Shown here: positions 1 to 64,000 of the stretch, one piece after another | How positions within the stretch are numbered: the first letter of the stretch is position 1 | How the letters are laid out: each line of letters opens with the position of its first letter | Notes under the pieces: model-generated | Told to the model about the DNA's origin: nothing | The model's database searches: none | Seen by the model: the letters and a program-made list of their open reading frames with translations, nothing else | Virus record (IMG/VR): IMGVR_UViG_3300037067_013676 | Span: 24,535 to 88,534 of that record | Length of the DNA: 64,000 bases | Strand: one strand, 5' to 3' | From: a virus | Lineage: Duplodnaviria > Caudoviricetes | Program-made: the position numbers and the translations under genes

Positions 1-117
1 TTATATGGATGGTTATTTATGATTTGTGGATTTGGAATAATAGTCTTGTGGATTTATAGAAAACCAAGAAATTGGGATATTCCAAAACCTAAAATTAAAG
101 AAAGCGAGATAAAATGA
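1..117 (+). CDS. C-terminal fragment of a small membrane protein (truncated by window start)
   Basis: Frame 1 is open from base 1: LYGWLFMICGFGIIVLWIYRKPRNW...EIK*. Hydrophobic stretch; its TGA overlaps the next ATG (ATGA at 114-117). Confidence 0.6.
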   Translation, partial: LYGWLFMICGFGIIVLWIYRKPRNWDIPKPKIKESEIK

Positions 118-995
118 TTTTGTCGAATGATCATAATTTGCCTTCAAGTTTAGTATCGGTTTTGACACAAAAGAACTACGATCTAACCAAGTCCGACCCA
201 CTTAGAATTGGAGTAACTACTTTAAACAATCCTCCAAGAATAAGACAGTTAATGGTTAGACATTGGAATGAAATTGAAGAGGATTTGTCGGAACAACTTT
301 TTAGACTTTTAGGCGAAGCAACACACTATGTTTTGGCTCAAACCAATCCACACCAAAAGTTAATAGAAGAAAAACTTACTGAGGAAGTGGATGGAATTAC
401 TTTAGTAGCCAAACCAGACCTCTATGATGACGAGTTAAAATCAATCGAGGATTGGAAAGTAACCTCCTGTTGGTCAGTTAAAAGTGTTAAAAGTGATTGG
501 ATCTCACAATGCAATGCGTACGCTTGGTTTTTGGTAAGGGCTGGGTTTGAGGTCAAAAAAGTCTTTATTAATGCCATTCTAAAGGATTGGAGTAAGATGG
601 AGAAGCTTAGGTTTGGTCCAACCTACCCCCCAATACCCTTTAAACGCATAGAGATACCTCTGTGGTCGTTTGATGAGCAGGAGAAGTATATAAGAGATAG
701 GATAGCTCTATATAAGTCAACCTTGAACCTCAGTGACGAAAATTTACCTATCTGTAGTGAGGAAGAGAGATGGGCTTCGCCAGAAAAATGGGCAATTCAC
801 AAGAATAAAAATAAGACAGCTAAAAAGCTATGTTCTTCTTATGAAGAAGCTAAGGAATATGCGAATAAGATTAAAGATACTAAAAATAAATATAACATTA
901 TAAAAAGAGAAGGTTGTGATACACGTTGTATGAGTTACTGCATTTGTAATAAATTTTGTAGTTATTGGGTCTCAAAGTATGGTGGTAAAAAATGA
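114..995 (+). CDS. Cas4-like PD-(D/E)XK exonuclease (solo, phage type)
   Basis: GEATHYVL, KPDLYD...IEDWKVT (PD-(D/E)XK), QCNAYAWF, and C-terminal Cys cluster (RCMSYCICNKFC). Confidence 0.8.
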   Translation: MILSNDHNLPSSLVSVLTQKNYDLTKSDPLRIGVTTLNNPPRIRQLMVRHWNEIEEDLSEQLFRLLGEATHYVLAQTNPHQKLIEEKLTEEVDGITLVAKPDLYDDELKSIEDWKVTSCWSVKSVKSDWISQCNAYAWFLVRAGFEVKKVFINAILKDWSKMEKLRFGPTYPPIPFKRIEIPLWSFDEQEKYIRDRIALYKSTLNLSDENLPICSEEERWASPEKWAIHKNKNKTAKKLCSSYEEAKEYANKIKDTKNKYNIIKREGCDTRCMSYCICNKFCSYWVSKYGGKK

Positions 996-1600
996 AAATA
1001 ATTAAACCATTAGTAGAGTTATTATGGATTACTCCAAATGCAGAAAAAATAATAGAAATAGCTAGTAGAACATGCTATAAAAGTGAATCTAAAATTACAG
1101 AAGATTCTGCTGGAAATTTTTGTAAGATGATTATAAAAAGAGGTCATCTTGCTATGATTGAACATGGAGTAGCATCTTTAAAATTTATAATTGATCGTGG
1201 GCTTAGTCACGAATTAGTTCGTCATAGACTTTGTTCCTTTGCTCAAGAATCTACAAGATGGGTATCTTATAAAAATGAAATAGAAGTAATAGAACCACTA
1301 AATTTAGATGAATTATCAAGAATTAAATGGATAAGTGCTATTAAATTTGCGGAAAATAGATATAAAGATTTATTAAATAATGGTATTAAACCAGAAATGG
1401 CACGCAGTGTATTACCAACTTGTTTAAAAACTGAAATAGTAGTTACTGCTAATTTTAGAGAATGGCTAAAAATATTTGAACTGCGTATAAGTAATACAGC
1501 ACATCCACAAATAAAATCTATAATGATTGAAGCAAAAGAAATATTAAAAAAACAATGTCCTAATATATTTGGGAATATTAATGAAAACAAAAACAATTAA
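992..1600 (+). CDS. thyX: FAD-dependent thymidylate synthase
   Basis: ThyX signature RGLSHELVRHRLCSFAQESTR; ARSVLP...TEIVVTANFREW; HPQI. Confidence 0.95.
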   Translation: MKIIKPLVELLWITPNAEKIIEIASRTCYKSESKITEDSAGNFCKMIIKRGHLAMIEHGVASLKFIIDRGLSHELVRHRLCSFAQESTRWVSYKNEIEVIEPLNLDELSRIKWISAIKFAENRYKDLLNNGIKPEMARSVLPTCLKTEIVVTANFREWLKIFELRISNTAHPQIKSIMIEAKEILKKQCPNIFGNINENKNN

Positions 1601-1793
1601 AGAATTAAGAGATAAACATAGAAGAGAAATTGAAGAATTCCAAAAGAAATGTAAACATTCTGATATTTCAGGTTGGATTGATGAATGGTGGGCTCCTGGT
1701 CATTCTACTGGTAAACAAGTAAAAGTTTGCAATATATGTGAAAAAGTTGTAGAAGCAACTAAATCTACTTTTGGAGTTATTAAAAGTGAGTAG
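1581..1793 (+). CDS. small hypothetical protein, possible Zn-binding
   Basis: Coupled ORF, likely ATG at 1581; CKH...CNIC. Confidence 0.6.
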   Translation: MKTKTIKELRDKHRREIEEFQKKCKHSDISGWIDEWWAPGHSTGKQVKVCNICEKVVEATKSTFGVIKSE

Positions 1794-2571
1794 AAATAGA
1801 AGAATAGAAAAAATTTGCCCAATCTGTTCTCATAGTTTTACATCATATATAAATAGAAATAGAATTTATTGTAATAATAAATGTTATTTTAAGTGGTTAA
1901 AATTACATCCAAATAAAGGCGCAAAGGGGCATACTTATGTTATGAAAGATGAACATAAACTTAAGATTTCAAAAGCATTGAAAGGTAAAAAAAGAATATT
2001 TAATCATAAACCAGACTGCCCATGTTGTATATGTAAAGCTAAAAGAGGTGAAACTAAAGGAAAAAATGCTAATAATTGGAAAGGAGATAAAGCACTAAGA
2101 AGACAAAAATACTATTGTATAGAACCTAACTGTAAAAACGAAATATCTTATGAAAATTTTAAAAACGGTAATAAAAGATGTAAACCATGCTCTAAAAGTG
2201 GAAATAGAAATTCTTTTTTTAATAAAAAACACAGCAAAGAACAAAAAGAAAAGTGGAGTTTAAATCGTAAATTAGAGTTAAATGCTCATTGGTTAAATGG
2301 TAAATCGTTTGAAGTTTATCCTTTAGGTTGGAACAAAACATTTAAAGAACAAATTCGTTATAGAGATGGTTATAAGTGTCAATTATGTGGTAAAAATCAA
2401 TTAGAAAATGGAAGAAAACTTCACGTACATCATATTGATTATGATAAAAAGAACTTAGATGTAAATAATTTGATAAGTTTATGCACAACTTGCCACACCA
2501 AAACCAACTTTAATAGAAAATATTGGAAAGAATATTTTAATAAATTATGGAAAAGGGAAAAGGTAATATAA
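1786..2571 (+). CDS. free-standing HNH homing endonuclease (family A)
   Basis: CQLCG...LHVHHIDYDKKN...NLISLCTTCH; N-terminal Cys-rich and NUMOD3-like modules; GTG at 1786 after GGAG. Confidence 0.85.
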   Translation: MSRNRRIEKICPICSHSFTSYINRNRIYCNNKCYFKWLKLHPNKGAKGHTYVMKDEHKLKISKALKGKKRIFNHKPDCPCCICKAKRGETKGKNANNWKGDKALRRQKYYCIEPNCKNEISYENFKNGNKRCKPCSKSGNRNSFFNKKHSKEQKEKWSLNRKLELNAHWLNGKSFEVYPLGWNKTFKEQIRYRDGYKCQLCGKNQLENGRKLHVHHIDYDKKNLDVNNLISLCTTCHTKTNFNRKYWKEYFNKLWKREKVI

Positions 2572-3203
2572 TTTTAGTTGGGGGTGGTAGTAGTGTTAGT
2601 GATGGTATTAAATTAGGACTGTGGGATAAAATTAAAAATACTAAGTCGGATATATGGTCAATTAATTTTGCATTTTTAACGATTCCATATCAGATTCAAA
2701 GGGAGATTTGGGTGGATATAAGCTTCTTTAAGAACAATATAGAAGCTATTCAGAAACTATATTCACAAGGTGTTTCTTGCCACGCTAAAAAACATCAATT
2801 TTATAGAAATATACCAGAAATCAATCTTTACGAAACTACCAGAAATCCACAAGAAATGGATAAGAAGTTATATATTGGTAGAATGGGGTTAAGTGGATTT
2901 TTTGCATTGCATTTAGCAGTTAAAGAAGAGTCAGATAATATATTTTTGCTTGGTTACGATTTCTCCGCAATAAATGGAAAAACCCATTACTATCAAGATA
3001 CTCATAAAGTTCAATCTACTGGAATAGGGCATCCAGAGTTATATTTGAAAGGTGATAAACCTAAAGACGAAGTGAAAGACTGGGAAAACTTTTGCTCTCC
3101 AGATATAAAATCTAAGATATATAATGTTAGTCCACAGAGTGCTATTGAATGTTTTTCTAAGATTACATATGAAGAGTTCTTTAATAAATTGGAGGAAAAA
3201 TGA
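2547..3203 (+). CDS. Maf/DUF115 (MptE-like) putative glycosyltransferase
   Basis: IILVGGGSS, WSINFAF, GLSGFFALHLA...IFLLGYDFS, NVSPQSAIECF pattern of the DUF115/CstII-like Rossmann fold. Confidence 0.65.
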   Translation: MEKGKGNIILVGGGSSVSDGIKLGLWDKIKNTKSDIWSINFAFLTIPYQIQREIWVDISFFKNNIEAIQKLYSQGVSCHAKKHQFYRNIPEINLYETTRNPQEMDKKLYIGRMGLSGFFALHLAVKEESDNIFLLGYDFSAINGKTHYYQDTHKVQSTGIGHPELYLKGDKPKDEVKDWENFCSPDIKSKIYNVSPQSAIECFSKITYEEFFNKLEEK

Positions 3204-3385
3204 AATTTGAAATAGATACACAAAGAACCGTAGAATATAATTATATTAGTATTTCTTTGACAAAAAATGATATTTCTGATTTACTTAAATTTGGTGAAAT
3301 TCGTCAATTTACTGAAGGTATGGAAAAATTCGTTAAAAATAATATAATAATAAAATTAGTTGAAAATAATAAAATAAATGAATAA
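3200..3385 (+). CDS. hypothetical protein
   Basis: 61-aa ORF overlapping both neighbours, with SD GGAGG upstream. Confidence 0.6.
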   Translation: MKFEIDTQRTVEYNYISISLTKNDISDLLKFGEIRQFTEGMEKFVKNNIIIKLVENNKINE

Positions 3386-4055
3386 ACCTGAAATTTCAAT
3401 CCTCTTGCCATCTCTAAGACCAGAACTTCTAAAAAGAAGTATTCAAGAGTTTGCTGATACTAATTCTAATGTAGACTATCAAATTGTGGTGGTTAGTCCT
3501 TTTAAAGTTCAATCACCTAAAGTTAAATGGATATTTGAAGGAGAACCAAGAGGTAGTGTTTGGGCAACTAATACTGCTTATACTTATTCAGAAGGTAAAT
3601 ATGCAGTATATTTTAGTGATGATGTAAGCCCAACCAAAGATTGCCTCAAGAATATGTTATCTTTTATGAAAGATAAAGAAACTCCATTTATTGGTGCTTT
3701 TAAGATGCTTACACCAAATAATGCCCAGATCGGCCCCTTTGGTTGTTATGAAAAACTTTATGCCTGCTACGGATGTTTGAGTGAAGAAACTTGTGCCTTA
3801 TTGGAAGGAGTATTTTATCATAAGTTTCTATATAGTTGGTGTGATATTGATTTAGCTATGAGATGTTATTCTAAAGGTGGTAAGATAGAAATTTGCCAAG
3901 ATGCTTGTGTAATACCAAGACAAGTAGAGGATGAAATTTATAAAAATCATAGACAAACATTTAATCAAGATTTTAATACTTTTTGTGATTTGTGGCATCC
4001 AACGTATGGTGGTAATTTACCAAGAGAAATTGGGGCAATAAATCATAAACTATAA
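3378..4055 (+). CDS. GT-A fold (GT2-like) glycosyltransferase
   Basis: ISILLPSLRPE, GKYAVYFSDDV (DD motif), WCDIDLAMR. Confidence 0.8.
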   Translation: MNKPEISILLPSLRPELLKRSIQEFADTNSNVDYQIVVVSPFKVQSPKVKWIFEGEPRGSVWATNTAYTYSEGKYAVYFSDDVSPTKDCLKNMLSFMKDKETPFIGAFKMLTPNNAQIGPFGCYEKLYACYGCLSEETCALLEGVFYHKFLYSWCDIDLAMRCYSKGGKIEICQDACVIPRQVEDEIYKNHRQTFNQDFNTFCDLWHPTYGGNLPREIGAINHKL

Positions 4056-4772
4056 ATGCTTTTACACATTATAATTCCAACACATTTTAGGCATCAAAAA
4101 TTAATGAACTGCCTTGGTTCGATTGAGCAAGCCAGAACACTTTTAGACTGCTATTCTTATGTTTTTGTCTATTATAGTGATAAAGAAGAATTTGAGAAAG
4201 ATTCAATAGGTTTAATTAATTATAAAAACATATTACCTAAACTTTTAGAAAAACCCTACTTCGCTTCTGAGTTTTGGAATGATCATATCAAATCATATAA
4301 TGCAGATATATACATTTATCTTAATGATGATATTGTCTTAGAAATGAATGCGTTAAAAAGAGTAGTAAATATAATGAATGAGAAGTTTAATGATTTAGAT
4401 GGGGTTGTGGCGATAACGCAAGAAAATATTCCTGAAAACCAAGCTTGCCCAACAGCTTTTGGTGCAATAGGAACTAAATTTACAGATAGATTCCCAGATA
4501 GAAAGGTTTTCTGTGAAGATTATGAACGACTATATTTAGATAGTGAACTCGGTGAATATGCTAAAAGTCAGGGGAAATTATTTCATAGTTTAGATAAAAG
4601 CATGGCCCCCCTACTAACACACTTTCATCCTGGATTTTTCCCTAATATGAAAGATTCCACACATGATGATGTTAGAACGCATTTAAGAAAAGATAAAATT
4701 ACTAATAATAGAAGAAAATCTAAAAACCTTCTTTGGGGAAGGGATTTTACATTAATAAATGCTAAAAATTAA
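4056..4772 (+). CDS. GT2-like glycosyltransferase
   Basis: IIIPTHFR..KLMNCLGSI, YIYLNDDIV, YLDSEL, HFHP. Confidence 0.75.
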   Translation: MLLHIIIPTHFRHQKLMNCLGSIEQARTLLDCYSYVFVYYSDKEEFEKDSIGLINYKNILPKLLEKPYFASEFWNDHIKSYNADIYIYLNDDIVLEMNALKRVVNIMNEKFNDLDGVVAITQENIPENQACPTAFGAIGTKFTDRFPDRKVFCEDYERLYLDSELGEYAKSQGKLFHSLDKSMAPLLTHFHPGFFPNMKDSTHDDVRTHLRKDKITNNRRKSKNLLWGRDFTLINAKN

Positions 4773-5487
4773 TCTATTAGTCCCAACAAGAAGTAGACCA
4801 AAATATCTTAAAGAATTGTTTCTTAATTTAGCATATACTATTCCTTCTTTCCGTTCAAATCACATAGAATTATTTTTAAAAATAGACGAAGATGATATAG
4901 AAACAAAAAAAGCTATTTCAATTTTAGAAAGAAATGAATATCCATTTAATTGGCATTATATTTCTAATCAAAAAAGCGATTTCTTAAATAGAGATTATTA
5001 TAACAATTTAAGTAGTATTGTTGCCGAAGGACTTTTGTGGGGAATTGCCGATGATGTTAGATTTTTTACTGATGATTGGTATAAATCATTAACAAATAAG
5101 GTAGAAGAATACTTAAAAGATAAACCAGATAGAATTGCTTATATATCAGTAAATGAAGAAGGAAGCACAGCTAAACATCCTTGTTTCCCCTTAATTACTA
5201 AAGAAGCTTTTCAAGTATTAGGCGAATATCACTGTTCAGAACTATTATCTTGGGGAAGTGATAGAATATTATGGGAGATATATAGTGGAATTGGGCGAAC
5301 CCTACATATACCAGAAATAAGTATTAAGCATTTAAGTTATCATGATGGTTCAGCACCTTTTGATGAAACAGCTAAAAGTATGAAAGAGAGATTCTTTAGA
5401 AATCCAAATGCACATAATCTTATTAGTGAAACTAAAGTTCCCCAACAAATAGAGAAATTAAAAAAATATATTGAGGAGTTTAAATAA
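4759..5487 (+). CDS. GT2-like glycosyltransferase
   Basis: LLVPTRSRP, LWGIADDVRF, CFPLI, WGSDRIL, IKHLSY. Confidence 0.75.
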   Translation: MLKINLLVPTRSRPKYLKELFLNLAYTIPSFRSNHIELFLKIDEDDIETKKAISILERNEYPFNWHYISNQKSDFLNRDYYNNLSSIVAEGLLWGIADDVRFFTDDWYKSLTNKVEEYLKDKPDRIAYISVNEEGSTAKHPCFPLITKEAFQVLGEYHCSELLSWGSDRILWEIYSGIGRTLHIPEISIKHLSYHDGSAPFDETAKSMKERFFRNPNAHNLISETKVPQQIEKLKKYIEEFK

Positions 5488-6614
5488 TGTGTTTAACTAA
5501 TGAATGGTCAGAAAAGAATATTTACAACAGCTTTAATTCTTTCGCTAAGGGGCTAACCTATTACGAATATTATGAAAGTATAAACAATTGGCGATTAGGT
5601 AAAATTAAAACTCCGAGAAGTCCTGTGGAAGTTTCCCTTGATCCGATTCATGCATGTAATTTGAAATGTTCCTGGTGCAATGCCTCTCGTTATTTAAAAG
5701 AAGGATTAGAAAATAGACGTATGAGTGATGAACATTTAATGAAGTTAATTACTTTTTTAGCTAAGTGGGGGGTTCGTGGTACATGTTGGGGAGGTGGCGG
5801 TGAAAGTTTACTCCACTCAAAAATGCAAGATGGTTTAGAGTTGGCATATTCTCTAGGTCTTGAAAATAGCATAGCTACAAACGGAACACTTTTCAATTCT
5901 AATTTAATAAATACTGCAATTAAAACCTGTAAATGGATTGGAATGTCAATAGACGCCGCTACTAAAGAAACATACTTTGAATCTAGAAAAATAGATTTAT
6001 TTGATAAAGCAATTTCTAATTTACAAGAATTATCAGAAAGAAGCAAATCTACTAACTCACAAGTAGATATAGCATATAAATTTTTAATCTTTAAAGAAAA
6101 TCAACATGAAATATATAAAGCTTGCGAATTAGCCAAAAAAATTGGAGTAAAAACATTTCACTGTCGACCAGCTTCTTACACTCACCAAGGGATGGAATTA
6201 AAATTAGATAATCCCTACGATATGAATTTAATAGAAGAAGAATTTGAAAAATGTAGAGAACTTGAAGATAAAAGTTTTAACGTGTTTTTGATTAGACATA
6301 AATTTAATCCTGATTTTTCAGCAAAAAGAGATTTTAGTCAATGTTGGGCGGGACCATTATGTATTCAAATATGTGCAGATAATAATGTATATAATTGCCC
6401 TGATACTCGTCATTTAGAAAGTTTTAAATTAGGAGAACATTATCCAAATCCAGAAAAAATATTAGAATTTTGGGGCAGTAAAAAACATTATAATATTGTA
6501 TTTAATGAAGCTTGTAAAATATGTAACTGGAGATGCACTTTTGGATACTATGCAAAACAATTTCAAGATTTGTTCATTGATAATAACGACCCACTATTCA
6601 GGAACTTTGTATAA
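5487..6614 (+). CDS. radical SAM protein with SPASM/twitch domain
   Basis: CNLKCSWC (CX3CX2C), WGGGGESLL, IATNGT, SIDAA; C-terminal CWAG...VYNC...CKICNWRC. Confidence 0.9.
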   Translation: MCLTNEWSEKNIYNSFNSFAKGLTYYEYYESINNWRLGKIKTPRSPVEVSLDPIHACNLKCSWCNASRYLKEGLENRRMSDEHLMKLITFLAKWGVRGTCWGGGGESLLHSKMQDGLELAYSLGLENSIATNGTLFNSNLINTAIKTCKWIGMSIDAATKETYFESRKIDLFDKAISNLQELSERSKSTNSQVDIAYKFLIFKENQHEIYKACELAKKIGVKTFHCRPASYTHQGMELKLDNPYDMNLIEEEFEKCRELEDKSFNVFLIRHKFNPDFSAKRDFSQCWAGPLCIQICADNNVYNCPDTRHLESFKLGEHYPNPEKILEFWGSKKHYNIVFNEACKICNWRCTFGYYAKQFQDLFIDNNDPLFRNFV

Positions 6615-6641
6615 AAATATGGAACAAGAAAGAAGAATTTA

Positions 6642-7265
6642 ATGGAAAAATCAACTAATAAAGTTGGCAAATATAAAAGAACAGAAAAACATCTTGAAAA
6701 TTTAAGAAAATATGCTTTTAAAAAAGGTATGATTCCTTGGAATAAAGGTTTAACTACAAAAACAGATGAAAGAGTTAAAAAATATGGGGAGAAATCTGGC
6801 AATACTAGAAAAGGTAAATTGGTTGGAATTTTTAGTCCTAATCATGGTAGAAAACACACAGAAGAAGAAATAATAAAAATGAAAAACGCAGCAATTAAAG
6901 ATGGAAGAAAACCACCATCCAGAAAAGACTGTGAAAATATTATTTTTAATTTTAAAAATTTACCAAATAAACCAGAAAAAGTACTTATTAATTTATTAAA
7001 TACTATTTTACCAAACGAATATAAATACATTGGAAACTGTAAATTATGGATTGAAGATTTTAATCCAGATTTTATAAACTGCAATGGGCAAAAGAAAATT
7101 ATAGAATTATTTGGTGATTACTGGCATAGAAATACTCAAGAAAGAGACAAAAATCGTTTAGAAACATATGCTAAATATGGATACAATACCTTAGTTATAT
7201 GGGAACATGAGTTAAAAGATTTACATAATGTGAGAAATAAAATATTAGAATGGAGTAAATTATAA
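6642..7265 (+). CDS. NUMOD3 + Vsr/DUF559-type homing endonuclease (family C)
   Basis: PWNKGLT and GRKHTEE NUMOD3 motifs; NKPEK...FNPDF...IIELFGDYWH...LVIWE. Confidence 0.8.
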   Translation: MEKSTNKVGKYKRTEKHLENLRKYAFKKGMIPWNKGLTTKTDERVKKYGEKSGNTRKGKLVGIFSPNHGRKHTEEEIIKMKNAAIKDGRKPPSRKDCENIIFNFKNLPNKPEKVLINLLNTILPNEYKYIGNCKLWIEDFNPDFINCNGQKKIIELFGDYWHRNTQERDKNRLETYAKYGYNTLVIWEHELKDLHNVRNKILEWSKL

Positions 7266-7642
7266 TGGAAAGAGACCCTGGCGATATTTTGGATCGAGGT
7301 TCTATTGCTAAACTAAAGCATGAAAGAATTAGAAATCCTGAAAATGATAAAGAATGGATTGCTTTTGAAAAAGAGTTAAAAATACTTATTAAAAAATATC
7401 CTAATCTTTTTATAAATGATTTGTTTGAACTATTATATAGTATTAATTCATTTATTTGGGAAAAAGAATCGGATATGAGACAAGGTAAATTAGATGGAAT
7501 TCTTTACGAAGTTGGTATTAGAGCTATAGAAATTCGTAAACTTAATAATTTTAGAATATCAATAAAAAATCTTATAAATAAGTTAACTGAAAGTGGATTT
7601 ATTGACATAAAACATAATCATCTTAGTGAAGGAACTAAATAA
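7265..7642 (+). CDS. DUF6165-like helical protein
   Basis: PGDILDR..I.KLKHERI...INSFIWEKESDMR...LNNFR..IKNLIN resembles DUF6165 proteins, recognised from memory. Confidence 0.5.
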   Translation: MERDPGDILDRGSIAKLKHERIRNPENDKEWIAFEKELKILIKKYPNLFINDLFELLYSINSFIWEKESDMRQGKLDGILYEVGIRAIEIRKLNNFRISIKNLINKLTESGFIDIKHNHLSEGTK

Positions 7643-9900
7643 TGAATAAAGTTTGTGTAATTAAGCCCAACGGAAATTCACAATATTGCCAAGACTTGCA
7701 AGAATACAAGTCAGTGGAGGTTCCTATCTGGCAGTTAGTTTTAGCTTCCCACTATAATACAGATTTACTTATAGATGGAGAAGTTAACAATCTGTCCAAT
7801 CAACAAATAGTAGATAAAGCAATTAACGAGTTTAAGGCTAAAAAAGTAGTTATCATTGCAACCGGAAATCATCCTAGCTCTTTTATACAGCAGCGTGGAG
7901 AAATGATTAAACTTAGTTGTATGTTTGAGAAGTATAAAGATGTTGAAATAATAACTCACAGTAAATTACCAGTAAATCCTTGTCAATATAAAGTTAATTG
8001 GGATTTGATAGATTTTAATAAGTACAGGGCGAGTAATTGGCATTGTGTAGATGAACAAACTGAAATTCTTACAGATCAAGGATGGAAGTTCTTTAAAGAT
8101 TTAGATAAAACAGAAAAAGTAGCTACATTAAACATAAATAAAAATTGTGTTGAATATCAAAAACCAAACAAATACTATAACTATGATTATGATGGAGAAA
8201 TGTATAGTTATAATGGAAGATTTGTAGATATGTTAGTAACATTAAACCATAAGTTATTAGTTAGTGGATATAATAATTATAAATGGAAATTAATAGAAGC
8301 TAATAAGACAAAAAAATGTATTCGTTTTAATAGATGTTTTAATTACGATAAAAAAGATGTTAATGATTTTATATTTCCTCAAATAGATACATATAGACTT
8401 AGAAGAAATGTTAAAAGTTTGTTAATGGATGATTTTTTATTATTTCTTGGAATTTATTTATCTGAAGGAAGTACATATAGAAATAATGTTGCCATTTCTC
8501 AATTAAATAAAGGAAAAAGAAAAGTAATTAAACAATGGATAGAAAAATTAAAATACCGTGTTACAGACAATAAAAAAACACCTTTTTTATCAATAAGTAA
8601 TAAACAGTTAGTTCTCTATTTTAAACAGTTTGGTAAAGCAAAAGATAAGTTTATCCCAAGAGAATTATTAAATTCTTTAAGTAAAAGACAATGTAGAATA
8701 TTATTAAAAGCATTAATGTTTGGAGATGGTTCTTGGGATAAAGAAAAAATAGAAAAAAGTGGATACTATTGTTCAACATCCAAACAACTATCTAACGATG
8801 TACAAGAATTAGCATTAAAAGGTGGCTATATGGCTTCTTTTGTAGAAACAAAATGGCATCTTAATAAGGGTCATTTTGGAAAAAATGTAGTTTACAGTGT
8901 AAATATTTGTGATACTAGAAAATATCCAGCAGTTGATGTTAGAACAAGAAAAACAGAAATTATAAATTACAAAGGAAAAGTTTATTGTGTAGAAGTAGAT
9001 AATCATATTATATATATACGTAGAAATGGCAAGTGTCATTGGACTGGAAATAGTATGACAAACAATTTAAATCCTTCCCCATATGGGGTTAATTATAGTT
9101 CAGTTTCATGCCCACATAAATGTAATTACTGCGTAGTTAAACGCTTTTACGGAAATAAGTATATTGAAAGAGATTTAGAAGATATAACGAGAGATTTTGA
9201 TGAATTAGCAAAAAGAAATGTAATTAATATTAAAATGATGGACGAATTATTTGTATCTAAACCAGAAAGAGTTAAAAAGATATGTCAAGCTATTATAGAT
9301 AAAGGATATAATTTTAATATTTGGGCTTACGCTAGAATAGATATTATGAATGATGAAATCCTAAAAATAATGAGAAAAGCTGGTATTAGGTGGCTGGCAT
9401 TCGGCGTAGAATCAGGAAACGATAAGATTAGAAAAGATGTTCTCAAAGGTAATTTTACCAAAAATAAAATTAAAGAAGTCATAAAAATGACTAAAGATAA
9501 TGATATTTGTGTTATAGGTAATTTTATGTTTGGTTTTTGGGAAGATAATAAAGATACTATGCAAGAAACTTTAGATTTAGCAATAGAGTTAAATTGCGAG
9601 TATGTAAACTTTTATTGCTTGACCGCATTTCCCGAAACAAATTTTCATAATGATTTGTTGTCTAAGGGAGTTCCACTGCCAACGAGCTGGGAACAATATG
9701 CCCAAATAAGCGAACAATTCAAAGCACTCCCAACCAAATACTTAAAAGCTGAAGAAGTATTACGTTTTAGGGACAGAGCTTTCCAAATTTATTTCAGAGA
9801 AAGTACATATATAGATATGATTGAATCTAAATTTGGGGCAAAAACAATAAAACATATAGATACAATGATACATAAAAGAATAGGAAGGTTGTACTGCTAA
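7642..9900 (+). CDS. cobalamin-binding-type radical SAM enzyme interrupted by an intein
   Basis: SCPHKCNYC after the intein; MDELF, WAYARID, FGVESGND, GNFMFG; 416 aa after removing the 336-aa intein. Confidence 0.88.
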   Translation: MNKVCVIKPNGNSQYCQDLQEYKSVEVPIWQLVLASHYNTDLLIDGEVNNLSNQQIVDKAINEFKAKKVVIIATGNHPSSFIQQRGEMIKLSCMFEKYKDVEIITHSKLPVNPCQYKVNWDLIDFNKYRASNWHCVDEQTEILTDQGWKFFKDLDKTEKVATLNINKNCVEYQKPNKYYNYDYDGEMYSYNGRFVDMLVTLNHKLLVSGYNNYKWKLIEANKTKKCIRFNRCFNYDKKDVNDFIFPQIDTYRLRRNVKSLLMDDFLLFLGIYLSEGSTYRNNVAISQLNKGKRKVIKQWIEKLKYRVTDNKKTPFLSISNKQLVLYFKQFGKAKDKFIPRELLNSLSKRQCRILLKALMFGDGSWDKEKIEKSGYYCSTSKQLSNDVQELALKGGYMASFVETKWHLNKGHFGKNVVYSVNICDTRKYPAVDVRTRKTEIINYKGKVYCVEVDNHIIYIRRNGKCHWTGNSMTNNLNPSPYGVNYSSVSCPHKCNYCVVKRFYGNKYIERDLEDITRDFDELAKRNVINIKMMDELFVSKPERVKKICQAIIDKGYNFNIWAYARIDIMNDEILKIMRKAGIRWLAFGVESGNDKIRKDVLKGNFTKNKIKEVIKMTKDNDICVIGNFMFGFWEDNKDTMQETLDLAIELNCEYVNFYCLTAFPETNFHNDLLSKGVPLPTSWEQYAQISEQFKALPTKYLKAEEVLRFRDRAFQIYFRESTYIDMIESKFGAKTIKHIDTMIHKRIGRLYC
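8044..9051 (+). mobile_element. intein with LAGLIDADG homing endonuclease (336 aa)
   Basis: Starts CVDEQTEILTDQGW (block A); VTLNH (block B TxxH); FLGIYLSEGS and LKALMFGDGS LAGLIDADG motifs; ends KVYCVEVDNH...HWTGN followed by Ser +1. Confidence 0.93.
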
Positions 9901-10574
9901 TGAGTATATTCAAACAACCACAATCTACCAATTTTAGTATAGTGCTTCCTTCGCTAAGATGGGAATGGATAAGAACAGTATTAAATTCTATTTATAATAA
10001 TGCTTACTATCCAGATATGATAGATACTCATATAGCCATAAACACTGGAGAAATAAGAATAAAAACTATTCTAGAATCTTATAGGTGGAAAAATAATAAT
10101 GTTCATTTTTATGAAATAGACCCAGCTACAATGACTTTAGCTGGATTAAACTTTGTTGGCATAGTTCCTTATGTTAATCTTCTTACTAAAGAATATGCTA
10201 AAGGTAAGTATATAATGCCAATGAATGACGATGCACTGTTCACTATGAAAAATTGGGATAAGAATGCTTTAGAAAGATTACCAGATGATATAGTATTAGG
10301 TCTTACTAATGATAATATACGCCCAAAGGGATTTGACGGTAGGTCAATACCAGCATGTTCTTTCCCAATAATTTCAAGAAAAGGTATTGAGCGTTTTAGG
10401 CATTTATTTGATCCATATTTTTATCATAACATAGCAGATACACACATTTGTTCAGTTTATTATGATATTGGGAAAACCGTTGATTTAACAGATATAGTAT
10501 ATATAGCTCATAGACCAGATGAACTTTGTAATAATATACCAACAGACTATTTAACAGAAGTAGAAAAATGTTAA
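9900..10574 (+). CDS. GT2-like glycosyltransferase
   Basis: FSIVLPSLR, AKGKYIMPMNDDALF, SFPII, IADTHI. Confidence 0.75.
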   Translation: MSIFKQPQSTNFSIVLPSLRWEWIRTVLNSIYNNAYYPDMIDTHIAINTGEIRIKTILESYRWKNNNVHFYEIDPATMTLAGLNFVGIVPYVNLLTKEYAKGKYIMPMNDDALFTMKNWDKNALERLPDDIVLGLTNDNIRPKGFDGRSIPACSFPIISRKGIERFRHLFDPYFYHNIADTHICSVYYDIGKTVDLTDIVYIAHRPDELCNNIPTDYLTEVEKC

Positions 10575-11146
10575 ACAAAGATCAACTTATTAATTTTGAA
10601 GAAGAAATAGCAGAAATTTATAATCAAGGACTTATTCGTGCTCCAATACATTTGCATGTTGGTGCAGAAGAAGGATTAATAAATATATTCAAAGAACATT
10701 ATAAAGAAAATGATTGGATAGTAAGTACACATAGAGCACATTATCCATGGCTTTTATCAGGTCGTTCTCCAGAAGAACTTAAAAAACAGATATTAGAAGG
10801 TCATTCTATGCAATTATTTGATGATAAGTTTATAACATCATCTATTGTAGCTGGTGGAGCTTCTATCGCAGTTGGAATAGCTTTAGCGTTGCAAAAAGAA
10901 GAAAGTGAGAATAAAGTATTATGCTTTTTAGGTGATGCCGCAAGCGAATGTGGTATAGCTAAAGAAAGTATTAGATATTCAGAAGGACATGACTTACCAA
11001 TTTTATTTATAATTGAAAATAATGAAAAATGTGTAAATACTAATACTTATCAGTCATGGGGTACTAAAAATATTCCAAAAGTAATTAAATTTGATTATTG
11101 TAGAAAGTATCCCCACGCTGGTTGTGGTACTTACATTATGTTCTAA
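10568..11146 (+). CDS. TPP-dependent dehydrogenase E1 alpha-like subunit (minimal, 192 aa)
   Basis: APIHLHVGAE, STHRAHY, SSIVAGG..IAVGIA; TPP motif GDA...ENN. Confidence 0.85.
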   Translation: MLNKDQLINFEEEIAEIYNQGLIRAPIHLHVGAEEGLINIFKEHYKENDWIVSTHRAHYPWLLSGRSPEELKKQILEGHSMQLFDDKFITSSIVAGGASIAVGIALALQKEESENKVLCFLGDAASECGIAKESIRYSEGHDLPILFIIENNEKCVNTNTYQSWGTKNIPKVIKFDYCRKYPHAGCGTYIMF

Positions 11147-12555
11147 TGAAAATTTTATTTGTAATACAACAATTAGATTTTGCTGATCATATAGCAATTT
11201 CATATTTATCAGCAGTAGCTAAAGAATTAGGTCATAATACCTATTTTTGTTCTTTAAGAAGTAACAGTATTGAAAAAATGGTAGATAATATTAAACCAGA
11301 TGTTTTAGCTTATTCTGCTAATATTATGGGATTTGAAGAGTTGGTGGAAGCTAATAAAAAAGCCCAATCTATTCATAAATGTTTTAGTGTTATGGGCGGT
11401 CCACAAGTTACATTTTCTCCAGAAACTTATAAAGAAAGTGGAATAGATGTTTTTGTAATGGGTGAAGGTGAAGGTGCTTTTAGAGATTTATTAGAACGAT
11501 TAAAAGAAGGAAAAAATTATGATGAAGTAGAAAATCTTATTACTCCTAAAGGTATTAATCCTTTGAGAAATTTAATTAGTAATTTAGATGAAATTCCATT
11601 TCCTGATAGAGATTTAGTTTTATCTAATTCTTGGTTAAAGAATATTCCTAAAAAGACATTTTATTCTACTAGAGGATGTTTCTTTAAATGTAATTATTGT
11701 TGTAATGTTAAGTATCATGAACTTTATAAAGATAAAGGACAATTATTTAGACGATTTTCTGTTGAAAGAGTAATTAAAGAAATAGAGTATGTTCAACAAA
11801 GATATAAAATGGATTTTGTTAAAATGGGGGATGATTTATTTGCTATGAAAGCAGATGATTGGTTAATAGAATTTAGTGAAAAATATTCTAAAAGAATAGG
11901 AAAACCTTTTAATTGTTATTTACGTTTTGATAGAATAGATGATGAAGTTTTAAAGTTGCTTAAAAAAGCTGGATGTTATTCTGTTAATTTATCAGTAGAT
12001 AGTTTATCTCAACATGTTAGAGAAAAAGTGTTAAATAGAAGTATGAGAAAAGTAGATATTGAAACTGAATTAAAAAGAATTAATAGATATGATATAAATA
12101 CTTTTGTAAATTTTATGTTAGCCATACCAGAATCTACTTTAGAAGACGATTTAAATACTATAGATGTAGCTAGAAAAGCAAAAATAACTTATGTTAATTA
12201 TACTACTACAGAACCAATGAAAGGAACTAAACTTTATGATTATTGTTTAGAAAAAGGATATATAGATAAAAATACATTTGTAGGAGATATGACTCATATG
12301 TTTCAAAAATCCCCTCTTTCCTGTTTTAGTGAAAAAGAAAAGAATATTAGATATAATATTTATGCTCTTGGTTGTTTAGTATCTAAACTACCTAAATTTT
12401 TACAGGATTTTGGAATGTGGATTATAAAAACCATACCTGCAAATAGATTATTTGGATTTATTAGACAATGTGTATATAACTATCATATAGAAAATAAGAT
12501 TTTTAATTTTTCTAAAAAAGATAAAGAAATAAAAAATGAGAAGCCAGTATCATAA
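11146..12555 (+). CDS. cobalamin-binding radical SAM enzyme
   Basis: VMGGPQVTF, GEGEGA, FPDRDL, TRGCFFKCNYC, GDDLF; start at 11146 from the TAATG overlap. Confidence 0.9.
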   Translation: MKILFVIQQLDFADHIAISYLSAVAKELGHNTYFCSLRSNSIEKMVDNIKPDVLAYSANIMGFEELVEANKKAQSIHKCFSVMGGPQVTFSPETYKESGIDVFVMGEGEGAFRDLLERLKEGKNYDEVENLITPKGINPLRNLISNLDEIPFPDRDLVLSNSWLKNIPKKTFYSTRGCFFKCNYCCNVKYHELYKDKGQLFRRFSVERVIKEIEYVQQRYKMDFVKMGDDLFAMKADDWLIEFSEKYSKRIGKPFNCYLRFDRIDDEVLKLLKKAGCYSVNLSVDSLSQHVREKVLNRSMRKVDIETELKRINRYDINTFVNFMLAIPESTLEDDLNTIDVARKAKITYVNYTTTEPMKGTKLYDYCLEKGYIDKNTFVGDMTHMFQKSPLSCFSEKEKNIRYNIYALGCLVSKLPKFLQDFGMWIIKTIPANRLFGFIRQCVYNYHIENKIFNFSKKDKEIKNEKPVS

Positions 12556-13066
12556 AATAATTAAAGAAAGAATGAATAATTTAGCACTATTGCCTAATTC
12601 TATTTTTATTGGGCAACAGGTCATGGCACCAGAAAATTTTTATGGAACTTTAGTAGATGTTCCAATAGAAAAAAGATTAGAGTTACCAGTTTGTGAAGAG
12701 TTACAGTTAGGTTTAAGTTTAGGTCTATCGTTAAAAGGTTATTTTCCTATTAGTATAATACAGAGATGTGATTTTTTACCAAGATGTTTAGATCAAATTG
12801 TAAATCATTTGAATCTAATGGAAGAATGTTCTCGTAAACGATACGTCCCCCGTATTTTACTTAGAACAACAATAGGAAGTAAAGTTCCATTAAACGTTGG
12901 ACCTCAGCATTCGCAAAATCTTGTGGAATTAATGAAAATAGCTTGTAAATTTCCAGTTTTTTTAGTAGAAACAGTAAAAGAAGTAAATGAAGCATATGAT
13001 TTTGCAATAAAATCAACTAAGTCAACTTTAATTATAGAAAGGCAAGCACTTTATGAAACAATTTAG
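12536..13066 (+). CDS. TPP-dependent E1 beta / transketolase pyrimidine-binding-like subunit (minimal, 176 aa)
   Basis: IFIGQQV, ELPVCEELQLGLSLGLSL.G..PI, LDQIVNH, GPQHSQ. Confidence 0.85.
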   Translation: MRSQYHKIIKERMNNLALLPNSIFIGQQVMAPENFYGTLVDVPIEKRLELPVCEELQLGLSLGLSLKGYFPISIIQRCDFLPRCLDQIVNHLNLMEECSRKRYVPRILLRTTIGSKVPLNVGPQHSQNLVELMKIACKFPVFLVETVKEVNEAYDFAIKSTKSTLIIERQALYETI

Positions 13067-13823
13067 TATTTTGATTACAACAAGACAAAGAGTTGAAATG
13101 CTTCATAATTTATTAGCAAGCATTTATAGAACTACTTCTAATAAAAATGGAGTAGAGATTAGAGTCATTTATGATAATGATGATATTATTACTGATAATT
13201 ATGTTAAACATAAATTTCATATAGAATTTGGAAACCCGCCAAAAATAGAAACTTTTTTTCATATTAGAAAACGATCTCCAAATTTAGTCAACGATTATCA
13301 TAATTGGTGTTCTAGAAAGTTTGCTCAAGGTAAATATATAATATTTTCTAATGACGATGCTCTTTTTGAAATGGATAGGTGGGATGTATTAACTGAAACC
13401 AAACTACTCGAATTTGAAAAAATTCGCCCAGATGGAATTCTTTATGGTATGCCACAGGATTTTGAATATGCTCCCGCTAGAAATGAAAATAATTGGATGG
13501 CATGCTTTCCTCTAATTTCTAAAAAAGTAGTTGAAATATTGGGATTTGCATTTGATCCTTCTTTTCAAAGAGATGGTGCAGATTGGGCTATGGCAAAAAC
13601 ATTTCAACTTATAGATAGAGTAGTTGATTTAAGAGATACTGTTGTGATTAAACATTTGTCTTTTAGATCTGGTAGAAGGAAAAAAGATGATTTAGATTTG
13701 TATGCTCTTAGCTTGGGATTTAGTAATCCACCTATAGAAATATCAGCAAGAAAAAATGCAGAAATACTACAAAGTTATATAAATAAATATAATCAAGTCG
13801 AAAGAATCTTAAAAGGATTATAA
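13053..13823 (+). CDS. GT2-like glycosyltransferase
   Basis: FSILITTRQR, AQGKYIIFSNDDALF, CFPLIS, GADWA, IKHLS. Confidence 0.78.
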   Translation: MKQFSILITTRQRVEMLHNLLASIYRTTSNKNGVEIRVIYDNDDIITDNYVKHKFHIEFGNPPKIETFFHIRKRSPNLVNDYHNWCSRKFAQGKYIIFSNDDALFEMDRWDVLTETKLLEFEKIRPDGILYGMPQDFEYAPARNENNWMACFPLISKKVVEILGFAFDPSFQRDGADWAMAKTFQLIDRVVDLRDTVVIKHLSFRSGRRKKDDLDLYALSLGFSNPPIEISARKNAEILQSYINKYNQVERILKGL

Positions 13824-13824
13824 A

Positions 13825-14634
13825 ATGGATATACAATTTTCATTAATTTGCCCAAGTATTCGCCCACAGTTTTGGAATGAGATATGTAGTTCTTTGTTAG
13901 ATAATAAGTTAAATTGGGAAATTCTATTTATTGGACCACTAAAACCACTTGAATCTTTACCACCACAAGCAAAATATATATATTCACCAACAAAACCAAG
14001 TCAATGCACACACATAGGATTTATGGAATCCAAAGGAGAATATGTTTCAATTACAGCAGATGATGCGGTTTATTTTTCTCCTAACCATAAAGGTGCTCTA
14101 GATAATATGTATAATTTTATTAAGAATTTTCCTAAAGCAGAAATTCATAAACCTTCAGGCAAACCTTTTTACAATAAAAATAAAATAGCATATGGATTTA
14201 GAATGTTTGAAGACCAATTTTGTGCAGAAACTTCGCATACACATTTTTTAACTAACGATGGTAAATCTCCACAATTATTTCCATTTTTTGTTATTGCTAA
14301 TGGGGTATATCAAGAGTTAGGTGGATATGATAATAGATTTATAACTGGGCAAGCTGAAAATGACTTATTATTCAGAATTTCGGTAGCTTATGGTTCAACA
14401 AAAAATAGTTTGTGCCCAACAGCTATGGTTTGGGCATTACATGATAAACATGGAAATAGTGGAAGTTTTAGGAAATATCATTCACAAGATTTTGGATTAT
14501 TAAAAACCTTATGGATTGCTAATGGTTCAAGTGAGAATTTATTTTCTATAACTAGAAATGATACCAGAATTTTTTCTTATATTAATGACGATACATTGTA
14601 TATAAAAAGCCAAGGTGAGGTTGGAGAGTGGTAG
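13825..14634 (+). CDS. GT2-like glycosyltransferase
   Basis: LICPSIRPQ, GEYVSITADDA, LGGYDNRFITGQAEND. Confidence 0.8.
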   Translation: MDIQFSLICPSIRPQFWNEICSSLLDNKLNWEILFIGPLKPLESLPPQAKYIYSPTKPSQCTHIGFMESKGEYVSITADDAVYFSPNHKGALDNMYNFIKNFPKAEIHKPSGKPFYNKNKIAYGFRMFEDQFCAETSHTHFLTNDGKSPQLFPFFVIANGVYQELGGYDNRFITGQAENDLLFRISVAYGSTKNSLCPTAMVWALHDKHGNSGSFRKYHSQDFGLLKTLWIANGSSENLFSITRNDTRIFSYINDDTLYIKSQGEVGEW

Positions 14635-15362
14635 ATTTAACTAATAAAACTATTTGTGTTCTTTTGCATGGTAGTTCTCTAAATGAGTTGGAATCCAAAA
14701 TAGAAGAATTTAGAAATATAAATGTAGTTTGGTGTGGAATTAACTATTTTAATCCAAGCGAAGAAATACTTAAAAAAATAGACAAATCTTTTAATATAAT
14801 ATTTGATTGTTCTACAGTTCAAAACAATGTTGAATATGAAAAAAAAGCCAGACTACCAAGATTAATAGAATTTTTAGAAAGAAAAAACACTACTTACATC
14901 ACACTTAAATCTGGCAGAGATAATCTTTATGATTTAAGAAATAGAATAGGAAGTGATTTTAATGAAAAATACAAAAATCAAATTGTTTATGGAGAAAATC
15001 TTGGATTTGACTGTAATCAGTTTTGTGTTAGTTTACACTTATACCTTACTTGTTTGCTTAAATTAGGTGCCAAAACCATCATTTTATTTGGGGCTGATGG
15101 TGGTGGTAATCTTGGCAATTCTGTATCTTCTTATTATAAACCAGAACTAATGCAAGAAGATAAAGTAATAGCTGGCAACACAAGTTATAATATGACGGGG
15201 GATACCTGCAATGTAAATAATTCGTTTAATTCTATAATGCAATCTATTTTTGGACAGATTCCTACAATACTTAATTGTAGCCCAAATTCACAATATACTG
15301 TATTTAAAAATGTTAATTTTAACCAAGTATTAAAGGAGATAAAAAATGGTGCCAATTATTAA
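14628..15362 (+). CDS. second Maf/DUF115-like putative glycosyltransferase
   Basis: CVLLHGSSL, WCGINYF, LLKLGAKTIILFGADG, ILNCSPNS; GTG start. Confidence 0.55.
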   Translation: MVDLTNKTICVLLHGSSLNELESKIEEFRNINVVWCGINYFNPSEEILKKIDKSFNIIFDCSTVQNNVEYEKKARLPRLIEFLERKNTTYITLKSGRDNLYDLRNRIGSDFNEKYKNQIVYGENLGFDCNQFCVSLHLYLTCLLKLGAKTIILFGADGGGNLGNSVSSYYKPELMQEDKVIAGNTSYNMTGDTCNVNNSFNSIMQSIFGQIPTILNCSPNSQYTVFKNVNFNQVLKEIKNGANY

Positions 15363-15492
15363 AAAAGAAAAAGATAAAATACTTTGTTTCGAATGTGATG
15401 GCGAAGGAACTATAACTAAAGAAGATGGTTCTATAGTGCCGTGTATAGAATGCAAAGGAACTGGTTATCTGACAATAATTAAAACTAAATAA
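15346..15492 (+). CDS. 48-aa DnaJ-type zinc-finger miniprotein (not in ORF track)
   Basis: SD AAGGAG then MVPIIKKEKDKILCFECDGEGTITKEDGSIVPCIECKGTGYLTIIKTK*; two CxxCxGxG motifs; TAATG overlap with the next gene. Confidence 0.8.
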   Translation: MVPIIKKEKDKILCFECDGEGTITKEDGSIVPCIECKGTGYLTIIKTK

Positions 15493-16838
15493 TGAAAATC
15501 TTATTATGTGTTTTAAGTAATTCTAATTTTATACACTACATACCTCTCGGCGTAGCTTATATCGCTAGTGTTTTAAGAAATAATAGTCACGAAGTTATTA
15601 TTTATTCTCAAGATATTCATCACTATCCAGAAGAACATCTAACCAAATATCTTGATAAAAACAAATTTGATGTAGTTGGCATTGGGGCAATTTCTGGGTA
15701 TTTCCCTTATAGAAAATTATTGAAAGCATCAGAATCTATAAATAAGAGTATAAATAGACCTTTTTTTATTTTAGGTGGTCATATGCCTTCTGCTGACCCA
15801 CAATACTTTTTAAGAAAAACTGGTGCAAACTGTGTAATACGTGGAGAAGCAGAATTATCTTTTGTTGAAATATTAAATATGATTAGTAGAAAAGAAGAAG
15901 TACCTAAAGTAGTGGAAGGAAAATTAGTTAACGATTTAGACTACTTACCATTTCCAGCGTATGATATGTTTCTAATGGAGTATTATAGATTACAAAGGTA
16001 TCCCCACATAGAAAATAATGAGTTTTCAATGTCAATGTTAAGTGGTAGGGGATGCTGGGGAAGATGCGTTTTTTGCCAAAGATTAACACCAAATATCAGA
16101 TTAAGAGGAGTTAATAGTATAGTAGAAGAAATTAAACTACTTAAAAAGAATTATAGTATCTCTTATATAGATTTTGCTGATGACTTAACTTTTGCATCAA
16201 AACAAAGAACTGCCGAATTATGTGAATCATTTATTAAGAATAATTTGAATATAAAATGGAGATGTGAGGGTAGATTAAATTTTATAGATTCAGATATACT
16301 TAAATTAATTAGAAAAGCTGGATGTGTTTTTATTAATTATGGTATAGAATCTTTAGATGATGAAGTATTAAAAAATATGAAGAAAGATTTAACAGTTTCT
16401 CAAATAATAAATGGTGTAGAAGCTACTTTAAAAGAAGGTATTAGCCCAGGACTTAATGTTATTTTCGGCAACATTGGAGATAATAAAGAAACTCTTAAAA
16501 AAGCAGTGGATTTCTTATTAAAATATGATGATGGAGCACAAGTAAGAACAATACATCCTGTCATTCCGTTTCCTGGCACGGAACTATTCGAAACTGCCAA
16601 AGAAAAAGGTTTATTAAAAGATACTGAAGATTTTTATGAACACAAGCACACAAACAGCGATTTGTTGACAGTTAATTTTACAGAATTAACAGATGAAGAA
16701 TTTTATAAAGAATTATATAAAGCTAACTTTCAACTTCTATGTAATTATAATAAAAATAGATTATATGATTATGAAAAACAATTAAAAGAAATATATTTAG
16801 AAAAAAACACTAACTTTCGGGGGTTCGGGCATAAATGA
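15492..16838 (+). CDS. cobalamin-binding radical SAM enzyme
   Basis: PLGVAYIAS, ILGGHMPS, IRGEAE, LPFPAYD, GRGCWGRCVFC, FADD, YGIES, PFPGTEL. Confidence 0.92.
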   Translation: MKILLCVLSNSNFIHYIPLGVAYIASVLRNNSHEVIIYSQDIHHYPEEHLTKYLDKNKFDVVGIGAISGYFPYRKLLKASESINKSINRPFFILGGHMPSADPQYFLRKTGANCVIRGEAELSFVEILNMISRKEEVPKVVEGKLVNDLDYLPFPAYDMFLMEYYRLQRYPHIENNEFSMSMLSGRGCWGRCVFCQRLTPNIRLRGVNSIVEEIKLLKKNYSISYIDFADDLTFASKQRTAELCESFIKNNLNIKWRCEGRLNFIDSDILKLIRKAGCVFINYGIESLDDEVLKNMKKDLTVSQIINGVEATLKEGISPGLNVIFGNIGDNKETLKKAVDFLLKYDDGAQVRTIHPVIPFPGTELFETAKEKGLLKDTEDFYEHKHTNSDLLTVNFTELTDEEFYKELYKANFQLLCNYNKNRLYDYEKQLKEIYLEKNTNFRGFGHK

Positions 16839-17689
16839 ACTGTTCAAATTGTGGTGAAAGTCTGCATAAATCAAAAGTAATAGCTAAACAAAATGATATT
16901 AGATTTAATTGCTACAATACTAAAAAAAGAATAGTTCAATGTTCTAAATGCGAATTAGTTCAACTTATTCCACAGTGGTCAGATAAAGAGTTAGATAAAA
17001 TTTACACTACATATAATCAAAAACCTGATTTTATAGGGCAAAAAAATATATCTAAAAGAATAAGTAAATGGATTAAAAAATACTTAGTAAAGGTGGGGCA
17101 AAATTTGGAAGTTGGATGTGGCAATGGTGATACTGTAAAATATTTTAAAACTAAAATGTATAATATAATGGGCATAGATAAAGATAAATCTGTAGAAAAA
17201 TGTTATGAGGGAATATATAATTATGATATTTACGATAAAAAATTTGATAAAGACTTGTATCATGCTAAATTTTATTTTATCTATGGATTACATATATTAG
17301 AACATATGAAAAACCCGATAAAATTTATTGAAAGATTAAAAGAATTGTTATTCTCCGAAGGAACTATACTATTAGAATTTCCAAATTTGGAAGATCCATT
17401 ACTAACCATATATAAATCAAAAGAGTTTGAAAAGTTTTATTATAGACCAGACCATCATTTCTTCTACACACCAAAAACAATAATGGATTTATTGTATAGA
17501 AATAAAGTAGTTAACTGTCAAATAAAAAGAACTCAAACTTATAGTATAGTAAACCATTTAAATTGGTTAATTAGAAAAAAACCAACCAATCTTAAAATAA
17601 ATTTACCTATAATTGATTTTCTATATAAGTGGTGTTTAGTTCATATATTTAAAAAATCTGATACAATACTCTTAATAATTAAAAAATGA
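16835..17689 (+). CDS. class I SAM-dependent methyltransferase with N-terminal Zn ribbon
   Basis: CSNC...CSKC, LEVGCGNG, HILEHMKNP, H.FFYT. Confidence 0.88.
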   Translation: MNCSNCGESLHKSKVIAKQNDIRFNCYNTKKRIVQCSKCELVQLIPQWSDKELDKIYTTYNQKPDFIGQKNISKRISKWIKKYLVKVGQNLEVGCGNGDTVKYFKTKMYNIMGIDKDKSVEKCYEGIYNYDIYDKKFDKDLYHAKFYFIYGLHILEHMKNPIKFIERLKELLFSEGTILLEFPNLEDPLLTIYKSKEFEKFYYRPDHHFFYTPKTIMDLLYRNKVVNCQIKRTQTYSIVNHLNWLIRKKPTNLKINLPIIDFLYKWCLVHIFKKSDTILLIIKK

Positions 17690-18468
17690 GAAAAAAATAT
17701 AAATGTATAGAAAAAGATTGTAAAAATGAAGTTTCTGGCAAAAATAGAAGATGCAGACATCACGCACTAATATTGAGACATAAGTTAACAAATTTTGCTT
17801 TAAAACATGGCAGATATTCCAAAAATTTTAAACCAATTTACTATTGTATAGATGGATGTGGAGCAAAAGTAAGTGAAGAAGGAAATAGATGTTATTCTTG
17901 TTCTAAACTTGGTAACAAAAATCCTCAATTTATAGATGGCAGAACAAATAAAGTATATTATTGTTTAGTAAAAGGATGTAATACTATTGTAAAATCATAT
18001 GGGAAAAAATGTAGGCATCATGCTCAATCAGGGAGAAAAGTTTCAGATAAAACTAAGAAAAAACAAAGTATATCTATGAAAAAAGCTGGTTTTACTCATA
18101 ATAAAGAAATTTGTTCTTGTTTTATTTGCAAAGCTTATAGAGGTGAAACTAAAGGTGAAAACGCAAGCAATTGGATGGATGGAAGAAGTTTTGAAGACTA
18201 TCCAAAAGAATTTAATGCAGAACTTAGAGATAAAATAAGAAAACGTGATGATTATATTTGTCAAAATTGTGGTATGACAGAAGAAGAACATATAATAGTT
18301 TTGGGTTATAATTTGACTATTCATCATATAGATTATAATAAAAATAATAATAAAGAAAGTAATTTAATTACTACCTGTAGTAGTTGTAATTGTAGAGCCA
18401 ATTATAATAGAAATTATTGGAAAGAATATTATCAAAAGAAAATGGAGAAAAAATGCATACAACAATAA
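17686..18468 (+). CDS. free-standing HNH homing endonuclease (family A)
   Basis: RDDYICQNCG...LTIHHIDYNK...NLITTCSSCN; Cys-rich N-terminal repeats. Confidence 0.85.
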   Translation: MRKKYKCIEKDCKNEVSGKNRRCRHHALILRHKLTNFALKHGRYSKNFKPIYYCIDGCGAKVSEEGNRCYSCSKLGNKNPQFIDGRTNKVYYCLVKGCNTIVKSYGKKCRHHAQSGRKVSDKTKKKQSISMKKAGFTHNKEICSCFICKAYRGETKGENASNWMDGRSFEDYPKEFNAELRDKIRKRDDYICQNCGMTEEEHIIVLGYNLTIHHIDYNKNNNKESNLITTCSSCNCRANYNRNYWKEYYQKKMEKKCIQQ

Positions 18469-19292
18469 TTGCAGAAGCAGGTATAAATCATCTTGGGAGT
18501 ATAGATTTATGCATGCAGTTAATTGATGGAGCTGTTTTTGGTGGAGCAGATATTTTTAAATTACAAAAAAGAGATATTAATTCTACTTATACTAAAGAAG
18601 AGTTGAATAAATATAGAGAATCTCCCTTTGGATTGTTGAATCGTGATTTAAAAAAACAATTAGAATTTAATGAAAAAGAATATGATATTATTAAAAAATA
18701 CTGCGATTCTAAAAATATTGAATTAATGGTTTCGGCTTGGGACTTGGCAAGTCAAAATTTTCTCAAAAAATATAATTGCAAGTATAACAAAGTAGCTTCT
18801 GCTAGATTAGGTCATAAAAAACTATTGGAAGAAATAGCCAAAGAAGGTAAATATACGTTCATTTCTACTGGTATGGCAACGATTGACGAAATTGGGGAAG
18901 CTATAAAAATATTTAATAATTTCGGATGCCCATTTGAGTTAATGGCTTGTAATAGTAGCTATCCTTGCCCAGATGAAGATTTGAATTTATTAACTATTAA
19001 AACTTTAAGAGATACTTTTGGGTGTAAAGTTGGGTTCAGTAGTCATTCGCCTGGGATTATTCCTTGTGTATTAGCTGTGGCTTTAGGTGCTACTTCTATA
19101 GAAGCCCATCTGACGACGAATAGAACTCTTTATGGTAGTGACCAAGCTTCTTCAATTGAAATTCACGGATTTAAAAGAATGGTTGATTATGTAAGGGATG
19201 CTGAACTGCAATTGGGCGATGGTATTAAAGTAATAACTGAAACAGAGAAAAAGATAAGAGAAAAACTCTACAGGACTGAAGATATACAATGA
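18453..19292 (+). CDS. neuB: N-acetylneuraminate/nonulosonate synthase family (NeuB/SpsE), lacking C-terminal SAF domain
   Basis: IIAEAGINHLG, GADIFKLQ, YNKVASA, ISTGM, CNSSYP, VGFSSH, IEAHLT; ATG 18453 after GGAG; 279 aa. Confidence 0.9.
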   Translation: MHTTIIAEAGINHLGSIDLCMQLIDGAVFGGADIFKLQKRDINSTYTKEELNKYRESPFGLLNRDLKKQLEFNEKEYDIIKKYCDSKNIELMVSAWDLASQNFLKKYNCKYNKVASARLGHKKLLEEIAKEGKYTFISTGMATIDEIGEAIKIFNNFGCPFELMACNSSYPCPDEDLNLLTIKTLRDTFGCKVGFSSHSPGIIPCVLAVALGATSIEAHLTTNRTLYGSDQASSIEIHGFKRMVDYVRDAELQLGDGIKVITETEKKIREKLYRTEDIQ

Positions 19293-19957
19293 ATGATAAA
19301 ATAGTGATTTGTGGAGCCAGGGGTGGTAGTTCGAGGGTTCTCAACAAAAATATTAGAAAATTAGGAGAAATTCCTCTTATTGAGTATTCTCTATTTACTG
19401 GTGAATTATTAGGATTACCTATTTATGTTTCTTCCGATTCCGATAAAATACTCAAAATTGTAAAAACTCATGGATCTTTAGTAAACATTATTAAAAGACC
19501 TAGTATATTAGCTTCAAATACATCAACTGATATAGATTGGATAAAACATTTATTAAGTATTTATTATGAGCAAAATAGTTCTTATCCTAAACAATTAATA
19601 TTTTTAAGACCAACTACCCCACTTAGGGAAATTTCTATAGTTAAAGAAGCAATTAAAAAATTTAACGGTTCAAAATATACTTCATTAAGAAGTGTAGAAG
19701 AACTAAAAGAAAGTATCTATAAAACATATTTTATAAAAAACTGTATTCTTGAACCATTTAACAAAGATAATAGTAATGTGGCGAACCAAACCTTGCCAAT
19801 TTCCTATGGTGCAAACGGATATATAGATATACTACTTACAGAGCAAATATTAAACTCAAATGATATATATGGTGATAAAATAATGCCATTTATAACTCCA
19901 AGAACAATAGAAATAGATGATGAATTTGATTTTAAACTTGCGGAGAAATTAATATGA
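19289..19957 (+). CDS. neuA: acylneuraminate (CMP-nonulosonate) cytidylyltransferase
   Basis: ARGGSSRVLNKNI, VSSDSD, LRPTTPLR, NGYI, IEIDDEFDF. Confidence 0.9.
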   Translation: MNDKIVICGARGGSSRVLNKNIRKLGEIPLIEYSLFTGELLGLPIYVSSDSDKILKIVKTHGSLVNIIKRPSILASNTSTDIDWIKHLLSIYYEQNSSYPKQLIFLRPTTPLREISIVKEAIKKFNGSKYTSLRSVEELKESIYKTYFIKNCILEPFNKDNSNVANQTLPISYGANGYIDILLTEQILNSNDIYGDKIMPFITPRTIEIDDEFDFKLAEKLI

Positions 19958-21189
19958 AATATGCTAAAGTAGTAACTAAACTACCTCACAAAGCAGATTT
20001 AAAGCTTCTCAGCGATATTAACAAGTATGAAGCTAATAGTATGCAAGGACAAATACCTCTTATCTGGGATAGTGCTAAAGGGTTTTTAGTAAAAGATAGA
20101 CACGGTAATCAATTTTTGGATTTTACATCTGGAATAGCTGTTGCAAACTGTGGTCATGGTAATAATGATATAATGAATGCTATAAGAAGCAAAATAAATA
20201 GACCTTTAGTACATTCTTATACATTTGGAACTGAAATACGATATAAATTCTTAAAAGAATTAGTAGATATATATTACCCAAAAGGAAAAGCATTTTTAGT
20301 AAGTGCCGGAACTGAAGCTACTGAAGTTGCTGTAAAATTAATGCGTAGATATGGTATATCTCATAAAAAAGAAATGATAGGAATAGTGTCTTTTAAAGGA
20401 GCAATGCATGGAAGAACATCTATATCTGAAAATTTAAAGGGAGATAGTTTTCAGACTTCAAAAGATGGGTGGGCTAATAGAGATAATTCCATACTAAACA
20501 TTAATCCTCCTTTTGATAGTGAAAAATTTAACTATAAACATATTCCCGATATTAAAAATATTTGTGGGATTATTATAGAAAGTTATCAAGGTTGGTCTGC
20601 TAGATTTTATAATAAGAAATATATGCAGGATTTAGTAAAATATTGTAAAGAAAATAATATTTTAGTTTGTTTTGATGAAATACAGGGAGGATTTGGAAGA
20701 ACTGGTAAAATGTGGGCTTGGGAACATTACAATATACCACAACCAGATTTAATATGTTTTGGTAAAGGTGTTAGTTCAAGTGTTCCTTTATCTGGAGTGT
20801 TAGGTAGAAAAGATATACTAGATATACTAGAAGTAGGCGGCATGTCATCTACCCATTCAGCAAATCCTATTAGTTGTGCCGCTGGATTGTCTAATTTACA
20901 ATATCTTAAAAAATACAATTTAATAAAAAATTCAAGAATACTTGGTAAAAAAATGATAGATTTTCTTAGAGGTTTGGGTTTAGAAATCAATGGTAATGGG
21001 TTGTTGTGTGCAATTATTACTAAAACTGACGAAGAAGCTGATAGAATAGTTATAGAATGCTTTAAGAAAGGTTTATTACTAATAAGAACACATAAGAACT
21101 CAATTAAGCTCGCACCACCGTTAATTTTAACAGAGGATGCTCTCTTTGAAGGACTAAATATCATAAAAGAGGTTATTAAATCACAATGA
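19954..21189 (+). CDS. class III PLP-dependent aminotransferase
   Basis: FLDFTSGIAV, GTEATE, GAMHGRT, FDEIQGGFGRTG, DLICFGKG (PLP Lys), STHSANP, LAPPL. Confidence 0.92.
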   Translation: MKYAKVVTKLPHKADLKLLSDINKYEANSMQGQIPLIWDSAKGFLVKDRHGNQFLDFTSGIAVANCGHGNNDIMNAIRSKINRPLVHSYTFGTEIRYKFLKELVDIYYPKGKAFLVSAGTEATEVAVKLMRRYGISHKKEMIGIVSFKGAMHGRTSISENLKGDSFQTSKDGWANRDNSILNINPPFDSEKFNYKHIPDIKNICGIIIESYQGWSARFYNKKYMQDLVKYCKENNILVCFDEIQGGFGRTGKMWAWEHYNIPQPDLICFGKGVSSSVPLSGVLGRKDILDILEVGGMSSTHSANPISCAAGLSNLQYLKKYNLIKNSRILGKKMIDFLRGLGLEINGNGLLCAIITKTDEEADRIVIECFKKGLLLIRTHKNSIKLAPPLILTEDALFEGLNIIKEVIKSQ

Positions 21190-21590
21190 GTATATGTAAT
21201 ATTAGACACGTGTGTTTGTGTGTGAGTAATCTACAAAAAGCCGACTACTTTTATAGAAAAGTATTAGGTTTACATTATGTAAATAGTGAAGTAGAAGAAG
21301 GGGATTTCATTAAATCTCTTTTAGGATTAGATTCTCTAACTTGGGTCAAACTGGCTACTGATAGTGGAGATATATTAGAATTATATTGGTTGCCCACAAA
21401 AACCAATGATTCTTTTAATCATATAGCGTTTACTGTAGAAAATGTGCAATATATGAGAAATAAACTAAAAGAGTTTGAAATTGAGTGTTCCGAAATTAAA
21501 TTAGACAAAAGTGGAACTCATAAAGTAATGTTTTGTAGAGACCCCGAAAAAAATATGTTAGAAATTGTTGAGGAGATTAAAAATGTATAA
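21186..21590 (+). CDS. VOC/glyoxalase family protein
   Basis: IRHVCLCVSNL...FY..VLGL, ILELY, NHIAFTVEN, FCRDPE.N.LEIVE. Confidence 0.88.
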   Translation: MSICNIRHVCLCVSNLQKADYFYRKVLGLHYVNSEVEEGDFIKSLLGLDSLTWVKLATDSGDILELYWLPTKTNDSFNHIAFTVENVQYMRNKLKEFEIECSEIKLDKSGTHKVMFCRDPEKNMLEIVEEIKNV

Positions 21591-22386
21591 TTTAGCGGGT
21601 TTAAGTGTAGCATCGGTTGAACTTTCGAGTTTTTGTAATAAGGTTCCAGGGTGCTTCATGTGTGGGAGACGCAAGCTTGAAAAAGAACATCCAGAACTTT
21701 GCCAATGGGGAAATATGGATATTGGATTAGTAGATTTAATTGCAAAACAACTACCTTCAAATATTATAGTGAGTCTCCATGGAAATGGGGATCCTTTGTG
21801 CTATCCTAGGCTAAAAGAAGCACTACATAGATTTAAGCGTCAAATAAGAGTATTTAATACAAATGCAGTGGCTTTATTAGAAAAAGCAGATATTATAATA
21901 AATAACCTTGAATCTTTAACTATTTCAGTAATAGAAAACGATACTTTAGGAGATAAACAGTATGAAGATGTTAAAAAGTTTTTAGAAATAAAAGGTAACA
22001 AAAAACCAATTATGACTTATAGATTACTTGGAAATGTAGAAAATGCCAAAAGATGGTATGAATTACCAGGCAAAGTAGCTACAAGAATACTACACAATCC
22101 ACTGGGCAGTTTTGACTACACTAAAAAAGTAACGTTGCCTGAACACCAAATTTGTATGGACATGTTAACCCATTGTTTTATAGATAGATACGGCGATTTT
22201 TACCCTTGTATTCGGTACAATCCTTATAAAATAAACAAACTCGGTAATATTAAAGAAAATACTTTAGAAGAGTTGTGGAATAGCCCCAAAAGACTAAATC
22301 TACTTAAAGAACATGTAAAAGGAAACCGCAATTGTAGTAAACTTTGTAGTAAATGTGATTTTTATGGGATCCCACGTGGAGATTAA
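21583..22386 (+). CDS. radical SAM/SPASM protein with CX5CX2C motif
   Basis: VELSSFCNKVPGCFMC, LHGNGDPL, FNTNA; CMDML...GDFYPC...GNIKENTLEELWNS...CSKLCSKC. Confidence 0.82.
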   Translation: MYNLAGLSVASVELSSFCNKVPGCFMCGRRKLEKEHPELCQWGNMDIGLVDLIAKQLPSNIIVSLHGNGDPLCYPRLKEALHRFKRQIRVFNTNAVALLEKADIIINNLESLTISVIENDTLGDKQYEDVKKFLEIKGNKKPIMTYRLLGNVENAKRWYELPGKVATRILHNPLGSFDYTKKVTLPEHQICMDMLTHCFIDRYGDFYPCIRYNPYKINKLGNIKENTLEELWNSPKRLNLLKEHVKGNRNCSKLCSKCDFYGIPRGD

Positions 22387-22555
22387 CTATTGTGATTTAA
22401 GTTGTAAATATGCTTCTTTTCCAGATAAGTTATGTGATGGAAGTATGACTTGTAGGACTTTTGTAGGTATATTTTGTAAGAAAGATAAGAAGATTGTTTA
22501 TAAGAATGCTAAATGTAGTAAATTTAAGCCTAGGAGCCTCAAAATTGAAAGATAG
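22376..22555 (+). CDS. small Cys-rich hypothetical protein
   Basis: Likely GTG at 22376; six Cys in 59 aa. Confidence 0.55.
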   Translation: MEINYCDLSCKYASFPDKLCDGSMTCRTFVGIFCKKDKKIVYKNAKCSKFKPRSLKIER

Positions 22556-22658
22556 TATAAAAAGAGTAGATTTACCCACTCTACTTAAAATAATCAAACA
22601 CAGGGTATCACAAACGCAAATTTACCCTATTTGTGAGACTACATGGGAGACAATATGA
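22545..22658 (+). CDS. 37-aa hypothetical protein (not in ORF track)
   Basis: AGGAG at 22532-22536, TTG 8 nt later; MKDSIKRVDLPTLLKIIKHRVSQTQIYPICETTWETI*; ATGA overlap with the next gene. Confidence 0.6.
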   Translation: MKDSIKRVDLPTLLKIIKHRVSQTQIYPICETTWETI

Positions 22659-23404
22659 GTAATAATTGTAAATTTTCACTTTCAGCTTCAGCTATACGAC
22701 CTCAAATTTGGCAACAGTTGTTAGATTCTTTAAGAAGTAATGATTTGAAATATGAAGTAGTTTTGGCTGGAAATGTTAGACCACAATTTGATATATCTAA
22801 ATATCCAGAATTAAAATACATATATTCACCAACAAAGCCGAGTCAGTGTTATCAGATATGTTTTAATGAAAGTGTTGGTGAGTTAGTATCTTGGGGAAGT
22901 GATGACTCCACCTACCCACCTAACGCTTTAGATGAAATGTATGAGTTTTTTAAGTCTTTTAACAATAGAAAATTGGTGGCGGCGTTTAGAACTGTTGAGG
23001 ATGGTAGAGATATTACTGAATGGCATAGATTGAGGGGGCGAGATCCAAATGCTCCAAGAATGGCTCCCTTTGGAGTAATGGATAGGGAGTTTTTTAATGA
23101 ACTGGGTGGATACGATCGTAGATTTATTTGTGGGCAATCTGAAAATGATGTAGTAATGAGAGTGTATGAAGCTGGCGGGGAACTACAAATATCTAAAGTT
23201 CCAGTAATAGTAAATCATCAAAAAGCTCATGATAGCAGTGGAACTGTGTTTAGAAGTGGATATTTCCATGAAGATCGTAGGGTATTAGAATCGGCATGGT
23301 TTAATCCAGATAAAACTATTTCTAATAAACGATTAGTTCCTTTTGAATCTTTTGATAAAACTGATATTTTAACAAAAACTCAATCGCAACGTGGGAAGTG
23401 GTAA
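22655..23404 (+). CDS. GT2-like glycosyltransferase (paralogue of 13825..14634)
   Basis: SASAIRPQ, YIYSPTKPSQC, SWGSDDS, LGGYDRRFICGQSEND. Confidence 0.8.
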   Translation: MSNNCKFSLSASAIRPQIWQQLLDSLRSNDLKYEVVLAGNVRPQFDISKYPELKYIYSPTKPSQCYQICFNESVGELVSWGSDDSTYPPNALDEMYEFFKSFNNRKLVAAFRTVEDGRDITEWHRLRGRDPNAPRMAPFGVMDREFFNELGGYDRRFICGQSENDVVMRVYEAGGELQISKVPVIVNHQKAHDSSGTVFRSGYFHEDRRVLESAWFNPDKTISNKRLVPFESFDKTDILTKTQSQRGKW

Positions 23405-23405
23405 A

Positions 23406-24020
23406 ATGAAACCTTGGATTGTCAGTTGTTTTTATACCGCCCAAACGCCCTACAGAGACATTTTATATTCACAGTTAATCCCAAGTCTTGATAAATTAAA
23501 TATTAAATATAACATAGAAGAAATAGAAAATAAAGGTTCGTGGTTAAAAAATGTTGCCCAAAAACCTCTAACTATACTTCATACTTTAGAAAAGTATCCA
23601 GAATATAATTGCGTGTCAATTGATTCTGATGCGGAAGTGTTAAGTTATCCTAAAATATTTGATGAAATTGGAGAAGAATTTGATATAGGTTTACATGAGT
23701 TAGACTGGGATAGTTGGTATCAAAATAACTCGCATGTTAAAGAAATATTGAGTGGTACTGGTTGGTTTAACAATACTCAAAAAGTAAAAGATTTAGTTAA
23801 AGAGTGGTATGATAGAGCCATAAAAGACTATAAATGGGAGCAAAAGGTGCTTTCGGGTCTGATTTTAGAAAAAAAAGATATTAAAATATTTGAATTGCCA
23901 ATTGAATATGTATGGTTAGAATCACTTCCAGATGGTTCTCCACCAAAAATAAAAGGAACTCCAATCATTCTTCACAAACAAGCATCTCGCCAAATGAAAC
24001 GTAAAATTAGATTATTATAA
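23406..24020 (+). CDS. GT-A nucleotide-diphospho-sugar transferase
   Basis: SCFYT..TPY, GSW.KNVAQKP, SIDSDAE (DxD), SGT.WF, WEQK, ILHKQAS. Confidence 0.72.
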   Translation: MKPWIVSCFYTAQTPYRDILYSQLIPSLDKLNIKYNIEEIENKGSWLKNVAQKPLTILHTLEKYPEYNCVSIDSDAEVLSYPKIFDEIGEEFDIGLHELDWDSWYQNNSHVKEILSGTGWFNNTQKVKDLVKEWYDRAIKDYKWEQKVLSGLILEKKDIKIFELPIEYVWLESLPDGSPPKIKGTPIILHKQASRQMKRKIRLL

Positions 24021-25077
24021 TCCCAAAACTTCTAGCCCCCCCAGTAGTAGCATAACAATTATCAATATAAAAAGTATTAATACTATCTGAATTTACTATA
24101 GTAATTATAATACTATCTATTGCGTCTTTATTAGCATTACTTACACCAGATATATCCCAAATAACTCTCTGGTAGGTGTCAGCCGAAGCTATGTTAGGGG
24201 TAGTTTCTGTCGTCGTCCCCCCGCTATCCCTAATCCCTATCTTGATATTACTTCCGGTCCTGCTTGAGCGAATATCAAATTTAATTGCCCCCTGTCCTGT
24301 CAAATCTATGGGAGAGCCTATTATGCGGGTAAGGGTCTTGTTAAGGCTGTCAGTTTTTACTGCACCGCATTTAAGGGAATACGAGCCTTGAGTTTTGATT
24401 GTGTTTTCAGAGAAACAATCCAACCCCCCGTTAGTCGCTGAACCTGCCTTAAACCAGTCTATATAAGTTAATCTTCCTCCAGTAGTAAAGGCATATTGCG
24501 AAAACCAGATTAAGCCATTTGTGCCTGCACTTGTCCATAAATCCATTTGCGAAGCCTTCAGGGATTTATTCAAATAGACATCAACTTTTTTATTAGTCCA
24601 GTCAATATCAAAACTCCACTCCTGCCAAGTGTCTTGGACTACGAGGTCAGCCCCTGCTTCTACATAAGTAGACCCATTAAAAACGAATAACCCGTCAGAG
24701 GCAAAAGCAACATTTAACTTGGCACTCCCGTCCTGTGCCGACATAAAAAAATAATCATCAGCCGTCATTGTGCCTATGGAGTCGCAGTATACGCTTAGTG
24801 AAATCACCGCCCTTGAGCCAAAACTGCCTATATCCTGTGTTCTTCTTGGTTCGTTAGGGTTAAGGTCGGGGCAGTCAAGTTTCATACAAGACTTACCGTC
24901 AAAGGTTACCTGCGAGGAAACACCTGTGCCTATATCATCGTCCGACCAGTCAGTAATATCCGCCATATCCTCATCGTCTATATCGGCGTTAGAGAGAGTA
25001 GCCCCATCTGTTACATACGCCGCCTGTGCAAGTTCTGGAGTGCTATATTCCATCAGGTCAATATCTATTTGTGCCAT
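24007..25077 (-). CDS. putative virion-associated lectin/carbohydrate-binding (ConA/CBM-like) protein
   Basis: Beta-rich; WQEWSFDIDW and TYIDWF (jelly-roll-like); C-terminal GSYSLK...IKFDIRS...FYIDN CBM-like segment; last gene of the structural operon. Confidence 0.55.
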   Translation of the reverse strand: MAQIDIDLMEYSTPELAQAAYVTDGATLSNADIDDEDMADITDWSDDDIGTGVSSQVTFDGKSCMKLDCPDLNPNEPRRTQDIGSFGSRAVISLSVYCDSIGTMTADDYFFMSAQDGSAKLNVAFASDGLFVFNGSTYVEAGADLVVQDTWQEWSFDIDWTNKKVDVYLNKSLKASQMDLWTSAGTNGLIWFSQYAFTTGGRLTYIDWFKAGSATNGGLDCFSENTIKTQGSYSLKCGAVKTDSLNKTLTRIIGSPIDLTGQGAIKFDIRSSRTGSNIKIGIRDSGGTTTETTPNIASADTYQRVIWDISGVSNANKDAIDSIIITIVNSDSINTFYIDNCYATTGGARSFGIIII

Positions 25078-25721
25078 TTTATATCCATCCTTGTTTTCAT
25101 AGTTAAAGATTTATGATGAGTTTCACAGAAAGTTTGTCCATTATTCACATCCCAAAATGGTTCATATGTAGTGGCAAGTCTAAGTAAAGTTTCTTTATCT
25201 TCTATGGGGCTAAATTGTGAATATGTTTGTAAAAATTCTACAACTAATTTAGTGAACGACTTTATGTGATGAACTTCTAAATTATTTTTAGTAAAACATT
25301 CTTGACATCTAAAATAATCTCTTTTTAAGCAATCCATATGCCATTTTTTATATTCATCAATATTTCTTAAATGATTCATAAGTCTTCTATCTGGAGAAAG
25401 TTCATAAATAGTTTGTGCTTTAGTATAACATTCTCTACTACAATATTTCCCCCTACCTCTATCAACTTGGTCTTTACGAACTTTAAATTCTTTATCACAC
25501 TCTAAACATATTCTATTTACTAAAATTAAAGTTCCTTTATTATGAGGAATTTGTCCTTTTAATCTTCCTTTAATCGCTCCACCAAGCGGTTCATGCCCAA
25601 CTTGGAATCCACACTTTTTAGGATATAATCCCAATTCTTTTGTTTTACCTTTCATTAAACTAGGTTCATCTTTTTTAAATCCATTAGTATTACCTAAATT
25701 CATTCCTTTAATTCCACTCAT
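25065..25721 (-). CDS. free-standing HNH homing endonuclease (family B)
   Basis: RDYFRCQEC...LEVHHIK...WDVNNGQTFCETHH; NUMOD3-like PHNKG. Confidence 0.85.
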   Translation of the reverse strand: MSGIKGMNLGNTNGFKKDEPSLMKGKTKELGLYPKKCGFQVGHEPLGGAIKGRLKGQIPHNKGTLILVNRICLECDKEFKVRKDQVDRGRGKYCSRECYTKAQTIYELSPDRRLMNHLRNIDEYKKWHMDCLKRDYFRCQECFTKNNLEVHHIKSFTKLVVEFLQTYSQFSPIEDKETLLRLATTYEPFWDVNNGQTFCETHHKSLTMKTRMDIKWHK

Positions 25722-25722
25722 T

Positions 25723-27738
25723 TTACAGTATCCTATTTACAAATAAACTTAAAGTACATCTACTTATGGAACTACAACTATCAACATTAAATCTTAATAT
25801 GTCATTAGTATTTATTGTGGTGGTCCAATTGGTTAAAGTCGAACTTTGATTTTTAACATCTGATGTTATATAAGGTATTACATTTCCAGATTCTATAATA
25901 CTATCAGCATTGGTGGGGGGAAAATTTTGATATGAATCCTTCCAAATATCAATAGAAATACTTCCCGTTGTATCCCCCACTAAAGTCCATCTTGTTATTG
26001 TACAGGGAAATGGAATTTCTAAATCCCCCTTTACCCCAGCTGTAATAGCTGAACCACCACCATCTATTACAAATTCTATAACACTGGTAAATGTTTTATT
26101 TGCCCAATAATCATTTTGGTAAGCTAATATTTGCCCAGTAGTAATACCACTTGTAACATCAACATTACTCAAATCATCTAAAGTTGATGGAACGGATAAA
26201 GTTTGAAAAGTAGGAGCACTACCAGCACCATTACTAGTTAATACTTGCCCAGATAAACCTATTGCTATTTGACTAAAAGAAGTAGTGGTATCTGCATAGG
26301 GAATTAAATACTGTGTCCAAGAAGATTTACCTGTACCACCATCTACCACAGCTACATCTCCACCTATAGCAGTAGACAACCCCGCCGAATTAACTAATGC
26401 GGATTGTTTATTATTAAAAGTAGTCCAATCTGTAGAAGATAAATAACCAGACTGTCCACTAGTTGCTAATTTAACTTGAATAGTAGTTCCAGAACCAATC
26501 ACAGCCGAACTTCCCCCAGTAATTGTTAATACTGAAGAAGTTAATTCTGTTAAATTTCCTTTAGCTACTGTTGGTTCAAATCCTGTATGCCCAGCAGAAA
26601 CATAATCTAGTTCAGTTAAAGCAGAGTGATTAGTTACTCCAGCAGAACTAGCTACGTTTCTCCATACCGCATCTCCAGCATCCCAAGTTAATACATCTCC
26701 ATCAGCTAAACCACTATTAACCACTACATCACTTAAATTATCCAAAGTAATCCCCGTACTTATATAAGTAGAATCTTGATAATCAGCAGTAAATTCGTGA
26801 TTATGTATAAAATAGTTTTGTTTGTTAATAGAAGTACTTGAAGATGTTATGTAATAATTTCCTTCATAAGCCGACTGCCCAGCATTTCTTATAGTTACAT
26901 AAATAGAAGTTCCATAACTACACCACGCCCAATCTTCATCTAATATTTCTTCACTAGACATTTTAAGTAAAGAAATTACAGAATTAGCAGGGGTAATTAT
27001 ATAAGCGGTTGCTGTAGTTACTGGAGTGGTTGAAGTTGATATACGAACCCAGTATTTTGTTTGACTATTAACACTTGTGGTTGTCCAGTTTGAAGGAATG
27101 TCCCAATAAATTCTTCCATCACTTTCAAAATTAGAAGTATCATCAGTATAGGTAGCACCAGAAATATCTATACTTGTCCACGCTGTTCCATTCCAATATT
27201 CTCCCTCTAAACTATAATTAGAACCTCTTGTATCAAATTCAAAAGAAATTCCAGCAAAAGTTGAAGAAAGTCCAACATATAAATAATCACTTGTATCATT
27301 CATTAAACTAAAACTAGTACCATCTTCTGTGCCTGCTTCTGTAGTGTTATCAGTAAAAACAGAACCTTCATCTAAAAAGACTTTATCAAAAGTAGTATCA
27401 GATTCGGAATTAGCTTCTCCACGATTTTCTAAATCAATATCATCTAAATAGAGCATATTAACAGAATTGTATGTGTAGTTGGTTGGTGAGTACTTCCACA
27501 GTGAGTAACCCGACTCGGCATGTAAATGCGTCCAGCCACTGTAAGTGGATAAAGTATGACCCAAACTTACATCACGAAGGTATTTTCTGTCCAAATCAAA
27601 ATCTGTAACTAATTGATCTATTTCATTTTTGTCAAACCTAGCTTTTTCTACTAAACCAAAGATTTCAAGCACTTGATCAGATAAATTAGAAATTTTGGTT
27701 GTTGTTGGTAGGTTGGAATTTATCTTACTGATACTCAT
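25723..27738 (-). CDS. tail fibre-like protein
   Basis: S/T/G-rich; repeats LDNLSDVVV and LDDLSNVDV; C-terminal IEFVIDGGGSAITAGVKGD domain; ATG 27738. Confidence 0.7.
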   Translation of the reverse strand: MSISKINSNLPTTTKISNLSDQVLEIFGLVEKARFDKNEIDQLVTDFDLDRKYLRDVSLGHTLSTYSGWTHLHAESGYSLWKYSPTNYTYNSVNMLYLDDIDLENRGEANSESDTTFDKVFLDEGSVFTDNTTEAGTEDGTSFSLMNDTSDYLYVGLSSTFAGISFEFDTRGSNYSLEGEYWNGTAWTSIDISGATYTDDTSNFESDGRIYWDIPSNWTTTSVNSQTKYWVRISTSTTPVTTATAYIITPANSVISLLKMSSEEILDEDWAWCSYGTSIYVTIRNAGQSAYEGNYYITSSSTSINKQNYFIHNHEFTADYQDSTYISTGITLDNLSDVVVNSGLADGDVLTWDAGDAVWRNVASSAGVTNHSALTELDYVSAGHTGFEPTVAKGNLTELTSSVLTITGGSSAVIGSGTTIQVKLATSGQSGYLSSTDWTTFNNKQSALVNSAGLSTAIGGDVAVVDGGTGKSSWTQYLIPYADTTTSFSQIAIGLSGQVLTSNGAGSAPTFQTLSVPSTLDDLSNVDVTSGITTGQILAYQNDYWANKTFTSVIEFVIDGGGSAITAGVKGDLEIPFPCTITRWTLVGDTTGSISIDIWKDSYQNFPPTNADSIIESGNVIPYITSDVKNQSSTLTNWTTTINTNDILRFNVDSCSSISRCTLSLFVNRIL

Positions 27739-27739
27739 A

Positions 27740-28135
27740 TCATTTTTCTCCATTTACTTCTTTTTCTTTTAATTGTTCTTCAAGATTTTTAATTTTATCT
27801 TCTAAAGATTTTATTTTTATTTTATCTACACTTAAAAAATTATTTTCAACCTTACTTATAATTTTAGATTCTTTTTTTAATTTAGTTTTGTTTAAATCTA
27901 GTTGAATTTCTTCATTAGATTTTTTTATTATTTTTTTGTCTATTATTTTATATAATTTATAATCATTATAAAAAGGAAAATCTTTAATTGATATAAAAAA
28001 CTCAGTTAATTTATGTTCATTATTCCAAAAATCCGAAATTGTAGCAGAATTATTTGGGAATCTTTTTTCTAAATAAGATTCATCAGTAAATATAAATTCT
28101 ATTTCCCCAGTTTCTTTTTTATATCCCAAAAGCAT
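27740..28135 (-). CDS. hypothetical protein (fibre-associated, coiled-coil C-terminus)
   Basis: Position between tail genes; KSLEDKIKNLEEQL. Confidence 0.55.
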   Translation of the reverse strand: MLLGYKKETGEIEFIFTDESYLEKRFPNNSATISDFWNNEHKLTEFFISIKDFPFYNDYKLYKIIDKKIIKKSNEEIQLDLNKTKLKKESKIISKVENNFLSVDKIKIKSLEDKIKNLEEQLKEKEVNGEK

Positions 28136-28708
28136 TTAACCAGTCTCCTTTTTATTCATTATTATAGTATAATCTGCCTTTTCTATACCATTTTTACCAA
28201 CTACATAAGAATCTATATATGAAGAAGCACTTGCATCATAAACATTATAACGTATAGCAGCAAATATTTTTACAAATGTTATAGTAGTATCGCTTAATTT
28301 ATCCCAATAAATTTCTGGATAAATACTTGTAATTAAATCCCATTCGCTATCTGTTAATGGATTTTGATTAATACCTGGAGTCCAACTTGTCATAACTCCA
28401 GTACTTAAATTTTTAGTATATTGAGTAGTAAAACTATCTGCAAATGCAGTAGCAGAATAAGAAGTTCCTATACTAGTTACTCCAACATTTATTCTTACAT
28501 TTAATAAAAAAGCATTAATCATAACATTAACATTATCAATCGGAACAGTGGCATAATTTGGTAAGTATACTGGAGCATAATATTTATCTGTGTCAATTAG
28601 TTCATTTGACATAACAACTTGGGAACTATCTACTACATATGGCATATTTGGAGTTATTTTTAAAGTACTTCCATCTGCGTCTTTTATTTTTAATCCATAA
28701 ACAGACAT
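28136..28708 (-). CDS. minor tail protein, repeat-domain copy 3
   Basis: MSVYGLKIKD...YTKNLSTGVMTSWTPG...IYPEIYWDK...IFAA; TAATG overlap. Confidence 0.65.
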   Translation of the reverse strand: MSVYGLKIKDADGSTLKITPNMPYVVDSSQVVMSNELIDTDKYYAPVYLPNYATVPIDNVNVMINAFLLNVRINVGVTSIGTSYSATAFADSFTTQYTKNLSTGVMTSWTPGINQNPLTDSEWDLITSIYPEIYWDKLSDTTITFVKIFAAIRYNVYDASASSYIDSYVVGKNGIEKADYTIIMNKKETG

Positions 28709-30552
28709 TAAAAATCCCACTCCTTTAAAAATACTGCATAATCTACAGAAGTTATCCCGCCAGTATTTCCAATACTGTAAACAGCTTTTATTTCTGAAAG
28801 ACCATCAACAATAATATAACATGTAGCTGCCCATAAACGAACAGAAGTTAAATTTTCTCCAACTCTATCCCATCCAACTATAGGGAATATAGAAACAATC
28901 GCATCCCATGTATTTGGGGTTGACGCTGTATGTGAACCTGGAGTAAATGTTGTCATAACACCAGTTGTTGAATCTTTAGTATAATAAGTATAATCATCAT
29001 CTAAATAAATACTTGGTATATATCGCATTGTGGAAGCTGGGTCTCCCGAAGCCCAACCTAAACCACAACCAAAAGCTTCCCAAGTTATATTACCATGAGG
29101 CAGTATAAATACTCCAATATTAGAAACAGGTATGGATGCGGTTCCTGGTAAATCAATATCAAATCCATAAGTACCATCTCCATTTAAACTATTAGGCATT
29201 GTTGCAGTTCCACTACTAATAACAGTTCCAATTTCAGGAGTTAAAACATTTATATCAGTCCCATCTTTTATTTTTAATCCATACTTAACTACTTCATCAA
29301 TAGAAAAAGATCCTAAATATGCTTTTACTGAACCACTACCAGAACAATAAAATCTAATTTTAATTTTATAAGCCCCCGATGGTGCAACAACATTTTCTAC
29401 ATAAGATTTAGTATAACTTTGATTAGCAGTTAATGCGGCTATAGAGTGACTAGAAATTAAATCTCCATTTGAATCTAACCATTCATATTTAAAATTTACA
29501 TTTGCACTTGCTACATATGATAATATTTTTATGTATCCATTTATGTTAAAAGTAAGATTAGCTATACTTTTTCCAAAATCTACTATTTTATATACTTCAC
29601 AATTTCCAGAACCTTTATATTCCAATTCTTGACATCTATATCCTTTAAATACATCAGTATTATTCCAAACAGAAACAAAATTATAATCGTCTACAGATAA
29701 TACCCAACCATAATAATCATTTGTTTGTGTTATACGTTTTATTCCATTTTTACCATTTCCGCCTGACGCACCATTACCTCCATTATAGGATCTTCCACCA
29801 CCACCGCCACCTCCTCCTCTTACCGTTCCGTTTCCACCTACACTATTCGAACCTCCACTACCATTATTACCATTAATACCTTTACCCCCATTTCCACCAG
29901 CTTCAGCACCATAATATTGATTTGTACCAGTTCCTAAAGATCCTCCAGTACCAGCTAAACCGCCAGAAAAACTTATTGTGCCCAAATTAGTCAAAGAATA
30001 ATAAAATAAATCTATTTGACCAGCATCTCCACCACTGCCACCTCCTCCTCCACCCCCACCCCCACCTCTAAAACCACCCCCATTAGTACCGTTAGAACCA
30101 TTAACACCGTTTTCCCCAGAAGAAGTTATTGTACCTTGATTATTTAAGGTATAAGCGGCTAAAAATAAATCCCCTCTTTTTCTTCCCCCACTTCCCCCAC
30201 TACCTCCAGCACCGCCCGAGTCTCCAGAATCAAATCTTGCACCACTACCACCGCCTCCACCACCAGCTCCATTACCTTCTGTAGCTGATGATGATCCATT
30301 AGTCCCAGGATTACCAGTTTGACCACTGGGGGATGCGCCACCAGCACCACCTATTCCACCACTTCCAATAAAAGATGAACAAATTGTTCCATTATTTAAT
30401 AAAGTTTCAGCAACTCTAACTCTATATCCATCAGTAGTTAAAGTTATTCCACCATTAATAGTTAAATTATTATAACATTTATCAGAAGTTAAAGTAGTGT
30501 TAGATGATATTGTAACATCTCCATTTGTTCCATTACCAAATATTCCTGCCAT
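28708..30552 (-). CDS. glycine-rich minor tail protein with C-terminal repeat-domain copy 2
   Basis: N-terminal GNGTNGDVTISSNTTL plus long GGGGG runs; middle CBM-like part; C-terminal YGLKIKD...YYTKDSTTGVMTTFTPG. Confidence 0.7.
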   Translation of the reverse strand: MAGIFGNGTNGDVTISSNTTLTSDKCYNNLTINGGITLTTDGYRVRVAETLLNNGTICSSFIGSGGIGGAGGASPSGQTGNPGTNGSSSATEGNGAGGGGGGSGARFDSGDSGGAGGSGGSGGRKRGDLFLAAYTLNNQGTITSSGENGVNGSNGTNGGGFRGGGGGGGGGGSGGDAGQIDLFYYSLTNLGTISFSGGLAGTGGSLGTGTNQYYGAEAGGNGGKGINGNNGSGGSNSVGGNGTVRGGGGGGGGRSYNGGNGASGGNGKNGIKRITQTNDYYGWVLSVDDYNFVSVWNNTDVFKGYRCQELEYKGSGNCEVYKIVDFGKSIANLTFNINGYIKILSYVASANVNFKYEWLDSNGDLISSHSIAALTANQSYTKSYVENVVAPSGAYKIKIRFYCSGSGSVKAYLGSFSIDEVVKYGLKIKDGTDINVLTPEIGTVISSGTATMPNSLNGDGTYGFDIDLPGTASIPVSNIGVFILPHGNITWEAFGCGLGWASGDPASTMRYIPSIYLDDDYTYYTKDSTTGVMTTFTPGSHTASTPNTWDAIVSIFPIVGWDRVGENLTSVRLWAATCYIIVDGLSEIKAVYSIGNTGGITSVDYAVFLKEWDF

Positions 30553-30562
30553 TTAACTCCTC

Positions 30563-31150
30563 TTAATAATTATATTTTTTAGTAATAATAGTATAATCTA
30601 TTGTTTCTACTCCATCAGTATAAATTGAATATCTAAATTGATTTACAGGATATGTATTAGGTGGAGTATACGAAGTTTCCGTTGGTATATTTGTACAATA
30701 ACATGTGGCAGCAAATATTTTTATACTATTTACTTCAGTTGCTCCCAATAATTCCCAATAAATAAGAGGATAAGCTGTTATTGATTGATGCCAAGTTGAA
30801 GGATTGGATAAAGTTCTATTACCAGCAGTATGAGTTGTTAATATTCCAGTATCCAAATCTTTAGTATAATAAGTATAAGAAGTACTTAAAAAACTTGATT
30901 GCCAACCATAACCAAAAGAAGATTCTCCACTTTGTCTAACTGTTCGCATAGTCCATTTTACTGGAGTAGCAAAAACAGCTAAACTAGAAACTGGAATTGT
31001 GTCTGGAAGATTTATTGTAGTATAATACTTATTTGTATCAACTAACCCAGAAGGCATTGTAACTCTTCCAGAACTTATTATAGTGCCTATGTTAGATGTT
31101 ATTTTACAACTATTACCTAATACATCAGTTACTCTTACTCCGTAACTCAT
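30563..31150 (-). CDS. minor tail protein, repeat-domain copy 1
   Basis: MSYGVRVTD...YYTKDLDTGILTTHTAG...YPLIYWE...IFAA. Confidence 0.65.
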   Translation of the reverse strand: MSYGVRVTDVLGNSCKITSNIGTIISSGRVTMPSGLVDTNKYYTTINLPDTIPVSSLAVFATPVKWTMRTVRQSGESSFGYGWQSSFLSTSYTYYTKDLDTGILTTHTAGNRTLSNPSTWHQSITAYPLIYWELLGATEVNSIKIFAATCYCTNIPTETSYTPPNTYPVNQFRYSIYTDGVETIDYTIITKKYNY

Positions 31151-33351
31151 GACAAGAGTCCTAATTCTACACGAAGATTACCAGAATCATCATATACTTT
31201 AATTATTTTATTTGATCCATCCAACACTACTTTTCCCCCACTGCCAACATTAATAGCTTCGTCAATAGTTAAACTGCCAGTATTAATCGCAATTGCATCT
31301 AATTGTGTTACATTAAGTTTATCGGCAGATATACTATCAGCTTGTATTCTGGCAGAATTTATATAGCCAGTTACTATTCCAGAAGCGTCAATGGTAGTTC
31401 CAAACCCTCTACCAATACTTATTATTGGTGCAACACTACTACTTTCACCTGGATCGCACATTGCCAATAAAACTTTACCAGAACCAACTGAGTCACTGTA
31501 AGTTGTGCTAGTTTGTAACACTGTTTGAGATACAGCATCATCGTAATAAATATATGTAATATTTCCTACATCTCCAGTATTTCCAGCAACTATAGTTTTA
31601 GTAGTTCCATCAGAGAATTCTATATTACCTGAAGTCCATTCTACAGTATTATAATCTACATTAGAAAAAACTATAGTAGTTACATAATTTCTATCTCCTA
31701 AACTAACGCTGTCTGCGAGTATATCTCCACGAACTATTAGTGAATGTATAGATTCATCCCATTTAATATAGTTTTCACTACCCATATCACCTATAATAAC
31801 ATCACCAGTATCAGCACTTCCACTAACACTTTCTAAAAATACACTAAATTTTCTAGTGCTGGAATCATCATATAAAAACAATCCTTCATCCGATAACTCT
31901 ATTCTTCTTCCAGTTATGGCAGTTTTTATATCTGGGGCATATAGTTTACCTCTTAAATATACATTATCAGAATATAAACCATATCCAGAAAGTGTTCCAT
32001 ATAAATCATCGGTTATACCAGCCAAATTACCTAATCTAACTTTAGTAGTCCAATCATTATAAGTGGTAGAGTTTCTTAAATTTATATCTATAAAAGGAGC
32101 ATAATTAGATACAGCATCTAAAGAAATAAATCCATTATTAGTGGTTCCCGAAGAAACAATAGCAGTTCCTTCAGTCCATGTAGGATTTGTAGTATATGAA
32201 TTTGAAATATCTCTAGTTACTGTGTAGGTTGGAGCATTAGAAACATTTGTAACTAACATCCATTCTTGATTTATTCCACTTTTTATTGTTAATACTTCAT
32301 TCAGAGAAAATACAGCTTCTTCAACAGTTATTGTTGTATCACTTGCGGATACATCTAAGGCTAAAACTGAAGCATTGCCAATATATACCTTCCCGCCTAC
32401 TGCCGATATTTGATCATATTCAAATACAGAAGAACTTATTATTCCTCTAATTCTAACATTTTCAAATTCGGCATATCCTCCATCCTCAATTCGAAAACCA
32501 CGTGATTCACTAACAAAATTCCCACTTCCAATACTATTTTTAGTAACTAAAATGTTACCTATTTTTGCATCATCAGTAGTAAATCGTGCTATTTCTATTC
32601 CATTATCATCATAAAAGAATGTTCCATTTCTATTAAATTTAGCTAAAGTAGTATCATTTGTAGAAAGTAATCTTAATTCAGAACTATCTAATTCAAGTGT
32701 TCCTTGTGTATTAATTATTTTTAAATTTTCGCTCAGTCTAATATTACCTATTAAATTATCAGCTAAAATAGGAGATATGTTATCTCTTAATAATTCTATA
32801 GTATCTTCTTCAAATCTGTTATTATATCCATATAATTTATATTCTTTAAAATTAACTATATAAGCATTCCAAGAACTATCCTTATTATCTTGTATTAAAG
32901 AAGTGGTTCCAGGTTGAGGAACAATTATTTTAGCCATAGTTAATTTTTTAGCATCGTAGGTTTTTTCTACCATGACCATATCTCTATATAAAACTATATA
33001 AAACACAGAACAGGTATTATCAAAAGGTATTTGTAATGTTAAATTTTCTGTAAGTTCATATAAAACTCCACCTACAGCACCTTTACCGGAACTAATATTA
33101 ACACTACTAGAAATAGGGCTGGTTTCTACAACCTCCAATCCATTTATTATAGTTGAGGGAAGAGTTTCTTCTAATAAATTTTGTACTCCAGAAATTATTT
33201 CTGCTGTAGTAGCGTTTGATGCATTACTAAAACCCAGAGTACCTGTTCTACTAGTTTGATTATTATAAGAAGATTTAGTATTATAAGATACTCTCTTTTC
33301 AATTTCTTTTACAATTTGAGAGTAAATATTTTTTGTAGTGAGTTTGTTCAC
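31147..33351 (-). CDS. tail tip / central fibre-like protein
   Basis: VRLGNLAGI, IQADSISADKL (Gp58-like), ends LRVELGLLS; beta-rich. Confidence 0.7.
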   Translation of the reverse strand: MNKLTTKNIYSQIVKEIEKRVSYNTKSSYNNQTSRTGTLGFSNASNATTAEIISGVQNLLEETLPSTIINGLEVVETSPISSSVNISSGKGAVGGVLYELTENLTLQIPFDNTCSVFYIVLYRDMVMVEKTYDAKKLTMAKIIVPQPGTTSLIQDNKDSSWNAYIVNFKEYKLYGYNNRFEEDTIELLRDNISPILADNLIGNIRLSENLKIINTQGTLELDSSELRLLSTNDTTLAKFNRNGTFFYDDNGIEIARFTTDDAKIGNILVTKNSIGSGNFVSESRGFRIEDGGYAEFENVRIRGIISSSVFEYDQISAVGGKVYIGNASVLALDVSASDTTITVEEAVFSLNEVLTIKSGINQEWMLVTNVSNAPTYTVTRDISNSYTTNPTWTEGTAIVSSGTTNNGFISLDAVSNYAPFIDINLRNSTTYNDWTTKVRLGNLAGITDDLYGTLSGYGLYSDNVYLRGKLYAPDIKTAITGRRIELSDEGLFLYDDSSTRKFSVFLESVSGSADTGDVIIGDMGSENYIKWDESIHSLIVRGDILADSVSLGDRNYVTTIVFSNVDYNTVEWTSGNIEFSDGTTKTIVAGNTGDVGNITYIYYDDAVSQTVLQTSTTYSDSVGSGKVLLAMCDPGESSSVAPIISIGRGFGTTIDASGIVTGYINSARIQADSISADKLNVTQLDAIAINTGSLTIDEAINVGSGGKVVLDGSNKIIKVYDDSGNLRVELGLLS

Positions 33352-33359
33352 TTATGTGT

Positions 33360-33512
33360 TTATTCCTTCACTTCTGTTTTTACTTCTTCTGGTTCTTTAA
33401 CTAAATCTTCAATTAAAGCAATCTGCCCAACTATTTGATCGTAAATTCTAGCTGTTCTGTCTCTTAATTCTTGTTTTTCCTTTAATAACTTGATTAAACC
33501 TTCTCTGTTCAT
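33360..33512 (-). CDS. 50-aa coiled-coil hypothetical protein (not in ORF track)
   Basis: SD AAGGAG; MNREGLIKLLKEKQELRDRTARIYDQIVGQIALIEDLVKEPEEVKTEVKE*. Confidence 0.7.
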   Translation of the reverse strand: MNREGLIKLLKEKQELRDRTARIYDQIVGQIALIEDLVKEPEEVKTEVKE

Positions 33513-33514
33513 TT

Positions 33515-34006
33515 TTACTCCTTTCTTTTTTCTGCTATTAATTTAATTCCCCAGTTTTGGCATAAATCATCAAACAAACTCTGGGGGAATGATACCCCAC
33601 TAACTTCTTTTGTCCCAATTTTAATTATAGCACCACAAAATCTACCGCCATCAAAATTAGTATTTGCATAGGACACTTTGCTTACATCTGCATTAGAAAA
33701 ATTACAAAACTTAGCATCGCAATCTCTAATCCAAGATATACCTACAAATCTAGCACCTTCAAAATTACAGTGATTCATTTTGCAATGAATTAAACTAAAA
33801 GAAAGTTTGGCGTTTTCATCGCCTAATACACAATTAGAAAAATTACATCCAGATATATCTCTATCTCTAACATTAAGTTTCTTTATGATAGCTCTTGAAA
33901 GATTCACATTTCTTAAATCTACATTCTCCACTAATGAAGATATATCTAAACCATTTTTTATTGCTGTATCAATTTTAGTTTTAAGAATATTTGTATATGG
34001 TAGCAT
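33515..34006 (-). CDS. pentapeptide repeat protein
   Basis: VDLRN VNLSR..DISGC NFSNC..KMNHC NFEGA RFVG..DAKFC NFSNA DVSKV SYANT NFDGG. Confidence 0.85.
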   Translation of the reverse strand: MLPYTNILKTKIDTAIKNGLDISSLVENVDLRNVNLSRAIIKKLNVRDRDISGCNFSNCVLGDENAKLSFSLIHCKMNHCNFEGARFVGISWIRDCDAKFCNFSNADVSKVSYANTNFDGGRFCGAIIKIGTKEVSGVSFPQSLFDDLCQNWGIKLIAEKRKE

Positions 34007-34017
34007 TTTATTTCCTT

Positions 34018-34731
34018 TTATGAAGATGGATAGTTATATTGATTTAAATATTTAGTTTTTTTATGACATTTTTTGCATAATATTTGACCGCTATTTATAT
34101 TCCAGAAAGGTTCATATGTAGTGGCAAGTCTAAGTAAAGTTTCTTTATCTTCCATCGGACTGAATTGTGAATAAATACTTAAAAATTCATTAAATATAAT
34201 AATAAATTCTTTTATATGATGACATTCTATAGGTCTACCAATATGACCACATTCTTGGCAGGTATAGTTATCTCTTTTAAATATTTGATTTCTCCAAGTT
34301 TTATATTCTGGTAAATGTCTAATTGCTTTATAAAGAGGATATTTAACTTTAAAATTTTTCCAATTATAATTTTTATCACCTTTTCCTAAACCCAATCTAA
34401 TTCTTGTTTCACTTAGTTTTTTCCTATGTTCTGGAGATAATTTTTTATTTTTATTAGAAGACCAATATTTATTTTTTCTTATATATTTTCTTGAACAAGA
34501 AGGACATCGTGAAGCATATGAATTAGATAGTTTTTTACCACAATCAATACATATTGGATTTCTTCTATAAGTTTTATTTTTACTGATTTTATTCCTAGCT
34601 TTTATTTTATTACTACAAGACATACATCTAGTACTTCCTACACTTATTTCTTTCCCACAGTCTATACAATAATATTTTTTACAGTATTTACCATTTTTAT
34701 AATTAAAATTATCTTTGCCCTTTTTATACAT
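34018..34731 (-). CDS. free-standing HNH homing endonuclease (family B)
   Basis: RDNYTCQECG...IECHHIK...GQILCKKCH; repeated CIDCGK..CxxC modules. Confidence 0.87.
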   Translation of the reverse strand: MYKKGKDNFNYKNGKYCKKYYCIDCGKEISVGSTRCMSCSNKIKARNKISKNKTYRRNPICIDCGKKLSNSYASRCPSCSRKYIRKNKYWSSNKNKKLSPEHRKKLSETRIRLGLGKGDKNYNWKNFKVKYPLYKAIRHLPEYKTWRNQIFKRDNYTCQECGHIGRPIECHHIKEFIIIFNEFLSIYSQFSPMEDKETLLRLATTYEPFWNINSGQILCKKCHKKTKYLNQYNYPSS

Positions 34732-34739
34732 TTATTCTC

Positions 34740-36317
34740 CTAAGAAGATGGATAAAAACTTAACAAAATTGTGTAATAGCCGTTATTATCTTTTATCGAT
34801 TCACAAAAATAATTCCTATTTATATTTGTAAATTCGTCAACTACTCTTATTGTATCACCAACACTTAAATGTGGGGAATATAATACATCAACTTGTATTT
34901 TAGTATGGTTTTTAACAAATTCCTTCAAAAACTCTTTAGTTACATAGTCTAATTGTGTTTTACTATATAAAGTGTTATCATCTACTTTGTTTGCTTTATA
35001 TAATCTATCCCCTAACTTATGCTTTAACCCTTTATAATCGTAAAGAGTATTATCACCTTCAATTTCTTCAACTACCAAAGAATCTATGCTATGTGATTCA
35101 CTTAAACCACTTACTCCACTAAAAGAAGTTGATGTGGTATCTGTATAAGTAAATACATCAAAAGTTCCATCACTATTCTTTATGTAGGCAGTTTTTGAAG
35201 TTTCGCCAGAATCTAGTTCAAATCCTTCAGTAGAATCAACTAATATAGATGTTGGATATTCTCCAGATGTTAAAGCAGTTAAGTCTATAGCAGAAGATAA
35301 ATAGGTTACGGGTATAAGTTTAGCTTCAGATTTTATTATTATGTCATCGTACGCAGATATTTCAGTCAGAGCAACTACCCAAACTCCAGACTGTGTAGTA
35401 ATTATAGTTCCATTCGCAGTACCCGAATCTATAGTTCCATAATCAATTAACTGTTGTCTATTAGAATCACTTACAGTTACTTTTGTAGAACTATATTCTA
35501 TTTTTTCTACATTTTCCAATACTAATTTTAAATATCTAGCAGTAAATCCCACACCTAAATCACTTTCTTCAAAACTTTTAGAACTTCCACCATTTAAAGA
35601 AAAACTATTGGTTTTATCAGAAATTTCATAGTAATTACTTCCATCTGTGGAATATTGTATAGTAGCAGTAAAATTAATGTCAAATTTCCTATTTTCATCT
35701 GGTCTAAAAAATCCAGCAAGTATGTCAAGTGCTTGAATAGTTTTAACCGCCCCCAAATCTATTATAGCGTAATTATATCCAGTTGGAGGTTCGCCATAAA
35801 ATATAGTTTGAACTTGAGTGTCCCATCTACCATCTATAACAGCAGCTACATCGGTAAACACTGTTACTACACTGTAGTACTGATAAGTAGCTTTAACTGT
35901 AGCTTGTGCAGGAACTTTTATTAGTTTTTTAGCTATCTTAAATTCTGCTTTATCATAATCTATTATTAAATCATCTGTAGAATAAAATACATAATACGTT
36001 GCTGTAGCAACACTTTCTACATCTGTATTCTTTTCTGAACCTGGCACATTTAAAATTCCAGCACCATAATCCATAAATTCATAATATGGTGCTAAAGTGT
36101 AAACTTCCTCTCCAAAAGAATCATAAAATATAATAGATTTAGAAGGATCAATACTAGAATGGGCGAATTTTATCCTGTAGTATGTGTAGGTATGTGAAGT
36201 TACTTCCGTACCACCACCGCCACCCCTTATTCTATAAGAAACATTTATAATGGGATTTTTATGAGAATACCAAAATATAATCTCCCACAATAATAAAGAA
36301 AATAAAATAAATAACAC
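34740..36317 (-). CDS. tail/baseplate protein, downstream part (same frame as 36318..38126)
   Basis: Discoidin/F5-8-like segment (AVIDGRWDT...IIDLG...IQYSTDG..Y...ARYLKL); C-terminal SPHLSVGDTIRV typical of hub proteins; hydrophobic N-terminal 31 aa. Confidence 0.7.
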   Translation of the reverse strand: MLFILFSLLLWEIIFWYSHKNPIINVSYRIRGGGGGTEVTSHTYTYYRIKFAHSSIDPSKSIIFYDSFGEEVYTLAPYYEFMDYGAGILNVPGSEKNTDVESVATATYYVFYSTDDLIIDYDKAEFKIAKKLIKVPAQATVKATYQYYSVVTVFTDVAAVIDGRWDTQVQTIFYGEPPTGYNYAIIDLGAVKTIQALDILAGFFRPDENRKFDINFTATIQYSTDGSNYYEISDKTNSFSLNGGSSKSFEESDLGVGFTARYLKLVLENVEKIEYSSTKVTVSDSNRQQLIDYGTIDSGTANGTIITTQSGVWVVALTEISAYDDIIIKSEAKLIPVTYLSSAIDLTALTSGEYPTSILVDSTEGFELDSGETSKTAYIKNSDGTFDVFTYTDTTSTSFSGVSGLSESHSIDSLVVEEIEGDNTLYDYKGLKHKLGDRLYKANKVDDNTLYSKTQLDYVTKEFLKEFVKNHTKIQVDVLYSPHLSVGDTIRVVDEFTNINRNYFCESIKDNNGYYTILLSFYPSS

Positions 36318-38126
36318 TTATTTGCCCCCTCCACTCTTAGTTACGGTCGTGTTCGTAATTTCAATTGCGATCGCCTGCCCAGCTACTACATGTGAAGTAT
36401 TGTCTATTGCAACTTCATTTATATATATTGTGGGTTTCATAGTTTCTACCGTTATAGCTCCAATTCCAGAAACGGGCGACCCATAGACATAATAATTATC
36501 TTCTTCTCTTAAATTAGTTAATTCTGAAGCAGTTGCGGTTGCTTTATAAGATTCTCCAGTACCTACAAATGTAACTCCATCGCCATACATTAAATTAGTT
36601 GGATTTTTATTTTTTCCATAAAATACAGTTCTTGTATACAAGTCATCATCTTCCATGAACGTTAATGCAGTTGCTAATTTTAATGTATAATCTTCATTTA
36701 CTCTCTGTGAATAGTAATTAGCCCAAATTTTATTATTGCCTTTAGTTCTAACCAAAAAGTTGGGAGCGACATACTCTTTGACCTTTTTTAATGCTTCATA
36801 TCTATTCTCAACTTCTCTTGAACGAAAACTAATTCTATTTAGTGAAATACCAGAAGCTTGTAAAGTTTTGAAGAAATAATCCCTATTACATGTAATCAAT
36901 GATTGAGTGGAAATAGCATTTTCTATTATTATTCTACCATATCTTTTATCAACATAAACTAAACCTCCTCCATCATGTGGTATAGTAAAATCGCCTGAAA
37001 CTAAATCTGTTACAAGATTAGAAAAATAGAGGTACCAAACCCTACCTGCGGCATAACTATTAGTATATTCAAAATAACTACTTATTGCATGATTTTTTAA
37101 TGAATTATTACCTGTAGTTGGTATTCCTTGTAATGTAGTACCACTAATAGACGACCAAGTAAAAGTATCTCCATTAACATTACCTTCACCTGAAGTTGGC
37201 AGTCCTTCAACTGAATCTAAAGTTAAAGTACTATTTCCAGCGGTAAAAGCTGAAGATAATTGATGATATATAGTAATGTTTGTAGAAGTGTAGTTGGGCA
37301 CTAGGGTATCAATCGTAGTTCCCATTTCATCATAAAAAGCTGTGGTTAAATGATTGTCAATTACTTTTTGAGCATTAGATTCATTAAACATAAATTTCCC
37401 ATAGCCATCTGCGGCAGTGAGTATATCTTCTATTATGTCTTCTACATAAACGCCATGAACATAAAAAGAATAGGTGGCGACTAAATCATAATTATCTTTT
37501 GCATTTAAAACACTCCCAAGTTTTACTTGTCCATTCTCATACATCACAGTGTAACCGTCCCACTGTGGATCTTCTACATCAGTATTTTTATTCCTAATAA
37601 CTAAAATAGGTAAAGGATTATCTGCAATATTATTATTTGCAAAATTAAATACTTGTGCTAATGTATTGTTTGGTGAAGATAAATAATTTGGAGTTAATAC
37701 TTCTTCTACCACTTGTATTTTAGTGCCTTCTACTTCTAAGTCTATGTCAGTAAATTGAAGTTCAGATATAGCGTCTAGTCCAACAATAGTAACAGTTCTA
37801 TCTGTTGCAGATTCCCCAAAAGAACGTTGATTTACTTTTCCATAAAACTTTTTAAATTCTTTACTTGAACCTTCAAAATATTCACTAAATTCTATTACAT
37901 CACCAACTTCTATTTTACTAGCACCATTATCACCAAATATATTAGCATTATTATTTAACACAAAAGTAGCAGACATGGAACCAAAACTAATGTCACTACT
38001 CAATCCCCAACTAATTAAATAATCAGAAATGTCTACAGAATCTATCTTTAGAATAAATTTAACCTTTACATCTTTATTATTTAATTGATTTTCTATAGTT
38101 ACTGGTAGTAAAGTTTCTTTAGACAT
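36318..38126 (-). CDS. tail/baseplate hub-like protein, upstream part
   Basis: Follows the Dit-like gene; ATFVLNN...IEVGDVI...KFYGKVN...TIVGLDAISEL hub pattern. Confidence 0.72.
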   Translation of the reverse strand: MSKETLLPVTIENQLNNKDVKVKFILKIDSVDISDYLISWGLSSDISFGSMSATFVLNNNANIFGDNGASKIEVGDVIEFSEYFEGSSKEFKKFYGKVNQRSFGESATDRTVTIVGLDAISELQFTDIDLEVEGTKIQVVEEVLTPNYLSSPNNTLAQVFNFANNNIADNPLPILVIRNKNTDVEDPQWDGYTVMYENGQVKLGSVLNAKDNYDLVATYSFYVHGVYVEDIIEDILTAADGYGKFMFNESNAQKVIDNHLTTAFYDEMGTTIDTLVPNYTSTNITIYHQLSSAFTAGNSTLTLDSVEGLPTSGEGNVNGDTFTWSSISGTTLQGIPTTGNNSLKNHAISSYFEYTNSYAAGRVWYLYFSNLVTDLVSGDFTIPHDGGGLVYVDKRYGRIIIENAISTQSLITCNRDYFFKTLQASGISLNRISFRSREVENRYEALKKVKEYVAPNFLVRTKGNNKIWANYYSQRVNEDYTLKLATALTFMEDDDLYTRTVFYGKNKNPTNLMYGDGVTFVGTGESYKATATASELTNLREEDNYYVYGSPVSGIGAITVETMKPTIYINEVAIDNTSHVVAGQAIAIEITNTTVTKSGGGK

Positions 38127-38515
38127 TAAGAATCAGACTCCTTAAAAGTAACGGAAATGTCAAACATTGAAACATTGCCCGCAAACCAAATTCTTCTGTA
38201 ACTCATAAATCTTCCAAATATTGTTTGATTGTCATGAGTAACTATTTTTACTTTTTCGCCAAAATTTATATATTCTTCTATTTGATTTCTAAAAGCAGCA
38301 GTAGTATCAGCCCAGAAGAATTCTATAGAACCTTTATTTCTTCTTACTTCTGGAGTAACATAAGCTTCGCCACCATTAGCTAAAGTAATGGTTTGAATAG
38401 TAGAATTAATTTGTTTTTCTATATCACTATTTGGTCTTGGTAGAGAAGTATCTACCACCCAACTTATTCCATCCGACTCAATTGTGAACACTGTCCAATC
38501 ATAGGTTTTTGACAT
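38126..38515 (-). CDS. distal tail protein-like
   Basis: Small beta-rich gene immediately after the tape measure gene. Confidence 0.55.
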   Translation of the reverse strand: MSKTYDWTVFTIESDGISWVVDTSLPRPNSDIEKQINSTIQTITLANGGEAYVTPEVRRNKGSIEFFWADTTAAFRNQIEEYINFGEKVKIVTHDNQTIFGRFMSYRRIWFAGNVSMFDISVTFKESDS

Positions 38516-38527
38516 TGTTTATTCCTT

Positions 38528-41500
38528 TTACTCTACCGAAGCCATGCGACTTGAAATTGAAAATTCTTCATCAAGAGAACTTTTTGCTGAAAAATAAGAG
38601 CTGCTGGGAAGTATATACGTGCGAATATCAGTTCTGAGGGCTATTAGATTACGATTTACCAATTCTAACTGTTTATTTGTTACATTTATTTTAGAAGAAA
38701 TAGTATTAGTAGAAGTTCTACTTTCAGTTGAGGTTTTTTCCCCTCCACTACTAAACATAGTAAGAGCTAAACCAGCTGCAACAGCGGCTAAAGCAATCCA
38801 TCCAACTGGACCAATTGCAGCTAAACCAGCCCCAATACCACCCATTAAACTACCTCCACCAAGTCCAGCGGCAGCACCCCCCATAGAAGCTGCCATGGCA
38901 GCATTTGTAGCCATATATCCACCAAACCCAGCTCCAAAAGAACTTAAAGCTCCCATAGCTCCTAAAGCTCCAACTCCCATTAATCCTTGTCCAATAGCAC
39001 CTCGCTGATTTGATCCACTACTTCTAGCAGAAGAATAAGCAGAATATCCTAACATACCCCCTGCCATCATAGAATTTGCAGTTTGATTTTTTCCACTTAA
39101 AAGATTTCCCCAGAAACCTCCGCTAGTGTTAGGAGTAACAGTTCCAGTATCAGGATTATAAAATGCAGTTTGTCCAAGCGAACCAACGGTACTTTGAAAC
39201 ATTGGTTGTCCTTTTATTGTACTAGAAGTACCACTCCAACCAGCAATCCTAGCAGCTACACCACCTTTAGTTACATTTAATCCATCAACATGTCCTCTTT
39301 TAATTAAATCATACACTACTTTATGACCATTTTCAATTTGACCTTTAAGTCCCTGCATTGTTTCACCAAAAAACTCACCAAGACCAGTATCCCTGACTAA
39401 AAACTTGCCCATAGATTCTGCTATTGTGGTTCTAAAACTTTCTCCCATAGCATTAACTATACTGGTAAACACATTACCATCTTTACCAGATAATATATCT
39501 TTAAAGGTAGAAGTAGCAGCTGATTCTAATAAATCACTTTGTTCTTTAATTTTCTCAGCAATTTTTTCTTGTAATTCATAAACAAGTTTTAATTGTTCAT
39601 ATCTGGATTTTTCAGAACTTTGTAATAATTCATCAGTTTTATATTGTTCAATTTTCCATTTTAAAATTTGTTCTTCTGTATAACCGTTTAAACTTAACAT
39701 TTTAGCTTGATGATTAAGTAAAGTAGTACGTTCTTTTATATCTTCTTCAGCTTTTTTTTGTATTTCTTCAGCTTTTGTTATTAACTCCAATTCTTTCTCA
39801 GATAAACCAATAACAGCTAAACGGCTTTCTATTTCTTTATTAAATCTAGATTCTATTTTATCACGTATTTTTTCTAGATTTTCTATTTCTTTAGGAGCTT
39901 CTTCTTTATTATATTTACTAAGAGCAACCAACCAAGAATCTTTACCAACTGTTTTTCTTAAATTCATTAACTTAATTTCTATATTAGCTAAATCATTGCT
40001 TTCTTTAGTAAAATCTAATCTAACTTCTTCAGAGATTCTAGATTTTATAGCACCTTGCAAATCAAGTGGATCAAATGTTTTACCCCCAATAGCAGTATTA
40101 ATTTGTGAAAGAAATTTATTTATTTGTTCTTTCTGAGTTTCTGGAGCTTCCTGTAATTTTTTATTATATTTATCTCTGAGTTCTATTAATTTTTGTAATG
40201 ATATTAATTCGTTTTCCCTAGCCTGTTTTAATAGTAGGGCTTCAGTTAAACGTTCTTTTTCTTGATTTATTAAAGATTGGTTTTTATCTACAAAATAAGA
40301 AATTCCATCAGCAAGCCCCTTTAACATATCTATTGCATTTTTAAAAGGTGTTGTATCCCCAATAGTATTAACTAAAGAAATCCAACTGCTTTGCATTTGT
40401 TTCATTTTTATTGTTGTAGTATTCTGCATAATCTGGAAATCTCTATAAGCTTCCCCAGATGATTTTAAACTAGTTATTTCAGCGGATATAGCTTTTTTAT
40501 AATTTTGCATTAAAGCTATGAAAGGAGTTAATTGTCTTCTAGAACCAACTTGAGTAGCTAAAGTTATTTTTTGTGATTCATTTAAAGTATCCCATGATAA
40601 CGCCAAATCATCTATAACATCACTAGCAGATCTAAAAATATGAGTTGTTTCCATAACAGCTTTACCAGTTGCGGTTTGATAAATAGGAACTTTAGCGGTA
40701 ATCTGAATAGTTTCTTTAGCTACTGTCAACAAGCGAGAATAAATCATTTGTAAAGCGTTAGCAGCTTGGGATCCAGTTTTTCTTGTAACTTCTATTATAG
40801 CTGTAACATGTCCAAGAAATTTATCATATGAAATTCCCAATGCAGATGCAGAAGCTCCCGCTGTTTTAGTAGCCTCCGCCAAATCTTTTGAAGTTACAGC
40901 AAATTCTTTTTGAACTGCTTGCCATTTATCTACAATAGACAAACTACTGCTTATATGTAGATTATAAGCTTTAGTAGCTGCGGTTAAATCTTCACTAACT
41001 TCCACTATACTTTTACCAAGAATAACTGAAGCTATCATACTATTTCTAGTCATATTTATAGTTTCATTTATAGTAAGACCCTGTTGAGCAAATATTTTTG
41101 CCGCATTTAATGCTTCAGTTGCAGAAACACCAAACATTTTACTCATAGTTAATAAAGAAGAACCTAAATTTTTATATTCTTCCTCCGTACCTTTTCCAAC
41201 TATTCTAATTTGAGCCATTGCTGTTTCAAATTCTATTAAAAATTTAACACTGCCAGAAATACCATTTATTAAACCCATAAAAACACTTCTAAGAGCCATC
41301 CAGATAGGAATAACCGCAATAGCTCTCATTGCAAGTTTAGATTGTGTAGCTAATAAAGAACCATGACTTTTATCTAATTTATTTACATCTAATACTGATT
41401 TTTGATAAGTTAACTGTAAGTTAGTTAGAGCTTTTCTATAAGAACCAACTGTCATACTGCCACTAGCAAAATTTTTCTGTATGTTAGCTAAAGAAGCTTC

Positions 41501-41764
41501 ATAAGATTTGCCTATTTGTGCTGATACCTGACCTTCAGCAGTTGCTTTAGTTATATAACCATATCTTCCAGAAGGCTGATAACCCATATAACTAGTTGAA
41601 GCAGTTTGAACAGTACTGCCTCTATGAAAAGCCTTAACTCCAAGAGCTTCTCGTGCTTGTGCTTGGAATCTACCTAAATCAGCTCTAGCCTGTTCTAATC
41701 CTTTATTTTTATATTCAGTGACAAAATTAATTACATAATTTAATTGTTCAGTATTTGCTGGCAT
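38528..41764 (-). CDS. tape measure protein
   Basis: 1078 aa, helical; TP901-like core (FETAMAQIR...MFGVSATEAL...DKWQAV..EFAVTSKDLAEA...GHVTA..EVTR.TGSQAANAL); Gly/Ala-rich hydrophobic C-terminus. Confidence 0.92.
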   Translation of the reverse strand: MPANTEQLNYVINFVTEYKNKGLEQARADLGRFQAQAREALGVKAFHRGSTVQTASTSYMGYQPSGRYGYITKATAEGQVSAQIGKSYEASLANIQKNFASGSMTVGSYRKALTNLQLTYQKSVLDVNKLDKSHGSLLATQSKLAMRAIAVIPIWMALRSVFMGLINGISGSVKFLIEFETAMAQIRIVGKGTEEEYKNLGSSLLTMSKMFGVSATEALNAAKIFAQQGLTINETINMTRNSMIASVILGKSIVEVSEDLTAATKAYNLHISSSLSIVDKWQAVQKEFAVTSKDLAEATKTAGASASALGISYDKFLGHVTAIIEVTRKTGSQAANALQMIYSRLLTVAKETIQITAKVPIYQTATGKAVMETTHIFRSASDVIDDLALSWDTLNESQKITLATQVGSRRQLTPFIALMQNYKKAISAEITSLKSSGEAYRDFQIMQNTTTIKMKQMQSSWISLVNTIGDTTPFKNAIDMLKGLADGISYFVDKNQSLINQEKERLTEALLLKQARENELISLQKLIELRDKYNKKLQEAPETQKEQINKFLSQINTAIGGKTFDPLDLQGAIKSRISEEVRLDFTKESNDLANIEIKLMNLRKTVGKDSWLVALSKYNKEEAPKEIENLEKIRDKIESRFNKEIESRLAVIGLSEKELELITKAEEIQKKAEEDIKERTTLLNHQAKMLSLNGYTEEQILKWKIEQYKTDELLQSSEKSRYEQLKLVYELQEKIAEKIKEQSDLLESAATSTFKDILSGKDGNVFTSIVNAMGESFRTTIAESMGKFLVRDTGLGEFFGETMQGLKGQIENGHKVVYDLIKRGHVDGLNVTKGGVAARIAGWSGTSSTIKGQPMFQSTVGSLGQTAFYNPDTGTVTPNTSGGFWGNLLSGKNQTANSMMAGGMLGYSAYSSARSSGSNQRGAIGQGLMGVGALGAMGALSSFGAGFGGYMATNAAMAASMGGAAAGLGGGSLMGGIGAGLAAIGPVGWIALAAVAAGLALTMFSSGGEKTSTESRTSTNTISSKINVTNKQLELVNRNLIALRTDIRTYILPSSSYFSAKSSLDEEFSISSRMASVE

Positions 41765-41765
41765 T

Positions 41766-42128
41766 TTACTTCTTCTTTTGGTTCATTTTAGATTTAAAAA
41801 TCCATTTACTCCCACCTATAACTTCTCTATCATTCTTTATATTGGTTTTTGGACTAATATTCTTTTCTTTTTTAGTTTTGTATAACATGTATGCATCTGT
41901 ATAGATGTCGTTATCCAAAACAATTTCATCTACATCTCCTAAAGCTATATCTAATAATACCGCAGAATAATAATTCAAAAATCTAAGAAATGACATCTGT
42001 ATATCAGTAAAGTTTCTGTCATTATCAAAAATCCTAATTGAAGGCATGTCTTTAGATAGAGAATAAATATTCTGAAAGTAGTTTGATTTTGAAAGTAATC
42101 TTAAATATTTATAAACGTCATTTAACAT
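41766..42128 (-). CDS. putative second tail assembly chaperone
   Basis: Position directly before the tape measure gene; 120 aa. Confidence 0.55.
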   Translation of the reverse strand: MLNDVYKYLRLLSKSNYFQNIYSLSKDMPSIRIFDNDRNFTDIQMSFLRFLNYYSAVLLDIALGDVDEIVLDNDIYTDAYMLYKTKKEKNISPKTNIKNDREVIGGSKWIFKSKMNQKKK

Positions 42129-42136
42129 TGTGGAGT

Positions 42137-42784
42137 TTACTCCAGCGACGACATAAGCGTTGTGTAATATGAGATTCTATTAGCTATTTTATCTTTATCA
42201 TTTTCAAATTCTTCCCAAGAATTCCAAATTCTAACCCAATTCTCTCCTTCTTTCTTTTCACCAATCAAATACGTAAGATAGGAGTAAGTATGTATCATAA
42301 CCTGTTGTTCTATTGATGCTTCCAAGTATTTGGTTTTTTCTATAGATAAGTCTTGAATTTCTTCATTTAGACTCTGGATTTCTTTTTTGAAAGTTTCTAA
42401 ATCAGGTATTGGGGCTTTATTTTTAATAGCTTCCCCCAACCTAAACATTAAATCATCTCTACTATTCATTTTTTCTCTAATTTTCTTAGTCATTCCATCA
42501 ATATCTATACCTCTCTTTAGATACAGTTCTTTTAAGTCTTTTTCAAGAACAAATTTATCATTTCTAAGAAGTTCGGTAAACTTCTCTATTTTCTTCTCAT
42601 AGGTTTCTTTCTTTTGTTTAGCATCTGGTTTTTTAACTCTATAAGTTATACCATTTTCCTCAAAAATCTTTTCATTACTTTTAATTAGTTCTTCTACTTC
42701 ACCAATATTAAGTATTTCAGTAATCTTATCTTTTACTTCTTTGATTTCTAATTCTTTTTTCTGTTCTTCAGTTAAATTCTCCAT
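42137..42784 (-). CDS. putative tail assembly chaperone
   Basis: Acidic/helical; likely ATG 42784 (MENLTEEQ) after AGGAG; lies between tail tube and tape measure. Confidence 0.6.
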   Translation of the reverse strand: MENLTEEQKKELEIKEVKDKITEILNIGEVEELIKSNEKIFEENGITYRVKKPDAKQKKETYEKKIEKFTELLRNDKFVLEKDLKELYLKRGIDIDGMTKKIREKMNSRDDLMFRLGEAIKNKAPIPDLETFKKEIQSLNEEIQDLSIEKTKYLEASIEQQVMIHTYSYLTYLIGEKKEGENWVRIWNSWEEFENDKDKIANRISYYTTLMSSLE

Positions 42785-42785
42785 A

Positions 42786-43049
42786 TTAAGACTTCTCCTT
42801 ATTTTGTGGTTTGTTAAAATGAAAAAAGGACATTTCCATCCCTTCACTGTAGGACTTAAATATTTCCATAAGATCCCTTGAGTTCTCATATATAAGTTCT
42901 TTTAATTCTTTTTTTAGAAGTTCTTTGTCGTCAAATAAGTCAAAACGCTTGAGCATTTTTCCTGACAATTTGGATGCAAAAAATGGAAGGACTTGTAGTG
43001 CGTAGTTTACGAATAGTTCTTTTTCTGTGAGGATCTTATTTGTGTCCAT
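42786..43049 (-). CDS. hypothetical protein
   Basis: 87-aa ORF with SD AAGGA. Confidence 0.6.
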   Translation of the reverse strand: MDTNKILTEKELFVNYALQVLPFFASKLSGKMLKRFDLFDDKELLKKELKELIYENSRDLMEIFKSYSEGMEMSFFHFNKPQNKEKS

Positions 43050-43068
43050 ATTTTTTCCTTATTTTTGT

Positions 43069-43098
43069 GGAGGGGAAAGTTTTTAGGCAATCCCCTCC
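43069..43098. terminator. GC-rich stem-loop after the tail tube gene
   Basis: GGAGGGGA (43069-76) / TCCCCTCC (43091-98). The T-rich tail is on the + side only, so it is either a + strand terminator or a 3' stabiliser of tail tube mRNA. Confidence 0.5.
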
Positions 43099-43128
43099 GT
43101 TTATTAATTAAATCTTACTTAACTAAAA

Positions 43129-44361
43129 TTAAGCGTCTATAGTAGCAGAAGAATTACTTATCGTTAAATTATCCGATTCTAATGTTACATTACGTTGGCT
43201 ATATGCATTTAATGGCACAGAAGCATCAAAAGAAGTTGGAGCCAAACCTGTAACTTTATAACCAATGTTAAAACTAGTTTTAGCAGAATTACCAAAAAGT
43301 TTTACTCTTAAAGTAGTATTATCAGTATATTCACGAATACTTAATTTACCATAACCAGCAGCTTTACCTCTCAAAACTTCTTCAACAGTATAAGCTTCCA
43401 AAATCCTACCCAAAGTAACTCTAACAGTTTTATCATTTACACCTCTTTGCACAACTTCTTTATTACCAATTTCATAATAATCACTTCTATCAAAAGACAC
43501 GTCTATTGCAACACTTTGCAATCTATATACATAATTATTAGCGGAAACATAAAGATATATACTTGCATTTTCAGCAACTAAAGTAGCGGCGTCTGTATCG
43601 TTGTTTGTGAATGGAGTTAGTCCAGTCATATAAGCCCCAGCAGAATAATAAACTTTATAAATATCTGTAGCGGCAGAAGCATAAACAGTTAAAGTTCCAG
43701 CAGAATAAGTATAAGTATCAGAACCAGAAGTGGGTTGAACTGAAGAATAAGTTAATTCCGTAGTAGTTCCATCAGCAATTACTCTCAAAACTCTAAACAA
43801 ATATTGTCCAGAATTATCTGGGTCTGCAACTGGCGTAGGATTTTCTATTGTAACTGTTTGAACTCCAGAACCAGAAACAGTGCCTCTTTTATAATTAAAA
43901 TATTTATTATCGCCCTGAAGAACAATTTCATCTTCACCTATAAAACTAAAATTTCTCTCAATATTAGCTTGGGTATCTCCAATATTTATACCAAAACCAG
44001 AAGTTCTTAATTTTGGATACCAAACACTACCAAGAAAAGTTCCACTATCATTAGTTTTATAACCAACTATATCAATCATTGAGGTTTTAAAATCATTCAA
44101 ATCAATACTTGTTTCGTTATCACTAACATTAGCAACTTTTCTCCAAAAGTTTAAAGTACCATATTCTAATTGTCTAGCGGTTACAGTAGTAGAAGGAATT
44201 CTTTGTCTCCAATCTACAATTCCATCTCTGCCGACTTCTCTTATTTTTTCCCTATTTGATGTTGGTGTTGCTGTGAGATCCTGAAGTCTATCAATTTGTG
44301 CAGGAGCAATATCTCCATTAAATGGATAAACGGAAAGTTCGAAGTTACTCGTGTGAATCAT
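43129..44361 (-). CDS. major tail tube protein
   Basis: 410 aa, beta-rich, after the tail terminator gene; strong SD AGGAGG; followed by a stem-loop and chaperone genes. Confidence 0.75.
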   Translation of the reverse strand: MIHTSNFELSVYPFNGDIAPAQIDRLQDLTATPTSNREKIREVGRDGIVDWRQRIPSTTVTARQLEYGTLNFWRKVANVSDNETSIDLNDFKTSMIDIVGYKTNDSGTFLGSVWYPKLRTSGFGINIGDTQANIERNFSFIGEDEIVLQGDNKYFNYKRGTVSGSGVQTVTIENPTPVADPDNSGQYLFRVLRVIADGTTTELTYSSVQPTSGSDTYTYSAGTLTVYASAATDIYKVYYSAGAYMTGLTPFTNNDTDAATLVAENASIYLYVSANNYVYRLQSVAIDVSFDRSDYYEIGNKEVVQRGVNDKTVRVTLGRILEAYTVEEVLRGKAAGYGKLSIREYTDNTTLRVKLFGNSAKTSFNIGYKVTGLAPTSFDASVPLNAYSQRNVTLESDNLTISNSSATIDA

Positions 44362-44443
44362 TTTTTATACGACCTCCTAAGTCGTTGAGTATTTTTAGCC
44401 TTTATCTCTCCATAGATAAAAACTACTCAATTATTTTGTTAAT

Positions 44444-45085
44444 TTATGAACTAAAAGATTCTTTAAACCTCTTAGCCATAGTTAGTATCTCAATAGAAAA
44501 AACCTTAGCCATTTCATTTAAATAATACATTGGTGTAAATGTTCGTGGTTTGATATAATAGGTTCTATCGCTACCATATTTACCTCTTCTAGCACTGTAA
44601 GGTGAATGATGAAAAGCTTCTCCCCTAATACCACTATTAGGTCCTTTTCCTCTACCAAAATAACCTACTGTTGGTGGTGGAAGAAATCTGCCACCGTTAT
44701 ACTTAGAACCGTAATTGAGAACATACCAATAACCACAGTAAGTATTTAAAAATCTTTTTTCTCCAATTCCTAATTTATAACCTTCGTTAGTTTTAATTAT
44801 ATTAGTACTTTTTTCAAAACAATTGTATAAATTATTCTTTAATGTAAATCTAAATCCTTCTTTTTTACCAAACATAGTATGTTCTTCAGCTTTTCTTTGT
44901 CTATGATTATTTATATACATCTGCAAATGTTTCAAAACCTTTTTTTCTAAAGCCGTTAGACTAACATTATTTGGTAGTTTCGCTTCAATAGTTTTAATAA
45001 ATTTCTCTATACTTCTACCACGTTTTTCAGTAACTTTAATACGAAAATCCAAACGTCCAGCTGGCATAGGATAAGTTACGGACAT
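44444..45085 (-). CDS. tail completion/neck protein (HK97 gp10-like position)
   Basis: Basic protein with YWYVLNYGS; position in the head-tail block. Confidence 0.5.
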   Translation of the reverse strand: MSVTYPMPAGRLDFRIKVTEKRGRSIEKFIKTIEAKLPNNVSLTALEKKVLKHLQMYINNHRQRKAEEHTMFGKKEGFRFTLKNNLYNCFEKSTNIIKTNEGYKLGIGEKRFLNTYCGYWYVLNYGSKYNGGRFLPPPTVGYFGRGKGPNSGIRGEAFHHSPYSARRGKYGSDRTYYIKPRTFTPMYYLNEMAKVFSIEILTMAKRFKESFSS

Positions 45086-45549
45086 TAATCTTTCCTCATA
45101 TTCACAGAAACGTGGAATCTATGCTGATCCCATTTATCTGCGTCTTCACCAAAGTCTAGTGCAGTATTACTTAAATAGTCTTTTACGTGTAACCTACCAT
45201 TAGCTACTTTAGTTAAGGTTTCGGGTGCCCCACTCGTTTGGCTAAAATCATAATAAACGCATCCGTCTTTTAATTTATCCATAATAAAATAAGCTAAATC
45301 ATTTTTTTGCCCTTCCGAATTAGCGAAAATGTCTATAACTATATTATAATCATATAACAAAGTATTACTACCAACTTCTAGTCTAGTTGGGGGGAATTCC
45401 CTCAATCTAACACACACTACAGGTAGAGTAGTTTTATAAGCTTGAGTAAATGATTTAATTGTTGTAACATTTGACCAACTACTATTAATAGATTCTTTGA
45501 TATAATCTATTACTGATAATTCTACACATCTAGCTGGTTGAAAGTACAT
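45085..45549 (-). CDS. tail terminator-like protein
   Basis: LPVVCV...LEVGS...IVIDIFA.SEGQKNDL..FI pattern; position. Confidence 0.6.
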   Translation of the reverse strand: MYFQPARCVELSVIDYIKESINSSWSNVTTIKSFTQAYKTTLPVVCVRLREFPPTRLEVGSNTLLYDYNIVIDIFANSEGQKNDLAYFIMDKLKDGCVYYDFSQTSGAPETLTKVANGRLHVKDYLSNTALDFGEDADKWDQHRFHVSVNMRKD

Positions 45550-45951
45550 TTATTCGTTTTTCCTTAATACCACTCTTAGTAATCTGAATGGTCTTTTTGT
45601 TATTAAAGCACGCTTACCCGTAGCTTCTCTAAAAATACTGTAGTCTTTACTATCTATTACTATTCTATTACAATTTCTAAAATAATCTTCGTACTTATCT
45701 TCCACCAAAATTTCCACCAAACCCTGTTCACTAAGTCCATACTGCTTATATATTAATTTGGTGCTATCCACTTCACGTACATATCCACGTATTGTATGAG
45801 AATTCAAATTAGTATATGTGTAATTTTGTTCCTCTGAATCAAAATCTTCACCAATTTGTTTTTGTGCAAAATAAACGTTTATTTTTGTTGCAATATAGCT
45901 ATGGCTTAATAAATCACTTATAAATTTATTTTTTTTATGAATATTAATCAT
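45550..45951 (-). CDS. head closure/stopper-like protein
   Basis: IRGYVRE...KQYGL.EQG.VEILV...IVID.KDY.I; position. Confidence 0.6.
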   Translation of the reverse strand: MINIHKKNKFISDLLSHSYIATKINVYFAQKQIGEDFDSEEQNYTYTNLNSHTIRGYVREVDSTKLIYKQYGLSEQGLVEILVEDKYEDYFRNCNRIVIDSKDYSIFREATGKRALITKRPFRLLRVVLRKNE

Positions 45952-46636
45952 AAATTAAACTCCAAGTTTGTTTTTTAAGTTTATAATGGCATTTTTTACA
46001 TAGTGTTTGACCATTATTTATATCCCAAAAAGATTTGTATGTAATAGCAAGTCTTATAAGAGTTTCTTTGTCTTCAAGAGGCGAAAACTGTGAATAACTT
46101 TGTAAAAAATTGTCTAGTAATTTAGCAAATGGAATCTTATGATGACACTCTAAATTACCACCTTTAGCATCACCACATTCTTGGCAAGTGTAGTTATCTC
46201 TTTTATAAACTTGGTTTCTCCATTGTTTAAATTCATTTAAGGTTTTTATTAGTTGACCTAAAGAAGTCTTCCAATTTTTAAAATTTGGATTTAATTCGCC
46301 ATTTCTCTTAATCCCAAACATAGGATTTTTTTCTCCATCATATTCACCTCTATGAGCTTTGCAAGCACAACATTGACAGTTTGGCTTATGAATAGTGATT
46401 CTTATTTTAGCATTATAAATATTACTACATTTAACACACCTTTTAGACATATACCCAACTTCTTTTCCACAGTTTACACAGTAATGTTTTTTTAATGTTT
46501 CTCCGTGTTTTAAAGAACTAATTTTTCTTGCACAACTATTACACCTTTTATGTCTATAATAATAAGCATTTCTAGATAATTGTTTTCCACAATCCATACA
46601 ATAAATTATTTTACTTTTTTTGTGTATATTAAGCAT
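45944..46636 (-). CDS. free-standing HNH homing endonuclease (family B)
   Basis: RDNYTCQECG..GGNLECHHK...WDINNGQTLCKKCH. Confidence 0.87.
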   Translation of the reverse strand: MLNIHKKSKIIYCMDCGKQLSRNAYYYRHKRCNSCARKISSLKHGETLKKHYCVNCGKEVGYMSKRCVKCSNIYNAKIRITIHKPNCQCCACKAHRGEYDGEKNPMFGIKRNGELNPNFKNWKTSLGQLIKTLNEFKQWRNQVYKRDNYTCQECGDAKGGNLECHHKIPFAKLLDNFLQSYSQFSPLEDKETLIRLAITYKSFWDINNGQTLCKKCHYKLKKQTWSLIYD

Positions 46637-46742
46637 ATTTTGACTTTGTGATACTCTATTTTCAATTATTTCTATTTATAAGTAACTTTCTACACTTACA
46701 GTATAATCGTTGAACCTTGGGGCTTCTGTGTTAAAAAAATGA

Positions 46743-47267
46743 CTACTTTATAAGAAGAAGGAGTCTTGTTCCAGCAGAAATTCCGCCACGACCAAATTCT
46801 TCAAGAGTTGCCTTTCCAGTTCTTTCACTTATCCACATCATTAATAAACCACTAAATAAAGCATTAATTAAAACATTATACCAAGCAATTCCGGCAAAAA
46901 TGAATGGGAAAAATGATAGACCTACAAAAAAACCATGCAAAAACCAATTTTCCCAGTATTCTGATTCATCACCACGCCACAGTTTAGTTAATTTATCCCA
47001 GTAAGTGCTTAAAGTTCCCCCCATTAATCCATATGACGGTATACTTAATAAGTATCCATAGTTAGAATCTGGTTTCCACCAAGTAAATAGTATAATCAAA
47101 GAAAATGCTGGTAAAACCCAATCTCTAATCCAAGATTGCCTTAGAAACAACGGTATCCATTTTTCTTCTTTTTTTTCTTCTTCTGTGATAGAACCAAGAC
47201 CGCCACAACGATAAAAAAACCCACTTAAACTTATACTGAGTAGCGTTAAAAGAATCTTAATAAACAT
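46743..47267 (-). CDS. multi-pass membrane protein
   Basis: Four to five hydrophobic segments. Confidence 0.7.
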   Translation of the reverse strand: MFIKILLTLLSISLSGFFYRCGGLGSITEEEKKEEKWIPLFLRQSWIRDWVLPAFSLIILFTWWKPDSNYGYLLSIPSYGLMGGTLSTYWDKLTKLWRGDESEYWENWFLHGFFVGLSFFPFIFAGIAWYNVLINALFSGLLMMWISERTGKATLEEFGRGGISAGTRLLLLIK

Positions 47268-47572
47268 TATTTACCAACTTTAAAATCAAGAAACAATAAT
47301 TTAATATGAACCCCAGCATATTTAAATTTTTCTAGTAAATTATTAATCGTGCCCACACTACCATATGTTGGGTGATCGGTTAAGGCCTGGCTATAACCTT
47401 TTTTATATCCTTCATTATATAAGTTTAGTTTAAAAGCATTAAATTTCATTAAAATAACTACTATAACTAATCCCACTAAGAATACACTCCAAAATCTTCG
47501 TATGGCGTGCCATACAATGTTTAGAATTGGTAATCCGTATTTAGATAAAATTGGTAATAGCCAAGCAATCAT
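47267..47572 (-). CDS. single-pass membrane protein (spanin/holin-like)
   Basis: FWSVFLVGLVIVVILM followed by a soluble tail. Confidence 0.55.
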   Translation of the reverse strand: MIAWLLPILSKYGLPILNIVWHAIRRFWSVFLVGLVIVVILMKFNAFKLNLYNEGYKKGYSQALTDHPTYGSVGTINNLLEKFKYAGVHIKLLFLDFKVGK

Positions 47573-47582
47573 GTTATTCCTC

Positions 47583-47711
47583 TTATTTTTTTACTTTCCA
47601 AATTAGAGTAGAACCAGTAGAATACAAATATCCTACAACAGCCAAAATTGCAATTACAACTCCAACATAAAATCCTCCATTAAACAGAGTTAATTTTAAT
47701 AAACTAATCAT
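47583..47711 (-). CDS. 42-aa membrane miniprotein (not in ORF track)
   Basis: SD AGGAG; MISLLKLTLFNGGFYVGVVIAILAVVGYLYSTGSTLIWKVKK*. Confidence 0.72.
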   Translation of the reverse strand: MISLLKLTLFNGGFYVGVVIAILAVVGYLYSTGSTLIWKVKK

Positions 47712-47721
47712 ATTTCTCCTA

Positions 47722-47976
47722 TTAAGGTATTAAGTTTAAATAATTAAGAATCTTCTCTTTATTTGCACCAATCCAAGTATAAATTGATTCCACGACCGCT
47801 CTTATCTTTGTAACTATAACTTTAAAAGTAGCATTAGGAATTATCGGATATAAAACATCTACAACCAATGTTATAAGTTCTTTAATAAACTTCACCACAG
47901 ATTCAGCTATACCCAATATAGTTGGAACAAACACCAATATTCTACTTTTAAGAAAATTTAATATTTTGGTTATCAT
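47722..47976 (-). CDS. amphipathic/membrane-associated protein
   Basis: 84 aa, hydrophobic helical pattern; SD GGAG. Confidence 0.6.
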   Translation of the reverse strand: MITKILNFLKSRILVFVPTILGIAESVVKFIKELITLVVDVLYPIIPNATFKVIVTKIRAVVESIYTWIGANKEKILNYLNLIP

Positions 47977-48132
47977 CTATTTCTCCTTTTTTGAAGCTTT
48001 TTCTAATAATTCTTTAACGTCATTAATGTCTTTAATCAATATCTCTTTAATCGGTAATACTTTTGAATTCAACATTAAAAGTAGTTTACTGTGATTATCA
48101 AGTATGTTAGTTATCTCTCTAAATTTATTCAT
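47977..48132 (-). CDS. hypothetical protein
   Basis: Likely start ATG 48132 (MNKFREI), overlapping the upstream miniprotein stop. Confidence 0.5.
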   Translation of the reverse strand: MNKFREITNILDNHSKLLLMLNSKVLPIKEILIKDINDVKELLEKASKKEK

Positions 48133-48271
48133 TAAAAATGTCACTAAGTTTATGCGTCGGTTGACTCTCAAATACCGTGAAACAGTTTAAACATTCGCAA
48201 GTAACTTTATCAACTTCTGTTTTTATACATTTAACGTTCTTGCTTTTACATTTGGGGCATGGTAAATACAT
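48125..48271 (-). CDS. 48-aa zinc-ribbon miniprotein (not in ORF track)
   Basis: MYLPCPKCKSKNVKCIKTEVDKVTCECLNCFTVFESQPTHKLSDIFNE*; CPKC...CLNC. Confidence 0.72.
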   Translation of the reverse strand: MYLPCPKCKSKNVKCIKTEVDKVTCECLNCFTVFESQPTHKLSDIFNE

Positions 48272-48274
48272 AAA

Positions 48275-48571
48275 TTATTTTTTCTTTTTATTTATTTTAG
48301 AATACTGTTTAACTTTCAAATATAATAAATAAAATCCAGATAAAACACCTATTCCTTGAATTAATCTTAATAAACTAACAAAAACTAAGGAAAGCCCGTA
48401 AAAATCTACTGTTGTATTAAATAGAGATAAAAGCATTCTAGAAAAAAGAGCAATAGTAAATAATATAACCACCCATCCATCATTTAAAATTTTAGATGTT
48501 TTTCTTAAATACCAAAAAGCTCCCATAAAACATAAAACATTAAATATTGCAGTAATAAAATTTATATCCAT
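48275..48571 (-). CDS. three-TM membrane protein (holin-like)
   Basis: Three hydrophobic segments and a basic C-terminus (KINKKKK). Confidence 0.65.
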   Translation of the reverse strand: MDINFITAIFNVLCFMGAFWYLRKTSKILNDGWVVILFTIALFSRMLLSLFNTTVDFYGLSLVFVSLLRLIQGIGVLSGFYLLYLKVKQYSKINKKKK

Positions 48572-48574
48572 TAA

Positions 48575-48886
48575 TTATTTTCCTATTTTTTCTGAAATTT
48601 TTTCCGATTCTTTTTGAATCGTTATCTGATTTTTAAGTATTTCTTTGTGTTCTTCTCTTTGATATTTATGAGCTTCATTATTTTGTTCGCACATATTTCT
48701 TAATTCCATCGACTGTTCTTGTATTCTAGATGAAAAAGACTGTATTAAAGTTTGCCACGCTTGTCTTTCTTCTTTTGAATCTGTCATAACTCTATCATGT
48801 AATTTAGTCATCCATTTTAATAAGAAAAATAAAGCCCCAAATATTACTCCAGCAATACCCAATTGAGTTATGAGTGGAAAATCCAT
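48575..48886 (-). CDS. BhlA/UviB-like holin candidate
   Basis: N-terminal TM (QLGIAGVIFGALFFLLKW) followed by a coiled coil. Confidence 0.6.
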   Translation of the reverse strand: MDFPLITQLGIAGVIFGALFFLLKWMTKLHDRVMTDSKEERQAWQTLIQSFSSRIQEQSMELRNMCEQNNEAHKYQREEHKEILKNQITIQKESEKISEKIGK

Positions 48887-48920
48887 AAAAATCCCTTCTA
48901 GTTTAATTTTTTAATAAATT

Positions 48921-49199
48921 CTAGTCTATGTCTACTAAAGTAAAGGTTGTTTGTTCTGTAGCTGTATAACTTCCATACACAGCTTTAATAGTAACTTTGT
49001 ATAATCCATCTGTATCACTTGAAACACTTTGATATACATATTCATAAATATTTGCCGCCACTTGAGTCATAGCAACATAATCAACTTTAACAATATCAGA
49101 TGGATCTTCAATTTCTATAGTAACGTTATCTGGATTATCTCTATCTAATCTAGTTTGAATTTTAACTGCGGTTGTAATGTAAAAAGTTTTAATAGCCAC
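48921..49199 (-). CDS. small Ig-like putative virion protein
   Basis: TIEIEDPS...YEYVYQ...GLYKVTIKA; GTG start. Confidence 0.5.
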   Translation of the reverse strand: MAIKTFYITTAVKIQTRLDRDNPDNVTIEIEDPSDIVKVDYVAMTQVAANIYEYVYQSVSSDTDGLYKVTIKAVYGSYTATEQTTFTLVDID

Positions 49200-49201
49200 T
49201 A

Positions 49202-52144
49202 TTATCTCACTTTAATTTTCTGTTTTGAATAATCTTTTAATATAATTTTCTGTTTTGAATAATCTTTTAATATAATTTTCTGTTTTGAATAATCTTTTAA
49301 TATAATAGCAATTATTTTACCAAAACCATAGGTAGTTATTTTATTAATATTTAATACAGAACTAATTAAAGATAATAATTCTGCTGTAACTGTTGCATCT
49401 AATTTTGCCGATACAATTGCATCTAAAGAATTAACAGTTAAATTCAACAAATCCATTAATATCTTTATTTCCCCCGTTATACTAACATCCAAAACAGAAC
49501 TGTTTAATTCTGAAGGAGAAATAGAAATAATCACACCATTACCAGTAGATACAGTATTATTTAGAGTTTCTAGATCTAGTTTTTCAGTAGAAGGTAAAAC
49601 TAAAGCATCACCAAAAGTATTAATTTCATATAAAGAAGCAGTTAACTCCGATGTTATTAATACTACAGTAGTATTAACTATTGCAGAGGGAATCGGAGAT
49701 AAAATCGAAAGTAAGGTTTCTAAACTTGTTAAAGAAACATTAACATTTGTAATTGAAGAAGCTATAGCATCTAATGGGGTTAAGGAAGCATTTAATAAAT
49801 TTATTGGTATTGAAATGTTAACTGAAGTTATAACTGACCCACTTAAAATATTACTTACTAAATCAAGTAAAGTAGTGGAAACTGAAATAGAGGAAGTGGT
49901 TGTTAAACTTGGGGATAAATCATTTAATATTAAATTTAAAACATTTACAATAGCAGTAGTACTGGTATCAGAAGATGCTATTGCTGATAAAGTTTCAGAT
50001 AATAAAGCAACTGTTTCTAAAGATAAAGAAACATTAGCCGAGGCTAAAACTGAATTACTTAAAATGCTATTAAGTAAATTTATTAAATCTACTGAAACAG
50101 TACTACCAGTAGACAGAGTAGAAGATAAGTTATTTAATAATATTTCTACAACTTCAGGAATAAAAGTTACATTGGTAGCAGATGATGTTGTTGCTTCTAA
50201 AATTTGAGATAATAAATCAATAACTTCTAAAGAAATTAATATATTTTTATCCGATGTAGTAGTATTAGACAATATATTACTTAAAATATCTAACAAATTT
50301 TGTGGTATAGAAACATTAGTTGCTGCCGTTGCCTGCCAATTCGTAGCATTATCCGCACTTCCGTTAGCCCCGTAGTAAAAAGTGTTTTCTTGTGTGGCGG
50401 TGATGTCTATTACATTAAGATAATCACATTCATTCGTTCCACCGTTAGCGTCAGAGATTGTAGCGATAGAGTCGGCGGTTGTTGATTGCAGGGTTATTTC
50501 GTTTCCTGCTGTGCCTGTGGCTACTAAAGAGTTGACGGTTGTGGTTGTGCCGGAGGTGAATTTTACTGTCTTGGGGGCGTTGATGGTGAAGGTGTCAAAC
50601 GCATTAGAACCCCCAAAGGTTACTATTTGTGTTCCACCCCCACTAATTGTTATGTTTTTATTAAAATCTAAGCCTCCACCGCTTATTGAATAATTATTAT
50701 TATCTGTTGCCGTAAAATTCATATTTCCCGAAGTGGAAGAAAAAGTTAAATTGGTAGCATTTATTACTAAAGTATTGCCACCGCCATTGTTCCAGAAAGA
50801 CCAATCTCCAGTTCCCATATCTAATGTTCTTATTGAAGTCAAGTTATTCGTATACGACCGCACGCTTACATTGTATGAATTAGAGTCAAAATTTCCTGCA
50901 TTACAAGTAAAGTTAAATGATGCAAAATTTCCTGTGCAATTTATAGTTCCACCTATCATATCTTGGGTTGTCGTATAAGGTGATTTTCCGTTCAAATTAA
51001 AGTTAAAAGTGCCTCTACCTTGATATGAAGTGCCAACATAATTATGAGTAAATGTATTAACGCTACTAAAATCTAATCCCTGAAAAGCAGACCAACTTAC
51101 AGATGTGCTTAAATTAAATGAACTTGCTCCAGTAGTATCTATTCCACCCACTCTTGGTATATCTATTGCTATCGTCGTCGCTGCGTCTATACTATCCCCA
51201 TTGATATAGCAAGTATCTTGTGGAAGAGGGCAACGGGTCGAAGCCATCTGCGTTCCACCGCCGTTAGTCGCTGTATACCAGTAAGTATAATCAGAGAAGT
51301 TTTGAGTGCCGGAGCCGTTCCAATACCAGTCATCGGCGGTGGTGAAGGTTATGCCTGTATTCCCTCCGCAGTCGCCTGAACCGCCTGTGATGGCGGATAA
51401 ATCCCAAGAAGCCGACCCTGCTCCTGTAATATCCCTAAAGTCCACATTGGAAGCGGTTACTGTGCCGTTACAGGTGATTGTGCGAGCTGTGCCGAGGGAA
51501 GAAGAATAAACTAAAAGGCGGTTAACGCCTGAATTGCCATTGATAGTTAAATTATTAGAAACAGTAATATTTGAATCGCCGAAGTAAAAGGTATGTGTTT
51601 TTACTGCACTGCCAGTTATGGTTACATCATAAAGGGTTAATGCACTTGCTGAACTTATACTTGCTCCTGAACCAGTAAAGGTAATTCCGTTTGTTCCGGC
51701 GGCTATTGTGCTACCTGCGTGCTGTTGACTAATCGAGCCCGAAATCGTAAGGTCGTCCCCCAAAGTAAATGTTTTACCAGTTACATTAAAATATAAAACT
51801 AACTGTGTCGGAACAACAATCCCATTAGAAGTAAAGGTGCAGTTATCTCTTATCCTTATGCCAGTTGTTCCGCCTCCAGTAGCAAAGGTCATTCCGGAGC
51901 CAAGAGTAACATTTCCTTTTACATTTAAATATTTCCCATAATTGATAGTAAATGTTCCTGTATAATTAGTAAAATCCAAGCTTCCAAGTTCTGCGGAGTC
52001 AGCGTTTAGCTCACAATTACCAGTTGAAGCGGGAAATATTACAACATCATTGACAGCAGGCACAGTTCCAGTATCCCAATTATCTGCGTCGTTCCAATAG
52101 GTTGGATTGGTTAGGTCATCGCCTTGCCAAGTAATTGTTGCCAT
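49202..52144 (-). CDS. 980-aa adhesin-like virion protein (beta-helix-like N-terminus, Ser/Thr/Leu-rich repeat C-terminus)
   Basis: TWQG...WNDADNWDTGTVPAVNDVVIF passenger-type start, repeated at WYWNGSG...PLPQDTCYI; low-complexity S/T/L/I C-terminal third. Confidence 0.65.
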   Translation of the reverse strand: MATITWQGDDLTNPTYWNDADNWDTGTVPAVNDVVIFPASTGNCELNADSAELGSLDFTNYTGTFTINYGKYLNVKGNVTLGSGMTFATGGGTTGIRIRDNCTFTSNGIVVPTQLVLYFNVTGKTFTLGDDLTISGSISQQHAGSTIAAGTNGITFTGSGASISSASALTLYDVTITGSAVKTHTFYFGDSNITVSNNLTINGNSGVNRLLVYSSSLGTARTITCNGTVTASNVDFRDITGAGSASWDLSAITGGSGDCGGNTGITFTTADDWYWNGSGTQNFSDYTYWYTATNGGGTQMASTRCPLPQDTCYINGDSIDAATTIAIDIPRVGGIDTTGASSFNLSTSVSWSAFQGLDFSSVNTFTHNYVGTSYQGRGTFNFNLNGKSPYTTTQDMIGGTINCTGNFASFNFTCNAGNFDSNSYNVSVRSYTNNLTSIRTLDMGTGDWSFWNNGGGNTLVINATNLTFSSTSGNMNFTATDNNNYSISGGGLDFNKNITISGGGTQIVTFGGSNAFDTFTINAPKTVKFTSGTTTTVNSLVATGTAGNEITLQSTTADSIATISDANGGTNECDYLNVIDITATQENTFYYGANGSADNATNWQATAATNVSIPQNLLDILSNILSNTTTSDKNILISLEVIDLLSQILEATTSSATNVTFIPEVVEILLNNLSSTLSTGSTVSVDLINLLNSILSNSVLASANVSLSLETVALLSETLSAIASSDTSTTAIVNVLNLILNDLSPSLTTTSSISVSTTLLDLVSNILSGSVITSVNISIPINLLNASLTPLDAIASSITNVNVSLTSLETLLSILSPIPSAIVNTTVVLITSELTASLYEINTFGDALVLPSTEKLDLETLNNTVSTGNGVIISISPSELNSSVLDVSITGEIKILMDLLNLTVNSLDAIVSAKLDATVTAELLSLISSVLNINKITTYGFGKIIAIILKDYSKQKIILKDYSKQKIILKDYSKQKIKVR
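49213..49306. repeat. perfect 30-bp tandem repeat x3 (encodes IILKDYSKQK)
   Basis: TAATTTTCTGTTTTGAATAATCTTTTAATA at 49213, 49243 and 49273. Confidence 0.95.
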
Positions 52145-52644
52145 TATTTAATTACCTCTTTAACAGTCTTTAATGTAATCTCTGCTTTTTGTGTTTGAAG
52201 TTGCTCTAATTCCTGCTGTTTATCGGCAATCATTCTATCGTAGTCCTCAACTTTTGGCGGTGTATAAATTGGCGGATTTTTAAAGGCATAGTGTTGTTTG
52301 TCTGCATAATTTTGCTTATCTTGCATAACTTTTTGTGAAGTACCAATTTTCTTGAATATACCAATTATTACATCTTTAGCCGTATTTATGTCTTTAAGTG
52401 CATCCACATCTTCTTGTGTAATAATTAACTCGTCCCTTAATTCTTCCAGTGTGTAGCTATTATTTCCGTTATACTCTCTCATCGCCCCGCAAGACTGATT
52501 AAAAGACTTTCCACAGGAGCAGGTGTGGACATAAGAATCCCCACCTTCCATATTCCTGTCCTCAAATTCCTCTTTCTTGCAAAAGGGGCAAATCCATAAG
52601 ACTTTCTTAAATTGTATTTGAATTTTTATTCGTTCATATGCCAT
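52144..52644 (-). CDS. hypothetical protein with Zn-binding motif and coiled coil
   Basis: CPFC...HTCSCG; C-terminal coiled coil. Confidence 0.6.
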   Translation of the reverse strand: MAYERIKIQIQFKKVLWICPFCKKEEFEDRNMEGGDSYVHTCSCGKSFNQSCGAMREYNGNNSYTLEELRDELIITQEDVDALKDINTAKDVIIGIFKKIGTSQKVMQDKQNYADKQHYAFKNPPIYTPPKVEDYDRMIADKQQELEQLQTQKAEITLKTVKEVIK

Positions 52645-52663
52645 AGTTAGTTTTTAGAATTAA

Positions 52664-53095
52664 TTAACTTAATGTAATAATACCACTTGCATTCCATTGT
52701 ACAGTAAAGTTACCATTAGAACTAGAATAATCAGAACCAAAATCAAAACATGCTATTAAATTAGTTCCTTGTGTAACATCATATAAAACAGCATATTTAG
52801 CAGTAATAGTTGAACTCGACCAAGTTACATCATCTGCATCAAAAACTGCTTTATTATTAACATTGTCCTGAGTTACTACTAGATTACTAATTATTGCTCC
52901 TCCGGTAGTATATCCTGCTCCAGAAGCTTCATTTGCTGAAATCTCTCCCCACTCGTTGTGATCAGTATCAAAACTATGTGCATTTGTTAATAAAGCACAT
53001 TTAATAGTATCAACACCATCCCCAGATACTTCATCTAAATCAGCTTTCGCTACCATTAGGTTATACTTAAAACGATTATATATTCCCGAACTCAT
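52664..53095 (-). CDS. conserved phage structural protein
   Basis: DTIKCALLT...GAGYTTGG..L...FDADDVTW...TITAKYAVLY...LIACFDFG...NGNFTVQW. Confidence 0.7.
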   Translation of the reverse strand: MSSGIYNRFKYNLMVAKADLDEVSGDGVDTIKCALLTNAHSFDTDHNEWGEISANEASGAGYTTGGAIISNLVVTQDNVNNKAVFDADDVTWSSSTITAKYAVLYDVTQGTNLIACFDFGSDYSSSNGNFTVQWNASGIITLS

Positions 53096-53211
53096 GATTT
53101 TCTCCTTTAATACTTCTTTTCAAACATTCTACTGATTTTTTAATAATAACGAATTATCTCTAAAATATCCTATAGTTTTAAATTTACATCTGATAACTTT
53201 TTTCAACCATA

Positions 53212-53373
53212 TTAAGAATTCTCTTTGTTAAATTTATTTATTAAAGAAAGTGATGGAGCATGAACAACTACATCTTTACTACCATCTTCTCTTATTATTT
53301 CTTCCACTGTTGGATAAATAACTAAAGTTTTTTTCCCATTTATCATTTTATATTCTGCTTTAAATTTAGACAT
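53212..53373 (-). CDS. 53-aa hypothetical protein (not in ORF track)
   Basis: SD AGGAG; MSKFKAEYKMINGKKTLVIYPTVEEIIREDGSKDVVVHAPSLSLINKFNKENS*. Confidence 0.65.
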   Translation of the reverse strand: MSKFKAEYKMINGKKTLVIYPTVEEIIREDGSKDVVVHAPSLSLINKFNKENS

Positions 53374-53937
53374 TTATTCTCCTATCACTTCACCCAATCC
53401 TCTATTGTCTACTTTAAAGGACGATATTAGTTTTTTAATTTTTATATCCACTGGATCATTTTTGGGAAAATTTATTGTTATATCAGGCAGTCTCAAAGTA
53501 TCCATTGGTTTTTCTATTAATACAGCTGTAACCGCCGCTACTAAATTTTCTTCTCTATCTTCTAAATCAGGATAAATTGCATCATCGGCACTATCATATT
53601 CAAACTCCCCATAATTATTTATGGTTAAATAAATTAAAGTTGATTGTATATATTGTAATAATTCTGAATCTGAATAATTAGGATAATAAGTATAGTCTAC
53701 TTGTATAATATCTCCTGAAGTTAAAGAGGAAGTTATAGTTACTTTATTAGTAGTAGAACTATAAGAATATACTACTCCGATTGTGGAATCATTATTATAT
53801 ACAGTTGTAATAGAAATAACATTAGATTCACTTAAAGTAAAAACAGAACTAGAACCATAAGTAAATATATCTGAAGTTGAGGAAGAAAAATCTCCTAACA
53901 TTTGTCTTATTCTAGTTTTTATAGTAGTTACTGACAT
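53374..53937 (-). CDS. head-tail adaptor-like protein
   Basis: IKTRIRQMLGD...YSDSELLQYI; position after the capsid gene. Confidence 0.6.
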   Translation of the reverse strand: MSVTTIKTRIRQMLGDFSSSTSDIFTYGSSSVFTLSESNVISITTVYNNDSTIGVVYSYSSTTNKVTITSSLTSGDIIQVDYTYYPNYSDSELLQYIQSTLIYLTINNYGEFEYDSADDAIYPDLEDREENLVAAVTAVLIEKPMDTLRLPDITINFPKNDPVDIKIKKLISSFKVDNRGLGEVIGE

Positions 53938-54404
53938 TAAATTTCCTTATTTTTTCTTATTGTTATTTTTTTGTATTTAGAATACATCATAAGTATTTCC
54001 GAGTTATTAAATTTTTCTGATTCTAAATATTCAAATTTTTTGTTTCTTAAAATATATAAAAAGTTTGAACTCTTCCTAACTTTAATAAACAAATCTTTTT
54101 TAGTATTCCAAATATTAACCACTAATAATTTTTCAAATATATTACTATTAATAGCATTTATTTTTAAATATTCTTTAATAGTATTATTATCATTAAACTT
54201 CCAAATTCCACTTACACCTAAAACATCTCCTTTATCTTCAATAATTCTAACATCTTTGCTTTGCTTTAAAAACAGTTTCAAAGTCTTTTCATCATTAATA
54301 AGTTTCCTGCGACCATCTTTTATAACATAAAAATCGGAATCAATGTTATTTTTTATAAAATAAGCAAGACCAAACTTATGTTTATTCCTATAATCTTCTA
54401 CCAT
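53937..54404 (-). CDS. hypothetical protein
   Basis: 155-aa ORF overlapping both neighbours. Confidence 0.6.
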   Translation of the reverse strand: MVEDYRNKHKFGLAYFIKNNIDSDFYVIKDGRRKLINDEKTLKLFLKQSKDVRIIEDKGDVLGVSGIWKFNDNNTIKEYLKINAINSNIFEKLLVVNIWNTKKDLFIKVRKSSNFLYILRNKKFEYLESEKFNNSEILMMYSKYKKITIRKNKEI

Positions 54405-55083
54405 TTAATACTTTCAGTTTAAGGTTAGTAAAATAATCAATCCAATAATTACGATTATAATTAGTTCTTCTATGACAATGTAAACACAAAGTTATTAAAT
54501 TCTCTTCTATGCACTTCTTCTTATCATAGTCTATGTGGTGAACTTCTAAATCTTTACCGTAAACTATTAGATTTTCTTCTTCTGTCATGCCACAAAGTTG
54601 GCAGGTATAATTATCTCTTTGTCGAATGAATTCTTTTAATTTCTCAGTCCATTCTTCCGAATAAGCTCGTTTTCCTTCGTAGGGAATACCACTTCCACCA
54701 CGTTGTAAACTAAACAGTTTTTTAGTTTCTTCTTCATGATGTTTATTATGAAACCCGTTTTTAGAACCAGAACAATCAAAGTGAGTTTTTGAAAAAGTTT
54801 CTGCACCCTTTAATACTCTTTTGTCTGTTTCTTTTGTGAGACCTAAATTCCAAGGAATTTTACCTTTATTGGCTTTACTGATTTTATTCTTATGATTATC
54901 AGAACAAGGAATATTCTTATTCCAAGGAACATGTTTTTTTATGGAAATATTTAAATCTTTTAATCGTTTCCAAATTGTAACTGATCCACATTTTAAAATC
55001 TTAGCTATTTCATGTATTGATTTATTTTGTATAATATATAAATTATAAAGAACTTCTTTAGAAATATTTTTTCTACTTTTCAT
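54388..55083 (-). CDS. NUMOD3 + HNH homing endonuclease (family A)
   Basis: PWNKN, PWNLGLT; RDNYTCQLCG...LEVHHIDYDKK...NLITLCLHCH. Confidence 0.87.
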   Translation of the reverse strand: MKSRKNISKEVLYNLYIIQNKSIHEIAKILKCGSVTIWKRLKDLNISIKKHVPWNKNIPCSDNHKNKISKANKGKIPWNLGLTKETDKRVLKGAETFSKTHFDCSGSKNGFHNKHHEEETKKLFSLQRGGSGIPYEGKRAYSEEWTEKLKEFIRQRDNYTCQLCGMTEEENLIVYGKDLEVHHIDYDKKKCIEENLITLCLHCHRRTNYNRNYWIDYFTNLKLKVLNGRRL

Positions 55084-55085
55084 TT

Positions 55086-55171
55086 TATTCTCCTATACAG
55101 AATACATTTGGGGAACTATTTGTTAGTATAGGTAACAAAAGAAGATTACTCTCTTTTCATTCCCTCAAATG
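55086..55171 (-). ncRNA. candidate structured cis-regulatory RNA (three-way junction plus kissing loop over SD)
   Basis: Complementary segments read by eye: P1 55105-115/55160-171, GUAA-capped P2, P3 55119-125/55133-139 (loop CCUAUAC), SD hairpin 55086-91/55099-104 (loop GUAUAGG). Confidence 0.5.
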
Positions 55172-55211
55172 ATATTTATATCAACTCAAAAAAGTTATAA
55201 CTTGTTTAGTG

Positions 55212-56150
55212 TTAAGCCCTTATGAATCGACTCACGGCGTAAGGATTTACACAAGCAGCAACTATATTTTCGTACCCAGTAAGACCAACAGCCAAATATC
55301 TAGTACCAGAAGAACCAGCAGTAGTAATCGGATTTGGAGAAGCAAAAACTAATCTTTGAGGTTTAGTACCATCTTGTTTCAAAGCAGCGCCTAACAAATC
55401 AATATCATTTAATTTCTTACGAACAAATAACATAGGTTTGCCAACAGTAGTAGAAGTACCAACTAAATAAGCAGTATTGGAAGTAAGTGGTCTCGCAGCT
55501 GTAGCACCATCAATACTTAAATCCCCATGACCCATACGAATCTTGGTAACACCCAAATCTTTAAATGCATCTAAAATTGATTGATACTTATTATCATTCC
55601 AATTCCACAATAACATATCTCTATCAATAGTAGAACCAACAAATAAAGTGTAATTGTCAGCATAATCCACTATATCCTGAAGCATATAAATTAAATTTTG
55701 ATAATTAAACGTCATAGTAGCAGAAGTTAAAGTGTGTTGAAAACCACTAGTACCTGAAGCGGTAGACATTAAACTAAACATATAAGAATTTTCATACATA
55801 TCAAGAGCATTATTGATTGTTCTTAACTTACGAGCTAAAGTTGCTTCTTTTGCATTAGCTAAAGCGGGTAGACTAACAGTAAACTCTTTAGTACCTATAT
55901 CAACAAAAGTAAAAAGAGTAGGAGTATCAGGAGTTACAGCCTCAGTAGTAATTGCACCAGTAGAAGCTAATAAGTAAACTTCATTGGTTGGAGCTAATAC
56001 ATCAAAATAATAAACATATTCATTTGGTTCAGCAGTATCCGTTTCAGCAATTATTGAAACAATATGTGTAAACGGTTTCAAGGGATCTAGGGGTTCACCT
56101 ATAATCCTTGAAATTTCTAGAGCACTATATTTAGAAACTAAATTTTCCAT
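55212..56150 (-). CDS. major capsid protein (probable HK97 fold)
   Basis: 312 aa directly after protease/scaffold; SD GGAGG, ATG 56150; followed by an intergenic gap. Call is positional. Confidence 0.75.
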   Translation of the reverse strand: MENLVSKYSALEISRIIGEPLDPLKPFTHIVSIIAETDTAEPNEYVYYFDVLAPTNEVYLLASTGAITTEAVTPDTPTLFTFVDIGTKEFTVSLPALANAKEATLARKLRTINNALDMYENSYMFSLMSTASGTSGFQHTLTSATMTFNYQNLIYMLQDIVDYADNYTLFVGSTIDRDMLLWNWNDNKYQSILDAFKDLGVTKIRMGHGDLSIDGATAARPLTSNTAYLVGTSTTVGKPMLFVRKKLNDIDLLGAALKQDGTKPQRLVFASPNPITTAGSSGTRYLAVGLTGYENIVAACVNPYAVSRFIRA

Positions 56151-56182
56151 TATATTTTTCAATCCTCCCAGATTGTATTATT

Positions 56183-57871
56183 TTATTTTTGAAAAGCTTT
56201 ATCGTGTATAGATTTTTGTTCTGTAAAAATTGTTTCTTCTTTAACAGTAATTTTTTGCCCGCCTTCAAGTCCTTGAATAGACGAAACTTCAACTTTATTA
56301 TCTTTAAGAGCTTTCTTAAGCTTTGCATTCTCAAACTTCAGATCATTCATTATATCTTCATCAGTCATAGCTTTATTAAACTCTTCGTCTAACTCTTTTC
56401 TACGATTAGCAATAGCAATAGCCTGTTCTGCAACTATTTTAGCATCTAACTGATCTTTTACTGCTTTAGCTTCATTTTTAACTTTTTCTAATTCTAGATT
56501 AGAATTTTCAATCTTTAATTTACTATCCTCAACTTCTTTCTTAAGTGAAGCTAGTTCTGTATCTTTAGCCGTCACAGAGGCAGAAACCTCATCAATAAAT
56601 TTAATAAGCTCCTCAACCGAAGCTTTATTGTATTTAGCTAATAATTCGTTCACTTCCGTGCCTCCTTCTTGGTGACGTTTTAATAAGTCCGTCATTTTTA
56701 ATTCTTTCGCTCTATTTAAAATCTTTTTAATAACTTCATCACTAGAAACTTCTAATTTTTTAAAAGTTTCTGAAGCTTTATTTAATCTTCCAAGAGCATT
56801 TTTTATATTACATTCATCGTGAATTGGATATATTCTAATTTTTTTCTTAGTTTTATCTTTTTTACTTATAACAAAAGTAGATACAGCAAAATGTTCATCC
56901 GCAAGTTCCTGCCTTTCTTTGTAAGAAAGTTTTTTAGCTTTTTCAATTACTTTACCATCTTCATCTATAAAATCAGAACCTTCTAATTGATAAGCATAAC
57001 ACATTTCTATTTTTTCTTCCGTATCTTCATAATCTTCAAAAGAAGCTCCCTCTAGTTTTTTGCCTTTTTTAACTATACTTGATGTAGGCATTAAATCATA
57101 CATATTAATTCCTTGACAAGCTGGACATCTACTTTTAACTTTACTATCTTCAAAATCAATCATTTGAACATCATGCCAACCTTTCATTTTACAAGAAGGA
57201 CATTCTGTTTCATATAAAATTCTGGCAATTGTTTCGTTATCATAATTAAAACTTAATTTGGCTTCTTCCATTTCTTCTTTACCTTCTTCTTCCATTATTT
57301 TTGCAAATTCTAGAACCTTTCCTCTAAATTTACTAAATTCCAGAACTTCCGCATCTGGAAAGGCTGGTTTAGTATTAAATAATAAAGCCCCACCAGCAAA
57401 TTCACAATCTTTTAAATTATATGTTTTATCATCAATAAACTCTCGGTTGCCCCATGCTTCAAAGGATACGCAGAGGTCTTTACTTTTCATTTTTTCTTTA
57501 ACAGTATCATAATCTTCTGGGAAATTGCTTTTCCAAAAACATCCATAAGCAATTATATCATCTTCTTCCAAACTGCCTTCTAACCAAAATCCCACAGTGG
57601 ATTTTCTTAAATGGTCTTTATCTATTGGCTTGCCCGCTAATGTGCCTAGAGCTTTTTTTACTTCTTTTCTAGGTAAAATACATCCATTAAGATTTCTTTC
57701 ATCAACCATTGCATATTTGCATTTAAAAAAAGCAAAATCATGTTCAGAATACTGCATACCTTTTTTCGATAGAATTTCTTTTAATTTATCTTTTTCTTTT
57801 CCTTCTTCAAGAAATTCATAACTTGCGTTAAAAGTCAAATCTTCAAAAAGTATTTTTACATTATCTTTCAT
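56183..57871 (-). CDS. prohead protease fused to scaffold-like coiled coil
   Basis: NLNG..L...EV..AL.TL.GKPIDKDH, VSFEA, FAGGALL; internal CPSC...CPAC; C-terminal acidic coiled coil. Confidence 0.75.
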   Translation of the reverse strand: MKDNVKILFEDLTFNASYEFLEEGKEKDKLKEILSKKGMQYSEHDFAFFKCKYAMVDERNLNGCILPRKEVKKALGTLAGKPIDKDHLRKSTVGFWLEGSLEEDDIIAYGCFWKSNFPEDYDTVKEKMKSKDLCVSFEAWGNREFIDDKTYNLKDCEFAGGALLFNTKPAFPDAEVLEFSKFRGKVLEFAKIMEEEGKEEMEEAKLSFNYDNETIARILYETECPSCKMKGWHDVQMIDFEDSKVKSRCPACQGINMYDLMPTSSIVKKGKKLEGASFEDYEDTEEKIEMCYAYQLEGSDFIDEDGKVIEKAKKLSYKERQELADEHFAVSTFVISKKDKTKKKIRIYPIHDECNIKNALGRLNKASETFKKLEVSSDEVIKKILNRAKELKMTDLLKRHQEGGTEVNELLAKYNKASVEELIKFIDEVSASVTAKDTELASLKKEVEDSKLKIENSNLELEKVKNEAKAVKDQLDAKIVAEQAIAIANRRKELDEEFNKAMTDEDIMNDLKFENAKLKKALKDNKVEVSSIQGLEGGQKITVKEETIFTEQKSIHDKAFQK

Positions 57872-57874
57872 TTA

Positions 57875-58669
57875 TTAATCCTTCTTTTGAAATTCTATAA
57901 TTTTTTTTCTAATTTCGTCTATATTTTTTAATTCCTTCTCCCATATAATTAAAGTATTATATCCATATTTACTATATGTTTCTAAACGTTCTTTATCTCT
58001 TTGTTGTGTATTTCTATGCCAATAGTCTCCAAACATTTCTATTATCTTCTTTTGACCATTACAGTTTATAAAGTCAGGATTAAACCTTTCTATCCAAAAT
58101 CTACCATCCCCCACAAATTTATATTCATTGGGAAACTGTTTATTTAACAAGGTTCTAATTAATTTTTCAGGTTTATTTGGTTTAATTTGTAATCCTTCTT
58201 TGCGTCCTTTTTTTACTTTATTAACATAATTATTATCTTTCCACAGAAAACTACTACTATTTTTCATATTATTTTTATAATCTTCTTTTTGTCTAGAAGA
58301 ATATATTGCTTTTTGATAAGAAACATCATAAAGAAATTTATTTTTTATAGATTTACTTATATTTTTACTCGTTGTATCTTTATAAATTTTATCACTCCAT
58401 CTTAATTTATTCGAACATGAAGTACAAGAATTAGAATATAATCTAATCATTTTTTCTTTACATATTGGGCATGGTTTTTTTGATTTTTTAGAATAAATTC
58501 CATTCCTATACACTAATTTTCTGATAGGTATGTTAAATTTTAAACAGTAAGCATATACTGTACCATAACATACTCCTGTATTTTTGGCAATTTCAAAAAG
58601 AGATTTACCATTTTTTCTTTCGTTTAATAAAAATTCTTTAGTAAAATTAAATTTTATCTTATTTGCCAT
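57875..58669 (-). CDS. Vsr/DUF559-type homing endonuclease (family C)
   Basis: N-terminal HTH-like part; KPNKPEK...FNPDFINCNGQKKIIEMFGDYWH...LIIWE. Confidence 0.8.
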   Translation of the reverse strand: MANKIKFNFTKEFLLNERKNGKSLFEIAKNTGVCYGTVYAYCLKFNIPIRKLVYRNGIYSKKSKKPCPICKEKMIRLYSNSCTSCSNKLRWSDKIYKDTTSKNISKSIKNKFLYDVSYQKAIYSSRQKEDYKNNMKNSSSFLWKDNNYVNKVKKGRKEGLQIKPNKPEKLIRTLLNKQFPNEYKFVGDGRFWIERFNPDFINCNGQKKIIEMFGDYWHRNTQQRDKERLETYSKYGYNTLIIWEKELKNIDEIRKKIIEFQKKD

Positions 58670-58676
58670 TATTCCT

Positions 58677-58949
58677 TTACGGAGTTACATATACTAATGC
58701 AGTACAGTTAGTTATAGTTGTCACTTCAAAACCAGTAGACTGAAAAGGAACGCAGGGAGGCATACCGCCAAGATTTCCTACATTATTTGCCGAAAATTTA
58801 GTATTACCAGCACCATCTTTTATAATTATAGCCCAAGTTGCATTGCTTGGTGTTACCATAATACCACTAACCATAATTTCTGTATTAGGATTTACTAATC
58901 CTCCAGTACTATCTACATAAAATGGGTTAACCCTACTATTATTTGCCAT
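58677..58949 (-). CDS. small beta-rich putative head decoration protein
   Basis: 90 aa between portal and protease; positional call. Confidence 0.45.
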   Translation of the reverse strand: MANNSRVNPFYVDSTGGLVNPNTEIMVSGIMVTPSNATWAIIIKDGAGNTKFSANNVGNLGGMPPCVPFQSTGFEVTTITNCTALVYVTP

Positions 58950-58963
58950 ATTTCTTTCCTTTA

Positions 58964-60709
58964 TTATTTATTTTTGTAAAATTCAATTTGTTTTAATCTG
59001 GCTAAAGCCTCTTTACGAGTTTTGTACGGTCCACCCAAACTTTTTCCAGTTTTTTCTGATAACACATACCATCCATCTTTCTTTTTTGTAATTACCCCAC
59101 TTTCTAAATCTTCTTCAGAAGCTACGATTGTTTTTATAAAATCAATATCGTCATCAGTTAAAGTTTCAGAACAATGTGGGCATTTGGTTCCCCCCATACA
59201 AGATTCTGGAGTTTTTTCATAATCAAATTCTTCATTACATTTTTTACATTTAACTAAACTTATTTCTAAAGTTCCTTTAAAATTTTTAGCCTCCGGTCCT
59301 TGTTTTTTAACTGGAATAGAATCTGATTTTTTAAATGGAGTTATGTCAGCTGGTTTGTTTTCAGTATTTTGTATTACTGGTGCATACATAATTTTATCTA
59401 AATCTTCTTTAGTTTCTGATTTTCTTCTCTTAACTTCTATGTCTAAATCCACTCCACCAACCACTTCTCCATAAGTTTCTTTTGAAAGAACTCCTCTATC
59501 ATACATGGAACGTAAATGATCTCTTATACTATCATTTATAAAGTCTCTAATTGGAGAATAATGAAGCTGTATGTTTGCATTTTCGCCAAACAGTTTAGGA
59601 TGATTTTTAACATTTTTATCTATAATAACTTTCATTACATCTTCTAATAAACTGATAAAATCATTAACTCCACTTTCTACTTCTTTTATAAATGGTCTTG
59701 GGTTAAGTATAGCCTCACGTCTTGAACTAGAAGTTCCTTCAATGATTTCAATTAAACCAAGTCCTGACAAGATTCTTTTTTCTACATTTGTATAGAGAGA
59801 TTGATCTAAAATTCTCTTATACTCTGGAATTAAATGTTCTATCTCAGTATCAAAATTAGAAACATAAGTAGGGGTTCCTTTTTCAGTATTAGATTTAGTT
59901 ACTATATCCTTAATTTTATTTTTAACTTCCTCTAAGTCTGTAGCACTATAAATAAAATCAGGTAAACCTTTAAGAGCTAGATTTTCCGAACCTTTTTTTA
60001 ATAACATTAAATATTCTAAAGCTTTACCAACAATTCTTTCAGATTTTTTATTAATTAATTCATAATTTTTAAGATTTCTATAAAGTCCTCTACGAATTAA
60101 AAATGGAATTGGATATAAACTTGACCAATTTTCATAAGGTTTTTGAATAAAAATTAGTTCATTATTTGTAGCTGGGAGAAGTTTATCATCTTTTTCTTGG
60201 TTGTTTATTTTTAGATAATATTTTTCTTCTCCAATTATTCTTGATTCTCCACCATTTTCAACTCTAATATTAATCCCATCAATAAACCACATTTTAGTTG
60301 GGAGATTAAAAGTACTTCCACCAATTTCAATATTGTTCCATTCACTTCTTAAAAGTAATAAAGATGAATTTTTCCATCTTTCTTTATAATTTTCTTTAGA
60401 AAGAGCTTTTACCCCTACTGGAATTTTACCAATCAAAGAATAATTAATTTTATTAAACCATTCATTAATAAATGAAGTTAAATTCTCATTATTAGATTCT
60501 ATAGTAAAATCTACAGAAGCAGAATTAACTGCAAAATCAAGTATAGAATTAACAACACCAGAAATATCACTAGATAAAACACTTTTTACTTCTAACACTT
60601 GTTCTTTAAAAAGAGTTGGGACTTTTATTTCATCATTACTAGATAATGAAATCATATTCCAAAGCCATGCAAGTGTTGAATTAAATACTGTTCTACTGTC
60701 TTTTGACAT
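58964..60709 (-). CDS. portal protein with C-terminal accessory domains
   Basis: Follows TerL; ~480-aa helical core, then CKKC...CPHC and GWYVLSEKTGKSLGGPYKT.KEALARLKQIEF. Confidence 0.75.
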   Translation of the reverse strand: MSKDSRTVFNSTLAWLWNMISLSSNDEIKVPTLFKEQVLEVKSVLSSDISGVVNSILDFAVNSASVDFTIESNNENLTSFINEWFNKINYSLIGKIPVGVKALSKENYKERWKNSSLLLLRSEWNNIEIGGSTFNLPTKMWFIDGINIRVENGGESRIIGEEKYYLKINNQEKDDKLLPATNNELIFIQKPYENWSSLYPIPFLIRRGLYRNLKNYELINKKSERIVGKALEYLMLLKKGSENLALKGLPDFIYSATDLEEVKNKIKDIVTKSNTEKGTPTYVSNFDTEIEHLIPEYKRILDQSLYTNVEKRILSGLGLIEIIEGTSSSRREAILNPRPFIKEVESGVNDFISLLEDVMKVIIDKNVKNHPKLFGENANIQLHYSPIRDFINDSIRDHLRSMYDRGVLSKETYGEVVGGVDLDIEVKRRKSETKEDLDKIMYAPVIQNTENKPADITPFKKSDSIPVKKQGPEAKNFKGTLEISLVKCKKCNEEFDYEKTPESCMGGTKCPHCSETLTDDDIDFIKTIVASEEDLESGVITKKKDGWYVLSEKTGKSLGGPYKTRKEALARLKQIEFYKNK

Positions 60710-60721
60710 TTTTTTCTATTT

Positions 60722-62341
60722 TTATATTCCTATTTTTGAAAATTCTTTTTTAATTATTTTTGGGGTATTTACAAATTCATTTTGCCATTGTGAAATAGCA
60801 AATACTCTCCAAGCTGCAAGTAAGTGATCTTCTTGACATATTGCTTGGTAAGTAGTTCTATTTCCAGACTGAATTGCAACTATAGAGTTAAGTTGTTGGT
60901 CTAATTTAAAATCGTTAGCTGGGATTTCAACCCTTCCAGGTTCATACAATAAGTCTTTTAACCTTTTAATAGACCACGCTTCAACATACTCTTCTTTATA
61001 AACCATTTTACCATCTTCAAAAATAATATTACCATTATTATCTTTTTCTACTTCTACTGGTATCTTTTCTGCAAAGTGAACCCAACTCAAATGCTCTTTA
61101 GGTATTATTTCTTCTAAAGAACGAAAAATAGCTCTGGAAGTTCCCTCAGTGGTATCTAGTCCAATAAAATTTGCTTCTAATAAAAAAGCTAAATACTTGA
61201 ATATTTTAAACTGTTCTTTATCTATTAAATTGTGTAATGTTATATTATGTGTATATTTAAAACACTTATCCACTTCTTGCAAAACTATTATTTCTGTAGG
61301 TGCTGATTCACCAATATCTGCAGCAATATAAAGATAGTCTGCATTTTTAATTCTCTCTAAAATTAAAATACTTTCAAAGTTATAAAACTTATCTTTATCT
61401 ATTTCAAATGTTTTGAGTATTTTTTTAGGATTATAGTTATTTCTAACTCTATCCATATCCATAACACTTACAGCATCTTCTATTACTTCTCCCAAAACAA
61501 ATACTTTATAACTTGCGGAATCTTCTCCGCCCCTTTCTTTAATTGCTTTCTCTTTTTCTTTTTCATCCCACTTAGGGCTTACAAATTGTGGATAATTAAC
61601 TATAAGATTCTTATTGGCTAAATCATAAAAGGTTTTACCAGCAGGTTTATATCTAGTAAAATCTGTCATGCCCGATGTGCGTAAAACACATCCATTTTCA
61701 GATACAGCATCCAATCTCTTATCATATACTTCTTGGATTTCTTGTGATGCTTCTTCAATATACAATCTATTAAAATGTTGCTGATAAAATCCAGAACCAG
61801 GAGTAGAGCCCTGCAAATTCATGTTTATGCCAAGCACCCTACTGCCGTTTTTCTTTAAGTATATATAATAAGGGTTTCTTTTTACTCTTGAATCAAACAC
61901 CTTTAAAAATGGATGATTTTCAAATGCTTGTATCTCAACTTCCATAATGCTTTCAATATGTCTTGCATCATAAGAAGTGAAACCAATGTTTTCTCCATTA
62001 TTAAGTATCATATCAAGAATTAAATCTATTTGTTCTGTTACAAGTGTTTTTCCATAACGCCTAGCACCAAAACTTATTACTGAACCACTTCTTTCTCTTA
62101 ATTTAAAGTTTAATTTTTTGTTTTCATCAAAAAGAGGACTTAAATTATGTTGTTCAGAATCTACTAAATACTCAAAAGAAAGCATTGGGTACTGGTACAA
62201 TCTTACGTGGCTAAATTTATCTTCTTCAAATCTTGCTAGATTACAATTCTCTAAATCACTAAAAAGACATTCTGTTAAACATACTGGATTGTATAAACAT
62301 TCAACAGCAGACAACTCTTCTTCTGTGATTTTTTCTAACAT
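60722..62341 (-). CDS. terminase large subunit
   Basis: Walker A GARRYGKT, Walker B LYIEEAS, coupling TSG, nuclease IAADIG, GLDTT, DHLLAA. Confidence 0.88.
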   Translation of the reverse strand: MLEKITEEELSAVECLYNPVCLTECLFSDLENCNLARFEEDKFSHVRLYQYPMLSFEYLVDSEQHNLSPLFDENKKLNFKLRERSGSVISFGARRYGKTLVTEQIDLILDMILNNGENIGFTSYDARHIESIMEVEIQAFENHPFLKVFDSRVKRNPYYIYLKKNGSRVLGINMNLQGSTPGSGFYQQHFNRLYIEEASQEIQEVYDKRLDAVSENGCVLRTSGMTDFTRYKPAGKTFYDLANKNLIVNYPQFVSPKWDEKEKEKAIKERGGEDSASYKVFVLGEVIEDAVSVMDMDRVRNNYNPKKILKTFEIDKDKFYNFESILILERIKNADYLYIAADIGESAPTEIIVLQEVDKCFKYTHNITLHNLIDKEQFKIFKYLAFLLEANFIGLDTTEGTSRAIFRSLEEIIPKEHLSWVHFAEKIPVEVEKDNNGNIIFEDGKMVYKEEYVEAWSIKRLKDLLYEPGRVEIPANDFKLDQQLNSIVAIQSGNRTTYQAICQEDHLLAAWRVFAISQWQNEFVNTPKIIKKEFSKIGI

Positions 62342-63084
62342 TTTTTAAGAAGTTTCCACTTTTCCACTAACCAATTCACAAAATCTGGGCTAGTGCCAAG
62401 TATTAGAGACACATCTTCTTTAGTTATTTTGCCTTCTTGATAAAGTTTTACTAAGTGTTGGTTGCCAAAGATGGGATCTGAAAAATAACTATGTTTTTGT
62501 GCTTCCCAAGCATCTGTCCTTATTCTAAGCATAATCATCTTAGAACATTCTGGGCAACGTAAACTACGTGTTGCCTGATTTTGCTCACGCCAAATCTTAG
62601 CTTTTTTTAAGAGTATTTCAAATGCTTTAAAAGCATCATTCTTTTCACTTTGAGAATCACTAGTAAGCCCAAGTGAAGTCTTAAGTTCTCTTATTTTGTC
62701 TAAATTTTTATGGATTGCATCTAGGATTTGTAGAGGTACTGAACCATTTTCTTTTTGAAATAGATCGGCTGAGGTTTGTAATCTCATTTTCTGAAACACT
62801 TCTAAGTATATTAGATCTTTAAGCAGTGCTTTATCAGATATATTATCTAAACTGAAGTCTTCCAAGTACTTATCTAGTAAAGCTCTTCCCATTCTCCTCT
62901 CTTTAACATCGGAGAATTGGGACTCTATATTCATTAATTCAGCCGCAGCCACTCTTTCTTCTTTCTGAGTAGTCTTATCTGCTTGTTGCTTTACATGTGC
63001 TTCTATTTCCACTTCACTCTTATTTCTATATTGTGGTAAATTTTTAAGCTTCGCCACCCTGCCTGCTACTTCTTCTTTATTCAT
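62335..63084 (-). CDS. terminase small subunit candidate
   Basis: First gene of the late operon, overlaps the TerL start; helical with CPEC motif. Positional call. Confidence 0.45.
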   Translation of the reverse strand: MNKEEVAGRVAKLKNLPQYRNKSEVEIEAHVKQQADKTTQKEERVAAAELMNIESQFSDVKERRMGRALLDKYLEDFSLDNISDKALLKDLIYLEVFQKMRLQTSADLFQKENGSVPLQILDAIHKNLDKIRELKTSLGLTSDSQSEKNDAFKAFEILLKKAKIWREQNQATRSLRCPECSKMIMLRIRTDAWEAQKHSYFSDPIFGNQHLVKLYQEGKITKEDVSLILGTSPDFVNWLVEKWKLLKKC

Positions 63085-63591
63085 TATTAGTTAGTATTTA
63101 GTATTTTAAGATAAAAAGATCCTCACCACTCCCCACACACCCTCCCATAATGACATATATACATAAAGTGTCATTTTATACAACCATTATTTTTAAAAAC
63201 CTCACATTTAATCTTATTTATTATTTCTTTTTCTAATCATTTTATAAATCACTTGATAATAATTAACATAAATAAAGTATAATAAGAAATAAAGAACAGT
63301 AATAGTTACTTTTCACCATAAATAAATGAATAAGAATATTAATGTAACATATTGAAACTATTGAAGTTAGATATAAAATAAGTAATAAAGAATCGCAAAT
63401 GTGTATATAGAAACAATCGTAAATGTGTATAGTCGGTATCTTCTCCTACCCCTCTATCTATTTTTGCGAAATACTACCCGCCCTATTCTACCTGTTTATC
63501 GACGAGGATTTAAGTATTAGGTTTTTTGATATTTTTTAATCGCCGGATAAACTACCTAGCTTAAAGCACTCAAGTAATAAGAGAATTTAAC

Positions 63592-63619
63592 TTGACGGAT
63601 TGCAGAATTGAGTTATAAT
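63592..63619 (+). promoter_or_regulatory. sigma70-type promoter P1
   Basis: TTGACG (63592-97), N16, TATAAT (63614-19). Confidence 0.75.
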
Positions 63620-63715
63620 TTAGTTAAGAAGGTGGCTTACCCGCCCGCAAGTTGTAAAGACTTCTTAAGCGTAGCTAATACAAGCCTTCTTATCTAAAAA
63701 TAAACAAAAAAAGAC

Positions 63716-63743
63716 TTGACAAAATTTATTACTGCCTTATAAT
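63716..63743 (+). promoter_or_regulatory. sigma70-type promoter P2 with A-tract UP element
   Basis: TTGACA (63716-21), N16, TATAAT (63738-43); AAAAATAAACAAAAAAAG upstream. Confidence 0.85.
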
Positions 63744-63894
63744 GTAGTCAGAAGTTTAGATTTATTGTTATTTGACAAGTTAGGGAGTTAGGCAAAACTA
63801 AGGTAAGTATCTGACAGCTTAAACTACTTTTTAAGAGTAGAGGGGGCAAATTATCCGAAGTTAAGCCGAAAGGATTAACCGAAAGGAAATCCGA

Positions 63895-64000
63895 ATGAAT
63901 AGATGCCTTTTAATTATTCTATTAGTATTGGCTTTTAGTTTACCTTGCAATAAGGTTAAGGCGGAGCTGATAGACCTTGAAGCGATAGCCAAAATAGAAA
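63895..64000 (+). CDS. signal-peptide protein, probable lytic transglycosylase (truncated by window end)
   Basis: SD AAAGGA; MNRCLLIILLVLAFSLPCNKVKA|ELIDLEAIAKIE. The AIAKIE(S) segment resembles the SLT catalytic Glu motif. Confidence 0.55.
   Translation, partial: MNRCLLIILLVLAFSLPCNKVKAELIDLEAIAKIE

Follow-up and report, generated by a model that had tools for sequence, protein, structure and literature searches.

Two in-frame halves at one stop codon

The window, a 64,000-nucleotide stretch of viral DNA, carries on its minus strand two long open reading frames, ORF1 and ORF2, that share one frame and are parted by a single TAA codon. This arrangement raises the question of whether one tail protein is made across the stop codon, by recoding or splicing, or whether two genes now stand in the place of one.

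ORF1 ends with a serine, three glycines and a lysine, and its stop codon is directly abutted (spacer 0) by a GTG codon at 36317-36315 in the same frame. The GTG opens a run of 31 AT-rich codons encoding a hydrophobic peptide, after which five glycine codons lead into the body of ORF2, extending down to 34740. The first-pass annotation had described an in-frame TAA and a 96-nt insert between two glycine runs, and the sequence and its translation confirmed this description. The "insert" consists of the TAA and the 31 codons, and the two glycine runs would fuse in frame if positions 36225-36320 were deleted. The features of the two genes, all on the minus strand, are:

36318..38126, minus strand: ORF1, predicted N-terminal half of a tail hub (Tal-like) protein, 602 aa, ending GGGK-TAA (AlphaFold model and fold matches)
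36325..36332, minus strand: Shine-Dalgarno-like GGAGGGGG in the last glycine codons of ORF1, 7-10 nt upstream of the GTG (read directly from the sequence)
36318..36320, minus strand: ORF1 stop codon TAA (sequence and translation; reproduced in contigs from two studies)
36225..36317, minus strand: putative GTG start and leader, an extension of the ORF2 N-terminus by 31 codons whose product is predicted to be a single hydrophobic alpha-helix
36210..36224, minus strand: five-glycine run linking leader to body (sequence and translation), predicted to be disordered
34740..36317, minus strand: ORF2, 525 aa counted from the leader's GTG, predicted C-terminal half of the tail hub protein (73 homologous stand-alone C-halves)
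35337..35864, minus strand: predicted CBM32/discoidin (F5/8 type C) domain, ORF2 residues 152-327 (VIA-align and Pfam)

The G+C content of the insert is 20.8%, compared with a mean of 31% for 96-nt windows across ORF1 and ORF2 (0.6th percentile), and it encodes the most hydrophobic 17-mer of the two proteins (Kyte-Doolittle 2.08). Genes that abut or overlap are common in the window genome.

Fold and gene order of a tail hub

The Tal and hub proteins of long-tailed phages (T4 gp27, Mu gp44, T5 pb3 and the SPP1 gp21-type proteins with C-terminal extensions) have a gp27-like N-terminal part. Tal genes come after those for the tape measure and a small tail protein, and the C-terminal extension of their products carries a carbohydrate-binding module. 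The neighbouring genes in the window are:

38528..41764, minus strand: tape measure protein gene, 1078 aa (PF10145 PhageMin_Tail, E 6e-22; PHROG tape-measure families, E 1e-58)
38126..38515, minus strand: conserved gene of 129 aa, flanked by the tape measure gene and the hub gene (identified by position)
34018..34731, minus strand: HNH-type endonuclease gene, free-standing, after ORF2 and before the pentapeptide gene (HNH endonuclease families of PHROG, E 7e-9)
33515..34006, minus strand: pentapeptide-repeat protein gene, conserved downstream neighbour of the hub gene (PF00805, E 5e-11)

In the window, as with the genes for gp27-like hub and Tal proteins, the order is tape measure gene, small putative distal-tail gene, hub gene. 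The tape measure gene was found in the same position in loci L008, L009, L014 and L015, and a gene of 124-129 aa follows at the same place in L003, L004, L005, L007, L008, L009, L012 and L014. The 129-aa gene had no Pfam or PHROG match, and its position suggests that it probably encodes a small distal-tail protein. The pentapeptide gene kept its position in all related loci; it directly follows ORF2 or the fused gene in L003, L004, L005, L008, L009 and L014, where no HNH gene was found at this position.

According to its AlphaFold model (pLDDT 78), ORF1 is the gp27-like hub half of a tail-tip protein. The model gave VIA Z scores of 10-13 to the HFTV1 tail, Mu gp44, T4 gp27 and VgrG, and of 8.4 to T5 pb3. 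Over 170-215 aligned residues, the individual chains scored 12.9 (9h4p_BD), 11.0 (3cdd_E), 10.4 (1wru), 10.1 (1k28_D) and 8.4 (7zhj_b). A kinship with GTA-type tail proteins, which the first-pass annotation had suggested from the glycine-rich linker, found its sole structural link in a fold match of ORF1 residues 1-126 to the GTA chain 6tba_7A (Z 8.0), and sequence searches did not confirm it. The GTA-type and lambda J-type tail-tip families (Phage-tail_3 and others) had no Pfam match in ORF1, ORF2 or six relatives, and profile searches of PDB sequences matched CBM32 alone, marginally, and neither a solved hub nor an RcGTA virion chain. Single-protein searches of PDB chains likewise returned nothing useful and no solved hub; blastn and tblastn against the GenBank phage collection gave no matches, and PHROGs held no family for ORF1, ORF2 or most of the neighbouring structural genes.

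The sequence of ORF2 corresponds to the C-terminal part of fused relatives of 1000-1400 aa. In its predicted structure, residues 25-39 had a pLDDT below 50. The CBM32 domain aligned with 2w1q_A at a VIA-align Z of 11.2 (rmsd 2.6, 116 aligned residues), many further CBM32 structures matched, and PF00754 scored E 1.6e-5, just under the Pfam cut-off. This domain probably binds a host-surface glycan. The locus is therefore like the Tal and hub proteins in gene position, in the gp27-like fold of ORF1 and in the carbohydrate-binding module of ORF2; it differs from them in its two chains, in a C-terminal half that opens with a hydrophobic helix and in its lack of a sequence match to any solved hub.

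Relatives of the hub protein are fused or split at the same point

Long relatives were compared by anchor-based pairwise alignment (69 long proteins). Most family members are single chains of 1000-1400 residues, encoded in the same gene order and having a short linker at the break, much as the first-pass annotation had guessed in proposing single proteins of ~1100 aa with a contiguous glycine-rich linker. Fused proteins made up 36 of the 150 representatives, 34 of them with a short linker and 2 with an insert of ~160 aa. At locus L014, for example, a fused 1098-aa hub gene stands between the 129-aa gene, itself preceded by the tape measure gene, and the pentapeptide gene, which is the order seen in the window.

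At all ten related junctions that were compared (window included), the halves are two genes, and in nine of the ten ORF2 lies in a frame different from that of ORF1; the window alone is in frame. The stop and start codons overlap as ATGA in L003 and by 1 nt, as TAATG, in L004, L008, L009, L012 and the P0160 contig. The halves overlap by 4 nt in L011 and the P0200 contig, and a 2-nt gap parts them in L013. As in the window, the glycine codons ahead of the ORF2 start appear to serve as the Shine-Dalgarno-like sequence in L003, L004, L008 and L009. Lysine was the last residue in every N-half representative that ends at the break (12/12), ORF1 carries no C-terminal extension, and in nearly all split C-halves the conserved core comes after a glycine run.

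A homologous leader of ~30 residues opens ORF2 in at least 24 protein clusters. Its tryptophan is invariant (25/25), replacements among its hydrophobic residues are conservative, and its indels are all in-frame; residues 2-20 of the window's leader were modelled as a helix with a pLDDT of 85. Leaderless split alleles also exist, and the leader is absent from P0153, which is 90% identical. Inspection of 25 leaders for the marks of a Sec or lipoprotein signal (positively charged n-region, hydrophobic h-region, AxA or lipobox Cys cleavage site) revealed no basic n-region and no conserved AxA, and a cysteine precedes the tryptophan in some of them only. A lipoprotein signal is unlikely, as this cysteine is not conserved. 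A split intein was rejected: no IntN follows GGGK in ORF1, and the leader does not end in His-Asn. Judged by its conservation across these clusters, the 96-nt insert is very probably a translated N-terminal extension of ORF2 and not a recoding or splicing signal.

Weighing of alternative explanations

Could the 96 nt instead be a non-coding spacer, or the remnant of a tiny intron or intein, with the real start of ORF2 elsewhere? The unusual AT-richness of the stretch fits such an origin, and hydrophobic residues are the default product of T-rich DNA. However, no in-frame ATG or GTG separates the leader from the conserved core, the sole alternative start being a TTG at codon 10, and the stretch is open, in frame and alignable as protein in the clusters described above, whereas shuffled copies of the insert stayed open in frame in only 5%. 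An Rfam scan (E-value threshold) of 35900-36700 returned one chance snoRNA match, outside the insert, and no intron family; 96 nt is far below the size of group I or II introns, and the window's insert has no Hint blocks. We therefore consider a spacer or remnant very unlikely. Read-through, by which some ribosomes would decode the TAA as sense and produce a fused hub of 1128 residues with the hydrophobic segment in mid-chain, would make use of the shared frame and zero spacer of the window's ORFs and restore the majority form of the family. Its probability is nevertheless smaller still, because the in-frame layout is confined to one of the ten junctions, TAA is the commonest genuine stop (48/64 long ORFs in the window), the linkers of fused relatives are short and have no hydrophobic segment, and no stimulatory structure was evident (fold z-score -1.04). 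Given the in-frame TAA, a low-level read-through product may arise in the window. Reassignment of TAA was rejected on the same count of 48/64 long ORFs.

T4 gene 60 contains a 50-nt translational bypass cassette. A bypass of that type would here take off from the AAA at 36323-36321, skip 60 nt and land on the AAA at 36260-36258, and the junction does resemble gene 60 in having a stop codon right after the last sense codon (for lysine), an AT-rich insert and a matching codon downstream. Homing endonucleases also occur at the site in relatives, as with the gene 60 cassette (bioRxiv 10.1101/2022.08.31.505936). Against this stands the finding that the part to be skipped is, as protein, the best conserved part of the leader and includes the invariant tryptophan. 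Unlike the gene 60 insert, the leader always opens with a start codon of its own that overlaps or abuts the ORF1 stop, and relatives differ in how the two frames relate. Nor is the matching codon conserved, since the leaders of P0196 and P0215 (locus L009) have no lysine codon on which to land, and leaderless split alleles leave nothing to skip. The junction RNA folded with a minimum free energy of -27.6 kcal/mol, no more stable than shuffled sequences at the z-score given above, although a short hairpin could still fit. Bypass is accordingly the least probable of these three mechanisms. A sequencing or assembly error that created the TAA or the insert in a continuous gene is a negligible prospect. 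The source is a single metagenomic contig, and the first-pass annotation had been wary of an erroneous TAA, but Logan contigs assembled in two studies, either of whose runs may be the source sample, reproduced both the TAA and the insert. The contig of a groundwater run spans 35925-36407 with one difference, away from the junction, and no gaps, and that of a landfill run spans 35900-36334 with no differences. In addition, an identical 525-aa ORF2 protein (P0152) was called on another contig, and the same architecture recurs in dozens of relatives.

Bypass, read-through and an intron had all been put forward by the first-pass annotation, and none is supported in a family in which two genes, the second opening with the same hydrophobic N-terminus, recur in so many clusters. 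Its fourth option, a separate gene that begins at GTG 36317 behind an upstream GGAGG and yields a leader-bearing tail protein, agrees with the evidence. ORF1 and ORF2 are thus very probably two ordinary, translationally coupled genes that jointly replace one tail-hub (Tal-like) gene, split at an endonuclease-invaded glycine linker. ORF2 would start at the abutting GTG, coupled to ORF1 and served by the Shine-Dalgarno-like sequence, and the leader is predicted to be a single hydrophobic helix on a flexible five-glycine tether. For annotation, this means that gene callers should leave ORF1 and ORF2 separate, with the GTG start retained. It also removes a false lead, as the junction would not be a new case of bypass, read-through or mini-intron.

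Endonuclease genes and other fillings at the break point

The break falls in an inter-domain glycine-rich linker, continuous in most relatives, and at least five alternative fillings were found there. In L005, whose ORF2 is 90% identical to that of the window, a 319-aa NUMOD3 endonuclease gene lies exactly between the halves. A 270-aa DUF559/Vsr-like gene occupies the same place in L007, and a decayed remnant of it was found at the break in L010. The other fillings were a Hint-like domain, an ~80-aa HExxH module, short Cys-rich peptides, or nothing. On an ORF2 core tree, built with FastTree and carrying SH-like support only, these junction variants are scrambled: the leader requires 19 changes, of which well-supported branches force 10 or more, and this is no fewer than with shuffled labels (20.0). 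Three proteins (P0002, P0004 and P0207) have the Hint-like insert, of ~155 aa, exactly at the break, with a cysteine directly after GGGK and motifs resembling intein blocks A and B; P0004 gave a weak Pfam Hint match (E 0.11). Splicing is doubtful, because these inserts have no terminal His-Asn and ~45 more residues precede the glycine run. They resemble inteins in the leading cysteine and the block motifs, and the window differs in having no Hint sequence. The break is thus a hot spot, a recurrent landing site for selfish elements that include at least two homing endonuclease families and a Hint-like domain. The window itself has no endonuclease gene at the split; its HNH gene comes immediately after ORF2.

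In T4-like phages, homing endonuclease insertions split nrdA, topoisomerase genes and gene 43 (PMC2988022): nrdA is split by mobE in Aeh1, topoisomerase genes 39/60 by mobA in T4, and gene 43 is split in phage 25 (PMC2988022; bioRxiv 10.1101/2022.08.31.505936). Such insertions add conserved N- and C-terminal extension tails, and the endonuclease gene can vanish while the split stays, or be replaced by one of another family (bioRxiv 10.1101/2022.08.31.505936). These "genes in pieces" are the closest analogues of the hub locus. In both, a gene that relatives keep whole is interrupted at a constant position, exactly where some genomes have a free-standing endonuclease gene and others have none or a decayed one (hit and run). 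The downstream half has an added N-terminal extension, and the halves are presumed to reassemble. As in the T4-like genes, more than one endonuclease family, here HNH/NUMOD3-type and Vsr-like, occupies one site. The hub differs in that the target is a virion tail-hub gene and not an enzyme of nucleotide metabolism, that the cut lies in a flexible glycine linker and not in a catalytic core, and that the upstream half has no C-terminal extension at a site with so many alternative fillings. Its leader is hydrophobic and was never seen beside an endonuclease gene, being absent from both loci that have one at the break, and bypass is not involved. No element was caught delivering the leader: a search of all frames of the L005, L007 and L010 endonuclease inserts found no leader-like peptide (best score 38, against a shuffle maximum of 41).

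Most likely, homing endonuclease genes or Hint-like elements created the split by hit and run. Like split NrdA and T4 topoisomerase, the two products would come together again in the tail tip through non-covalent contacts, an expectation drawn from the existence of fused orthologues. A structural virion gene would thereby join the short list of phage "genes in pieces" at homing-endonuclease sites, of which the published cases are enzymes (ribonucleotide reductase, topoisomerase and DNA polymerase). With fused, split, intein-like and endonuclease-occupied states all represented among dozens of natural variants at a single linker, the hub family serves as a natural experiment in the tolerance of a multidomain tail protein to cuts.

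Possible roles of the leader

A conserved hydrophobic helix on a glycine tether heads a putative receptor-binding subunit of the tail tip. Our best guess is that the leader may be a structural tail, and that the three copies in each hub trimer would come together at the hub axis as a hydrophobic bundle. This bundle might dock or plug, and it might possibly insert into the host membrane at infection. The leaderless split alleles are presumed functional, which suggests that the leader is not essential to the protein and weakens any structural role.

It is also conceivable, though unlikely, that the break is a true cassette site, and that the ~30-residue helix belongs to a set of interchangeable modules, under selection, which travel among phage genomes separately from the gene that flanks them. 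The HExxH module, the Hint-like domain and the Cys-rich peptides may be others. If so, the leader may be a glycine-tethered, membrane-active helix at the tail tip, three copies of which at the hub axis enter the host envelope on infection. Alternatively, it may play the part of the T4 gene 60 cassette in protein-coding form, its insertion separating the halves of a homing-endonuclease target and so protecting the genome from cleavage.

For the two genes of the window, nucleotide identity to L005, L007 and L003 was seen to dip at both edges of the junction, to 71-74% compared with ~86% overall for L005. Both co-conversion and relaxed constraint on the linker fit this dip.

Organization and reality of the junction

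The window is part of an IMG/VR viral contig of 88.5 kb with a G+C content of 30%. It carries the following genes in and near its tail module:

38528-41764, - strand: tape measure gene (PhageMin_Tail and PHROG tape-measure families)
between the tape measure gene and ORF1, - strand: 129-aa gene
36318-38126, - strand: ORF1, N-terminal half of the tail hub, 602 aa, downstream of the 129-aa gene
34740-36317, - strand: ORF2, C-terminal half, 525 aa, downstream of ORF1
34018-34731, - strand: HNH-type endonuclease gene (PHROG HNH families, double zinc ribbon), between ORF2 and a pentapeptide-repeat gene
45944-46636, - strand: second HNH endonuclease gene (PHROG HNH families, E 2e-10), within the structural gene block

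ORF1 ends in Ser, three Gly and Lys, followed by TAA. The very next triplet, in the same frame, is GTG, which opens ORF2 with 31 mostly hydrophobic codons, five Gly codons and then the conserved body. Re-reading of the sequence and its translation bore out every element of the junction described in the first-pass annotation. The 96 nt from the TAA to the Gly run (36225-36320) have a G+C content of 20.8%, the 0.6th percentile among 96-nt windows of both ORFs, and encode the most hydrophobic 17-mer of ORF1 and ORF2. Assembled contigs from groundwater and landfill studies span the junction with the TAA unchanged and no indels, and a protein from another contig (P0152) is identical to the window's ORF2. 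Given these contigs and P0152, an assembly error is very unlikely.

The model of ORF1 (pLDDT 78) has a gp27-like tail-hub fold, which aligned over 170-200 residues (VIA-align Z 10-13) with the HFTV1 tail hub, Mu gp44, T4 gp27, VgrG spikes and contractile-injection-system hubs, and with T5 pb3 at Z 8.4. The ORF2 model (pLDDT 78) contains a CBM32/discoidin domain at residues 152-327 (Z 11.2 to 2w1q_A), in agreement with a near-threshold Pfam match to F5/8 type C. A sequence search of solved structures gave no match to any, and the suggested kinship with GTA-type proteins was not confirmed. The ORF1 fold, the ORF2 domain and the location after the tape measure gene identify a Tal-like hub protein with a glycan-binding extension at its C-terminus.

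Single-protein relatives

We searched 1.84 billion cluster representatives by HMMER with the read-through translation, which gave 210 matches, and anchored the 150 top matches on the final 53 ORF1 residues and the first 60 ORF2 core residues. Among these 150, both anchors lay in one chain in 36 proteins, of which 34 had only a short linker (in several, GGGK and a few Ser, Lys or Thr residues) and two had an insert of about 160 residues. Twelve N-halves in the same set stopped at the break, all with a terminal Lys, and eight C-halves began near it. One fused protein (P0008, 1098 aa, locus L014) is encoded in the order tape measure, 129-aa gene, hub, pentapeptide-repeat gene. By this shared order, the fused form is orthologous to the split pair. 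The expectation that homologues would be single proteins was right for most relatives. The ~160-aa pentapeptide-repeat gene (33515-34006, - strand, in the window) always comes next after the hub gene in related loci and is an unusual component for a tail-tip module.

Separate genes at the junction

Ten junctions, including that of the window, could be read. The two genes overlapped in ATGA in L003 (77% identical), by 1 nt (TAATG) in L004, L008, L009, L012 and the P0160 contig, and by 4 nt in L011 and the P0200 contig; they were parted by 2 nt in L013, and joined in frame with no spacer in the window alone. In all ten, a stop ended ORF1 and a separate start opened ORF2. At each junction a Shine-Dalgarno-like sequence, formed by the last Gly codons of ORF1 (GGA GGN), lay 4-10 nt before the ORF2 start. 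Translationally coupled genes classically have such a sequence at the end of the upstream gene, just ahead of the next start. Many genes in the window abut or overlap, and TAA is the stop of 48 of its 64 long ORFs.

The first-pass annotation had offered bypass, read-through, a tiny intron or a separate gene. Conserved read-through is disposed of by the window's being the sole in-frame junction; ORF2 is out of frame in the other nine. Bypass would skip 60 nt that hold the best-conserved residues of the insert, the corresponding peptides of P0196 and P0215 (L009) have no Lys codon for landing, and the predicted fold of the junction region is no more stable than that of shuffled sequence (z -1.04); conservation of the insert as coding sequence also argues against it. 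For a self-splicing intron, 96 nt is too short, and an Rfam search of the junction region gave no match. Recoding and splicing were rejected. With its own start at every junction and a conserved leader, ORF2 is very probably a gene separate from ORF1.

A search with ORF2 gave 73 stand-alone C-halves. A homologous leader of 28-34 residues opened at least 24 clusters, whose cores were 42-77% identical to the window. It starts with Met and immediately a hydrophobic stretch, contains Ser and a Trp that is invariant in 25 of 25 aligned leaders, often carries Lys/His-x-Pro and Val-Pro, and has Arg immediately ahead of the Gly run. Leader-to-leader replacements are conservative and indels keep frame. 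AlphaFold gave a single helix for residues 2-20 (pLDDT 85) and a disordered Gly run. From these alignments, the 96-nt insert appears to be a conserved coding leader, and the invariant Trp and maintained hydrophobic helix point to protein-level selection. The leader is not essential, since leaderless alleles exist. Of its conceivable roles, we ranked highest a structural tail that might bundle at the hub axis, help to dock the C-half or plug it, and perhaps also insert into the membrane of the host; next, it could be left over from an earlier mobile insertion and be tolerated, and last, it could be a spacer parting the halves of an endonuclease target.

Turnover of the junction content

The stretch from GGGK to the Gly run is filled in at least five ways across relatives.

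Fillings of the break
Hydrophobic leader: 24 clusters (lower bound)
Nothing (Met-Gly-Gly...): 15 clusters, among them P0153 (90% identity to ORF2 of the window)
Short peptides, basic or Cys-rich: 21 clusters (catch-all class, also including a few entries that are leader-like, near-empty or truncated or that bear Hint)
~80-residue module with HExxH motif: 8 clusters
~155-residue Hint-like domain: P0002, P0004, P0207

On an ORF2 core tree (FastTree, 68 rows), the leader requires 19 state changes, of which well-supported branches force at least 10; with labels shuffled, 20.0 are required. The leader is thus no more clustered than by chance. Junction content therefore turns over without regard to the flanking gene, as it should at a homing site.

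The HExxH module (~80-131 residues; P0171, P0176, P0180, P0182, P0185, P0191, P0205, P0208; L010 2501-2740) carries a conserved, metalloprotease-like Trp-x-x-His-Glu-x-x-His-Lys motif, opens the C-half ahead of the Gly run in eight clusters and had no match in Pfam. The Hint/intein-like insert lies exactly at the break (P0002 ~1133-1285; P0004 ~774-929, locus L015; P0207). Its first residue, directly after GGGK, is Cys; it contains motifs like block A and block B, and its Pfam Hint match is weak (E 0.11). It has no terminal His-Asn, is followed by ~45 extra Cys-rich residues, and may self-cleave rather than splice. P0002 (1726 aa) also has a LAGLIDADG/intein-splicing-domain insert in its hub half (residues 334-532; Pfam LAGLIDADG_3, E 3e-7), which makes two selfish inserts in one tail gene.

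Endonuclease genes at and near the break

In the leaderless relatives nearest to the window, L005 and L007, an entire gene is inserted at exactly the break. The L005 gene encodes 319 aa, with a C-terminus rich in Cys and His and three NUMOD3 motifs (E 1e-8); the L007 gene encodes 270 aa and is DUF559/Vsr-like, with a NUMOD3 motif. In L010, a 55-aa ORF (2231-2398) resembles the N-terminus of the 270-aa protein, and the DNA past it is still like the 3' end of the L007 gene; this remnant is a decaying endonuclease gene. The break is a hot spot of selfish elements. The window's own break holds no endonuclease gene. Its HNH gene at 34018-34731 looks like another recent homing-endonuclease insertion beside the hub gene, and no gene occupies that position in L003, L004, L005, L008, L009 or L014. 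With the second HNH gene as well, free-standing endonuclease genes appear to be numerous in the genome. Nucleotide identity of the window's ORF1 (36318-38126) to L005, L007 and L003 dips at the junction flanks. The dip takes in the final ~90 nt of ORF1 and the initial ~90 nt of the ORF2 core (71-74% versus ~86% overall, L005), and could be a co-conversion tract or merely a relaxed linker.

Cases of phage genes split by free-standing homing endonucleases are known: mobE lies in nrdA of Aeh1, mobA in the topoisomerase gene of T4 and a seg gene at gene 43, and active enzymes are reassembled from the pieces (PMC2988022). In a survey of mobA elements, one location was hit repeatedly, the endonuclease was lost with the split kept or was swapped for Vsr-like or GIY-YIG endonucleases, and split products gained conserved N- and C-terminal extension tails (bioRxiv 10.1101/2022.08.31.505936). 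These features have counterparts at the hub break, where the extension is N-terminal, on ORF2. By analogy, the locus would fall within the theme of genes in pieces at a homing-endonuclease site, as a variant. The hub break also differs from these known systems: the target is a structural tail-hub gene, and the cut sits in a flexible inter-domain linker. The fillings are more varied, the extension is a modelled hydrophobic helix never found beside an endonuclease gene, and there is no bypass.

Habitat

The region 35900-36700 or its near relatives occur in Logan contigs from groundwater and landfill metagenomes of several studies. This occurrence and the assignment of one relative (P0208) to a Candidatus Omnitrophota MAG together hint at a host from the anaerobic subsurface.
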